A DNA stretch of 63,231 nt, the filler included, from Basidiobolus ranarum (lineage: Eukaryota), in NCBI GenBank assembly GCA_040143965.1. It is 25 parts of 25 records of this genome, joined end to end, with 100 filler letters (N's around TTAATTAATTAA, not from the genome) between each part and the next. Parts side by side here need not be neighbours in the genome. Positions count along the whole stretch, not along the records: positions 33,006 to 35,437 come from JASJQH010010220.1; positions 35,538 to 37,968 come from JASJQH010010221.1; 23 more parts are not named here. One strand, 5' to 3'. The notes under the pieces are model-generated. The model did no database searches and was not told the origin of the DNA. It saw nothing but the letters and a program-made list of their open reading frames with translations. Position 1 is the first letter of the stretch. Each line of letters opens with the position of its first letter. Below, one piece after another: positions 1-63,231 of the stretch. A program made the translations under genes and the position numbers.

Positions 1-234
1 ATGATCAGGTGACCTTCCATGGAAGGTCTTGGCAGAAATACACTATGTGTGGGATGACAAGATTGGTTAGGTTTCATGGAATGTTCCAAAGAACATGACT
101 TCCATATAAGGTAATCTGGATGAACTGACGCCAGATTGCCAAGAAGGGATGGCACAGTAGATATGATGTCATAATCTAATAGTAGAAGAGTTCTATTTGC
201 AGTGGATCAGTATGCCGAGATCAGAATCATGACA
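1..234 (-). mobile_element. Partial LTR of a Ty3/Gypsy family (LTR-C)
   Basis: Near-identical to 45715-45948 and the reverse complement of the start of the full LTR at 52170; shares the ...ATCATGACA terminus. Confidence 0.8.
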
Positions 235-520
235 GTATGTCTCTCTTCTTTATCCATTCATTCAAAAAATCTTTGCTTAAACGGCCAGTTCTTTTACAGT
301 AATCACAGAATCTGTTACTTCTCTTCTTTAAATTCTTTAGTCCTCTATAGGAAGGTTTCCTATAGCCTTTTAAAGCATTTTCTACTTTCTTTGGTTGCAT
401 CCTGCTTTGGATAAATCTTCAGATTTTTCTGAATTCTTCTGGTTGGATCCTAACTTACATAAATCTTGATCCAGAGGTCTGCCAAATATCTAATTCAATG
501 TCATAATTTTAGTTGTGGAT
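235..520 (-). mobile_element. Degenerate retroelement gag remnant
   Basis: Minus strand reads RFCDYCKRTGRLSKDF, a decayed CCHC zinc knuckle; the region is CpG-poor. Confidence 0.4.
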
Positions 521-530
521 TCTAGAGCCA

Positions 531-1940
531 CTACAAGATTATGAAACTTGTGTGGCAGGCTGTGCAAGACTGTAACTGTGATATCATGATCATTAGTAGG
601 TACTCAAATGAATTCGCAAACAAAAATAAAATTGATTTGATCTGGACTAGATCCACCTTTCTAAAGTGCAAAACCATCCAAGAACCATTGCAAAATTGGT
701 GGCTTACATTCTGCCAGCCATTTTGATGGTGTGATGGCAGTTTTGTGATAGTATTTTGATGGTATTCATACATGTTAAAATATTGATCCTCATATTTGGC
801 ATGTGGTATTAATATCCAGCAATTTTTGCAAAATTACAATTTTGAAATGGCATATTACTGGGTTTGCTGCTGTAGAAATTTGAATTAATATGCATGCCTT
901 TATTTAGATATTTTTGGCTTTGTATTGCAGCCATAATGAGAATCAAAAAAAGCAAGAATCTCATTGTGTTTAGTCTCTTTATATGCACATACTTGACTGA
1001 TCAGACATAACTCTACAACATCAATATGCTTTACCAGCAAACTAATGTTGGATAAATTGCTAAGCATCTGAGATTTTGAATAGTACTGACACTTGGCAAT
1101 TAGCCGACTCTTGTTGACATTCACTATGAGAATAAGCTCTTGGATTTTGGCAAATTTCTGTAAAGAATTCAGACAATATATGCCCAACTTGTAGTTAATA
1201 AATATCTTGCCACAAGTAGATGTGTCATTGCTTGAATTGATTACCCTATGGCTAAAACAATAATACACCATATCTCAATCTATTTCATCAAGAAGTCTGT
1301 CTTGCAGCTTTCCTAGATATACTCTCAGATTATTACACAAACAAATTAGTTGGAATAATGGAGGTAGTTACTCTATGTCCATAGATTGAGCTTTGTTGCT
1401 GTAAATGTGTTCAAACAATGTGAAAACCTATCAGCAAATTGTAAAGAGCCTTTTGTTGGAAGGTTAATATATTCTGGAGTCTCCTTAACTCATTGCATGA
1501 CTTCCATCGCTGATTTTGCTGATACATTCTTGCTCAGTTTAGCATTTGTTATTACTGGAAATTTCACATGAAGCATCAATTCACTACATGTGTGCTCCGT
1601 TGGGAACTCCCAGAATGTATAGCAAGGGCATATAATCTCTAAACATTGTGAAAGATGCAGCAGGGAATGTATTGAATACTGGCATGGATTCAGTCTATCT
1701 TCTTTAAACCTGTAATAAAGTTCTTCATATCCAATTACAAAATCTTGGTACAGTTGCTGTAACTGACTGAGATCTGCCAATATGGGTTGATGCCATAAGA
1801 ATATATTAACAATATCCACAAACAACTCTCATTGTTGCCAATATTTATCAGGCAGAAATCTTTTCAAATTCCGCTTGAATATATACAAATCCAATACTTC
1901 CAGTCTTTGCATTTGAATACATTCCTAGATGAGTGGATAT
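531..1940 (-). mobile_element. CACTA/En-Spm-like (Transposase_21/Tnp2) element, degenerate 3' part
   Basis: ORF 1490-1825 has IHSLLHLSQCLEIICPCYTFWEFPTEHTC, matching the Tnp2 HxxxHL...GP..xWxFPxER motif; homologous to 13050-14450. Confidence 0.75.
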
Positions 1941-2445
1941 AACGGGGAAAATATGGGCTGTTTGGAGGAACTTTTCAAAGGTGGAGTTGTGAATTGCTTT
2001 GTAAGATGATTATTTATTGTCCAGAAATAAAGCATTCATACATTTTGGTGGAAATACAGAAAACTAACACTGAGGTTATGTTCAGAGCAAATGTGGGAGT
2101 AAAATGAGCTATCTTTGGGGCCATTTGGATGCGTTTGAAATTTGCAATATGGAATTGCTAATTCTTACATGATTCACATATATATTTAATATATGTTCCA
2201 ATTGTCAGTTAAGTGATATTTGACTCAGTAATGTTAACTAACTTATATGTGATATATGAAATACTTAGGTGTAAAAGATGGAGATAACAAATATGATAAA
2301 GACAATAAACTTTAACACTCCCACTCAACTAAATATTCATATATCTTAATCCTAACTTAAATCTTAATTCTTCAAATCTTGGCTTGGGTAATGGTTTGAT
2401 AAGGATGCCAGCAAGCATGTCCTCAGTTGGACAGTACTGTAGTCA
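1941..2445 (-). mobile_element. Ty1/Copia 3' end: RNase H tail, polypurine tract and 3' LTR (LTR-A, ~1941-2317)
   Basis: Minus strand reads LQYCPTEDMLAGILIKPLPKPRFEELR, then PPT GAGTGGGAG directly followed by TGTTAAAG; inserted into the CACTA-like element. Confidence 0.85.
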
Positions 2446-2545
2446 NNNNNNNNNNNNNNNNNNNNNNNNNNNNNNNNNNNNNNNNNNNNTTAATTAATTA
2501 ANNNNNNNNNNNNNNNNNNNNNNNNNNNNNNNNNNNNNNNNNNNN
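2446..2545. other. Artificial contig linker (first of 24): 44 N + TTAATTAATTAA + 44 N
   Basis: The same 100-bp spacer recurs about every 2.53 kb, and TTAATTAATTAA gives stops in all six frames. Contig lengths never increase: 1-2445, 2546-4988, 5089-7531 ... 60809-63231. Confidence 0.98.
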
Positions 2546-4988
2546 TTATGCTGAATGAGGTAAATATACCAATAGAAGAAAATGTATCATCATAGTCAGT
2601 GCCATGTTTCTGAGCATAGCCTTTTACTACCAATCTTGCTTTGTACTGGTTGATAGATCCTTCTGAGTTAAGTTTCAGCTTCAGCACCCAGCTATTACCA
2701 TCAGTTTTTCTTGCAGTAGGTAAGTCCACAAGGATGCATGTGTTATTCTTGATTAGGGAGTGGATTTCATCATCAGTGGCTTTTCTCCAGTCTGTTGCTT
2801 CATCAGATTTCAGAGCTTGTGTCAAGTTTTCTGGTTCAAAAAATGTTATATGTGCAGATATATTCCACCCTTTTTCTAAATTGAAGCTTTTGATTGCATA
2901 CTGTGATTTGACACATCCAAAGTCCTTGGTATAATGGTCAGATGTTTCACTTACATGATGTTTCTGATTTCCACTTGGTAGGAATTCTGAGACCTGATTG
3001 CCTGAATTTATGATTGATGGCATACTTCCAATAATTGATTGCATCCAATATTAGCCAAATTGAGAGTAGGATATTTCTTAGATATGTGATTTGTCAGAAA
3101 ACTATTGTCTTCTTTCTGAGCCCAATTTCCTAACTCCTGATTGCCTGAGAAAATATCCTTTTTCTGATTACCATGTTTTTCATTGGCAGAGATAATATGC
3201 TGATATCCAGAAGCTGGTTCCAAATTATCAGTATCCTTAGAGTAATTATTAGGTTTGCTGTTATGAATTGGTGCATTTCCAGTGCCACCTAATGTTTCAC
3301 TACTTGTATAGTTGCTTGATTCCAGAATATCATATGATAGTTTGTTATCCCTGGTTTCAGTACTCATAGTGAAGTTTGAGATAGGATTATTGCCTGTTGG
3401 TTTTCTGATAGGAATATTCATCACAGGGATTGGTAATAATTTGAGCTTTGTCATATATTCATTAGTGGCTGATGTTTTAGACCTTGTCCTAGATGTGATA
3501 TTTTCTAAATTTGAATAATGTTGATAGATAGTTTCAGATTCCAAATTTGGCCTAATTCCAGTATCTATTTCCAATGTATCATTTTCCAAGTTGGTTTCAG
3601 TACTTATTAGCTCAAGATTGGTTTCAGAACTTGTTAACTCAGAATTTGAGTTATTAAGAAATTGATTTTCAGCCAAAATCAAATTTGCTTCATTAGAAGA
3701 TTTGAGATTTTCTTCAATGAATATAGTATTTCTGGAGTTGATGTTTTGATTTGTGCCAGCAATTAGGAGATGGTAGCCTTTGTTCTGAAATCCTAATAGG
3801 ATATAGTTAATTGCCTTTTTGTCCAATTTCCTATGCTGAGGTTTAGGAATATGAGCATATACTATTAATCCAAAAATTCTGAGATGATTCAGATTAGGCT
3901 TGTTTCAAGGCCAGATTTCAATAGAAGTTTTAGAGTCATGGTTGCTATGTGTTGGACTTCCATTTTGGAGATATGTAGCTGTTAAAATAGCTTCACCCCA
4001 ATAGGTCTTAGGCAGATCTGAATCAAGCAGCATTGTATTTGCTTTCTGTACTAAAGTCCTATTCATCCTTTCTACAATCCCATTTTGTTCTGCACTATAT
4101 GGAATAGTAAATTGCTGCTGAATTCCCTTTTCTTGACAAACACTAGTCATGGCTTCATTGTTAAATTCTGTTCCCTTATCACTGTATAAGTATTTGACTT
4201 TTCTTCCTGTGATGGTTGTGACTATTGCTTCATATATCTTAATATATTGAAACACTTCCCCTTTGCTCAACAGAAGTTATGAAACTATGATGTGAGATTT
4301 ATCATCAATATAGATGAGTAAATATTGTTGCTTACTTAATGTGAGAGTTTCTATTGGGCCACATAAGTGTGCATGAATAAGATTCAATAAATCCTTGGCT
4401 TTGCTAGCTCCTTTTTTGGAAATGGTTTTCTGGTGATTTTCCCTTGAATACAGATTTCACATTTAGTAATATCTGAGGGCTTAAGATCTATTCCAGTACA
4501 TAGGCTATTTTTATATAATAGTTTCACACTATTATAGCTTAGATGACCCAAGCTCTGATGCCAAGTCATCAAGTTTCCAGAAGTAATTGCTGTAAAGCTA
4601 GACACCATCTCAGTTATTGGTGCAATATCCAGGTGATATATATTCCCAGTTCTTGTTCCAGTTGTTACAATCAAGTCCTTTGATTTGTATATGGTTGCTT
4701 TTCCTTGGCTGAATTTGACATCCTAGTGTTTCTTTTCCATTGCTCCAATTGAAAACAGATTTGTTGTAAATGATGGAATATATAAGACATCTGCCAAGTT
4801 CACTATTACATTTTTGGTTTTACTTATTTGTAAGTCAAGTGTAACCTTCCCCATTTTATATGCAACCAGATTGTTTCTTCCAGCTACTGTGATGTCTAGA
4901 GGTTCTATTTCCTTATAGTCATGCATTATGTTTCTATTGTGACACATATGATCACTTGCACCAGAATCTAGAATCCATACATCAGCAG
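2546..4988 (-). mobile_element. Ty1/Copia pol, degenerate (protease, GAG-pre-integrase, integrase, RT)
   Basis: WILDSGASDHMC protease; WHQSLGH and CEICIQGK; integrase SDKGTEF...EQNGIVERMNRTL; RT YKARLVVKGYAQ. Integrase precedes RT (Copia order). Frameshifts present. Confidence 0.93.
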
Positions 4989-6019
4989 NNNNNNNNNNNN
5001 NNNNNNNNNNNNNNNNNNNNNNNNNNNNNNNNTTAATTAATTAANNNNNNNNNNNNNNNNNNNNNNNNNNNNNNNNNNNNNNNNNNNNGCCATGCAACAG
5101 AGGTCATGGCGGCCAGTCAAAAGAGATGAAGCTTCTACCGTGGTTGAAGAAGCAATAACTGTCAAGCACAAACCTCAAGTGAGACATTCTGGGTCAACAC
5201 GTAGAGCTGCGCGCCAGCAGCAATGGCTGGTTGACCCATTAAGTGAAGGCTCCATATCTGAAGAAGAGACTGTAGATACAAACAAACTGCAAACTAGACC
5301 AAACCAGCCAACGCATACCACAGCGCATTGACCTCAAGCCACAACTCATGCTGGCCGAGGTAGAGGAACTTGAGCAGGATTGAACGGACTAACTCAGTGC
5401 AGAGGTTCAAGCAAAGTTCCTTCCATGGAAATATCAAGGAGACAACAAAAGTAACAGAAGCAAATCAGCATGTACTGCTTCAAACCTAGGCAACTGCTGA
5501 ATACTCTTGTTAATACTTACATTATCCTATCTTTACTGTTTAGTGCTTCATGCAAAATCAATATGGATTGCAGTTAAATACAGCATAAATTGCTTTACTT
5601 AGATCACACTTGCCAATGTGTTTATGAAACACTGACAGTGTGAAATCGTCATATATCAAAAAAATCGATGATAGCCTATTAATACAAGCAATTTCACTAC
5701 AATCAAATGAAAAATGTCTGTCAATAAAAAGCTTGAGCAGCCGTATTGGCTTGATATGGCTCAATCCATTCACATTTTCACCCAATTAGAAGCTTACATG
5801 ATTGAATAAATAATTTGCTGATCTAAAAATGATGAATCAAGCAATCCTGATCACTACTATCATACTGCAGATTGATCTATCATTGAGTGCTGTGATTTGT
5901 CACCAGTGTGCCAAAGCTACTGGTGTTTTGTAATGCAGGAGCTGTTGTGCCCCATTGAAAAGCAGGATACTGTGTTAGTGAGGGACAAATGATTGGCCTA
6001 AAAACATGTGAATGTCTTG

Positions 6020-6352
6020 GTTATACATTTGATTGGGTAAGTTACAGTATGAGTTCTTTATTGTTACACATTCAGTAATTTGTAAGTTACAAACTAGGGG
6101 ATGAATTTACTTTGTCAGTTACCCAAAATTGTAATTTGGCAATACTAAATTGGGTAACTTGGTACGGGCTGGCATGATATCTCCAAAAAAAACATTGTGT
6201 TCAATTGTGGTGGGATAGTGCCAAATTGCTCCTTATAGTGTCCAATTGAGTGTTATAGGACCCAGCCATGGTAATTGACAGATAGCGCCAGATGGTGTAC
6301 TAGCACGCTGGTTCAAGCTGCATGCTCTGACCTGGTCCAATGGAACAAGTCT
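6020..6352. mobile_element. End of a TIR-type element (family E)
   Basis: Homologous to 12714-13045; ends in CAATGGAACAAGTCTA, with the same end at ~35709 and ~57513. Confidence 0.6.
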
Positions 6353-6473
6353 ATTATTCACATATATATTAAATGTTCAATTTTCAGTTGTGATATTTTA
6401 TATGTGATATATGACATAGTTAGGTGTATAAAGATAGAGATAACAAATAAGGTAAAGAAAATAAACTTCAACA
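6353..6473 (-). mobile_element. LTR-A fragment (Copia)
   Basis: Matches 2170-2317, 47030-47121 and 50710-50816; ends ...AATAAACTTCAACA. Confidence 0.75.
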
Positions 6474-7531
6474 ATTGTTGTCACAAATTCTTGTGCTATG
6501 ACAACCAGAGGCTTCATAGAGAAAGTAATCACAAGCATGGTCACTATACAAAGCCACCAGCGGCACAAAGCCTGGTGAATTTCAACAGTAATAAGTGCAT
6601 AAATTCAACTTTAGTTTAGCCCACTGAGTCCACTGACTGTTCTTTCCCTCAAAGTTTTGGTAATAATGCCACAAGTCAAGTTACCATCAAGTTACCACTG
6701 TTATATCACCAGAGTGTTGTAGATAGAAATGCAACTTTGGTCAAACCAGTAGGTCCAGACAACTTTGAGGGCATGCTGCTAGATGTTGACTTTGGTTATT
6801 CCGGTACTGATGGTAGTATATCAGAAGTTGAAGAAGACACCAATTTTGTTATGGACTCTTTGTTATCAGCAAGCATTTATCCACTCAAAACACTTACACC
6901 ATTGCAAAAATAATATGAATTTGATCCGGATTGGATTCACCCTCCAAAAAAGCAAAACTGTCAGATAACCGTCACAGTATTGCTGGCTTGCATTCTGCCA
7001 GGGATTTTGATGGTGTGATGGTGGTTTCTTGACACATACTTGACTGATTAGACATAACTCACCAACATCAATGTACTTTACCAGCAAACTAATGGTGGAA
7101 AAATTGTTAAACATCTGAAATTTTGAATAGCACTGACACTTGACAAATTGCTGACTCTTGTTACTATGCACAATGAGAATAAGCTCTTGGATTTTGGCAA
7201 ATTTCAGTAAAGAATTTAACCAACATATCCCCAACTTGCAGTTAACAAATGTCCTGCCACAAGTAGATGTGACACTGATTGAATAGATTACCCCATGGCT
7301 AAAATAATAAACTGCATATCTTGATCTATCTCACCAAGAAGTCTGTCTTGCAGCTTTCCTAGAAATACCTTCAGATTAAAGTTGATTAAAATTATTGGCA
7401 AGCAAGCCTTTCCAACGGTGTATTTGTTTAGTGAGAAACCATCCAGAGCCAATGCAAATGCATGATCATATATGTTCTCAAAGAAACCTTGACTTTTCAG
7501 ATTCTGGTAGTGATATCCATCAAGTATATTG
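6474..7531. mobile_element. Rearranged CACTA-like fragments in both orientations
   Basis: 6474-6890 matches 36480-36900 on the plus strand; 6900-7531 matches the minus-strand pieces at 610-1330 and 53310-53445. Confidence 0.75.
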
Positions 7532-7631
7532 NNNNNNNNNNNNNNNNNNNNNNNNNNNNNNNNNNNNNNNNNNNNTTAATTAATTAANNNNNNNNNNNNN
7601 NNNNNNNNNNNNNNNNNNNNNNNNNNNNNNN

Positions 7632-8398
7632 GATCCCATGTATACAGGGGCTGTTCGTTGGGCTATTGCTGCAACCGCACTCTGCTCAACTTTCCTAGGG
7701 ACAGCTATTACCCTGAATCTGCAATTGATTTTCTTACACAATAAGCAGATTACCCACTATTACGAGTACTACTATGTTCTAGGGTCATTCTTTTTAGCTT
7801 TGGCCATCGTACTGCCTCGGCGATACTTCGCGTTCACTTCTCTTCGATGGTTTTACCAGTCACAGTGACTGTCTCCTCTGTATATTGCCTTATTGTAGTT
7901 ATTCTTATATGCTGTCGACTTTATAAAGCCTCGAGAGACATTCAACTCAAGCCTAATTGTATACTCAGCGATCAGGTCATTAGGAAGGCTACAATACGTA
8001 TTTTGTTATACCCTTCCGTACTGATCATATCTCAGCTTCCTTTCTCTATCGCCTTTGCCATGACAAGACTAGGAAATACTGATACCTCTACCGATGTGGG
8101 GATGTATACCATGAGCATCCAGGGAATACTTAATACTATTGCCTTCACTTTTGATCCAGCTTTCGGGATTATATACAAATCCATTGAGAATGACCTCATT
8201 ATAAGATACTACCTTAACGAGAGTTATCTGAGCCAGGAAAAGCCTCTACCTACTTTCATTATGTGGTTCGTTAAGAAATATCTAGTTCCCGAAAAGAGTC
8301 AACAAGTAAAGAAACACGAACAGCTCACCATCACCATATCTGAAAAGCGAGGCTCCGATAGTAATAATATATCCGGAGAGATCCTTAGAATGATATAG
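7632..8398 (+). pseudogene. 7-TM GPCR-like gene (Git3/cAMP-receptor-like), 5'-partial and frameshifted
   Basis: Hydrophobic helices AITLNLQLIFLH, RILLYPSVLIISQLP and QGILNTIAFTFDPA; two ORFs overlap out of frame at ~7847-7868 and the loop between them looks shortened. Confidence 0.55.
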
Positions 8399-9661
8399 TA
8401 GAATTTATATACTTAATAAAATATACCTTCCTTTGCAGTGAGACCACTGCATTTCCTAGTATTATGGTGTTTCAAAATATACAATGAAGAGCACTTGGGT
8501 GCTTACAATTCGTAAAATTATCACCATGGTCCATAGATACAGTACTATACTAACCTCAACCACTAAATGCTACACCATTAAAGAGGAATAACTTCAAATC
8601 GAAGTAGTCTTTCATAGAGGTTGAACAGGGGCGAACAAAGTTTATAAAGTCGTTTGGCTTGGAACGATTTCTTTCACTCCATTCAGGAGTTCTCTTCTTC
8701 AGTATTACTAGGAGATATCCTTTGTAGAAGCTAATCCCTTTTTTTCAGAGAAATGATCTTTATCCTCAAAAATCTCTTTACAAGGCCGATAAGGCGATAG
8801 ATTGTGTTGGAAAAAAAACTCAAGATATGGACACCTAAGTTCGATATGACTGCCACTGACACTAGTGCGGCAAGTCCACGTTCTGTCACACATGAACGCT
8901 CAAATATCCTTTTATCAACTATCTCGTGCCCAGATCTAGTAGCTTGACTGGTCAAACGACGTTAAGTCTCGTGATATAAGAGCACTAAAATCCATTCTCG
9001 GCAGCTGTGACATCAATAATACTTAATATTACCTACTATTATTCTTTCTCTTCACTTATTCAATCAAACCGGGTGATCTCAGATATTGTCAATCCAAATC
9101 ATTCGAAGAAAACCTATTTTACCTGTTGGCGCTGTGAATATTTTGTATATCGCCGATCATTGTTGTGTAGCTGTCACAAAACGTATCAATCAAAAATTGA
9201 TGAAAAGCCTACTTAAAAAACTACTCTTTCTACTTAAATCTACTCTCAAAACTCATATTAGTCCAGATCTGTTCTACTAATTTCTCCTTTTATTATCATT
9301 TATACTCATCGCAGTGACTTTCAACCAACTGCCATGCTTCTTTAACCTATGTATTTGGAAAAAAAAGACAAACTAGTATTTCAATGTGATTTTCTTTCAT
9401 TTCATAAAGAATTTCTCTGCTCAGGCCAGAGAGGCTTGATATTTCTACAAAAACTTGCCTGATTTCCTATTGGGTTTCCATCTTGAGATATACTCAATGG
9501 AGGAATCAAAATGAGTAACAAAAAGCTGCTAAATATTTATCTATACTGTGGAATGTATATATACAGCTTGTTGATAGCATGATGGATATTCTTTAAGCCA
9601 TGAATTCAGTGCATTATAGGAGAAATTATGCTTTTTAGTAATAACATGGTGATGAATCCCC

Positions 9662-10073
9662 TGTTAAAGTATTTTAGGAGCCTGTTGGAAGTGAATTGGA
9701 GAACTAGAGAAATTGTTAGTTTTCACTTATTGATTTATTCAGTATTCAGTTAACACTTATAGTTTTGTCTATTGAAATTAGCATTGCCTAAACACCTATA
9801 TAGTAATATATAGCTTAGTACTTAGTTATCTTATAATTCAATGATACTATCTATTATTCTCATAAGGAATGTACTTGGAATATTTTTACCAACTTAGAAG
9901 TTCTCAGATATATAGATGCTTCAAACTTGTGCTAGAAGCCTCAAACTTTGCACACATGTTCCTAGTGTTAAAGTATTTGGGAGCCTGTTGGAAGTGGTTT
10001 GGAGAATTAGAGGAATTGGTGGTTTTCACTTATTGATTTATTGAGTAGAAAGTTGACATTTATAGTTTTGTCA
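9662..10073 (+). mobile_element. Two adjacent or nested copies of foldback/MITE-like family B
   Basis: Both start TGTTAAAGTATTT(T/G)...GAGCCTGTTGGAAGTG (9662 and ~9966); homologous to 10774-11192, 48183-48322 and 63025-63231. Confidence 0.7.
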
Positions 10074-10173
10074 NNNNNNNNNNNNNNNNNNNNNNNNNNN
10101 NNNNNNNNNNNNNNNNNTTAATTAATTAANNNNNNNNNNNNNNNNNNNNNNNNNNNNNNNNNNNNNNNNNNNN

Positions 10174-10741
10174 ACTTTATATCCTCTGTTATTGTCTTTA
10201 TGGCTGCCCTAATCTCTTTCTTGCTCCCCCCATTCCTCTTAATTTTGCTTTCCAGCATCTTGATATTTTTGTTCTTATTCAAGAGCAATTTAAGAAACAT
10301 TCTAACTTTGGTTCCAAATTGAAATTTGATCCTATTCCAACAAGCAGTGACTTTTTTTGCTACTTCATAAGAAGCTATCTGATGCGCATACTTCATGTTG
10401 ACTGGTTTGCAAGAGCAGCACTGAAAGTACTTATCCCAATACTTGATTGTTAGAACTTTGTAGGCTCTTGATTCTGTCAAAGCTTTCTATTTGCCTGGCT
10501 GGTAGATATCGAGGAGTGATATAAACAGACTTCTTTAAAAAAGTCAACATTAATGTAATCCTCCAAAGAAACTCAGAATTATTTTCCAGCTCATGATTAA
10601 AGATGAACTTCAAAAAGGAAAATGTATATGACACAAGGGTATGAATGTTAGCTACAAGTGACATGAGTTGTGGAACATATTGTTGCTTCTACTCAATACC
10701 AGCAATTGAGCTTTTGACTGATATAATATTTAGAAGTGATT
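10174..10741 (-). pseudogene. N-terminal fragment of a Fanzor1-like (TnpB-derived) transposon protein, degenerate
   Basis: IISVKSSIAGIE*K, IHTLVSYTFSFLKFIF, YINVDFFKEV and KYAHQIASYEVAKKVTACWNRIKFQFGTKVRMFL resemble, from recall, the N-terminal region of zygomycete Fanzor-type proteins. Contains a stop and frameshifts. Confidence 0.5.
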
Positions 10742-10773
10742 CTATAAAGAGAAGAGAAAAAGTGAATTGACTT

Positions 10774-11192
10774 CAGAGCTTGGGGCTTCAAGCATTGGTT
10801 TGAAAAATCTGTATATCTGAGAACTTCTGAGTTGGTAAAAATATTCTAAGTAAATTCCAATTGACAATAATGGATAATATCCTAGTTCAATATAAGATAA
10901 CTAAGTACTAAGCTATATATGACTATATGGGTGTTTAGGCTATGCTAATCTCAGTAATATCATGGTTGGAACATGGCCAGATATATATATTCTGTGGGCA
11001 AACCTGTGCCAGAAGCCACAAACTCTGCACACATGCTTCTGGGACCCTCCTTAACACATTCTACACATTAGTTTGTTTACATCTTGACAAAACTATAAAT
11101 GTCAACTTTCTACTCAAGAAATCAATAAGTGAAAACCACTAATTTCTCTAATTCTCCAAACCACTTCCAACAGGTTCCCAAATATTTTAACA
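10774..11192 (-). mobile_element. Foldback/MITE-like family B copy
   Basis: Arm 10999-11192 ends TTTTAACA; a partial inverted arm lies at ~10774-10802. Confidence 0.7.
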
Positions 11193-11678
11193 AGGTAGTT
11201 GCTTAGTTCAGCTGGATTTGACATATTCATTTGTGACAAGGTGCAGATTGGTGGCCTAGGCACACGAATGAATGCTAACATGAGATTGTGGTGAGTATTT
11301 AATTAATAATTGCAAATGATGGCATTCTGTCTATATGCATATGATTAACAAACAAAAGCGCCCACTGCTCTATATTTTCACATTCCTCTTCATTTTTCCT
11401 TACTTGCTGGTTGGCTAGTAATATAACAGTCATTTATACGTATATGAGTTCGTGCTTGAGCCGTAACCCAGATTTGTGTTTACAAGTTGAAATCAATCAC
11501 TTTTCCATCATCAAATAGAATAGTCCAAACCGTGCTATATCTATCATTCCGTTCATGCCCTTGATTTCTCATCGATTGGGACCATACTGAGATTCTATTT
11601 CAAGCAGTTGGACAATGTGAGGAAAGGCGGGGAATCATACATAAAGAGTATAGTTGCATGAGCTTTCATTATTCAAAA

Positions 11679-12166
11679 ATAGTTACCTTTTAAGAGATTT
11701 TTGGTGGTGAAGAGGTCATCTCAAAAGTTGTAGATGTTTTCTACAGCAAATACGTTCTTAATGATGAGCGAATCAACCACTTCTTTGTTGGTGTCGATAT
11801 AGAGAAGCAACGCACAATGTAATCCAAATTCTTGGCTTTTGCTTTCGGTGGCCCCGCTTTTAATGGTAAGAAGATGAACATTACCCACCGTCATCTCAAG
11901 CTCACTGATGGCCACTTCGATGCTGCCCGTGATGATCTTGATAAGGCTTTACGCGATTTTGACGTATCCGAGGAAAGCATCTCTAAGGTTGTTGCAGTTA
12001 CTGAAACCACTCGTGATGATGTGACCGGTCGTAAAGAGAAAAAGCTACACCAAAGAATTCAAATGCAGAACACGTGGATCATTTGCTAGTTCATACGGAT
12101 CCTGTATACCGCTATACGTATGTTGCCAAATTCTTTGACTTTACCGAAAAAGACGTTGCTCTCTTG
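11679..12166 (+). pseudogene. Group I (2/2) truncated haemoglobin fused to the start of a protoglobin-like domain; pseudogene
   Basis: FGGEEVISKVVDVFY...DERINHFF...KQRTM*SKFLAFAFGGP...THRHLKLTDGHFDA...TRDDV shows the GG motif, TyrB10, PheCD1 and HisF8. A shifted frame then gives EHVDHLLVHTDPVYRYTYVAKFFDFTEKDVALL. Lesions: ATA in place of the start codon, TAA at 11691 and 11820, and a frameshift in the A-run near 12040. Confidence 0.8.
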
Positions 12167-12713
12167 GTAAGAGCGCAGAATCTTAGCGATTTGATTGGTC
12201 AAAGTGGATTAGGGTTAGAGCCATTCTGCTAAGAGCACATATTATGGTAAGAGCGCACTTTTCCTTAGGGTTAGGGTTAGTCCAAACTACCACATTTGCA
12301 TGCTTATTCCGTATCATGCAACTCTATGATCAGATGGGCCTATACGTGGAGCAATCTCTTTTCAAATTAACCGTATTTGTGGTCGTTATCATTACTTTGG
12401 CTGCCTACAGGTGGCATGCTTTGCAAGTGGCCTGGGTTAATGAGAATATGGCACCAATGGGTAAACGGTAATTGGCGATGGGTGCCATTATCGCCGCTGC
12501 TAACATTGCTGGCGTACCAGGATCCCAAATCTACCGCACAGATGACCAACCTCGTTTCCACAGGGGTAACTGGATTAATATTGAACTGTTAACCAGTAAA
12601 TAAATATAGCCACNNNNNNNNNNNNNNNNNNNNNNNNNNNNNNNNNNNNNNNNNNNNTTAATTAATTAANNNNNNNNNNNNNNNNNNNNNNNNNNNNNNN
12701 NNNNNNNNNNNNN

Positions 12714-13045
12714 TACACATTTGATTGGGTAAATTATAGTGTAAATTGTTTATTGTATCACATTCAATAATGGGTAAGTCACAAACTAGCAGATGAACTT
12801 GAACTGTAAGTTACCCAAAATCTTAATTTGGCAATACTAAATTGGGTAACTTGGTACAAGCTGGCACAATATTTCAAAAAAAATTACTGTGTCTAAGTGA
12901 GGTGGGATGGTACAATATTGCTCCTTATAGTGTCTGACCAAGTCTTATAGGACCTAGTCATGGTAACTGACAGATTGTACCAGATAGTGTGTCAGCAGGC
13001 TGGATTGAGCAGCACAATCTGACTTGGTCCAATGGAACAAGTCTA
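12714..13045. mobile_element. End of TIR element family E
   Basis: Colinear with 6020-6352 and has the same terminal TGGAACAAGTCTA. Confidence 0.6.
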
Positions 13046-15152
13046 GTATATTAACCTTCCAACAAAGAGCCCTTTTCAATGTGCTCATAGGTTTTCACAT
13101 TGTTTGACCAAATTCTTTATGGAAGTTTGCTAAAATCCAAGAGCTTAGTCCTCTAACAAAAAAAAAATGATTTGATATGGATCAGATCCACACTTCTGAA
13201 GTGTAAAGACATCAGAGAATCGTCACAATAGTGGTGGCTTTTATTCTGCCAGGGATTTTGATGGTGTGACAGCAGTTTCTTGATGGTATTTTGATAGTAT
13301 TCATACATGTTAAATTATTGATCCTCATATTCAGCATGTGTTATTATATCAGGCAATTTTTGCAAAAATATAATTTTTGAATGGCAAATTACTGGGTGTA
13401 CTGCTCTGGGAATTCAAATTAATATGCATGCCCTTATTTAGATAATTTGGCTTTGAATTCCAGCCTTAATCAGAATCAACAAATGCAAGAATCTTGTTGT
13501 GTTTAGTCTCTACATATGCATATACTTGACTGATCAGATATAACTCAACAACATCAATATGCTTTACCAGTAAATATTGGTGGAAAAACTGCAAAATATC
13601 TGAAATTTTGAATAGAACTTACAATTGGCAAATAGTTGACTCTTTCTACTGTTCACAATGAGCATAAGCTCATGGATTTTGCCAATTTCCATAAAGAATT
13701 CAGCCAATAAATCTCTGACTTGCAGTGAACAAATGTCCTGCCACAAGTAGATGTATCATTGCTTGAACAGATTACCCCATGGCTAAAACAATTATACTCT
13801 GTATCTTGATCTATTGCACCAAGAAGTCTGTCTTGCAGCGTTCCTAGAAATACCATCTGATTATTACACAAATAAATTAGCCAAAATTATAGAGGTACTT
13901 ACTCTGTGTCCATGGATTGGGCTTTGTTACTGTTATCGTGCTCAAACAATGCTAAAACCCATGAGCTCATTGAAAAAAGCCCTTTGTTGGAAGGTCAATA
14001 TACTCTGGAGTCTCCTTAACCCATTGCATTACATCCATCACTGATTTTGCTGATATTTAGTTAATCAGGTTAGCATATGGTAATACTGACAATTTCACAT
14101 GGAGCATCATTTCACTGCAGGTGTTCTCCATTGGGAACTTCAGAATGTATTGCAAGGGCCTAAAATCTCTAAGCATTGTGAAAGATGCAGCAGGGAATGC
14201 ATTGAATTCTGGCATAGATTTGGTCAATCTTCTTTAAATTTGTAATGAAATTTTTGATATCCAATTACAAAATTGTTGCACAGTTGCTATATCTGCCTGA
14301 GATCTACCAATGTGAGTTGATGCCATAAGAGTATATTAACTATATCAGGCAGAAATCTTTTCAAGATTCCACTTGAATATATACAAATCTAATGCTTCCA
14401 GTCTTTGCATATGAATACATGCCCAGATGAGTGGATAATGATGCAAGTCCTGGTAAAATATGATGGTGTCTCAATGTTTTCAAGCATTTTCCCAAATGAT
14501 TCAGACTTTGATCCTATCTTCAATAGCTCATTAATATTCAATTTTCCACCATAAAGCTGAGTAATTAGTATTGGAATGTGGTTGAATAGTAAGTGCAGAG
14601 TGCCTAATGGAAAGCTCTGGCTCCAGCTAATTGCATTTAGCAATATAATCTTAGGCTTATGGCTAATACCAAGTTTGATGTTAGACTGACTATTTGCTGA
14701 ATTGAAATCAGTGATCATGTTGAAATCTAACCAGGCTCTTGATGGTAAAATCATGAGGTTTAGTGTTGTATTTTGATAGTAGTAATGCAATCCAATAAAC
14801 ACCTGGTTGCTAAGATTGGATTGACTCTCCACTACTCAATAATCAAAGCTGCTTTTTTTACTGTAAGTGTTATGAGTGAACTAGTGTTTGCCAGTAACAA
14901 AGAGTCTGTAACAAAACTATTGTCTTCTTCTTCAACTTCTGATATGCTGCCATCAGTACTGGAATAACCAAGGTCAACATCTAACAGCATGTCCTCATAG
15001 TTGTCTAGACATACTGGTTTGACCAAAGTTGTATTTCTATCTATATCATTCTGGTCATATGACTGTGGTAACACCATGGTATCTTGACTTCTGGCATTGT
15101 TACCTCAACTTTGAGGCAAAGTACAGTCAGTAGACTCAGTGGGCCACACTAA
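13046..15152 (-). mobile_element. CACTA-like (Tnp2) element, degenerate with internal deletions
   Basis: FPLGTLHLLFNH and MHSLLHLSQCL motifs; homologous to 531-1940 and 36600-37968. Confidence 0.8.
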
Positions 15153-15252
15153 NNNNNNNNNNNNNNNNNNNNNNNNNNNNNNNNNNNNNNNNNNNNTTAA
15201 TTAATTAANNNNNNNNNNNNNNNNNNNNNNNNNNNNNNNNNNNNNNNNNNNN

Positions 15253-16563
15253 CTCTACAACATGCATCTCGGGGTTGATCGAAGCGTTGTCCATTGTTTG
15301 GGGGGCTACTTTAACAAGATGTATGGAGGCGCAGCCGTGGTGATCATGTCCAGTCACAATGATACTAGGCTTCAGTTGGATTAGGATGTAGGCGCTGACT
15401 TCTGATGACAACATATTCTGCTCAACTATATGACCAGAGCTAAATATTTCAGTTTAATAAATATTAGATGGTGGGTGCTGTCGTATATAAAGAACCGGAG
15501 ACCTACCCATCGGTGTCGGTCATGGGCTTGTCAACACACCACTGGACTTCTTTATGTAGAGGTACGTGTGTCAGTAAAATCAGAGGTATCGGATTCTTTT
15601 CTTGCTCGTCAATTACTGACTTGAGAAATTCCCATGTCTCTCGACGAAGATCCTATTGTTCAAGTTAGGTCAGTTTTGAGATTACGCTGTAAGTTCGTGC
15701 TAAAATAAATGCCTTGTCGCTTGATGAATCCAAGTTCATGGAATTGAGGATAACTACTCGATGATGTTCGATATCGTACTCGTCGTACAATGAAAACCAA
15801 TAGTTCACTTCGCCGAAAGATTTCTTGAATCTATCTACACGATGTTTGGTCATATCTGAACCATAACCAATGTCATGATTACCAGGCAGGTAGATTGTCG
15901 TAAATTTGTCATTTTGCTAGTGGTCATGAAAAGCCCCGAGGACGAGGAGATAGAGTTTAGACAGGTTTGGTTTTCAATTTTCATACGAATGCTTTCGGTA
16001 AACTATGCAACAGAAGATATTCTTCCTATAAGTAATTAAAGACTCACCTCGGGAAACATTTTTTGAAACCTTTCAACTCGTTTCTCAAATTCCAAATCAT
16101 TAATCCATTGACTAGAAAACAAATCCCCAAGAATAACTGAATAGGTGGGGTTTAGTCTCTCAACGGCCGTTCCGTATATAAAGCCAAGATATTTAGAATT
16201 GAACCATAAATCTATCGGGCCTTTTGTATCGAAAATAAAAAGAGTTTTAGCAAATTGCACAGGTAGGAAAGGGTTAGGGAACCACACGAAGGCACTCTGA
16301 ATGTATGTAGATATATATTTACCAGTATATGGCTCTCTAGAAATTTTCGCATCACCCTCAATCTGTGGATCCCCTACTAGAAGTAACTTGTATCCAGAGG
16401 CTATGGAGAGGAAGAATAAGTGTTTAGTTTGCGGAAAGAATGTTTTGAGACTTGCTTTACCATTTTTCCAGTGGCATTTGGGAATATTGAAGAATAAGTA
16501 TTTGTTTATAGTGAGAAGTGAGAATATAAACAAAGCTCCAATAGAATATACAGTTTTATTCAT
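15253..16563 (-). CDS. TED1: Ted1/MPPE1-type metallophosphoesterase (GPI remodelling), multi-exon, 3'-partial
   Basis: N-terminal transmembrane segment; motifs VGDPQIEGD, LGDLFSSQWI, PGNHDIGY, LLTHVPLHK and TGHDHHGC spread over short introns. Confidence 0.85.
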
Positions 16564-16895
16564 CTCCCTGTTATAGATAGAAAGAAACTTTTCTTTCTTG
16601 AAAACGCACACTCACTTGTACCCGATAATTCTTATTTTAAGGGGAGAGGGGATGTTCAATAATTATACGAATTAATATATAGTATTATGGCCAGAAAAAG
16701 TCTGAATCAGTTCATATTCGTAAATGTGATTTTTGCTTAATCAGAGGTCAGAAAGAGGTGGATTTTTAAATAAAACATAGAGGGTGATTAAGTTTAATGT
16801 AAGGGGGTGACTAGTATGGATTTCCATAACATCATGAAATATTTATTTAACTGGAGTACATCAATAAGCAACCTTATTCTACAAAGTTTCAACAT

Positions 16896-17691
16896 TTAAC
16901 CTTCCCAATGAACTATATAATTAAGGAGACACTTAGTAAGTGCATCTATTCAACGTACAAAGTGTAAACTTACCGGGAAGTTGGTCTCCAGGGACAAAGA
17001 TACGCTCTACACCCTCCTCTGTAATAACAGCCATTCTAATGACACCACCGGAAGAGCCATCTCTTGACATCGCAAGTGATACAGCTACATACAATTATTG
17101 AGTCTCAATGCATTATGCAACCAAAGCCGATATAAGAGTGTGCTTACCATTGCGGACAAATTCAACACATTCGTCTCTGCTCATATCTTTTCTGTAGACA
17201 GAATCACAATAACCATAAATATAGGTAGAACCAGAACCTAGTAGAATAATATGTAAATCATGTGCTGTTGAGGCAGGAAACAACAAAGTATAGGTACCTC
17301 CAATAGCGAAGGGCTCACGGTGCAATGAACCACCTAAGGGAATGTTGTAGACGCAACCTCCATCTTTCTTATCCCAACCACCAATAATAATACCTGCCAT
17401 CAAACCATCCTTATTAGTGTAGCACAACTCTTGGAAGAGAGAAGCAGCGACTCGGGTGGTTGGGGCTTCACCATGTTGAACGCTGGGTTCGAAAGTGAGT
17501 TTGTCAGTACAATTTGTGGTAAAGAGAATCACATGAATGATGATTGCACTTACGTATACATCTGAAGGTAGTAATGGACTATATCAGCAATAGCTTGGGT
17601 ATCAGCAGCACTGCCAGAACGGCAACACCAAATTCTATCATGGACTGGTGTCAACTTGTCTGTAACTCGATTAGCAATATAGGAACCGGTG
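16896..17691 (-). CDS. PRE3: 20S proteasome subunit beta 1, multi-exon, 5'-partial
   Basis: [40 protein letters not shown] and [13 protein letters not shown], separated by GT-AG introns. Confidence 0.95.
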
Positions 17692-18799
17692 NNNNNNNNN
17701 NNNNNNNNNNNNNNNNNNNNNNNNNNNNNNNNNNNTTAATTAATTAANNNNNNNNNNNNNNNNNNNNNNNNNNNNNNNNNNNNNNNNNNNNGGGTTGGGC
17801 TACCTGAATCCAGCTCAAAGCTCTCCAGAGTGGTGCTGGATCAATAATATCAAAAGGTACGTTTTTCTCGATATATCTTTCGTTCTCAATTTGCATTCAA
17901 GTAACGATATAATAGTGGATCTGATCACCAGACTTGTACTAAGGATTCTGACTGTCTTTTTGACAATACTTCCTGTGCCAAAAACCACTGCGCTCTCTTT
18001 TAACTCAATAAGTATACTTAACTCGATATTCACATTTAGGGCAATAAATAAATAAGCCTTCTTTCTATGAAATTCCTTCTATGAAATATAAATACAAAGA
18101 AAGATTGGGCACTAAATGTAAAGAAAGGAAACCATTGTATACGTGGAATGATTTCCATTTAGTTTTCAAAAGTAATCTGAATATCTGGGAGCAGGTCGCA
18201 GCGAAGTTCCTCATACAATTTACCAATTCAAATATCATCAACAGTAAGCAAATCATGGATAAGAGCTTAGGGTTAAATATATATAGCTTTCCTAATAGTG
18301 TTAATATCTCGTCAGCACTCTTAATATGTTATTTACGCTCTCAGAATCATACATTTAAAATATTCTCAATTACTAATCAGCATAATTAATACAACAATCG
18401 GATAAATTCAGAGCATCAATGCCTTTTCTATTCTGGATGCAGATGACCATCTATTCCGGTATAGAAACTTGCCATAAATTGTGACTACATCGATCCTAGG
18501 TATTGGTTGTTTTGGGCACAATAATTAGGGTGGAGAACTTCAAATATTATGTTTAGTTTAACATAGAAAGATACTATCACTCGCGCCTCTATGTTAAGTA
18601 TATTCGCTCAGTATTCACTAAGCGCGTTTGTCAAAAAATAGTGATAGCATAAAATGTTGGGGACAATTCGATTCTGTCTGGGCTAATCGCTCGGGTTTGG
18701 CCCAGTTTACTTTGCTTAATGCGAAGCAGCTACGGTTGTGACATCTCATTGATGTAAGAGATTAGTGTTAGTATTGACTTTAGGACTGTGGTTAACCAT

Positions 18800-19160
18800 T
18801 CTTATGATGCATACCAAATTTCAAGTGTGAATACCAGTTGATGAGTTACAATATGTATATAATGGGCACCTTCTACTCGGTGGAGAGATGTACAAGCATC
18901 CACTACGCTCCTCGCACTCTATCGGTCATATCTATTACCAAGTCTTAGGACTCCTCAAGGAAAGCCCTCCAATCGAAGACCCCCTGCTTAGCTTGCTGTT
19001 GGTTGAAATGCTAAACACTCTTTGATCAGTATAACTTCATGGGGTAAAGTGACTCTAACGCTGGACCTTTCCGTCACAACTAATCAATTTTTAATAGGCC
19101 ATCAGGTAGTGTAGCAGTAACTCTATTCTGAATAAAGGAATGCTTGATAAATCATGTACT
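18800..19160 (+). ncRNA. Candidate short Pol II non-coding unit, type 1 (copy A)
   Basis: TATATAA at 18856, leader TACAAGCATCCACTACGCTC at 18891, AATAAA at 19131; colinear with 31595-31940; no ORF shared between copies. Confidence 0.35.
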
Positions 19161-19499
19161 AATACTAAGTATGTGTTAGTATTGTGGTTATAAAAAAGGA
19201 TATTTAGGTACATTTATTCAACAAAACTGCCACTATCACTGGTATGTTTGTAATGTCTGATATTGTCACTGTGGGTCCAATGCATATACAGTTCAATAAA
19301 TATCGGCTTCTTGATAGGTAGTGAGTACATGTGATACATACACATAGACTTTACTTATCTCAATTTTATTATGCACCACTTTGATCTATCGAGGAAGCAA
19401 GAATATTCATTTGACAATGATTAAAACGAGCTTCCTCCTTTTGTCCCAAGCTCTTTGTAGGAATAGTTTCACGTGAACTTCTTTTCAGCCCAACTCAGA

Positions 19500-20005
19500 G
19501 GGAAGCATAGAATTCCCTTGTAAAACATAACGCGTTTCCACAATATACTTTGTTTTGTAGCTACCTGGTTACTAATTTGCAAACAGGCTTGTCTTAACTC
19601 ACCTAAACTCGATTAAACTAGTGCACTCCAATGTGTGTGGGCAACGCCAGTTGGATCTTGATAGTAATCTCCATATTTATATTGCGATTCAATAGTTTAT
19701 CACGTGACTATCGACCAAAAATAAATACCATATAAAAGCGCCTTCCAATGTGTAGTTCAGTATACAAACGTCCACTACACTCTAGAGCCATTGTCCGATA
19801 TTTCCGCTATTCAGTCTTCAGCTTGTTGGTATCTCGAAGAAGGTTTTCCACTGTGACATCCGACTGAAAGTTTCCACCTTGATCGTGGGAATTGTACAGG
19901 GGCAGGAATTCTATCTCAGGACCCTTAAGCATCAACCAATGGAGTATTGGTAGACCATTATTCGATATAGCCGTAATCAATACTGAATAAAGGAATGTTT
20001 GATGA
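19500..20005 (+). ncRNA. Candidate short Pol II non-coding unit, type 2 (copy B)
   Basis: TATAAAA at 19731, Inr-like TCAGT at 19757, leader TACAAACGTCCACTACACTC, CTGAATAAAAGGAAT at ~19983; colinear with 30910-31310. Confidence 0.35.
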
Positions 20006-20329
20006 AATCGGAATTATATTCATATGTTATGCATATTATACGAGCTACTGTAAAGTGCAGCGTAAAAGTAAATCAACTATACTGTTGATCTAGTGTTGTT
20101 AGCACTACTTTACTCATCCCATACTACGGATGAAATCATAATTTAAAGTATTTAAGCTGTTGTCAGATACGCCTTGTGTTCAACTCAAATATCACAATAG
20201 CATAATGTATTGCGGTATATCTGGATTACNNNNNNNNNNNNNNNNNNNNNNNNNNNNNNNNNNNNNNNNNNNNTTAATTAATTAANNNNNNNNNNNNNNN
20301 NNNNNNNNNNNNNNNNNNNNNNNNNNNNN

Positions 20330-22490
20330 TGGCTGGAATACAAAACCTAAAATATCTAAATAAAGGCATGCATATTAATTCAAATTCCTACGGCAGTAAA
20401 CACAGTTATTTGCTATTTGTAAATTAGATTTTTGCAATAGTTTCCAGAAATCAAACTATGTGTGCCAAATATGAGGATTAATACTTCAACATGTAGCAAT
20501 ACCATCAAAATACCATCCAGAAGCTGCCATAACACCATCAGCATCCCTGGCAGAATACAAGCCACTGATATTGTAACAGTTCTCCATGTTTTGGCAATCC
20601 AGAAGGGTGGATTCAATCCAGATCAAATGGATTATATGTTTGTTAGGGGGTATGTAGGCCTTAAACAAACAATATTTACCTAATTAAATTATTGTCAATT
20701 GTGTGCAAAGAGTACATAACTACAAGTAATTCACATCAGCAGTGAAAGCCAAACAACCATTTACTTCTTAAGATAGTATAATTAATGAAGGATTATAAGT
20801 CATGCAATTGACTAATGTTTTCCAATTGTACCAGGTCTGTGGCAAGCAACAGTTGCCAATCAACCATAGTAAAAGTGCAAGAAAACCAATAAACACCTGG
20901 TTGATAAGATTGGATTGAACCCTCCAATCCTTGATAAGCAAAGCAGCCTCCTTTACTGTACGTATTATGAGTGGAATAATGCTTGCCAAAAACAAAGAGT
21001 CCATCACAAAACCATTGTCTTCTTCTTCAACTTCTGATATACTACCATCAGTACTGAAGTAACTGAGGTCAACATCTAGCAGCATGTCCTCAGAGTTGTC
21101 CGGGCTTACTGGTTTTACCAAAGCTGCATTTCTACCTACATGATTATGGTAATATAACTGTGATAACTCCATGGTATTTTGACTTTTAGCAATGTTACCA
21201 TAACTTTGAGGCAAAGCACAGCCAGTGGACTCAGTGGGCAAAACTAAAGTCAATTTTGTGCACCTATTACTGTTGATATTCACCAGGCTTTGTGCTTCTG
21301 GTGGCTTTGTATAGAGACATGCTTGTGATTATTTTTCTAACAAGCCTCTAGCTTTTATAGCACAACAATTTGTGACAATAATTGCAGGGCTTCTTTAAAC
21401 ACTTTGTTGAGCCTTGAGAAGGATAGTGTAGGAAGGAACACCCTCTACATAAGGGTGATATTTTAGGTATAGCCCATCACTATCATCAGCTGATTCCAAG
21501 ATGGTGACACTGATGAGTCATCAGGGGATTTACAAGATATTTCTGTAATGGAGGGCAATTTTGGTTTATTATAAGCTGTTTCTAAGCAATTTCATTACAC
21601 CAAGTTTACCATCTGAAACTTCAATGCCATTCAAAAAGCATTCAAAATCTAAACCAAAATTGGCTTCCAAGCAAAGGCCTACTAGCACAAAAGGAAAAAA
21701 ACCAACAAGAACTGAGTACTTAATTGAAGATCTGTCTAGCAATCCACTATCCACTCTGGAAGACATTAACATGCTGGAAACTAACTGAAGTAATGATCAA
21801 GCATCAACCAATTTACCATACATGTTCCTTTCTGGCAATAGTGCAAGTGTACAGATTGTAATCCCGTGATTACATAGCAAATCATTATCAATCCCATACC
21901 ATACATATGAACATCAAGTTGACAATCAAGCAGGGCAGAATATGTTTTGCACCATTGAGCCAACATAACATGAAAGTAGAAATCTCATAGGAAAACTGGC
22001 AAACAAAAAGAATCTGAATGTCATAGCTACCATCACTTGCTTGATGATGAGTGGTTTACCATTTTAGTAACTGTTTGGAATCTTACTGGAAATCACCTTG
22101 ACTTGAGCCAATTGTGGAAAAACCAAAAACTAGGTGTTACCCTGAAAGTACTTAACTCATTTTGTGTGGCATATCCTAGGTTATTGCAAACAAATGGCAA
22201 TTGGGGTAGTATAGACCTATTCATGAAACATCTCAAAATGTAAGCAATTATAGACTTGGAAAAGAAAGAAAAGTAGCTAAAGCAGTACTGAAGGGCAGGA
22301 AGTTAGTAAACCCAAGGGAAAAGCAAAGGAGCCAGTGAGTTTAGGCTCTACTGTCCCACTTACCAAATTCTTCACACCATTACAAAGATCTGCAATTCTA
22401 AAGTCAGATATACTGGCAAAAAAGTTTAATTTCACCATGGAACCGGGTACACCATTTGGAAGAGTGCTAAATTTGGAAGTTTAATCCATA
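20330..22490. mobile_element. CACTA-like element with Tnp2 5' part on minus and a second ORF on plus
   Basis: Colinear with 53560-55445 and with the reverse complement of 35990-37200. Confidence 0.8.
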
Positions 22491-22509
22491 TTATATTAAA
22501 CTGTACGAG

Positions 22510-22743
22510 TTATTTGTCTGAAATATTAATCGTAAAAGGTTTTTTTGGATTAAATCCATCTGTGACGTTAATACCATTGGGGAATTCGATGGAAGTAATT
22601 GTAGGACTGGTTCCCTTTTTACTTGCAATAACAATGGCAATTATCATACCAATGACAGCTAGTATAGCAATTATATAAGGTAAGTATTTGACAAATTTAT
22701 TTCTTGAGTTATTATTTATTACCCCTTTTTGTACCGGCATCAA
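22510..22743 (-). CDS. Hypothetical single-TM protein fragment
   Basis: 77-aa ORF with hydrophobic YIIAILAVIGMIIAIVIA; lies at a contig edge next to a TE; family not recognised. Confidence 0.25.
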   Translation of the reverse strand: MMPVQKGVINNNSRNKFVKYLPYIIAILAVIGMIIAIVIASKKGTSPTITSIEFPNGINVTDGFNPKKPFTINISDK

Positions 22744-23221
22744 AATAGAAACAGGCTTATCATAACTNNNNNNNNNNNNNNNNNNNNNNNNNNNNNNNNN
22801 NNNNNNNNNNNTTAATTAATTAANNNNNNNNNNNNNNNNNNNNNNNNNNNNNNNNNNNNNNNNNNNNGCGACTTAAATGTGTCGTATACTGTTTCTCCAA
22901 GTACCAATAGTCACTTCGAATACAGCGTTGAAAATACATCTACCAATTAATACAAGTAGTCTCCAACTTACAGCATTAATACTTGAGCAGACATGCTCTA
23001 AAATCAGTATTACCTTTTAGATAATATCTCTTGGATGATAATTGCAGTAGTTTCAACCTTTGAAACCATATTGAAGGATCATTGAATTTTGTTCCCCTCA
23101 TCGTTACACCAACACTGTTCGCCAAGGGATCAACTAAGCGAACGAGCTAGGCTAATGTATAAATTGAGTTTAGATTCCCTTCTTTCAAAGAATAGTCTTC
23201 CTAAGTTCAATATATTTAGCG

Positions 23222-24173
23222 ATGAAGTCTTTGCATTATACCTTCTTAAGCACCCTGTTTGTATTGTTAGCACTCTCTGCACTGTTAGCAGTACAAGGGA
23301 GTCAAGTAATCGAACTAACTGATTCTAACTTCCATGAGCATATATCAGACAAAAATGTATGGGTAGTAGAGTTTTATGCCAAATGGTGTGGAAGTTGTAA
23401 ACAATTCAAGCCTATGTTGGAAAGTGTTGCAAAGGATATTGCTCTTACCAAACCAGAAGTCCGAATCGGAAACATCGATGTTGACAAGAATCCCTCTTTG
23501 GCCTTAAAATTCTTCATATCTCGGTTAGTGCGATATCATTAAGAACTTGATTGCTACCCCTCAGCTTGCTGAATTTTTCATACCATATTTTTACTTTTAA
23601 TTAGTTTACCATCTGTTTTTGTGATAAAAGAAAGCGAAAGTAAGTCTTGGAACAAATACTGATAATTTCGAAGCCAAATTCTCAACAATGAATTGTGCTT
23701 TTAGTACGAGTTTGGGAAGCCCCTTTAGAGAAATTGGAGCTACTTGATATTTTGGAGTCTGAAAAATGGCGTGGCTGGAAGATCTGGAGTGGTTTACTAT
23801 CTCCTTTCTCTTTTATGTAAGCTAAACTCTGAAACTCTATGAATTTCTTGTGAGCTCTCTAAATAATTTGACATTATGATAGTGGATCTTTCTTTGGTTT
23901 CATAGGAACTATTAACCGAACTTTCAACTATTATACCCGTGGTATTCCGTAAGCGCTAATTTCCTACAAACCTTTATTGTAGGTAAACATAATTTTTTAA
24001 TACTTTTGGTACTTGAAAACAATAGCCCATACGTTTTAGTTATTACAATATCTGCTATCGTTGCTGCCGCTTACTATTATATACATACACTTCCGGCTCC
24101 CAAAGAAGAGCCGTTAAAGCACAAGAGGCAGGCACAAACCAATCCAGTTCCCAAACACAGAAGAAAGGCCTAA
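23222..24173 (+). CDS. Thioredoxin-related transmembrane protein (TMX1-like), 5 exons
   Basis: Signal peptide, WVVEFYAKWCGSCK active site, four GT-AG introns that splice in frame, C-terminal TM and basic tail ...KHRRKA*. Confidence 0.85.
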
Positions 24174-24828
24174 AGGTGATGTGAGAGACTGAGTTTGGGT
24201 GCTCGTACTTCTATAACTTAAAGCATGCTCTTTGAGTAACGTAGGCAAAATTGATATGTACGAACGGTTTTCAATCAAAACAAGACTAAATATAAAGCTA
24301 AAGCCCGATATTTTATAATTAAATAACTTGACAGAGTATTTTGTCTTAATACAAGAATGATGATTTCATAACCAGTACCAAGTCTTCTAGTTCCGTGTGT
24401 GCCTCTGCAATGTTGAGTCCACCAAATGATAATCGTTGCTAACAATCACACAAGCCCAAGTCATTCCATATACAACGAGGTCAGATTATATCCAGATCAT
24501 ACCAGTTTACTATTATATATGCCCATAATTCTTGGCACACAGAGCCAATTTCCATTCGACATTCGTGAATAGATAGATCAAATTGCTCAATGATTTTATG
24601 TACCTCTTAATTCCCAGTGGATGGTCATAAATGTTCGAAGCAAACGTCAGCAGTATGACGTTACAATTACCTACTAGAAAAAGTAATATCTACACTACGG
24701 TTGGCTAATCAAGAGGCTTGATTAAACCATTTCATCCGTTGGTGCAAATGTTGAAAGAGAAAATAACTAGTGACAAATATTTAACTTGAACAGCAACAAA
24801 GTAATTCAATTTAAAAATCTACCACAAA

Positions 24829-25173
24829 ATGGCTCTAAAAACCTTGACTTACGAGGTATTCGGTAGAGTACAAGGTAGGGTATATTATATTATAATACAA
24901 ATAATTTGTTAATCCTCGCTAACTACTTAATTAGGCGTTTGTTTTCGGCACTATACTTGTTCTAAAGCTAAAGAATTAGGACTTGTTGGTTATGTTCGTA
25001 ACACGAGTAGCGGCACAGTAGAGGGCGTAGCGCAAGGCGAAGAAAGCCAAATTATTAAGTTTTCACAATGGTTAAAAACTGAAGGCAGTCCTAGTTGCAG
25101 AATTGAACGTTGCAATCAACAATTTCAAGAGACCGACAAGTATGATTATGATACCTTTCAACAACGCAAATAA
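24829..25173 (+). CDS. Acylphosphatase, 2 exons (intron 24875-24934); absent from the ORF track
   Basis: The spliced product MALKTLTYEVFGRVQGVCFRHYT...LGLVGYVRNTSSGTVEG...GSPSCRIE carries the GRVQGVxFR and VRN signatures. Confidence 0.93.
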
Positions 25174-25403
25174 ATTCGGAAAATAGATACTTCGAAAGTT
25201 ACATCCCATTATCTTGTCGTAGTGGAAAACAGCATATACTTGTATTCTTATAATGGCCCTATTAAAAAAAATGCCTATCGAGTGTGATTGATAGCAGAAA
25301 CTCNNNNNNNNNNNNNNNNNNNNNNNNNNNNNNNNNNNNNNNNNNNNTTAATTAATTAANNNNNNNNNNNNNNNNNNNNNNNNNNNNNNNNNNNNNNNNN
25401 NNN

Positions 25404-26426
25404 TGTGGGCTCTCGATAAAATGCTTTACTACCAAGACATGTTGCTAGATTGACTAGTCGCCATTTTCGACTTTGTAGATATTCTATCACTTTTTGAATT
25501 AATGGTATGGTATTGGGGTAGTTTTCGGGTCTAAAATCAGCGGTGGTATTCCACACATCATGGTTAAGTGATATAAATTTGCCTACACTTGAGTTGGTCC
25601 CTGCAGTTTGATCAATATATGCCTGGTATGTTTGTGCTATGGAATTGGCAGGGTTCCAATCCACAGGATCTACATTCCAATTTACGACCGTATAGCCCAT
25701 ACGTTTGAGTAGTTTCAATGAGGTATTGTCGGTACTCCCATAAGGTGGACGTAGGCAGGTTGGTACCTTCCCAAGTATAGTTGCAAATGCATTGTTCAGA
25801 CGAGTTATTTCATAGGTAATATTGTATTCATTGACAGTGATGAGATTGATGTGACTCCAGGTGTGAGAGCAAATCTGGTGACCAGTGTTATAGGCCTTCT
25901 TGACAACATCAGCGAGTTGATAGATGCTTAAGATAGGATTCTGAGTGTTGTAACTTTTCCAGTTTAATCCGTTCATAAAGAAAGTTGCTTTCACATTCTG
26001 AGAATTGAGATAATTCAACAGTCCAGAGGTGAGTACACTTGGGCCATCATCGTAAGTGACTGCAAATGTTCCAGGAACAGAGCAACCAGTATTTACTGTA
26101 GCCAAAGTGCCATCATCGCAAGAGCCATATTGTGATTGACAGCTCGTCCCACAGTGATCAGTGGTATATCCACAAAATCCATGCTCACTGCAGCATAGCC
26201 TTGAATCACATTATACAATTCCTTTACCACAAGTTTGATCCAAATGGCGTACCGTTGCTGTTCTTTGGGGTGTGTTTACAACATTAGTGATTGTTGCCAC
26301 ACTTTTTTCTAGACCAGGGTCTAAATTTGTCCGTGATATCAAGCCTACGTGGATATTGGAATGCTTACTAATGTTTGCGCGAATAGTTGAGCAGGTGATA
26401 AAAAGAAGTATTACTTTTGGTAACAT
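25404..26426 (-). pseudogene. Secreted chitin deacetylase (CBM18 + CE4/NodB) with one in-frame TAA at 26211-26213; 3'-partial
   Basis: Signal peptide; CBM18 reads CGKGIV*CDSRLCCSEHGFCGYTTDHCGTSCQSQYGSC; CE4 motifs TYDDGP, HTWSH, RPPYG, DW and LNHD are intact. Confidence 0.85.
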
Positions 26427-27252
26427 GAGTTGAGAAACTATTGACAAGGAGTGAAGTTGGAAAGTTCAACGATTAATAGATATGTTGACGGTATATATAT
26501 AGCTTATTAGTATCTGGTGAGCACGAATAATCCAATTTTAGTATCACTCCAGAGTCAGTAAGTTGAGTATTATTGTTGACAAAGTAAAATCTATTGAAAA
26601 AATACACTAGAGCTACTAAATCTACATAGATTCGATGTACGTTATAAATGAAAGAAATAGATGATAAACAAATGTAAATACTCAGCACAATCATTATCAT
26701 TTATAACTACCATCCCTTACTTCTAGTCACTTGTAAACTACATTTGTACGAAATGCCTTCAGTAGAAAGCACATTTTATTCGACCATATTCTCTTATATA
26801 TATATATTCATGCTTTATGAAATTGACAATAACCAAATATATATTAGATCCTTTTCTTACTGAATTGATGTCACTTCTTATTAGAGTGAGTTACATAATA
26901 AGCTCTAATAAATACGATGATTTTGTCAAATGTATTTCCGCTATCTACTCCGTTTTAGAACTTCTGGTCACTCTTTTCATGCCTTCGCAAATGCAATCGG
27001 TAGAGATTATGACACCAGCATTAGGAAAGTAAATTCGTATATACATTAAACCAAAAAATAACAACTAGCTTGAGGCCTGCCAACTGTTATTGCGAAATAA
27101 ATAATCGAAGAAAATATAGAATCACTCGCCAACAAAGAAACAATCTAAGAACATGGCTTCTTAGAAGAATATCACTGTACATACATCCAAGATATTTAAT
27201 AAATCGAAATAATTAACAGTATATTTCCTCTGCGATTCGACCAATCATGAAG

Positions 27253-27334
27253 GGTGAGATGGCCGAGTGGTCTAAGGCGCTGCGTTCAGGTCGCAGTCTC
27301 TTCGGAGGCGTGGGTTCGAACCCCACTCTCATCA
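27253..27334 (+). tRNA. tRNA-Leu(CAG)
   Basis: Acceptor GGTGAGA/TCTCATC, anticodon arm CTGCG-TTCAGGT-CGCAG, long variable arm, GGTTCGAACC T-loop, downstream T-run. Confidence 0.95.
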
Positions 27335-27938
27335 TCTTTTTATTGGAGTAGTTAGGGCTTTTTGTTCAGTTAAACGTACTCTCACTTGACGAGCGAAATG
27401 AGTAGGTAGTCATCTGTTAGACACCAATTTGTGATGAAAGCACTACATATTTCAGCTTACCGAACAGGAAATTGTTTTTATATAAAAAACTCGAATCTGT
27501 CCCGTATATAACAATTACGAAGTCTTGTGCTCAGTTATATTATTGTAGTATTGTCATAGTAGTAGTCAAAGCTTTTCTCTCTTATTTCAGTGACACTTTA
27601 GCTTTATCTATTGTAGTTTCCTTCGCTGATTTAGAAGAAAAAACTTCCCAGATTGGTACTAATAATATAGTGTTCTAGATACTTGACTTTTTACTCCCAT
27701 TAATTGATGCCTGATATTTCATTGAACTCAAAGGATTGGCTATGTATTCGTGATTGACATCATAATAAATGTTTGTGTTGAATTTATCGCACTTTCGGCT
27801 ATTAGGCAGGTTACGAAGTGTCCGCTGTATTTGATACTNNNNNNNNNNNNNNNNNNNNNNNNNNNNNNNNNNNNNNNNNNNNTTAATTAATTAANNNNNN
27901 NNNNNNNNNNNNNNNNNNNNNNNNNNNNNNNNNNNNNN

Positions 27939-28044
27939 AAAATGTATAAATGCTTAATTTCTGGTCAATAAATAATTATCTCACAAAGCTATTCACAACT
28001 CCACTTTTCTAAAGTTCCTCCAAACAGCCCATATTTTCCCAATA
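27939..28044 (+). mobile_element. 3' end of LTR-A
   Basis: Reverse complement of ~1945-2040 and 46956-47025; ends ...TTTTCCCAATA. Confidence 0.8.
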
Positions 28045-28953
28045 GTACTGGAAGGGAAGGGGTATAATCTTGTGACCTTCCATGGAATATGATCATAAGG
28101 CTACAATGTGACCTACCATGACTAACCACTGGAACATTACACAACAGCTGAATAATACTGATTGATATCTAGATAAATGATAACTGATTTTACTGATAAT
28201 ACTGATTATTGCATAACTTAACTAATACTTGAGCTGCTATGAATAGCAAATCAGAACAGTACTATGCAACCCCCAAGTAGCTTTAGGTATAGTGAGGAAT
28301 GCCTGTCTAAAGTTAATGGAGAGCATGTTAGCAACAATTCAACATGTGTTTAGTTATCTTTCATATCTCGCAATCAGTTATTTGTTGTAAAATCGAGGCA
28401 TTAGTGCAAGGGGAACTCTTCGATGTTAGAGCATTTTATTTGTAACATTAAGAATTAGCCAAGCATACTTGAAAGTCATCTTGATCCTAGTAATGAATAA
28501 TCTAAGACTCCGACCAACATCAATTAACCCTTTTTGTAGATCAACTCTCATACCATTCAACTCTCCTACCATACCCAGGGGGGTTATCCAAATCGGCATA
28601 GCTGGTGTCTTCCCACCCCACACTAATAATGATGCATGTTGAAGATTCAAACTAGTTTGAGATTCGATTTTCTATTGGAATTAGATTGATGGCATTGGAG
28701 GAGCTAATATGTTACAACTAGCGAATACTTCACGACAGGATAGTTGTACTACTAAATAGTATCGATCTCATGCAGTTGTTTCTTACATATGAACTCAATT
28801 AGCGTAAAATATGGGCCATGTTTAGTAGTTACTTTACAGCCTATATGGCGATTTATTTATAATCTAGGGGTACATTGAGTAACTATTCAACTGAAAAGCT
28901 CAGCGAAAATCGAGTGAATGAATGAATTAATGATGAGACAAAATAACTAAAAC

Positions 28954-30373
28954 TTATAATTCATCGTGCTCAGGAACCTCCTCACCACCAGCGGCTCCAG
29001 CATCACTGTAAAGCTTGCTGGTAATAGGGTTAACAATAGCTTCGACTTCAGCCTTTTGTTCTTCAATATCTTCCTTGGTAGCAGAAGCAACATGTTCTTC
29101 GAGCCATTCAGTCTTGGCCTTGATAACACTCAAGATTTGTTCCTTATCTTCAGCAGAAATCTTACCACCGAGTTGGGTCTCATCAGAAACTTGGTTCTTC
29201 AAGGTGTACAAGAAGTTCTCGAAACCATTCTTGGCTTCGATACGCTCCTTCAATACTTTGTCTTCATCAGCGAATTCCTCAGCTTCACGAACCATACGTT
29301 CAATTTCTTCTTCGGAGAGACGAGATTTGTCGTTAGAGATGGTGATGGACTCAGACTTTCCGGTACCCTTATCGGCAGCGGAGACCTTGAGGATACCATT
29401 AGCATCGAGTTCGAAAGTAACTTCAATTTGGGGAACTCCACGAGCAGCTGGGGGAATACCAGTCAACTCGAATTTACCGAGGTGGTTGTTATCCTTGGTC
29501 AAAGGACGTTCACCTTCGAATACTTGGATCAAGACAGCGGGTTGGTTATCAACAGCGGTAGAGAAGATTTGAGTCTTCTTGGTGGGGACGGCAGTGTTAC
29601 GGGGGATGAGCTTGGTCATGACTCCACCGGTGGTTTCAATACCAAGGGTAAGAGGGTTAACATCCAAAACCAAAAGATCTTCACTACCAGCTTCACCAGA
29701 TAAGATACCAGCTTGAACAGCGGCACCGAAAGCAACAGCTTCATCAGGATTGATACCCTTGGAGGCCTTCTTTCCATCAAAGAAATCTTCAAGAAGCTTA
29801 ACAACCTTGGGGATACGAGTAGAACCACCAACAAGGACAACATCGTGAATATCGGACTTACTGAGACCAGCATCCTTGAGGACTTGTTCAACAGGCTTGA
29901 TAGTCTTCTTGAAAAGATCGTTGTTCAATTCTTCGAACTTGGCACGGGTAAGAGTTTCAGAGAAATCTTCACCAGCGTGGAAAGCTTCAATTTCAACACG
30001 AACGGACATTTGGGAAGAAAGAGTACGCTTAGCCTTTTCGACTTCACGCTTGAGTTTACCCATGGCCTTCAAATCCTTGGTAACATCCTTCTTGGTCTTC
30101 TTGCGGTACAACTTGGCGAAATAGTCAATAACACGGTTATCGAAATCTTCACCACCCAAATGGGTATCACCGGATGTGGCAAGAACTTCGAAAACACCAT
30201 CATCAATGGAAAGAAGGGAAACATCGAAGGTACCACCACCCAAGTCATAGACTAAGATATGGGTTTCACCTTGGGTCTTATCAAGACCATAAGCAATAGC
30301 GGCAGCGGTAGGTTCGGAGATAATACGGAGGACGGTAAGACCGGCAATAGTACCAGCATCCTTGGTGGCTTGA
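28954..30373 (-). CDS. KAR2: ER Hsp70 BiP, 5'-partial
   Basis: QATKDAG...[13 protein letters not shown]...[11 protein letters not shown]...[15 protein letters not shown] with C-terminal HDEL followed by TAA. Confidence 0.98.
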
Positions 30374-30909
30374 NNNNNNNNNNNNNNNNNNNNNNNNNNN
30401 NNNNNNNNNNNNNNNNNTTAATTAATTAANNNNNNNNNNNNNNNNNNNNNNNNNNNNNNNNNNNNNNNNNNNNTGAATGTGTGATAAAGTTCGCATTAAT
30501 TTTGATGTATATGTGGATGTATGCTCATATGATGATTGCACGTGACTCCGCTGATACTGCAGAAAACCGCACAACAAAAGCTTATTTACTTATTTAAATG
30601 GATTTAAATACAAAGAGCAAGCGTAACCAGTTTTTCAACTAGGTACATCTGGTTATATGGTAAGTAAAAACTTCTGAATATACATACACTTTATGGTAGT
30701 ATCTATAGAGATTCGATAGTTCGCTCCAATTCTATTCTATTGACCCCAATGATCTTACAGGCAGGAGACGCACTGATCCACAAACTCATCAACCGCCATA
30801 AGTAGAGTCAAGGCTAGATTCACTTCTCATATTCTTTTCTTGCCGCTTTTATTCTCAGCAGTTTAAGGGAATCTTTTTCTTTTGCTTCTAGTGTTGAACC
30901 TAATTAAGG

Positions 30910-31325
30910 CGAGACATGGAATTCTATGTAACATATAACGTGTTTCAACAATCTACTTTGTTTTATAGTACCGTTAGTTATTAAGGAAAATCCAGTAGCT
31001 AATTGTGAAACGAGTTAGCCTTGATTCACTCAAACTCGATATAACTAGTGTACTCCAATTTGTACAACGCCAACTGGATACTCATATTGAGATTCAATAG
31101 TATTATTGTGGAAGCGGTAAAAGGCTAATATGTTCTTGGTGTGATTATCAGTCAAAAATAAGTTATAAAAATCGCCTTTCCACTCGCAGTTCAGTATACA
31201 AACGTCCACTACACTCTGGAACCATCATCCGACATCTCCACTATCCAGTCTTTGACTAGATGCTATTCCGAAGAAAGCTCTCTACTGGGGTATCCGGCTT
31301 CAAGTTCGCTTATGCAAATAAACCA
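30910..31325 (+). ncRNA. Candidate short Pol II non-coding unit, type 2 (copy C)
   Basis: TATAAAA at 31164, TCAGT at 31191, leader identical to copy B, AATAAA at 31317. Confidence 0.3.
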
Positions 31326-31594
31326 GTATATTACTAGTGTTGGCCCACGATCCTGGCGCAATTTAACTCGTATAAGATAAATCTTCATGCTACTCCTAAT
31401 ATGGTGATAAATGTAAGTCCTGTTGAAATGGATTCTGATGGCATCATTAAAACTAAATATATTCTAGACACAGAGCAACATTAATGGGTAACAATCTGGG
31501 CGCATTAGTCCAACTTCCTGTAATGTGACTCGTTATGATACCCAGCGGTGTTAAAAATTCCACTCCAGCGTAGTCTATCACAGATGTCAAACTC

Positions 31595-31940
31595 CCTTAT
31601 TATGCATAATGAATTACTAGTGTGAATACTAATTGATGAACCCCAACCTATATATAAAGGCCACCTTCTATTTGTTGAGAAATTATACAAACATCCACTA
31701 CGCTCCTCAGGTATCTCTATTTCCAGATCTTAGGGTTCCTGGATCTTCAAGGAAAGCTCTCCAACCAAGGATTCTTTAGCTGTCTGTGGAAATGTAACAC
31801 CTTCTGTAGTCGATATAGTTTCGTAGAGTAGAGTCACGCTACTGCTGGACCTTTCTACTTCGGTTAATTGGGTTTTCATAGGCTATTAAGCAGTGTCACC
31901 GTAATTCTATTCTGAATAAAGGAATACTTGAAAAACTTCA
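31595..31940 (+). ncRNA. Candidate short Pol II non-coding unit, type 1 (copy D)
   Basis: TATAAA at 31653, leader TACAAACATCCACTACGCTC at 31686, CTATTCTGAATAAAGGAAT ending ~31925. Confidence 0.35.
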
Positions 31941-34900
31941 TATATGTTTTGAAGTGATATATTGCAACTTTCGATACTACTATCACTTATACGGAGCGAT
32001 ATATTGGTAATACCTGCAATTCGGATTTCTATTCATATATTTGTATTTGTGCGTATTCTATGAGTTACTCTAAATGTCAGCGCAACAGTAAAGCAACTAT
32101 GCTAATGACAGTATTGTTTTCACTATTTTACCCTTATTATACTGAGGAAAAAGTATCTTGTAATACACGTATGTGGTAAATAGAAATATTCTTTTATTTA
32201 CGGTTAATGAATAGAGCTGATGACAGCTAATATTGTCGGTGAACCTATGACAACCCTCGATAAGTTAAACAACCATAATATTATATCCGAATATGTATAA
32301 GCGTCAAATTGATAGAAATTCATCAATATCCGACACAAATCGCATTGTTCAAGCACAGATCATTGATCGAAAGCAGAAATGATTGAACTGAAGCTTATGA
32401 AGCATAGTCGATTAATTGTATTTACTATTTTGATCAGTAGTCACTATGTAAATACTGATAAAGGGAGCAGTCAGATTTTTAGGTCTAATGAATTCCAATT
32501 TAGAAGCATTCTTCTTTTTAAACTTCTGTAATTAAGGAACGTTACCAACTCAGCTGACAATACTGAAGGAACAACAATCCATCTATTCATAGTTATAATT
32601 CGGACATACTGCCTATTTCTGAACAATCTCTAATCAGGAGAGAAAGTCATGATTTTATGATACAAATATCGAAGAGATACCCCATTAGTAGCTGTTCCGA
32701 CCGCTGGGAGTAAAAACTCACGGGCATGACCACAGCTATAACCCTATTTTCAAGGTCCCAGAGGATATTAGTAAGTGAGCATAGTCTGCATAAACCAATT
32801 AGGGACAGTACTAGCCCTAAGGACCCATTAAAGATGGAAAAAGAAATTTTAGCCTGCATAGATGGTCACTTGTGGACTCGATTTGGGCATTGGCGGTCAT
32901 GTTTGNNNNNNNNNNNNNNNNNNNNNNNNNNNNNNNNNNNNNNNNNNNNTTAATTAATTAANNNNNNNNNNNNNNNNNNNNNNNNNNNNNNNNNNNNNNN
33001 NNNNNAAACAATGTATTTATGGAAGATTGGCATCCAGCACACACCAAATGTAGATGAAATCCGGTGTGATTGAGGAGGTGTCAATGCTGATTTTCAAAAG
33101 TGAGATACATGGGGCTGAGGATAGTCACTAACACTAAATGTCTTTTTCATCGAGGTATAACTGATGTCTTATGTGGTGGCTTCTCTGCCTGAAGTCGCAG
33201 CACTAATGCCGCTTACCATGATGAGCATGCGATGGAAAAGAAGAGATAGAAACTCAATCGTCTTTTCATGTCTGAGGTTCACGTACTAGTAGAGCATACT
33301 CACTCTGGCTCATCATCACTAATCTAAGATACGTAACAGGTTACACGAATATTTGGAGAATGCAGGCGTTACAATGGTGTCAAGGTGCTTGGGCTGTATT
33401 CGGATTCGATTTCGGACTAGTCCAGTCGATGCCATATCTGTATCAGTTCATAATTCTAATATGGTGATTATGGGTCTTGATTGGTTTAGCAGAAGGGGCC
33501 AATGGTTGCACCAACTACGTGCAGCTTCATATTCTACAAGAGCAATGCTCCCCCACCCTTCTACCCATCATTTGAATGGAGGGAAAATCATTCTTGTAGG
33601 AATACATACCTATGCTTTACAAAACCAATATCCGGCGGTAATATTTACTTCCGAGCGAGGGTTTTCCATCTCTTATGAAGGCTTGGAACTGCTTTCCTTC
33701 TCATAGAGCGAACTGGTTATTATTCTCATTGAACTCTGGCTTGTGAGGGAGGCTGTGGATTCAAGCTAATGGCACAGTTAATTGAATTCGCGCGTAGCTG
33801 TTGATCTAGGAATGGTAAAAGTGCAGAATAATAGATATTCTGCTCAAATAAAACATTGTCATCGGTTATCTCTGTTACATAGGGACCTCTTCCATACCAT
33901 CACTGGCGCTTAAATACGAGGTTTTCAATCAGAAAATCACCCTAAGGAGTGCTGTGTTAAAGTACTAGAATTGAAATATCCTCGTAGAGAAATTTATCAC
34001 ACAACGAATAGGAGTGATATTATCGATCTTGGTAATATCATAATTTATACAAATTGACAACAAAGTTAATTTGGATGATCGCAACTGTTTCGTTGAGTTA
34101 GTGACGGAGTTCAAATATACTTTCAACACAAATCAGTGACCATATGTATAGAAAATCCTTCTGGTAGTGATAGGTTTGCGATATCTACGAATGTTTCTTG
34201 ATGCTTCCAATAGATATTTGATAAGAATTTTGCAAAAAAGTGCTAGGAGAATTACATATCGAATACTGACATTCTTTGTGTTCAACTATCTTTCTGCCAA
34301 TATAAATATTAGCGCATACTCTGGTAATAGATGATAATATTCGAATGTATTTCCACCAAACCTATAGCAGGAAATTGCTGTGATGTTGGAAATGATTTTT
34401 CTAGCTTAAACTTTCTTAAGTATACATTGATCGTTCCTGTTATTCTATTATTGAAAATAAGAGGCTTCGTACCCGCAAAAAGCTAGTTGTCTAGTTAAGG
34501 CTAGTTAATGATAGAATGGCTATCTTGAACCTAAAATATATTTCACCAAGTGATGTTTTTGATCTCGGAGTTCATGCCGCTAGTAACTTATACTTCATGT
34601 AACTCCTTAGTAATACAACTAGGCATTTGGAGATGCATTGCTGGATGTTTACACGCTTTGTCATGGATGTAATATAGTTCTCTGATATCATACTATTTCA
34701 TACATTTAAGCTACATTTGGTCCAGTAGTACTTAATCCAATAGGGAGGTTATGGCACTGTCCAAATGAAAATTAGATTAGACTACTTAATACGAAGTTTC
34801 ACCCTAGCTTGGGCGGTCATATCTATATAGCCAATACCACTTTAGGAATTTAATAACTAGCGTTAGAGAACTTTGTGATATCCTAAGCTAATCATGAGAA

Positions 34901-35074
34901 TCGATCCATCACATACACCGTTTCTTATATTTACGTATGAACCGGCTTGAATATTGTTCTCATTGATACAATTCGGAACATGTGGCCGAACTGAGGAACT
35001 CTTTATTAGTCAAGCAAAATACAATGCTCGCTAATATTCTCCTCTCGGTTTGCTTCTCTACTCAATAAACCTAG

Positions 35075-35374
35075 ACTACATTCTGATCAAGAATTAGTTA
35101 ACAGTTTGAAGAGGAAATTCGGAGAAAATGCTGTTTTAGTATTAGGTGACTGGTCATCTGCGAATGTGAAATTTCATGAGTCAATTAGAGGGAAAGGAAT
35201 ACGACGTATGCTGCGAAAATCAGGGTTCAAAGTTCTGTTGTTGAACGAACTCCACACTTCAAGTTTTTGTCCCGAATGTGAGCTCTCAGAATTGGAAAAA
35301 TTCAAAACTATTCCAAACCCAAGAGTTTTTAGAAGAAAGAAGATGGCAACTTTAAAATGCCATGGTCTTTTAAG
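35075..35374 (+). CDS. Fanzor1-like (TnpB-derived) nuclease exon: RuvC-II and start of zinc finger
   Basis: SDQELVNSLKRKFGENAVLVLGDWS...KGIRRMLRKSGFKVLLLNELHTSSFCPEC...CHGLLR. Preceded by CTAG and followed by a GT...CTAAT...TAG intron (35375-35437). Confidence 0.75.
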
Positions 35375-35709
35375 GTACTGTCCGAGATACAAAAAGAGAG
35401 AAAAGAAAATGAAAGCTAATATTTTTTCGTCAAATAGNNNNNNNNNNNNNNNNNNNNNNNNNNNNNNNNNNNNNNNNNNNNTTAATTAATTAANNNNNNN
35501 NNNNNNNNNNNNNNNNNNNNNNNNNNNNNNNNNNNNNTTGAATGTGCAATAATGTCTAAAAGTACTTTTCTCAAATATACCACATAAGTAAAATAAACTG
35601 TTTCCAAAACGGTAAATAACATCATGCCGGATAGTGCCCAATCATGCCAATTTGTGCTGGCACACTTCTTAGCTGGCCTGATCTGGCTCAATAAAATGGA
35701 ACAAGTCTA

Positions 35710-37968
35710 CTCTCTAACTGTTGACTCTTTGCTTCTGAACACTACATTAATTGCAATATTGTGGCATTACTACCTGTCATGGCCTTTAGAGAAACTTCAT
35801 AGTTTTTGATTATCATTGCATACAAATCACTGTGGTGTTTTGTCTACAATTCCCTTGTTGTAATAATTCTATCCAAATTCTCTACAGATTGGTGTTCAAT
35901 GATGGGCAAACTAGCCATTTTGGAAATTCATGGTCTTGAAGGTGTTTTGATTGAACTTTGCTCAACTATTGATTTACTACATTATTGGGGGGTTACAAAG
36001 TCTTCACTTGCACTATTGCTGGAAAGTAACACATTTGGTAAATTGAGCAATGTTTCATCATTACTTGAGTTAGTTTCCGACATGTTAATGCCTTCCAAAG
36101 TAGATAGTGGATTGCTACACTGCTCATCAATTAAGTCCTCTGCTCTTGCTGGTTTTTTTCTTTTGTGCCAGCAGGCTTTGGCTTGGAAGCCAATTTTGAT
36201 TTAGATTTTGAATTCTTTATGAATGGCATTGAAATTTTCAGATGGTAAACTTGGTGTAATGAAATTGCTTAGAAGCAGCATATAATCAATCCAAATTGCC
36301 ATCCATTACCGCAAATATCTTGTAAATCCCCTGGTGACTCATTTGTGACACCATCTCAGAATCAACTGGTGATATTGATGGGCAATACTTGAAATACCAC
36401 CCTTATGTAGGAGGTGTTCCTTTTTCTACAATATCCTTCTCATGCCACAACACAAATGTTTAAAGAAGCCCTGCTATCTTTGGCACAAATTCTTGTGCTA
36501 TGAAAGCCAGAGGCTTCAAAGAAAAAATAATCTCAAGCATGGTCACTGTACAAAGCCACCAGCTGCACAATGCTTGGTGTATTACAACTGCAATAACTGC
36601 ACTGAAATGACTTCAGTTTTGCCCATTGAGTCCACTGACTGTGATTTACCTCAAAGCTTTGTTAACACTGCCAAAAGTCAAGATACCATCAAGTCACCAC
36701 AGTTACATGACCAGAATGATGTGGGTAGAAATGCAACTTTGGTTGAACCTGTAAGTTCAAACAACTTTGAAGACTTGCTGCTAGATATTGACCTTGGTTA
36801 TTCTGGTAGCAATGGTAGTATATCAGAAGTTGAAGAAGAAGTGAATGGCTTTGTTACAGACTCTTTGTTATTGGCAAACATTAGTCCACTTGTAACACTT
36901 ACTGTGAAGGAAGCAGCTTTGATTATTGAGGAGTGGAGAGTTCAATCCAATCTTAGAAACCAGGTGTTTATTGACTTTCTTATACTTTTTCCACAGATGA
37001 TTAGCAACTGTTGCTTGCCTCAGACCTGGTAAAAGTGGAAAGCACTTATCAATTGTATGACTTAAAATCCTTCAGTAAATAGATAACCTTCATGTCCATA
37101 TGGTTGTTTGGCTCTCACCAGTGATTTGCAGAACCTGAAGTCATGTATTGTTTGCACACAATTGGCAATCACTGAATCAGGTAAATATTGTTCCTATGTG
37201 GCTTACACACCATTGATTCCTGTCTTAAAGTTTTGATGAAATCACCCAAATACATATCATTGATCCAATACCAAAGTACTCACCATAAAGCTGATGGTAT
37301 TACTGGTATACTTGATGGATATCACTACCAGAATCTGAAAAGTCAAGGTTTCTTTGAGATCATGTATAATCATTCATTTGCATTGGCTCTGGATAGTTTC
37401 TCAATAAACCAATATACAATTGGAAAGGCTTGTGGCCAATAATTTTAATCAACTTAAATCTTCCTCCTTCTGAATGGTTTAAGAGTCACAATATTTTGAT
37501 ACTATCCATCATATCTAGACCTAAATTGCAAGTGATTATAAATAGCTTCTTGGAGCCTTTGATTACAGAATTTGAACAGTGGTCTAATGTGGTTCAGATG
37601 GGTGAATATTTTATTAAAGCCAATATTTTTGTGTGTATTGGTGATACTCCTGCCATCAGTAAACTTGGAGGTTTTTGTGGACACAATGCACTATTGTGCT
37701 CCAGATTTTGACAAATCAATGGAGTTTCCTCTATCAGGCATATGTATTACTGCTATCCAAATACAACACAAAACCTCATGATTTTACCATCAAGAGCCTG
37801 GTCAGATTACAAGACAATCACTAAGATCAATTCAGCAAATAGTTAGTCTTACATTAAACCTGGTATTAGCCATAAGCATAAGGTTATATTGCTAAAGGGG
37901 ATCAGCTGGAGCCAGAGCTTCCCATTAGTCACTATGCACTTACTATTCAACAACCTTCAAATACTACT
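35710..37968 (+). mobile_element. CACTA-like element: Tnp2 from ATG 36442 on plus and a divergent second ORF on minus
   Basis: FALALDSF...CWPIILINLNLPPSEWFKSHNILIL...NSFLEPL...CIGDTPAISKLGGFCGHNA is the Transposase_21 core; stops and frameshifts present. Confidence 0.85.
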
Positions 37969-39723
37969 NNNNNNNNNNNNNNNNNNNNNNNNNNNNNNNN
38001 NNNNNNNNNNNNTTAATTAATTAANNNNNNNNNNNNNNNNNNNNNNNNNNNNNNNNNNNNNNNNNNNNCTTCTTCGCATGTGGCGACTGCAATGATACTG
38101 AATATAACTCATCTCATTCCAGAATAGCCGCAGCCACTCACACTGAGAGAATGTGGGACATGGTGACATATCCTTGAAGATACGCGTAACTGTTGCTCGA
38201 GCCCTTGGTCCGGTATTTGACTCATTTACCCGATTATCGGAACTCGCTAATTAATGAATGTGGGAAAAGAGGGAATAAGGATGTTAAAGTTCAAAGTCTA
38301 TGATTTACATGCTTCCATTGGTTCTCAAATAGACAAGTGATTGATTTGTGCTACATTGTACAAGAGGGAACTGAGAGGAGTTCATTGGATGCCTTTTATG
38401 CAGATGATTTCATGTTACCTATTGGTTCTAAATTAGTCATTTCAGGGAATGTTGTGGGGTTCAACATAGGATGATTCGATAATGAACAGTTCCATACTTT
38501 CACTCTGACTTCGTTGAAGAGTAATGATGAAGTGTGTATTAACACTCGTGCGCGTAGTATTGCTCAGTACTACGTAATATTCTCTAACCTTCAAGACTTA
38601 AGATCATCGTTAGGACATCGTAGCCGTCAAGCCACGGTAATGCTGGTAAACGCCAGGAATATGCTGATACCTGAATAAGTTACAGTTTTAGAGCAATGGT
38701 TCAGGTGCTGATCAGTATATTCAAGTCATATTCTCAATAAAATGGCCCAGAGTCGGTTCAGGCAACAAATGCAATGTACCCAAAGGGTTCGTACCCAAAT
38801 AGTACGACAATGAGAGATAGTTATGGATACAATATTCGTGTTAGTTCCCCAAATATTATTTTTGTATCTCATATGTGTAACTTGATAGCTGCCTGGCTTC
38901 ATCCTGATTAGATGGGGGTTACTGGTTTCCACAGCGACCCTTCAACGACGACCCTGAACACTTTCGGGGATTTCTAACAATATATGGCAATTCCATGAGG
39001 TATCACAAGAGTCACTCTCCATCAGGAATATGTCGACACTACGCGTACTTGCACACGTACACTTCGATATGAGATAACGAGGTGCCCCATATTCATAACA
39101 CATTCACATGAAGCCGTTAAAGTACTATATGCACGATCTGAAATGCTAAAAGATCTTGTCGACCCTTCAGCCACCTTAGTTTGGAAGTGAAACTTGGCTA
39201 TCCATAGCTGATAAAAGATAGCTTCCCTAGTAACTATATTGAAATATTATTAATTGGCCATATCAAACTCAACTTTCCACAGTTTACATGTGATGGGATG
39301 ATTGAACCCCTAGTACATTGGATCGACGTTTACCGGCCCAATTGTTAACTTTTTTCATGGCGGTTACATTTCTATGCTTGTCAACAAGCTAATCTTGCTA
39401 TTTGAATGTTATTAAAGACAATTTGAATTCTAGATAGACAAGGTCTTTTTAATGATGATTGCTTTCTAAAATGATCATAAATGCTCAGAAGGATGGGCTA
39501 TATACATTCTGAAACTCGCGGAGGAATGAATGGTAGATTTTTGTTAAATACTGCACCAAAGCGAACAGGAAAGGCTCCCGCAAATGCTTTAAGAAGTACA
39601 TAAAAATAATCTAGGTTTTGCTTGTTCCACAGAAAGAATAAAAATAAAATGCTATATATAAAAGTGAATAGATTGAATGTTATCTACGGATCTACCGCCA
39701 TTCAACAATGCTTGGGAATGTAG

Positions 39724-40498
39724 TTAAATGGCGATAGAGGTGGCAGTTTGCGCAAGTGTCAAGACGTGGGTATGCTCGATGTGGTATTTGAGCCCATTAA
39801 GGTTCTTATAGCTCTTGCCACAATCAGGGTATGAACACTTGTATGGCTTGATGGTGGGTTTGGATCCGTCGCCATTGGAGCAGTGGCCATGGAGTTTATG
39901 GTACTTCAATCCATTAGCATTCTTATACGATTTTTCACATCCAGGAACTGGGCACTTGTAGGGCTTCTCTGCAGGTGTGGGCTTAATTTCAACATGGTCT
40001 ACTGGAGCGATACCAGCAGCAGCATGGAGGAGATCATCAACACCAGTAACAAAGTCGGGGGAATAAATTGAAGGGATTCCGGTAAAAAGCTCTTCCTCAG
40101 TAAAAGTTTGTGAAAGACTGTTGACATCAAGAACATAAGAAGGTGCAATTTTTTTGGCAGGACCTGAAATTGCTTCAGAAGCCATACGCTTGTTGGAAGG
40201 CTGGACGGCTCTTAAAACAGAGTTGTCAAATGCAGAGGCAAAGGCCTCGTTTTGCAAAAGAGACTCTTCAGCGTACACATCATTCAGAGATACAACATCA
40301 CTTGTGTAATCTCCGACAAGGCCAGGATCAGAGATAGGGGAGGATGGAGCAGTGATACCAGAGTCACTGGAGTTTGACCAGTCATCTTCCTGATATATAC
40401 CTTGGGCGTCGTCAGTTTCAAAACGAACATGGCACTCTTCGAAGTGTTGAAGTAAATCATGAAGGTCTTCTAAAACTATACCACAGCATGAGAAATCT
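39724..40498 (-). CDS. SFP1: Sfp1/JAZF1-like C2H2 zinc-finger transcription factor, 5'-partial
   Basis: One open frame from DFSCCGIVLEDLHDLLQHFEECH to KPYKCPVPGCEKSYKNANGLKYH and CGKSYKNLNGLKYH. Confidence 0.85.
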
Positions 40499-40598
40499 NN
40501 NNNNNNNNNNNNNNNNNNNNNNNNNNNNNNNNNNNNNNNNNNTTAATTAATTAANNNNNNNNNNNNNNNNNNNNNNNNNNNNNNNNNNNNNNNNNNNN

Positions 40599-43027
40599 CT
40601 CTTGGTACCAAATATAGCCAAGAATCTTTTCTCAGTAACCTAAGCAACCGCTCAAGGACTAAATTTTGTGGTCAGCAAGAAAGGATGCACTACCACAGAT
40701 TAGAATACCACTAAATTGCCTACCCAGATCAAAGCTCAAAACTTAAAGAAATTAGTAATTCACAAGGTACACTCTGAGCATGTAAACTTGGCAAAAACCA
40801 GTGCAATAAGCTATGAAGCATGGCATAGATGCTTAGGACACATTGGGGAACAAAAGCATATCCATTTGATCAAAAATCCGCATGTTTCAGGGCTGTAAAT
40901 TGAAATTATCACCAAATGGGATATGTGTGAAGATTGCCTCTATAAAAAACAACCCAGACAATTTTTTTCAATCTGTGGAGAGATCAGGTATATGCCCAGA
41001 TGTATTCTGACCTATGTGGGCCCATGAAAAATGCCATACTAGGTGGCCAAAGGTACTTTATGCCCTAAATAGAAGATAAAACAAGACTTACTTGGGAATT
41101 TTTTCTCAAATAATAATTTGAAGTATAAACTATGTTCAAGCACTAAAAAGAAGTGGTAAAGAAGAAATCAGCATGAAAAATGAAGGTATTATGTGGTAGT
41201 AGTGAAAAATATTGCTCTAAAGACTTTGCTAGTTGTTGTTCTAAAGATGGAATTGAGCAACAAATAACTATACCTTATATTTCACAGCAAAATGGAGTTG
41301 CAAAAATGCTAATACAACAATGGTGGAGATGGCAAGATCTGTGTATCATGATCTAAAGCTAGATTACCAATATTGGACTGAATCTGTCTCCAATGAAGTC
41401 TACATCAAAAACAGAAGCCCAACAAGATTGCTACAAAATGTTGCTCCATTAGCAGCACTCTATGGATTGATACCAAGTGTGCATCATCTCAGGATCTTTG
41501 GTTGCACAGTATAGTGGCTTTTTCTAACTCCAAAGCACTCTAAATTGGAACTCATAAGCAGTAAATGCATACTTTGTGGTTATTGGGATGGATCTAGGGC
41601 CTTCAAACTTTTTGTTACCAAAAATTAGAAGGTAATTAAGTGTGTAGAGGTGATTTTTGACAAAAAAGCAAATTTTCACATCTATATTCAATTCCTGTCC
41701 CAGAAAACACCTTCAGCACTATTCAGAAATCTTCTGACAGAATTCATGCGGTATCTGAGCCCAATTGGACCATATTTTTAGCCCCAGTTGCATTGGAGGA
41801 TGATTCAGGACCTACAAGATCATCAAGAAGGACAAATAAGCAATGGAGCTGATGAACCACTTCCCATGATGATATCTACACTTATGCAGCATACTTTGAC
41901 AGGCCACTGACTCAAGAGTAAGCCCTGGAGTGTCTAGAGTCAAAATTTTGGATAATAACTTTGGATGAGTTTTCTTCAGTTCAGGAAGAAAGTTAATAGG
42001 TTGCAAATTGATATGCAAAGTCAAAGTCAGAGCTGAAGGAACCCTAGAAAGGTACAAAGCAAGATCAGTTGCAAAAGGTTGTTTCCAAACTCCAGAAGTT
42101 GATTTCAATGCAACCTTTTCTCCAGTAGCTAGGTTTAGTGCCGTTTGGGCAATCCTGGCACTCTCAGCTGTCCAAAACCTTTATTTACATCAAATGGATA
42201 TAAAAAAGCCTTACTGAGCAGAAATCTACAACAAGATATCTATTTGGAACAACCAGATGGATTTGTTGACCCAAAACACCCTGATATAGTGTGTCAACTG
42301 CCATGGTTGCTATATGGTATCAAGCAAGCACTCAGGTCATGGTACCACAAGAAGGATAACTATCTGGAATTACTGGTTTCCCAAAACTGCACTGCGGATC
42401 ACTGTTATTACAGTACAGCTAGCAGATATAGAATTCTCCTCTGTGGACTATATATGGATGACCTGATTATAGCCTCAAATAATCTAGAAGCACCCCATCA
42501 GATGAAAAAAAGTTTTTGAAACCAGTTTAATAGGACTGATATAGCTGAAATAAGCTATTTCCTTGAAACTCAAACCAAGAGAGATAAATACAATATAAAT
42601 ATCATGTGGAACTACTGTAAATACATCCTAGACATCCTGAAGCATTACAACATGGACAATAGCAAGCCTGTATCTACAACAATAGATCCTGCTGTGACAT
42701 TAATCAAAATTTCTTCTGATATGGCTCAAAATGACCCAAATCAAGGCCAGGAGTGCCTCATCAATCCATGGCAGGTAGTTTAATATATAAAATGGTTGGA
42801 TCATGTCCAGACATTGCTGTAGCAGTGCAAACTGTCAGCCACTATCTCAAAAATCCAGTCTCTGATCACAAAATAGCAGTAAAAAAAACATTCATGTACT
42901 AGAGAAAAACTGTAGCTCTAGTTCTGGAATACTCTGACTATCCTGATGCACAAAAGTTTTAAAGGCTACAGTGATGCAAACTGGGTGGAAACTTCAAGAA
43001 GGAAAGATGAAAATTGGGTACACTTTT
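40599..43027 (+). mobile_element. Ty1/Copia pol, heavily degenerate
   Basis: WHRCLGH, QQNGVA, HLRIFGC, YKARSVAKG, LYMDDLII and GYSDANW motifs with many stops. Confidence 0.9.
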
Positions 43028-43127
43028 NNNNNNNNNNNNNNNNNNNNNNNNNNNNNNNNNNNNNNNNNNNNTTAATTAATTAANNNNNNNNNNNNNNNNN
43101 NNNNNNNNNNNNNNNNNNNNNNNNNNN

Positions 43128-43409
43128 CGCTGATTCGACATCCTCCGGTACTACCCAACTAAATCCATTAAGTGAACTTTCTACTGCATTACCAATGGTC
43201 TCAACTATTTTCAAATCATCCTGAACCCCATGTAACAGGGCAATATCGAGTGTATCAGGAGTAATATGAAGCGCTTCCCATCGTACAACACCAACTTCCC
43301 CAGCTTTCCATACTGTATGGGATACTGGGCTCGTAATAAAGAAGCCATTAGTATAGGATAATACACATACCCAAATAATTGTGAGCTCTATAGAGTGAAA
43401 GTATTTCAT
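43128..43409 (-). CDS. Secreted Kre9/Knh1-N-like (Ser/Thr-rich GPI-anchored family) cell-wall protein, 3'-partial
   Basis: Signal peptide, then ITSPVSHTVWKAGE...VRW...DIALLHG...GFSWVVP. Confidence 0.75.
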
Positions 43410-45188
43410 TTTAGCACTTGGTGAGCTTGAATGGAGGGTAAGCGAGGAGAGGGGATGAAATGTATGGAGAGTAAATGACGGATACGAGAATATGCTGCTT
43501 CAGAAACGGATATTCGACATTTAAATGACAGGATCTACGGAGGAGGGGTAGAAGCTAGAATGAACCTCCTTTCATGTATGTATTGCATACGATGCTTAGT
43601 GAGATTGATGAATAGCTGTGCTGTGCTATTTGTTATTGATGGGAAGATCTACATGTGCATCACTGGTATGCATTAAATTAAATAAGATCGAATTCGGAAT
43701 TTTTCAGCATGCAATGCAATCATAATATGCAACTCACACTTCATGAATAATATGAAATATTGCATGTATTGAAGTCAATAAACTGATCCTAACAAGTGAA
43801 GCTAAATAGCAGATACTAATGACCCAAGTGTATATCTCTGTGGCTAGGAGAAGATTTACGGGGAGCAGTGGATAAGATATCTGTGCACACAAGTGGAGCT
43901 GTCAATGAGAAAAATCTAATTGATGAAAATAGATTGTAACATACAATAGCTACGTGAGGATTTTTATGCAGCGTATAATCAATCCACGGAGAATAAATTT
44001 ATGGAACCGAAATAGTTACGCGTCATTGTTTAATAGAGTTGGGCTTTTCATGAAGAACCTCGTGAGGTTTGTTTTGGTCTGTCCAGTGTCTACATTCACT
44101 TATTTACCACTGGGAATGTTGCCCCAAATCTACAGGTAGAAGGTCAATTTGAAACAATTTAATATTGACAAACTGGGAAATATATGTGCAACATAACACC
44201 AACAAATCTCATTTATCCTAATAGAAGATTGCCGGGAAGCGCTGCATTCGATAATGCTTGTGAAACTCGGATAAGCGCATAATCCTAATGGCTAAGAAAG
44301 TTTTTAGCAAGGTGTATCAATGACCATACCAATTTCCAACAACTATACCATGTACTCCTTGGGAGCTAGCCAACCTTACTTGGCATCATGTGGCCTTGAA
44401 AACATATTTGACCGGCAGTTTATTTCAGGATAACTTGGGCATTGAGTTTACCGGCAGGATAGCCATTTTCGTCCAAGTGTTGCGCTCTGCTTTAGTATAT
44501 ACTTTTTCAAGTCTGAGTATTAGGCAGTACCGTATTGACTCATTTAGTAAGATAGAAAACTTGCACTCACTAGAGTCAACGTTTAGGTTTAGGCTGTAAT
44601 TTAACACAAATATAATTGTTTATTAGGTAATGGTAATGATCTACACAACCATAGGACCAAATTGAAATCACTACTAGTCCGCACATGGACAGTTGCCCCA
44701 ATTTGGTTAAACGCTTTAACAACTTGAGCAGCATGTGTTCCTGCATAAATTAATCGTTAGCCAGTTTGATGTATCCTCAGTTTGATCATTAAACGATGCT
44801 CTACTCTTAATGGAGTGATTGATATCAGAGTATTAGCACTTAAATCCATAGCAGACAACCAAAATAAGAAAGCAAAGTCAGGAGCGTTCTACAAGAGGAA
44901 CCAAGTGAACGTAGTACTTCTTTACCATGCCTGTGACTTATCCACATAAAGAACGGCTATCCTATGACCTAGCATCTAATAATACAATCTATCAATAGTT
45001 AAAGATTAGCATAAGATCGAGACCAGTAAGGTATCAAGTGCTATGGCTTACAAATTGAACTAGATCTCGTAACCATCATCAGCGTGGGATAAAAAGAAAC
45101 CTCGGTGAAAATTAATAAAAAGGCTCTAACGAAGGACTGAGTAAGCATCTAATATCGGTTGTTTCTCAGAAGAAGACTTATTTTGGAA

Positions 45189-45555
45189 ATGTTGGCATCT
45201 CGTCTTTTCGCACTCTCCAGTATTCTCATTAGTACCGCTCTTACTTCTGCATTCCAGGACAATTGCAACAATAACTTTGTCACTTACTGGGGCCAAAATT
45301 CTTACGGTATCAGCACGCCTGATAAATCTAAATGGGAGAAGTCTATCCGCGGCTACTGTGAGGATGATACTGTAGACGTCTTGAATGTCGCCTTCTTGAA
45401 CACCTTTAACTCAGGAACAAATAAACTTCCCGAGATTAACCTGTCCTTCCATTGTGATAGTACCTTTTTTCCCGGCACTTCGTTATTGAGTTGCCCCGAT
45501 ATTGGAGATGATATCAAATACTGCCAATCTAAGGGCAAGAAGGTGATCATGTCCG
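45189..45555 (+). CDS. GH18 class III (Cts1-type) chitinase, 3'-partial
   Basis: Signal peptide, VTYWGQNS, YCEDDTVDVLNVAFL and CPDIGDDIKYCQSKGKKVIMS. Confidence 0.92.
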
Positions 45556-45655
45556 NNNNNNNNNNNNNNNNNNNNNNNNNNNNNNNNNNNNNNNNNNNNT
45601 TAATTAATTAANNNNNNNNNNNNNNNNNNNNNNNNNNNNNNNNNNNNNNNNNNNN

Positions 45656-45948
45656 GGGGTCTTAGGGACTACAAGGACCAATACAAAGAGGGATGATGCA
45701 AGGATGATGTAAGGATGATCAGGTGACCTTCCATGGAAGGTCTTGGCGGAAATACACTAAGTGTGAGATGACATGATTGGTCAGGTTTCATGGAATGTTC
45801 GAAAGAACATGACTTCCATATAAGATAATCTGGATGAACTGACACCAGATTGCCAAGAAGGGATGGCACAGTAGATATGATGTCATAATCTAATAATAGA
45901 AGAGTCCCATATGCAGTGGATCAGTATGCCGAGATCAGAATCATGACA
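45656..45948 (-). mobile_element. LTR-C (Gypsy) inserted into a Copia RT remnant
   Basis: Near-identical to 1-234; interrupts the RT at ATPMDPGV. Confidence 0.8.
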
Positions 45949-47121
45949 CACACCTGGATCCATGGGAGTTGCTACTGGCTTGCAATTCTCCATCCTGTAA
46001 CATCTGAGAATGTCTGAGATGTATTTAGGTTGATTCAGAGCAATAGAATTGCTCAATATATCTGTATGAATCTGCAGGCCTAAAAAATATGTAAGTTCAC
46101 CTAAATTGGGCATCATGAATTGGACAAATAGAACTCTTTTGGTGTTTCTGAGAACTTCATCATTATTGGTAGCTATAATCAGAGCATATACATATAAGGT
46201 AAGTATCACCTTACTGCCCTTATCTGTCCTGGTTTGTTACAACCATAGCATAAACCTGGTTTCCTTCTTTTGTAACCTTTGTACTTGCCAAAGCTACAGT
46301 TTCCAGTTCCCAAAAGAGCTACTTTCTCATATTCTTTTTCCAAATTCTTACTTCTGAGATGTTGATCTATTAGCCTTATTATCACAAACTTCAGAGACAA
46401 CTTGTCAGATCTTACTTCCAAAGCTGTGACCAAGTTTGAATACTGTTCTGGTAGACTACTTAGAAGAGTAGTAATGACATCTTCTTCCTGTAAAGTTGCA
46501 CCGATATTTTCCAGTTGTTTTGCCAAAGATCTCACATTTGCAATAATTAACCATGCTTTCAGACTTTTCCATCTTTATATTGAAGAACTTTTGTCTGAGA
46601 AAGAGTCTATTAACAAGACTCATTGCTTCATAACACTCTTCTAATATCGCCCAAGCTTGATGGGAAGTCTTTGCATATTGAATTTTCACAAGTTGTGAAT
46701 CCTTCAAACTTTGACAAATGACTTTAAAGGCCTTCTTGTCTATTTTCTTGCAAGCTTCCAATAAAGAAGTGTCAGAAGGTTCCTTTTTGTCTCCAGAGAC
46801 TACATCCCAAAGCTTGCTGTCTTCCAGCATGATTTGCATCTTGAACATCCAGGAATTGTAATTTTCATCATCAAGGTTTTCAACACTTGAGTTAATAAGA
46901 GTGGTAGTAGTGGTTTCTGTCATGCTGTAATGGTTAGAACATGGGGCTCATAATGTATTGGGAAAATATGGGCTGTTTGGAGGAACTTTAGAAAAGTGGA
47001 GTTATGAAATAGCTTTGTGAGATGTGACTAAGTAATGTTAGCTAACTTATATGTGATATATGAAATTGTTAGGTGTATAAAGATAGAGATAACAAATATG
47101 ATAAAGACAATAAATTTCAAC
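45949..47121 (-). mobile_element. Copia 5' end: LTR-A (46956-47121), PBS, gag, fused to a late RT fragment
   Basis: gag ATG at 46923, NYNSWMFKM, LLSSLPEQY and CYGCNKPGQ knuckle, then directly LYVYALIIA...LGELTYFLGLQI, which matches ~62475-62730. Confidence 0.85.
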
Positions 47122-47129
47122 TAAAAGAA

Positions 47130-47390
47130 GCAACATGGTAAAGAAAACTTTTAACAGATTTGGGTTATTCTCAAAATTCACCTACCACAATATTTCAAGA
47201 AAATCAAAGTTGTATCAAATTGGCTACAAATCCCATGTTTCATAATTGAAGCAAACATATAGATATTAAGCATCACTTCATTAGAGAGACTATATAGAAT
47301 ATGTTTATTGACTTAACTTATTGTTCTACAGAAGACGTGATTGCCGATATATCAACCAAACCATTCCCTAACAGAAATTTGAGGACTGTT
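47130..47390 (+). mobile_element. Copia RNase H remnant
   Basis: KHIDIKHHFIRE...YCSTEDVIADISTKP. Confidence 0.7.
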
Positions 47391-47629
47391 ATTGTAGGAA
47401 AACCATCACAATATTAATCCTTTTGGGATTGGCCATTTACTTGCTGTCATAAAATTGTCAAGTTGGATTTGATTTTAATCAATTTTTTCAGTTTCAGGAG
47501 TGAAATTTCAAGATCTCACAAAATAGTTGCACATGCTTGGCAACAATCTCAGTGAACTATGGATCAACACATGTGCAAAAAACATAACTCCAATTTTACA
47601 CAATTATGACTGGAATGCTAGGTTGTCAC

Positions 47630-48082
47630 CTTCAAAATCCCTAGTCTCTTTGATATATTCTCCTGAATATTTTTATAGAGTTCTCTATACCCAAGGTTTA
47701 GCTCATACCCAATACAACTTTGTATCAATATCTCCATCAAAACCTACCATTGTATTAATGTTGCTGAAGCAACATTCTTCCAACTATATTGCGGATACCC
47801 TGCAATATATTGCCACTTGGTATTTAGTTCTTCCAAGATATCTGCATGGTCAACACCAGACTGAATGCCAAGTTGAATGTTCTTCTTCTGAAGCCACTTT
47901 CTGCATACTTGCACTGCATTTTTCCCTTCATACTTTCAAAATACTCCTCAAGCACTTTGATTATTTTTGTATATCCTTGTAGTGTGAAACTACTGAGGGT
48001 GCTTTGCGGTGTTTGTGCTGCTTTTTGCCTTCCTTTACCTTTGGGGCTAATTTCATCACTTTGAAAAGTACCCGTTGATGTT
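47630..48082 (-). mobile_element. Fragment of the second-ORF region of the CACTA-like family
   Basis: Matches 51250-51600 and the reverse complement of 55510-55661. Confidence 0.7.
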
Positions 48083-48182
48083 NNNNNNNNNNNNNNNNNN
48101 NNNNNNNNNNNNNNNNNNNNNNNNNNTTAATTAATTAANNNNNNNNNNNNNNNNNNNNNNNNNNNNNNNNNNNNNNNNNNNN

Positions 48183-48545
48183 AACATATTCTACACGTTA
48201 GTTTGTTTACATCTTGACAAAACTATAAATGTCAACTTTCTACTCAATAAATCAATAAGTGAAAACCACCAATTCCTCTAATTCTCCAAACCATTTCCAA
48301 CAGGCTCCCAAATACTTTAACAGTTTCAACCTGTCGCATCACGATGTATATGATCTATCAAGCTGTTAGAGGTATTCCCTCGTGTTAAGCCGGCTGTGAT
48401 GTATATATTTGTTATTACTGTTGAAGTATTTCGGGAGTTTATGTGGCTTGGAGAACTAGAAGAAATGGATTTCAGTTATTGATTTATTGAGTAGAAGGTT
48501 GACATTTCTATTTCTGTTGAGATGTAGTCGGAAAGTGTGTAGAGC
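48183..48545. mobile_element. Family B arm (48183-48322) plus an older diverged arm in the opposite orientation (~48419-48545)
   Basis: The first is near-identical to 11053-11192; the second begins TGTTGAAGTATTT. Confidence 0.65.
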
Positions 48546-49662
48546 AAAAAAGTGAACCTGATTCCTAATTTCAACTAATTTGTGAATATTATTGTGAGAA
48601 AAATTGATCCAAGAGTCACCATCCCAAGTAATCCCATAATTCAACATTTTCTCATTGATTGGTCAAAAACGAGTGGAGATTCTTTTAAGAAAATCAATTC
48701 TCAGTAGGAAACTTTTACCTGTTATTTTATAATAACAATTAGTTTTCTTATGATGTAAACCGGGTGTTATGACTAACTATTGATTAGAAAAACCCAGGTG
48801 TATTCGGATTGCAACCCGAATATCGCCGTTACTGATTTGAGAATCTCCATCCTTAAACTTTCGAAATCCAAAAATACCTTTAATGATAATATAATAACTG
48901 ATTATACACCATATTCAGTTTCAACAACTAAAATGAAGAAAGTAGACTCCATTCCTTTTCTAAGTTCCTTGAATTTAGGATTTTCTTGATCTGGTAAAGC
49001 TAGAATATTGCTTGGGACTACTATACGTGTACTATTATTGTTTAACTACATATCTTTGAGTAATAGTGAGAATATATGTATAAAATAAGCAGTAGTCGAG
49101 TCATAATTATTCATACTGTAATGAAGCACCTTTACTATTCATATATTGTTGTTACGAAAATCCATTGATAGTTGTTTTCAGCCTGAATAGAGGTCGAAAT
49201 GGAAAATATCATCCGTGTTTCGAAGTCCTATTTATAGCAGGCCTGGTGTTATCATTTACAATACACGTTTGATTGAATCTTGCGGAAATAGCCAGTAATC
49301 TTCGTTCGTAACTGTCATGGGAGACCTGATCGGTCGATGTCGAATTTCTAGTACATGAGTACTAATAGAGCTAAAAATGCAAGTTTAACTTTGAGGTTAC
49401 AGCTCTTTCAAAGCAATTGATGTCATCACTCTTATAATGTGGAGCTTGATCAACTACAATTTATTCATCTAAGCTCATAACAATCTATTCAGAGACAATG
49501 TTTTGATGTGGTACATATGAATTGATAACAAGGATACTCAGACTCAAGTATCTAAAAATATTCTCCCATCAAATCACTGATATAAAAGTATGTATAGAGA
49601 ACACTGATCACGACCTTCGAACCTTCACCAAGGTTTCAACCCCAGAGATGTCGCTTCCAAAA

Positions 49663-49735
49663 CGACCCAGGTGGGGGTCGAACCCACGACTTTCTCCTCC
49701 GGAGGGAGACACTCTTTCCACTGAGTTACAGGGCC
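49663..49735 (-). tRNA. tRNA-Arg(CCG)
   Basis: D-stem ACTC/GAGT, anticodon arm TCTCC-CTCCGGA-GGAGA, GGTTCGACC T-loop and TTTT terminator; one T-T mismatch in the acceptor stem. Confidence 0.88.
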
Positions 49736-49902
49736 TTTCGCCATTGTCTCCTTGTTAACAATAATCTCCAACGCATGTAACAAATGAAAGCTACTTGGAA
49801 ATTGCACTCACGTCTGTAAATCAATTCCAACGATTTTTTTATAATTGCTAATGTATCATAGAAAATTCATTGCTTACATAAAATAAAAGTAGCCTAAAGC
49901 CG

Positions 49903-49984
49903 TGATGAGAGTGGGGTCCGAAACCACGCTTCCGAAGAGACTGCGACCTGAACGCAGCACCTTGGACCGCTCGACCATCTCACC
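49903..49984 (-). tRNA. tRNA-Leu(CAG) variant, possibly a pseudogene
   Basis: Colinear with 27253-27334, but the T-arm/B-box reads GGTTTCGGACC instead of GGGTTCGAACC, with further substitutions. Confidence 0.8.
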
Positions 49985-50709
49985 AGTATTATCTTATTGA
50001 GCCTGGTTCCTGAGGTGAGTGCAATTTCGGGACTTGGTTCACTGATAAATTGACTGATTAACTTTATTTCGATTGTGCTAATTTTATAGGGTTATTCCTG
50101 CCGGATTTGGGAGTGTGCTAATTTCGAAACATGTATATAACACTGACAACCCGTTTCCGATTTGTTGTAATTTTTGTCTCCGCTGTTGATTCGTTTCGAA
50201 ATTTATACCTAGGCTAGAATAATAGTAGGGAATTATCTCCTTAAAGTTTAGTAATGACTCGTCCAGTAGTTCTGGAGATATATGCATTTATTTTACTGCT
50301 TTGATGATTGCGAGGAGTGTGTCGGTATTGCTATATATATTTATATACTGTCTACTAGGTTACTACTATCGTTATGAATGTAAACATGTCTAGGAATAGA
50401 TTTTTAAGGATTCCAAGCTTTACGTTCTACACGTGTAAAGCCCTTCATTACAACTTAATTTGATAGCTAATATGGTTGCCTATGAACCCACAAGCACTAA
50501 TAACTATACAGCGGAAACCAAAAGCTTGGGAGCATAAGCAGCAAACGAAAACAATAAGCCGGCAACCAATCCTGCGCAAGGAAGAGTTAAAATCCAGGAA
50601 AAGAAACACNNNNNNNNNNNNNNNNNNNNNNNNNNNNNNNNNNNNNNNNNNNNTTAATTAATTAANNNNNNNNNNNNNNNNNNNNNNNNNNNNNNNNNNN
50701 NNNNNNNNN

Positions 50710-50816
50710 AGTGATATTTGACTAAATAATGTTGACTAACTAATATGTGATATATGAAATAGTTAGGTGTATAAAGATAGGGATAACATATATGATAAAG
50801 ACAATAAACTTCAACA
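50710..50816 (-). mobile_element. LTR-A 5' fragment
   Basis: Matches 2212-2317. Confidence 0.75.
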
Positions 50817-51249
50817 AGCACAAGTTGTATCTTGAATTTCCATTCATGGAAATCCTCCCCATGAATATTGGAATATAAGTAATCGCCTTTTGGGAAGAAA
50901 ACTCTAATTCACTTGCTGCTACCATGTTGGAGGATCTTGACATAATGGGGGTAGACTTTGTGTATCAGAAGCAACTTATGAAAGTGTGTTTCAGTTAGTT
51001 TATTCTCAAGAGTATATGGTGACTTATATTGTGGAAAAGTAAATCAATTGTTTGAGATATTCAGGAGTTTGTGTAATAAGATATAATAGATAAGTGGGGG
51101 TAATAAGACATACTTGGTATATTGTTATAGAGATATTCCTATTTAGAATATAGGGGCTATAGATATGTTGCTTTTTGTTTCTGTTATATGTATCATAACT
51201 AAAGTTAACTATGATGTTGAATAAAGATTAATTATCCAACAGGTTCCCC

Positions 51250-52169
51250 TTGAAATCCCTGGTTACTTTAATATATTCTCCTGAATATCTTTGCAAAATT
51301 CTTCATTCCCAAGGTTTAGCACATATCCAGCACAAGTTTGTATCAATGTCCCCAGCTAAGCCCATCATTGTATTAATGTTGTTGGATCAGGATTCTTCCA
51401 GCTATCCGGCAGATACCCTGTAATATTGTGCCACTCTGTTCTATGTTCTTCCCATATATCTGCATGGTCAATACTAGACTGAATGTCAACTTGAATGTAC
51501 TTCTTCCAAAGCCATTTTCTGTGCACTTGCACCACATGTTTTCCATCATACTCTAGAAAATTCTCCTCAGGCACTTTTACCATTTTGATATGTCCTTGTA
51601 GCTTCCAAACACTGTATTAATTGCAATATTGTGGAGTTATTGCTTTTCATGGCCTGTATAGCAGCTTTGTAGTTTTGTACTTATCCTTGCATACATATCA
51701 TTATAGTGTTCTTCCTGAGATTCCCTTGTTGTAATAATTCCATCCAAATTTTCCACTAGGTGTTGTTCAATGCTTGGCTAAGTAGCCATTTTGAAAGTTG
51801 ATGCTGTTGACTATGTTTCCTTTGAACTTTGCTCAACTATTGATAAGCTACATAATTGGGGGATTACCATCTGCTTTACAAAAATAAAATCAATTTGATC
51901 CGGATCAAACCCACCCTCCTGATTTTCAAAACTGTTAGAGAATCATCACAATATTGGTGGCTTGCATTCTGCCAGGGATTTTGATGGTGTGCTGGTGGTT
52001 TCTTGATGGTTTTTTGATAATATTCATACATGTTAAGTATCAATCCTTATATATGGCATGCATTATATGATATCTGGCAATTTTTGCAAAAATCTAATTT
52101 TCAAATGGTAAATTACTGGGTGTATTGCTGTAAGAATTTGATTTAATATGCATTTCTTTATTTATATAT
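51250..52169 (-). mobile_element. CACTA-like fragments
   Basis: Homologous to 47640-47985, 35740-36000 and 625-910. Confidence 0.7.
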
Positions 52170-53135
52170 TGTCATGATTTGGATCTCAGCATACTGATCC
52201 ACTTCAAATAGAACTCCTCTATTATTAGATTAGGACATCATATCTGCTGTGCCATCCCTTCTTGGCAATCTTGTGTTAGTTCATCCAAGTTACCTTATAT
52301 AAAGTCTTGATATTTGGAACATTCTATGAAGCCTAACCAAGCATGTCATCCCACACATAGTGTATTTCCACCAAGACCTTCCATTGAAGGTCACCTGATC
52401 ATCCTTACATCATCCCTCTTTGTATTGGTCCTTGTAGTCCCCAACACCCTGACACTTGAACTTGCCACAATATATTCCCTATTCAGTATATTATGTTTCA
52501 CCCTGCAATACCTATATAAGCTCCATGTATTCCTTGATTGGACCTCAGTCTGAACAATGCCAGTTATCAATAAAGATTCTGGCGAAAGTATCTTCCTTGT
52601 CCAGTCTTGTCTTTTCTTGTGGTCTGCACTCAAGTACTCTCCTGCTTTCTAGCCTCTTGTTGTTGTTCCCAGTCCTTGTCCAGTTCCTTATTTTGACAGT
52701 TTGATCATACTACTTATACTTGCCTGTATACTTCTCTCCATCCCTGTTCTCCAACCTTGAAACCCCCCAAGTTTGGCTTCCCTCTTATTCCACATCTTAC
52801 CCAAGCTTCCCTGCTAAGGCAAAGGTACCTTCCACCTTTGGATAATTGCTCTAAGTGCATCCCTGACAAGACACTACTGGTTGAGTTTAAAGTTGCTTTT
52901 GCTCAAAGAAGCTTTAGTACTTGATCAAGATCAAAGGACATTGATAGCAGCATATTCTTTTGTCAAGGTGCTGATCATTTCTTCAACAGAAAGTGGGACA
53001 TTGCATTGTGATTATCATTCCTAGGGAAACTTGTGGTTTTTAAAAACTTCCCCCCCTAACATAGTAAGTATTATGTCTACACCAGCCCCCACAATGGAAG
53101 ATCTTATGCAAGCTCTTACTCAGCTTCAGCAAGAA
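52170..53135 (+). mobile_element. Ty3/Gypsy 5' LTR (52170-52868, LTR-C), leader and probable gag start
   Basis: TGTCA...TGACA termini, TATATAA at ~52513 and AATAAA at ~52569; an ORF MEDLMQALTQLQQE starts at the contig end. Confidence 0.75.
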
Positions 53136-53235
53136 NNNNNNNNNNNNNNNNNNNNNNNNNNNNNNNNNNNNNNNNNNNNTTAATTAATTAANNNNNNNNN
53201 NNNNNNNNNNNNNNNNNNNNNNNNNNNNNNNNNNN

Positions 53236-55661
53236 ATATGATGGATAGTATCAAAATAGGATGACTCTTATACCATTCAGAAGGATGAAGACTTAAGTTG
53301 CTTAAAATTATTGGCCAACAAGCCTTTACAATGGTATATTTGTTTAGCAAGAAACTATCCAGAGCCAATGCAAATGCATGATCATACGTGCTCGCAAAGA
53401 AGCCTTGACTTTTCAGATTCTGGCAGTGATATCCATCAAATATATTTGTAATACAATCAGCTTTACGGTGAGTACTTTGGTATTGGATCAATGATCTATA
53501 TTTGTGTGATTTTATTGAAACTTTAAGATGGGGAATCAAAGGCATGTAAGCCAAATATGAACAGTATTTGCCTGATTCATTGATCGTCAATTGTGTACAA
53601 ACAGTAAATGACTTCAGGTTTTTCAGATCACCAATGAAAGCCAAACAACCATTAGAACATGAAGGTAGTTTAATTACTGAAGGATTATGAGTCATACAAT
53701 CAACCAAAGTTGCACTTCTATCAGCATCATTCTGGTCATTTAACTATGGTAGCTTCACAATATCTTGACTTTTGGCAGTTTTACCAAAATTTTGAGGCAA
53801 AGTATGGTCAGTGAACCCAGTGAGCAAAACTAAAGTCAAATTTGTGCACTTATTACTGTTGATATTCACCAGGCTTTGTGCAGCTGGTGGCCTTGTACAG
53901 TGACCATACTTGTGATAATTATTTCTATAAGCCTATGGCTTTCATAGCACAAGAATTTGTGACAATGATAGCAGGGCTACTTTAAACATTTATGTTGTGG
54001 AATGATAAGGATATTGTGGAAAAAAGAACTCCTCCTATTTAAGGGTGGTATTTTAGGTATAGCCTATCAATATCATCAGCTGATTGTGAGATGGTGTCAC
54101 AGATGAGTTATCAGGGGATTTACAAGATATATCTGGTGATGGATGGCAATTCTGGTTTATTGAGAGCTGTTTCTAAGAACTTTGGTTGCACCAAGTTTAC
54201 CATCTAAAATTTCAATGCGATTATGAAAGTATCAGTATCTAAGTTAAAATTGGCTTCCAAGCCAAAGCCTGCTGGCACAAAAGGAAAAAAACCAGCAAGA
54301 ATAGAGAATTTAATTGATGAGCAGTTTAGCAATCCACTATCCACTTTTGAAGGAATTAACATGCCAGAAACTAATTCAAGTAATGATGAAGCATTAATCA
54401 ATTTACCAGATGTGTTCCTTTCCAGCAATAGTGCAAGTGAAGAGATTGTAATCCCTTAATTATGTAATAAATCAATTGTTGAGCAAAGTTCAACCAAAAC
54501 ACCTTCAAGTCCATCAACTTCCAAAATGGCTACTTTGCCCACTAATGAACAACCCTCTGTAGAAAACTGGATAGAATTATTACAGCAAGGGAAATGCAGG
54601 AAGAACACCATAATGATTTGTATGCAATCATGAGTAAAAACTACAAAGTTGCTATACAGGCCATGACAAGTTATAATGCCGCAATATCACAATTGATGCA
54701 GCATTTGGGAGCAACTAGTCAACAGTTACAGAGTCACTCAACAATGATACAAGACCTGCAGAATGCTGTACTTGAGATACAGCAACATGCTGCTCCCTCT
54801 GTCCATTCTTATATGGGATTTCAATCAATCCCATACCATACATACAAACATCACCATGACAATCTAGCAGAGCAAAATATGTGTTGGACCTTTAAGCCTA
54901 AAAAATGACCTGAAATTGCTTGAGCACATGAAAGTAGAAATCTGATAAGAAAACCAGCAAATTAAAAGACTCTGAATGTCAGAGCTGCTGTCACTTGCTC
55001 TGATGATGAGTGGTTTAACAATTTAGAAACTGAGCAGAATCTTGCCCAAAATCACCTGGATTTGAGCCTATTGTGAAATAACCAAAAATCAAGCATTACT
55101 TTGAAGGTTCTTGATTTGTTTCATGTTGCTTATCCTGGGTTTTTGTAAGCAAATGTTAATTGGGCTAGTATAGGCCAATTCATGAAACATCTCAACAATG
55201 TACGCAATTATCAACTAGGAAAAGATAGAAAAGCAGCTAAAAAAATACTTGAGGAGCAGGAAGTTAGTACAACCAAAGGAAAAGCAAAGGTGCCAGTGAG
55301 TTTAGGCTCTACTGTCCCACTTACCAAATTCTTCATACCATTACAAAGATCTGCATTTCCAGAGTCAGATATACTGGCAAAAAAGCTTAATTTCACCATG
55401 GAACCAGGTACACCAGTTGGAAGAGTGCTAAATTTGGAAGTTTATCCAACACCTGGCACCTCTCAACAAGCCAAAACACCAGCAAATAAAACTCACAGCT
55501 CTCCAACCTCAACTGGTACTTTTCAAAGTGTTGAAATTAGCCCCAAAGTTAAAGGCAAGCAAAAAGCCACACAAACACCACAAAGCACCCTCAGTAGTGT
55601 CACACTACAAGGATGTACAAAATAGTCAAAGTGCTTGAGGAGTATTTTCAAAAGTATGAAG
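53236..55661. mobile_element. CACTA-like element: Tnp2 on minus, second ORF on plus
   Basis: HAFALALDSF...CWPIILSNLSLHP on minus; ORF pieces 54223-55625 on plus. Confidence 0.85.
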
Positions 55662-56279
55662 NNNNNNNNNNNNNNNNNNNNNNNNNNNNNNNNNNNNNNN
55701 NNNNNTTAATTAATTAANNNNNNNNNNNNNNNNNNNNNNNNNNNNNNNNNNNNNNNNNNNNAAGCTGTTTCTTAATGTTGCAAATTGGCCCTTAGCTAAA
55801 AATTTAGTTAAAATGTTTATTACCTTCCTTTCTGCTTATCACCTCTGCCCCTTAACACTATATTTACATCCTCTGAACTTGATTATATTGGGCATCAAGT
55901 TAAGTATGGATAAGATCCAGTATGGTCGCAATATCCTAAAAGATTAATGTCTTGATTTTCACTATGTTTAGATTAGGATTTAAGCTAAATAAAATCCACA
56001 CCATATGGTGCTTTTCATCCCCCCAATGGCAGTAGTATCTTCAGAAACACACTGCCTTTATGCTTTATGTTAATCCTAGCCTCATTCCACTCATTTCTAT
56101 TGTTGAGAAACCACTTATACCTTTATTAGTCCCTCCCACCCCATTTAATAGTATCTTAGACTCTACTGACTTAACTTTTCTGCTTTGTAACATTCATACC
56201 AATAATGCAGAGCTTCACACTTAAATTAAGAAACTACAAAAGTAGTTATGGCTTCTTTGTTTTTTTGAAATAACAATTT

Positions 56280-56900
56280 CACCTGTTGGTGACTGTCTCT
56301 CCCTTGTATAACTTGAGATAAACAAAGATTACACCTTGTGGTGTTTTTCATCCACCTAACCCTAAGCTGGCCTCATCAAACTGGGACTGTATGGCTCCCA
56401 CCTCAAAGTCAGATGCATTAGTTTCAATAATGAAAGGTTGGTCTAGATTGTTGTGCTCCAGAATTAGGGTGGAGATAAAAAGATTTTCTAAAGGTTTGAG
56501 TAACTAATGCTATTATGTGATCCAGTATGAAAGGGAATTTTTTTGGTGAGATTAGTTGGTGGAGCCAATATATTTCAGTAACTGTTGGCAAATCTTGAAT
56601 AAAAAATAGACAATCCAAGGAATGATTGAATATATTTTTCTATTATGAGGGTATTCCAAGACAGGCCTTATTCCCTCTTCTTGGATCAATACAGATTCCA
56701 TTTCAGTTCTGGTTGAGTTAGCTCATGTGTAGGCCCAAAGAGAGGTTGCTTTCCATCCTGAAGATCAAGAGGGCAATCACTAGGATAATAAACTGAGGAA
56801 ATGTTGGATTTCTTCTTTTCAAAGACATCACTAAGCATCTGATAATTTGCTGCAATTGCTGAGATTAGATGTTTAGAATACTTCATTTGCACACCTCATT
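56280..56900 (-). mobile_element. Ty3/Gypsy (Tf2-type) pol remnant
   Basis: SDVFEKKKS...DCPLDLQDGKQPLFGPTHELTQPELK, and an RNase H-like FIIETNASDFEVGAI. Confidence 0.75.
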
Positions 56901-58285
56901 AATTGGTGATATGGCTTTCATGGTGGATTTTAACATTTTAGCAGGTGAGAAGAGTGGCCCAGAATAGTTTGGCAAGCCTGGACTAAGCTTTGTAGATTTC
57001 TTCAAGATTATCTTCTTGCTTTACTTGATTTTTGGAGTATATTGCATGAGCCATAAGATAACAAGGATAACAGGATCAGGGAATTAAGTAATGATATTTC
57101 AGGCTATCTCTTCCTAGTAAGCATTGGACATGAGTGTCATTTGTGTTGTCTCATGTGTTTTGGCACCTGATGATAGTGTTCTTCCACTGACTACCCTAGC
57201 TAAGTACTGAGCTATATATGACTGCAATAATGTTCAAGCTAGGTATTATTAACAGGCTATTTACATTTTCAATAGTTGTTACACCCTCTTTTATTTTTCA
57301 TCCCCCAAACCCTAGATAAAGTACAATATATTGACCTTTTCCCAGTGATAGGGCCAGATTGTACTATATGTATCATATCAGATAAAGTATTCTAAAATTT
57401 ATGTGGCACAATTTGGCACTATCCAGCACTCTCTGGCATGATCAATTTCAATTACAGTAACACTAATGTATTGAGCCAAAGTCTGATAAATCCAGGCACA
57501 ATGGAACAAGTCCAACATTGAGAGACCAAGGAGTGCTGTCAGTATGACAATCATTGCATCCTAACAATAGTATCAGCATGGAGTCCCATCTGTTCCTAAG
57601 TCAATTCTATGAGATAGTATTGCTGATCTGGCAGTGATGAGTCTGGTTGGTGAATTGATAGATTCCGATGAAAACCCCTCTGAAATTCAGAAACCCAGAC
57701 ATGCCATCTATGGGTTGAACTAACCCAACAATGAAATTCAATTACTCAAGGAGGACATGTGGAGTGCAAATGAGAAGCCAGTAGAGGTCATGAGGAGTGC
57801 TAACTAGGAGTCAGTAGTATGTAATATTAGAAAAAATCCCCAAGAAGAATCGGTGAGAAATCTATGGTGAATTGGGCCAAATGTCACCCAGCTGATTTTT
57901 AGGAGGAAATGGAATTTAATAAAATGACCATAGCAACACTAATCTGGAAATTGGTTCGGTTGTTTTGGTTAGGGTTAGGACCATACCAAGCAGATCAATA
58001 TCAACAACTCTTAGGGTTAGGTTTAATAGTCTTTCTTTTCTTTTGATCCCGATTGATATACTTCACAAGGGGTCACAACCCCTACGCATAATTTCCATCA
58101 ATGGCAGATTAGAATTCAGCAGAATAGATAAAGCTAGGACACAAAAAAAGGTATATCACCTGATGGAAAAGTAGTGGGAAGATGTNNNNNNNNNNNNNNN
58201 NNNNNNNNNNNNNNNNNNNNNNNNNNNNNTTAATTAATTAANNNNNNNNNNNNNNNNNNNNNNNNNNNNNNNNNNNNNNNNNNNN

Positions 58286-58866
58286 ATATTAGGATTACTA
58301 ACACTGTTAGTTTGGTTTTGCGGCCCACCCACTTGTGAAGTACTCGATTGTTGATTTTGTACACCGACAGGTAGATTTTGGCCAGGTTGTTGCGCTGGTT
58401 GACCCAAAGATTTCTGCATTTGTGGTTGACCAAATTGAATCCTTTGAGCTTTTAAATTTTGAGCCTAAGAATAAAATCTCAATATAAATCTACATAATAA
58501 AGATGATATTCTACTCTAACATAATTGAATCTAAATTTACTTACTTCTACAAAAGATTGTGCATCTTTACTTCCAGTTTTATTTGTTCTTGCTGAGAATA
58601 TGTCCCAAAAAACCACCCACCACTCGTATAAGAAGCCATTGGGTGAGTCAATAGGAACTTGTGAGTCACGTGCGACTTGCGCTTCGTTCATGAAGGCCTG
58701 GGCGGCATTAGTCCAATTCCGTTTTACACAATAGTCGTAGATATAAATGTTTAACCTATCACGAAGTTAAAACGCGTCAGGATACTACTATCAAATAGTC
58801 ATGGAACTTTAGAATACTCTACATTTTATCACCTTCCCAGACGTTTTTGATTGGGGATTGAGCCAT
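58286..58866 (-). CDS. LisH/LUFS-domain transcriptional regulator (Flo8/Adn2/SSDP-like), 3'-partial, 3 exons visible
   Basis: WEGDKM|LNIYIYDYCVKRNW..AAQAF...IDSPNGFLYEWWVVFWDIFSAR followed by a Q-rich region. Confidence 0.88.
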
Positions 58867-60327
58867 GTTTATCAAGTTGTAGTGTGTGAGAATGGCTGTA
58901 TCTGAATATAGAAGTCGCGCAGTATCAAACGGCTAAAGAGGAATTACTATGATTCCTGGAGTTCACGAAAGACTTATATTCTGAGTCTATATTAGCTAGT
59001 TTGACTGGTCAAAGTAGGTCGATCCTTTCTTATAGTGTTTAGAAAAATGTTAAACAAGAGACTCAAGAAATTATATCACAACTATATAACTTACCTTTGT
59101 GGGAGAAAGCAAGTGACAAAAAATGAAGAATTAGTGACGATGTGGGTTCGTTTGACGTTCTTATGGTGATTGCTATATAGTCTTAATATCGAACTGAATG
59201 AGAGGTTATTGCGATATAAAGGTACTGTATGTTTACGAGTTAGATCTAAACCTGTAAGGCCAAATTGACTATTGAACTGTGTATAACGTTCTTGGGTATA
59301 CACGCTAACAGACAAAGGCAATCCCGAATAATTCGAAGGAAGAGTCAATCGGATTTCCGTCCAATACTGATAATTATTTGGGAAAATTGGTTTCTGCTTC
59401 CGCAATGATGATTGGTTCACTGATTTCAATGTGTACTATTAGTGGATAGACGTTTATAGCCCATTACAGATCGATTTCGAACTCGGTTGATAAGGGCCTA
59501 CTATTTATCTAATCGCCGTCGTTGACACATACAAATAGAATACTGTTCATTATAAGTGCCTCTGAAAGCCACTCGCATCCTGACGTTACAGATGATGGTA
59601 GTTTAGAACAGAAATGCTTCGAAATAAAAAATAACTTCCTCCTTGTAGCCAACAAACTAATTTAGGAATAGCCCTACGCTACACACATAGAGAAGAGCAG
59701 CATACCATACATATCTATATACGAGTATCACACGATTATTAAAGTTATACTTTGCCCAAATGTCAAACATACTCGGCCTTGGAATCTTGAAAAGGCCCCC
59801 TAAACCGGGTGAAGTAAAAAAATGATCAATACACATCGCGTAACACGATGATTCGATTGCCCAGAATGCTCCCAGCTAGATTCCTTGTTCTAGAATAAGC
59901 ATTAAATTGGGAATTTATAACTGAACATAACAAATCTCCAGCTCCATTAAATCGCCCCCAACAAATCTGAACCAGATATATCCTCCTTTATGCTAACTTC
60001 AACCCCACTGATATTAAGTTTACTGCTTAGCCCGTAACTATTGGTCACTAATTACTGACTACGAAGTCAATTCCTGAAACCCAGCCATCATAGGAACTAC
60101 AAATGTGTTTACTTGTTTGTGGAGATGATCGATGCTTGAAAAAGGTAGGGATTATGAAGTTGGCACCTCAGGTAATAGAAAGAAAATGCTTTATGCTTTC
60201 ACGAATACAATGAATGTTACCATGTGATATACTTTCCCTTTTCAACAATACAACCATGTTTTAGGCTAACAGTGAAAGGAATAAAATGCAGTAATAAAGG
60301 GCGGTATGGAAGTGGTGTTATGAGTGA

Positions 60328-60708
60328 TTAGACGAAAGATTTGACAAATTCGGGGATGACAGTACGAAGTTTCTTCTCAGTTTGTTCAGTGATTTGACCT
60401 TCACTCTTGATAGCCTCAAGAATATCAGAGTGGTTGGAGGTCATGTGAGGAAGGAAAGCACTTTCAAACTCGACAATACGCTTGACCTCAACCTTATCTA
60501 AGAAACCGTTGACACCAGCAAATATAATAGCGACTTGTTGCTCAACTGGCAATGGTCTATATTGAGGTTGCTTCAACAATTCAGTCAAACGAGCACCACG
60601 ATTAAGCAAGAATTTCGTGGAAGAACCTAAATCAGATCCGAATTGGGAAAAGGCGGCGACTTCACGGTATTGTGCCAAGAAAAGTTTAAGAGAACCAGCA
60701 ACTTGCTT
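60328..60708 (-). CDS. ATP1: F1 ATP synthase alpha subunit, C-terminal part
   Basis: KQVAGSLKLFLAQYREVAAFSQFGSDL...RGARLTELLKQPQY...IFAGVNGFLD. Confidence 0.95.
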   Translation of the reverse strand, partial: KQVAGSLKLFLAQYREVAAFSQFGSDLGSSTKFLLNRGARLTELLKQPQYRPLPVEQQVAIIFAGVNGFLDKVEVKRIVEFESAFLPHMTSNHSDILEAIKSEGQITEQTEKKLRTVIPEFVKSFV

Positions 60709-60808
60709 NNNNNNNNNNNNNNNNNNNNNNNNNNNNNNNNNNNNNNNNNNNNTTAATTAATTAANNNNNNNNNNNNNNNNNNNNNNNNNNNNNNNNNNNN
60801 NNNNNNNN

Positions 60809-62990
60809 GAACAAGATGGTTTTGGGACTAAATTTTGTAATTCCACCAGATCTGGAGCTATGTAAAGGTTGCCTATATGGTAGGCAACACAGACAGCCAT
60901 TTGTGGGCTCTGGAATGAGCAAAATTGATCAAAAATTGGGCCTGATACACTCAGATCTGTGTGGCCCAATGCAGGCAAATTCCTAAGGCAGGAAAAGGTA
61001 TTTTCTGACCTTTAATGATGATAAGACAAAGTACACTTTGGTGTACTCTCTGGCCAGTGAGGATGAAGCCTTTGATACCTTCAAGAAGTTCAAGGTAATG
61101 GTCGAGACTGAAACAGGTCTAAAGATTAAGATTATCCATACTGATAATAGAGGGGAATACACCTCAAAACTTTTCTCTAACTTCTGCCCAACACATGGGA
61201 TAAAACAGCAGACTACAGTGCCATACTCTCCACAGCAGAATGGAGTAGCAGAATGTGCAAACAGATCAATAATAGAAAAGGCAAGATCAATGCTTCATGA
61301 TCAAGATTTAGCAAAAGAGTTCTGTGCTGAATTGGTTGCAACTGAAGTATATATTAGGAATAGATGTCCTTCTAGGTCTCCATTGGCTATGACACCTTAT
61401 CAAGCTTGGTTTAGAAGTAAATCTGATGTGGCAAATCTCAGAGTTTTTGCAAGTATTGCATATGCAATGATTCCAGACCAGAAGAGATCAAAATTAGACC
61501 AGAAAAGCCAGAAATGTCTTTTTTTAGGATATTGTGATGGAACAAGAGGGTACCAGCTATGTGATACTAAAAATAAGAGGCTAATCATATCAAGGGATGT
61601 GGAATTTGCTGAAGAAGAAAAATTTTCAATCAAAACAATCCAGGATCAAGAAAAACAACCAAAAATTGATGAGATTCTACTTTTTCTCACCAGATCCTGA
61701 TCAGTGAGAAAAACATTGAAAATTCCTCACCTGCAGTCTCCTCAACCAAGCCTGAGGTGGTTTCATTGCCTAAATTGGTACCAGAAGTTGTAGTGCCAAT
61801 TTCCCATCTTAGGAGATCCAATTGGATGAGATCTCTGCCTGATTACTACTCTCACACTAGCCAAAAGGAGCCTAGTGCTAATTTAGCCTTTTCTGATGAA
61901 CCCAAATCAGTACAGGAGGCTATGGAGAGTCCCAACACAAAGTTTTGGAGTGCTGCAATGGCAGAGGAGTATCAGTCACTCATAGATAACCAAACTTGGA
62001 CTTTGGTTAAGTTACCTGATGACCAATTATCAATCGGATGCAAATGGGTGTTTAAAGTTAAACAGCAAGCTGATGGATCTGTAGAGAGATATAAAGCCAG
62101 ACTTGTGGCTAAAGGATACTCTCAAATGGAAGGAGTGGACTACAATGAAACTTTTGCTCCTGTAGCAAAGTTTAATTCCATCAGAACCATACTAGCAGTA
62201 GCAGCAAAACACAGCTTAAAAATCCATCAAATGGATGTCAAAACTGCTATTTTGAATGGGGACTTAGAAAAGGATATAATCATGGATTAATGAAATGGTT
62301 TTGTGGATCCTGAGCACCCAGAGGATGTGTGTAAGCTACAAAAAGAATTTATGGACTTAAACCATCACCCAGGGCCTGGTACACTACAATAGGCACATAC
62401 TTCAAATTACTTGATTTCCAAAAGAGTACAGTGGATTTTGGGAACTACTTGAAGACAGATAAAGACAATAAGATGATACTTGCTTTATATGTTGATCATC
62501 TGATTATAGCTACCAATAATGATGAAGCTCTCAGGAACACCAAAAGAGATCTATCAGACCAATTAAAAATGACCAATTTAGGTGAACTTATGTATTTTTT
62601 GGGCCTGTAGATCCATACAGATATATTGAGCAAATCTGTCACTCTGAATCAATCTAAATACATCTCAGACATTCTCAGACATTACAGGATGAAGAATTGT
62701 AAGCCAGTAGCAACTCCCCTGGAACCCGGTGTCAAATTAGTCAAAAATCCCATCAAAAAAAAATGAAAATCGGCCAAATATGGCTCAAAACATGTCATTT
62801 GAAAGCCCTGAGTTCCCTTATCAATCTATGATGGGTAGTTTGGTCTATGGTATGACTGGAACCTGGCCAGATATCTCTTTTGCAGTGGGAGTAGTCAGCC
62901 AGTATGTGCAAAACCCAGGATCTGAGCATTATGCAGTGGTTAAGTGGATTTTCAGATATTTGAAGAGGACAATTGATATAGGATTAAGAC
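60809..62990 (+). mobile_element. Ty1/Copia pol (integrase and RT), degenerate
   Basis: IHSDLCGPM, TDNRGEY, PQQNGVAE, LRVFAS, WVFKVK...RYKARLVAKGYSQMEGVDYNETFAPV and HQMDVKTA. Confidence 0.95.
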
Positions 62991-63024
62991 AAACATATTC
63001 TTATGAGAATAAGGATCTAATTGA

Positions 63025-63231
63025 TGAAATTAGCATTGCCTAAACACCTATATAGTCATATATAGCTTGGTACTTGGCTATCTTATAATTCACTAAGATA
63101 TTATCAATTATTATCAATCAGAATTTACTTAGAATATTTTTACCAACTTAGAAGTTCTCAGATATATAGATTTTTCAAACTTGTGCTAGAAGCCCCAAGC
63201 TTTGCACACATGTTCCTGGGACCTTCCTTAA
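63025..63231 (+). mobile_element. Family B core plus start of right arm
   Basis: Matches 9775-9960; 63176-63231 equals arm 10999-11054. Confidence 0.7.

Follow-up and report, generated by a model that had tools for sequence, protein, structure and literature searches.

A Fanzor1-derived coding exon, probably of a 5´-truncated copy, at the end of a short contig of Basidiobolus ranarum

Positions 35075 to 35374 on the plus strand of the Basidiobolus ranarum sequence analysed here hold a Fanzor1 coding exon of about 100 codons. This segment is probably the second-to-last coding exon of a Mucorales-type Fanzor1 gene, in a copy that is incomplete and most likely truncated at its 5´ side. Judged by its sequence, the exon derives from a family that is already known, biochemically characterised and transposon-borne. 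Fanzor1 is a eukaryotic, transposon-borne descendant of TnpB. Fanzors, which are of interest as compact genome editors, are to our knowledge the only eukaryotic RNA-guided DNA nucleases.

The whole stretch of DNA that was analysed, which is referred to as the window, has 63,231 bases. It is composed of 25 contigs of 2,423–2,445 bases each, which are arranged in decreasing size order and joined by N44-TTAATTAATTAA-N44 spacers, and it is not a single locus. Because the contigs are concatenated, features that adjoin across different contigs are treated as unlinked. The assembly is very fragmented, with window contigs of ~2.4 kb, and the Fanzor exon sits at the right-hand end of the contig at 33006–35437, directly before the N spacers that start at 35438. 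The elements listed in the original prediction, namely CTAAT with a pyrimidine tract and CTAG, the stop-free 300 nt, the RuvC-II signature, the AG|GT junction and a 63-nt stretch with CTAAT...TAG, were all found where they had been placed.

Results

Relationship of the exon to Fanzor1

A phmmer search of the PDB places the similarity of the exon to Fanzor1 far above chance. Query residues 4–104 match PpFz1 (PDB 9cf0) with E=1e-32 and 115.5 bits, and SpuFz1 of Spizellomyces punctatus (PDB 8gkh) is matched with E=7e-18 and 67.8 bits. A family profile composed of the exon segment and 18 homologues yields E values of 7e-79 for PpFz1, 8e-43 for SpuFz1 and 1.9e-5 for GtFz1 of Guillardia, and retrieves no TnpB or Cas12 chain from the PDB at E≤1. 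These matches confirm the Fanzor identity that had been proposed. In Pfam, the Cas12f1-like TNB family PF07282 reaches 15.2 bits (E=0.024), which is below its curated cut-off of 26.3. A second family, PF26935, is a precomputed annotation on homologues from a collection of 5.8 billion clusters, and a scan of three such homologues against the Pfam copy used here did not return it.

The exon has many relatives. A search of 1.84 billion cluster representatives matched 997 proteins at E≤0.001, of which 304 reached E≤1e-10, and the top identity was 61%; the top match in the 5.8-billion-cluster collection is a Rhizopus microsporus protein with 62% identity. No protein near-identical to the exon was found in either collection, and the lineage of the exon therefore appears to be unsampled, 62% being the best identity in both. 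All of the best-matching named relatives belong to the Mucorales (Rhizopus microsporus, R. arrhizus, Mucor flavus, Cokeromyces recurvatus and Helicostylum pulchrum). Fanzor1 genes of Rhizopus, Mucor, Cokeromyces and Helicostylum are 51–62% identical to the exon, and Coemansia proteins are more distant matches. An uncharacterised family of RNA-guided nucleases, as had been envisaged, is contradicted by this placement, since the nearest relatives with a name are Mucorales Fanzor1 proteins of the ordinary kind, a group to which the characterised PpFz1 belongs. By sequence, what is new is the unsampled lineage; the family itself is already known.

The exon covers the RuvC-II glutamate and half of the zinc ribbon

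The exon is supported by phmmer against the PDB, by a profile of 114 homologues alone and by conserved columns. It takes in the helix that precedes RuvC-II, the motifs GDWS and HESIRGKG, the RuvC-II glutamate and, as far as CHGLL-R, the first half of the TNB zinc ribbon. The codon register is set from 35073, with no stop through 35374. The frame is actually open beyond the 300 nt, running for 142 codons from 35010 to the contig end behind a TAG stop at 35007–35009.

The RuvC-II/zinc-ribbon signature NELHTSSFCPEC occupies 35244–35279. Within this signature, the GAA codon of the RuvC-II catalytic glutamate (35247–35249, plus strand) stands in LLN-E-LHTSS, at a column that is E in 94% of 158 homologues. 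The first CxxC of the zinc ribbon is formed by CPEC (35268–35279, plus strand), whose C, P and C columns are 92–97% conserved in the same homologues. Taken over the E, T, S, C, P and C columns of the signature, conservation is 91–97%, and all six residues are kept in the window. The CHGLL-R motif is located at 35358–35375 (plus strand); its C, H, G, L and L columns are 84–95% conserved, and its R codon is split as AG|G. The RuvC-II/zinc-finger signature read in the original prediction thus corresponds to a RuvC-II glutamate and the first half of a TNB zinc ribbon.

Of the 41 columns with a conservation of 70% or more in 80 or more homologues, the exon carries the consensus residue in 36, among them the RuvC-II Glu, TS, CPxC, NPR and CHGLL. 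It departs from the consensus at S50, S58, V106, A113 and L115, and at three of these five positions a proline is conserved. The median over the 116 homologues that span the 41 columns is 35 matches; with 36, the segment is therefore without decay.

A putative splice donor after CHGLL-R

The exon is followed by a probable phase-2 spliceosomal intron, GTACTG...GCTAAT...TAG, at 35375–35437 (plus strand), whose donor is shared by relatives. The junction AAG|GTACTG at 35374|35375 cuts the Arg codon after its second base. Together with CTAAT at 35416–35420, the TAG at 35435–35437 delimits a putative intron of 63 nt, and this proposed acceptor forms the final three bases of the contig. Both the RuvC-III exon and the omega RNA would lie past position 35437, where the contig stops. 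On the other window contigs, a C-terminal profile searching for the RuvC-III exon had a best match of only E=6.6. Acquisition of spliceosomal introns by Fanzor genes is described in published work (PMC10530073).

The boundary was surveyed in 159 retrieved homologues, 91 of which bear xHGLL by a simple pattern. Forty-five of these 91 proteins go on as CHGLLxC to N[RK]D within 70 residues. Nine stop exactly at CHGLLR or CHGILR, which fits AG|GTAA read in frame as R followed by a stop, and ten read through the boundary as R/K-Y, so that ends or read-through are observed in 19 of the 91. The full-length models P0002, P0003, P0006 and P0007 run on as R/K-Y and then end, as expected from AG|GTA read through. 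In P0017, another read-through model, RCTNRKC...LWNRD resumes after 18 extra residues, which implies an in-frame intron of 54 nt. The Mucor flavus protein P0005 continues as CHGLLR-CKNIAC...RMWNRDLAAALNF (CKNIAC...WNRDLAAALNF), which comprises the second half of the zinc ribbon and RuvC-III. Among 168 phmmer alignments, 90 end at query residues 121–124.

A metagenome scan with a 7-sequence alignment retrieved two loci, L001 and L002, and both have AG|GT at the same codon and in the same phase. The donor context is GTA AG|GTAAGT in L001, which is decayed, with a frameshift and RHVLV where CHGLL is expected. In L002 the context is CTG AG|GTAATT, and the Fanzor relic stops there. No RuvC-III exon was found downstream of the donor within about 900 and 1150 nt in these two loci. 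Being decayed or truncated and without a RuvC-III exon, the two loci support the position of the donor and not a downstream exon.

By its position, the GT at 35375 is well supported as a putative splice donor at a phase-2 exon boundary that recurs in Mucorales-type Fanzor1 genes. The 3´ phase-2 boundary of the original prediction is upheld in this form, as a donor position found again in both DNA relatives and in 19 of 91 homologues, at which splicing is predicted. A recurrent phase-2 intron after CHGLL-R would also explain the database models that end in CHGLLR or run on as "RY..".

Both metagenomic loci contain further sequence behind the donor. In L001, an open frame of 264 codons (445–1239, plus strand) lies directly after, and in the same frame as, the stop made by the GTAAGT donor; its best Pfam match, Elongin_A with E=0.012, is below the cut-off and not significant. 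L002 (1–1242) carries an N-terminal exon of ATP synthase beta (ATP-synt_ab_N, E=2.5e-18) about 800 nt downstream of the donor, and its Fanzor piece is a 3´-truncated relic beside a host gene.

An acceptor-like signal meets the onset of homology

An acceptor-like signal, read directly from the sequence, is located at 35031–35074 (plus strand) at the 5´ side of the exon. It comprises CTAAT at 35031–35035, a 71% pyrimidine stretch at 35036–35070 and CTAG at 35071–35074. A profile of 114 homologues, from which the window sequence was left out, aligns the window frame from residue 23, corresponding to 35076, and detectable homology begins 1–4 nt past CTAG. Branch-tract-YAG signals of comparable quality number about 0.34 per kb per strand across the window, a rate based on criteria that were set after the site was seen. 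At this rate, the meeting of the signal with the onset of homology is a notable coincidence. The signal is either the 3´ end of a lineage-specific or relic intron or a chance occurrence at the point of truncation.

Between the upstream stop and the end of the signal, an in-frame open stretch of 21 codons (35010–35074, plus strand) shows no demonstrable Fanzor homology. Inclusion of these codons leaves the profile score flat (71.1 vs 71.8 bits), with 166 of 200 shuffles at least equal. The summed Smith-Waterman score against 114 homologous upstream segments has z=0.26, which 97 of 300 shuffles equal or exceed, and an ungapped PSSM of the conserved P-L-F-R-K-L-R-L-S gives no match (1119 of 2000 shuffles at least equal). 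A contrary sign comes from the pairwise phmmer alignments, 63 of 168 of which start inside the stretch, at 35043–35070; the alignments of SpuFz1 and of a Coemansia homologue start there as well. With profile, Smith-Waterman and PSSM tests at chance level, the reading of the 5´ "intron" as Fanzor coding sequence was rejected as unproven.

Further upstream, at 33006–35072, no Fanzor exon was found on either strand by tblastn with six homologues, by a 5-sequence full-length HMM with filters off, or by an HMM built from 114 sequences of the neighbouring conserved FRKLKLS region. Coding sequence for the RuvC-I aspartate, WED and REC is absent from these 2.07 kb of the contig. At the 5´ site, the sequence runs on unbroken in L001, in SpuFz1, in PpFz1 and in every full-length model of Mucor, Rhizopus and Coemansia. 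The 5´ intron is unproven: an acceptor-like signal is present, and an upstream Fanzor exon was not found in the 2.07 kb. Of the 5´ intron claimed originally, the signal thus remains, and the missing upstream exon and the continuity of the relatives speak against the rest. The accompanying statement that Fanzor-like sequence is lacking upstream holds for the contig at 33006–35437 by tblastn and profiles, and a decayed N-terminal fragment lies on another contig (see below). The suggestion of a truncated copy is consistent with the missing upstream coding sequence.

Two observations argue against a plain truncation. The acceptor-like signal, at its rate of about 0.34 per kb per strand, falls within 1–4 nt of the homology onset, and 100 codons are retained without any decay. 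The coincidence of signal and homology fits a real exon boundary, with the upstream exon located across a long intron or an insertion. The gene could accordingly be intact, with only its 3´ part on this contig and with 35031–35074 as a real lineage-specific acceptor; its upstream exons would then be more than 2 kb away, behind a long or insertion-bearing intron, or the exon would have been misjoined by the assembler. The exact fit of the signal to the start of homology, the branch-like GCTAATATT ahead of both exon flanks and the undecayed, CpG-normal exon agree with such a gene. Nevertheless, we consider it unlikely, because Fanzor homology is absent from 2.07 kb upstream on both strands, L001, the full-length models, SpuFz1 and PpFz1 are continuous across the site, and the only measurable intron of the family, that of P0017, has 54 nt. 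We infer truncation rather than a very long intron.

The sequence GCTAATATT occurs five times in the window, compared with 1.0 expected (1 of 100 shuffles reaches 5). The sites are 35030–35038 and 35415–35423 on the plus strand, 32226 on the plus strand, and 3047 and 34305 on the minus strand. Two copies are located 15–40 nt before the YAGs that flank the Fanzor exon, in a 23-nt direct repeat that is 78% identical. This sequence may be a preferred branch-site context of the organism.

The database models P0014, P0077 and P0159 have unrelated sequence just upstream of the same helix (..D..LV..L.KFG), where homology starts in the window. They may be prediction artefacts on decayed copies, or they may mark a recurrent boundary.

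CpG content and a second, decayed Fanzor1 fragment

The exon contains 7 CpG compared with 9.8 expected (observed/expected 0.72), and the whole contig at 33006–35437 has a ratio of 0.74 that is uniform across the 5´ junction. The window contigs are bimodal in this respect. Twelve of the 25 have CpG observed/expected ratios of 0.0–0.23 with an excess of TpG/CpA, and the other 13 have ratios of 0.53–0.83. The CpG-poor contigs at 2546–4988 and 60809–63231 encode Ty1/copia reverse transcriptase and integrase. The CpG-normal contigs include those with Hsp70 (27939–30373), a chitin-binding polysaccharide deacetylase (25404–27838) and a C2H2 protein (38069–40498). This bimodal distribution fits a methylation-linked decay of CpG that is confined to repeats. 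At contig ratios of 0.05–0.23, as in CpG-poor contigs, the Poisson probability of seven or more CpG in the exon is 9e-7 to 0.008. That the exon, at 0.72, retains CpG was also recognised in the original prediction, and the comparison with the 12 CpG-poor, TE-like contigs (0.0–0.23) bears this out.

A second Fanzor1-derived fragment is located on the minus strand at 10193–10740, on the contig at 10174–12613. It corresponds to the N-terminal REC region (HMM positions 37–200, E=2e-19) and runs off the left end of its contig. The fragment is decayed, with a TAG at a conserved Trp, more in-frame stops and two frame changes. It has 2 CpG compared with 16.6 expected (0.12), and the remainder of its contig has a ratio of 0.62. 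Because one genome thus holds an undecayed, CpG-normal piece and a depleted, frameshifted piece, a CpG-depleting process of the host is suggested to act on Fanzor elements, and undecayed copies may exist elsewhere in the assembly. The open frame, the family-typical conservation and the host-like CpG of the exon suggest that it was separated from a working copy, probably recently, or that it resides in unmethylated single-copy DNA.

The contig that carries the exon

The part of the contig upstream of the open frame (33006–35009, no strand assigned) is CpG-normal (observed/expected 0.73), and coding content was not recognised in it. Of the ORFs of at least 55 aa on this contig, all eight lack a Pfam match better than E=0.03, and none is a transposase by the same scan. 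A homologue search with the 127-aa ORF was empty, and an Rfam scan of the contig gave 0 matches. The sole inverted pair on the contig, of 18 nt and 89% identity (33043–33060 and 34704–34721), lies away from the Fanzor boundary. No repeats or sequence overlap are shared between this contig and the other 24 window contigs.

These data bear on two other explanations of the 5´ boundary. The first is an assembly artefact, in which unique DNA was joined to the edge of a multi-copy Fanzor element, so that the boundary would not be biological. For a 2.4-kb contig of a very fragmented assembly, misassembly is possible. The 25 window contigs are all about this short, the contig ends inside the element, as happens where repeats break assemblies, and only 61 kb hold at least two Fanzor-derived pieces. 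However, the junction falls on a well-formed acceptor-like signal, the CpG ratio is uniform through it, and sequence overlap with the other window contigs is missing. We therefore regard a chimera as improbable.

The second explanation is a captured exon, namely a RuvC-II/TNB exon that became part of a host transcript by exonisation or fusion and is spliced to non-Fanzor exons upstream. It would account for the host-like CpG over the whole contig (0.74) and for the intact frame with splice-like signals in the same phase at both flanks, and a few models, e.g. P0014 and P0077, have unrelated sequence just upstream of the same helix. A simpler explanation of these odd models is that they are artefacts of gene prediction on decayed copies. 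Upstream coding evidence is also absent, as the results for the eight ORFs and for the 127-aa ORF illustrate, and we know of no independent function for a lone RuvC-II with half a zinc ribbon. Such a capture appears highly improbable.

Discussion

The preferred reading remains an incomplete, most likely 5´-truncated copy of a Mucorales-type Fanzor1. In the literature on the family, Fanzor1 is described as an omega-RNA-guided DNA endonuclease with one RuvC site, which is formed by an Asp on β2, a Glu and an Asp/Asn on a later helix, and the catalytic Glu is assigned to the loop that links the fifth β-strand to the TNB domain (PMC11423790). In an intact copy, the protein would bind an omega RNA for which the 3´ end of the element serves as template, and this RNA would guide it to a target beside a short TAM motif, where both DNA strands would be cut by the single split RuvC site (Asp, Glu, Asp/Asn). 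To such a protein, the present exon would contribute no more than the RuvC-II glutamate and the initial CxxC of its zinc ribbon. It would end at the phase-2 intron that splits the zinc ribbon, and the contig stops within or at the end of that intron. Some 600 upstream codons, encoding REC, WED and RuvC-I, would be missing, with the locus truncated near 35075; alternatively, the incomplete copy could have been broken inside a lineage-specific intron, the 3´ end of which survives. Since RuvC-I, WED and REC are absent, the locus as assembled should not be able to cut DNA by itself; from its domain content, both guide binding and cutting would be lacking. For the same reason, we file it as a Fanzor1-derived fragment and not as a nuclease gene.

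A more far-reaching reading is that the exon comes from a Fanzor1 lineage that is live, has introns and belongs to an unsampled clade of fungi, and that this lineage was spared the CpG-depleting silencing to which the retrotransposons and the other Fanzor copy were subjected. In a second form of this reading, a host transcript would have taken up the exon by way of the acceptor at 35074. The closest protein among 15 billion is 62% identical to the exon. We give this reading only a slim chance.

The locus alone adds little, since the family to which this single exon belongs is abundant in Mucorales and one of its members has already been solved and tested biochemically. New active Fanzor lineages would be of some value as compact genome editors.

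Comparison with known systems

The best solved match to the exon is PpFz1 of Parasitella parasitica (PDB 9cf0–9cf3). According to the report on this protein, its structure was solved and it performs RNA-guided DNA cleavage in vitro with a 5´-ATN TAM (Xu et al. 2024, PMC11423790). PpFz1 and the exon have a common order of motifs, namely GxWS, the RuvC-II Glu followed by TSS, CPxC, NPR and CHGLLR, after which PpFz1 has C. The residue before the catalytic E is N in the window compared with D in PpFz1, and the N variant is also present in four of six aligned homologues. The exon accounts for only about 100 of the roughly 890 residues of PpFz1; the REC, WED, RuvC-I, FRI insertion, RuvC-III and omega RNA of that system are not on the window contig.

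Among the Mucorales homologues, Rhizopus microsporus RHIMIDRAFT_283552 and Mucor flavus MFLAVUS_010728 are 59–62% identical over the exon and share the CHGLL(R/K) boundary. The Mucorales Fanzor1 homologues are full-length loci of 726–757 aa, in contrast with the single exon described here. SpuFz1 has the same RuvC-II/TNB layout and is more distant than PpFz1 (67.8 vs 115.5 bits); it differs by small insertions around the zinc ribbon and by a V that replaces the C of CHGLL. The bacterial TnpB and Cas12f TNB (PF07282) share the ExxTS...CxxC layout with the exon at a sub-threshold match.
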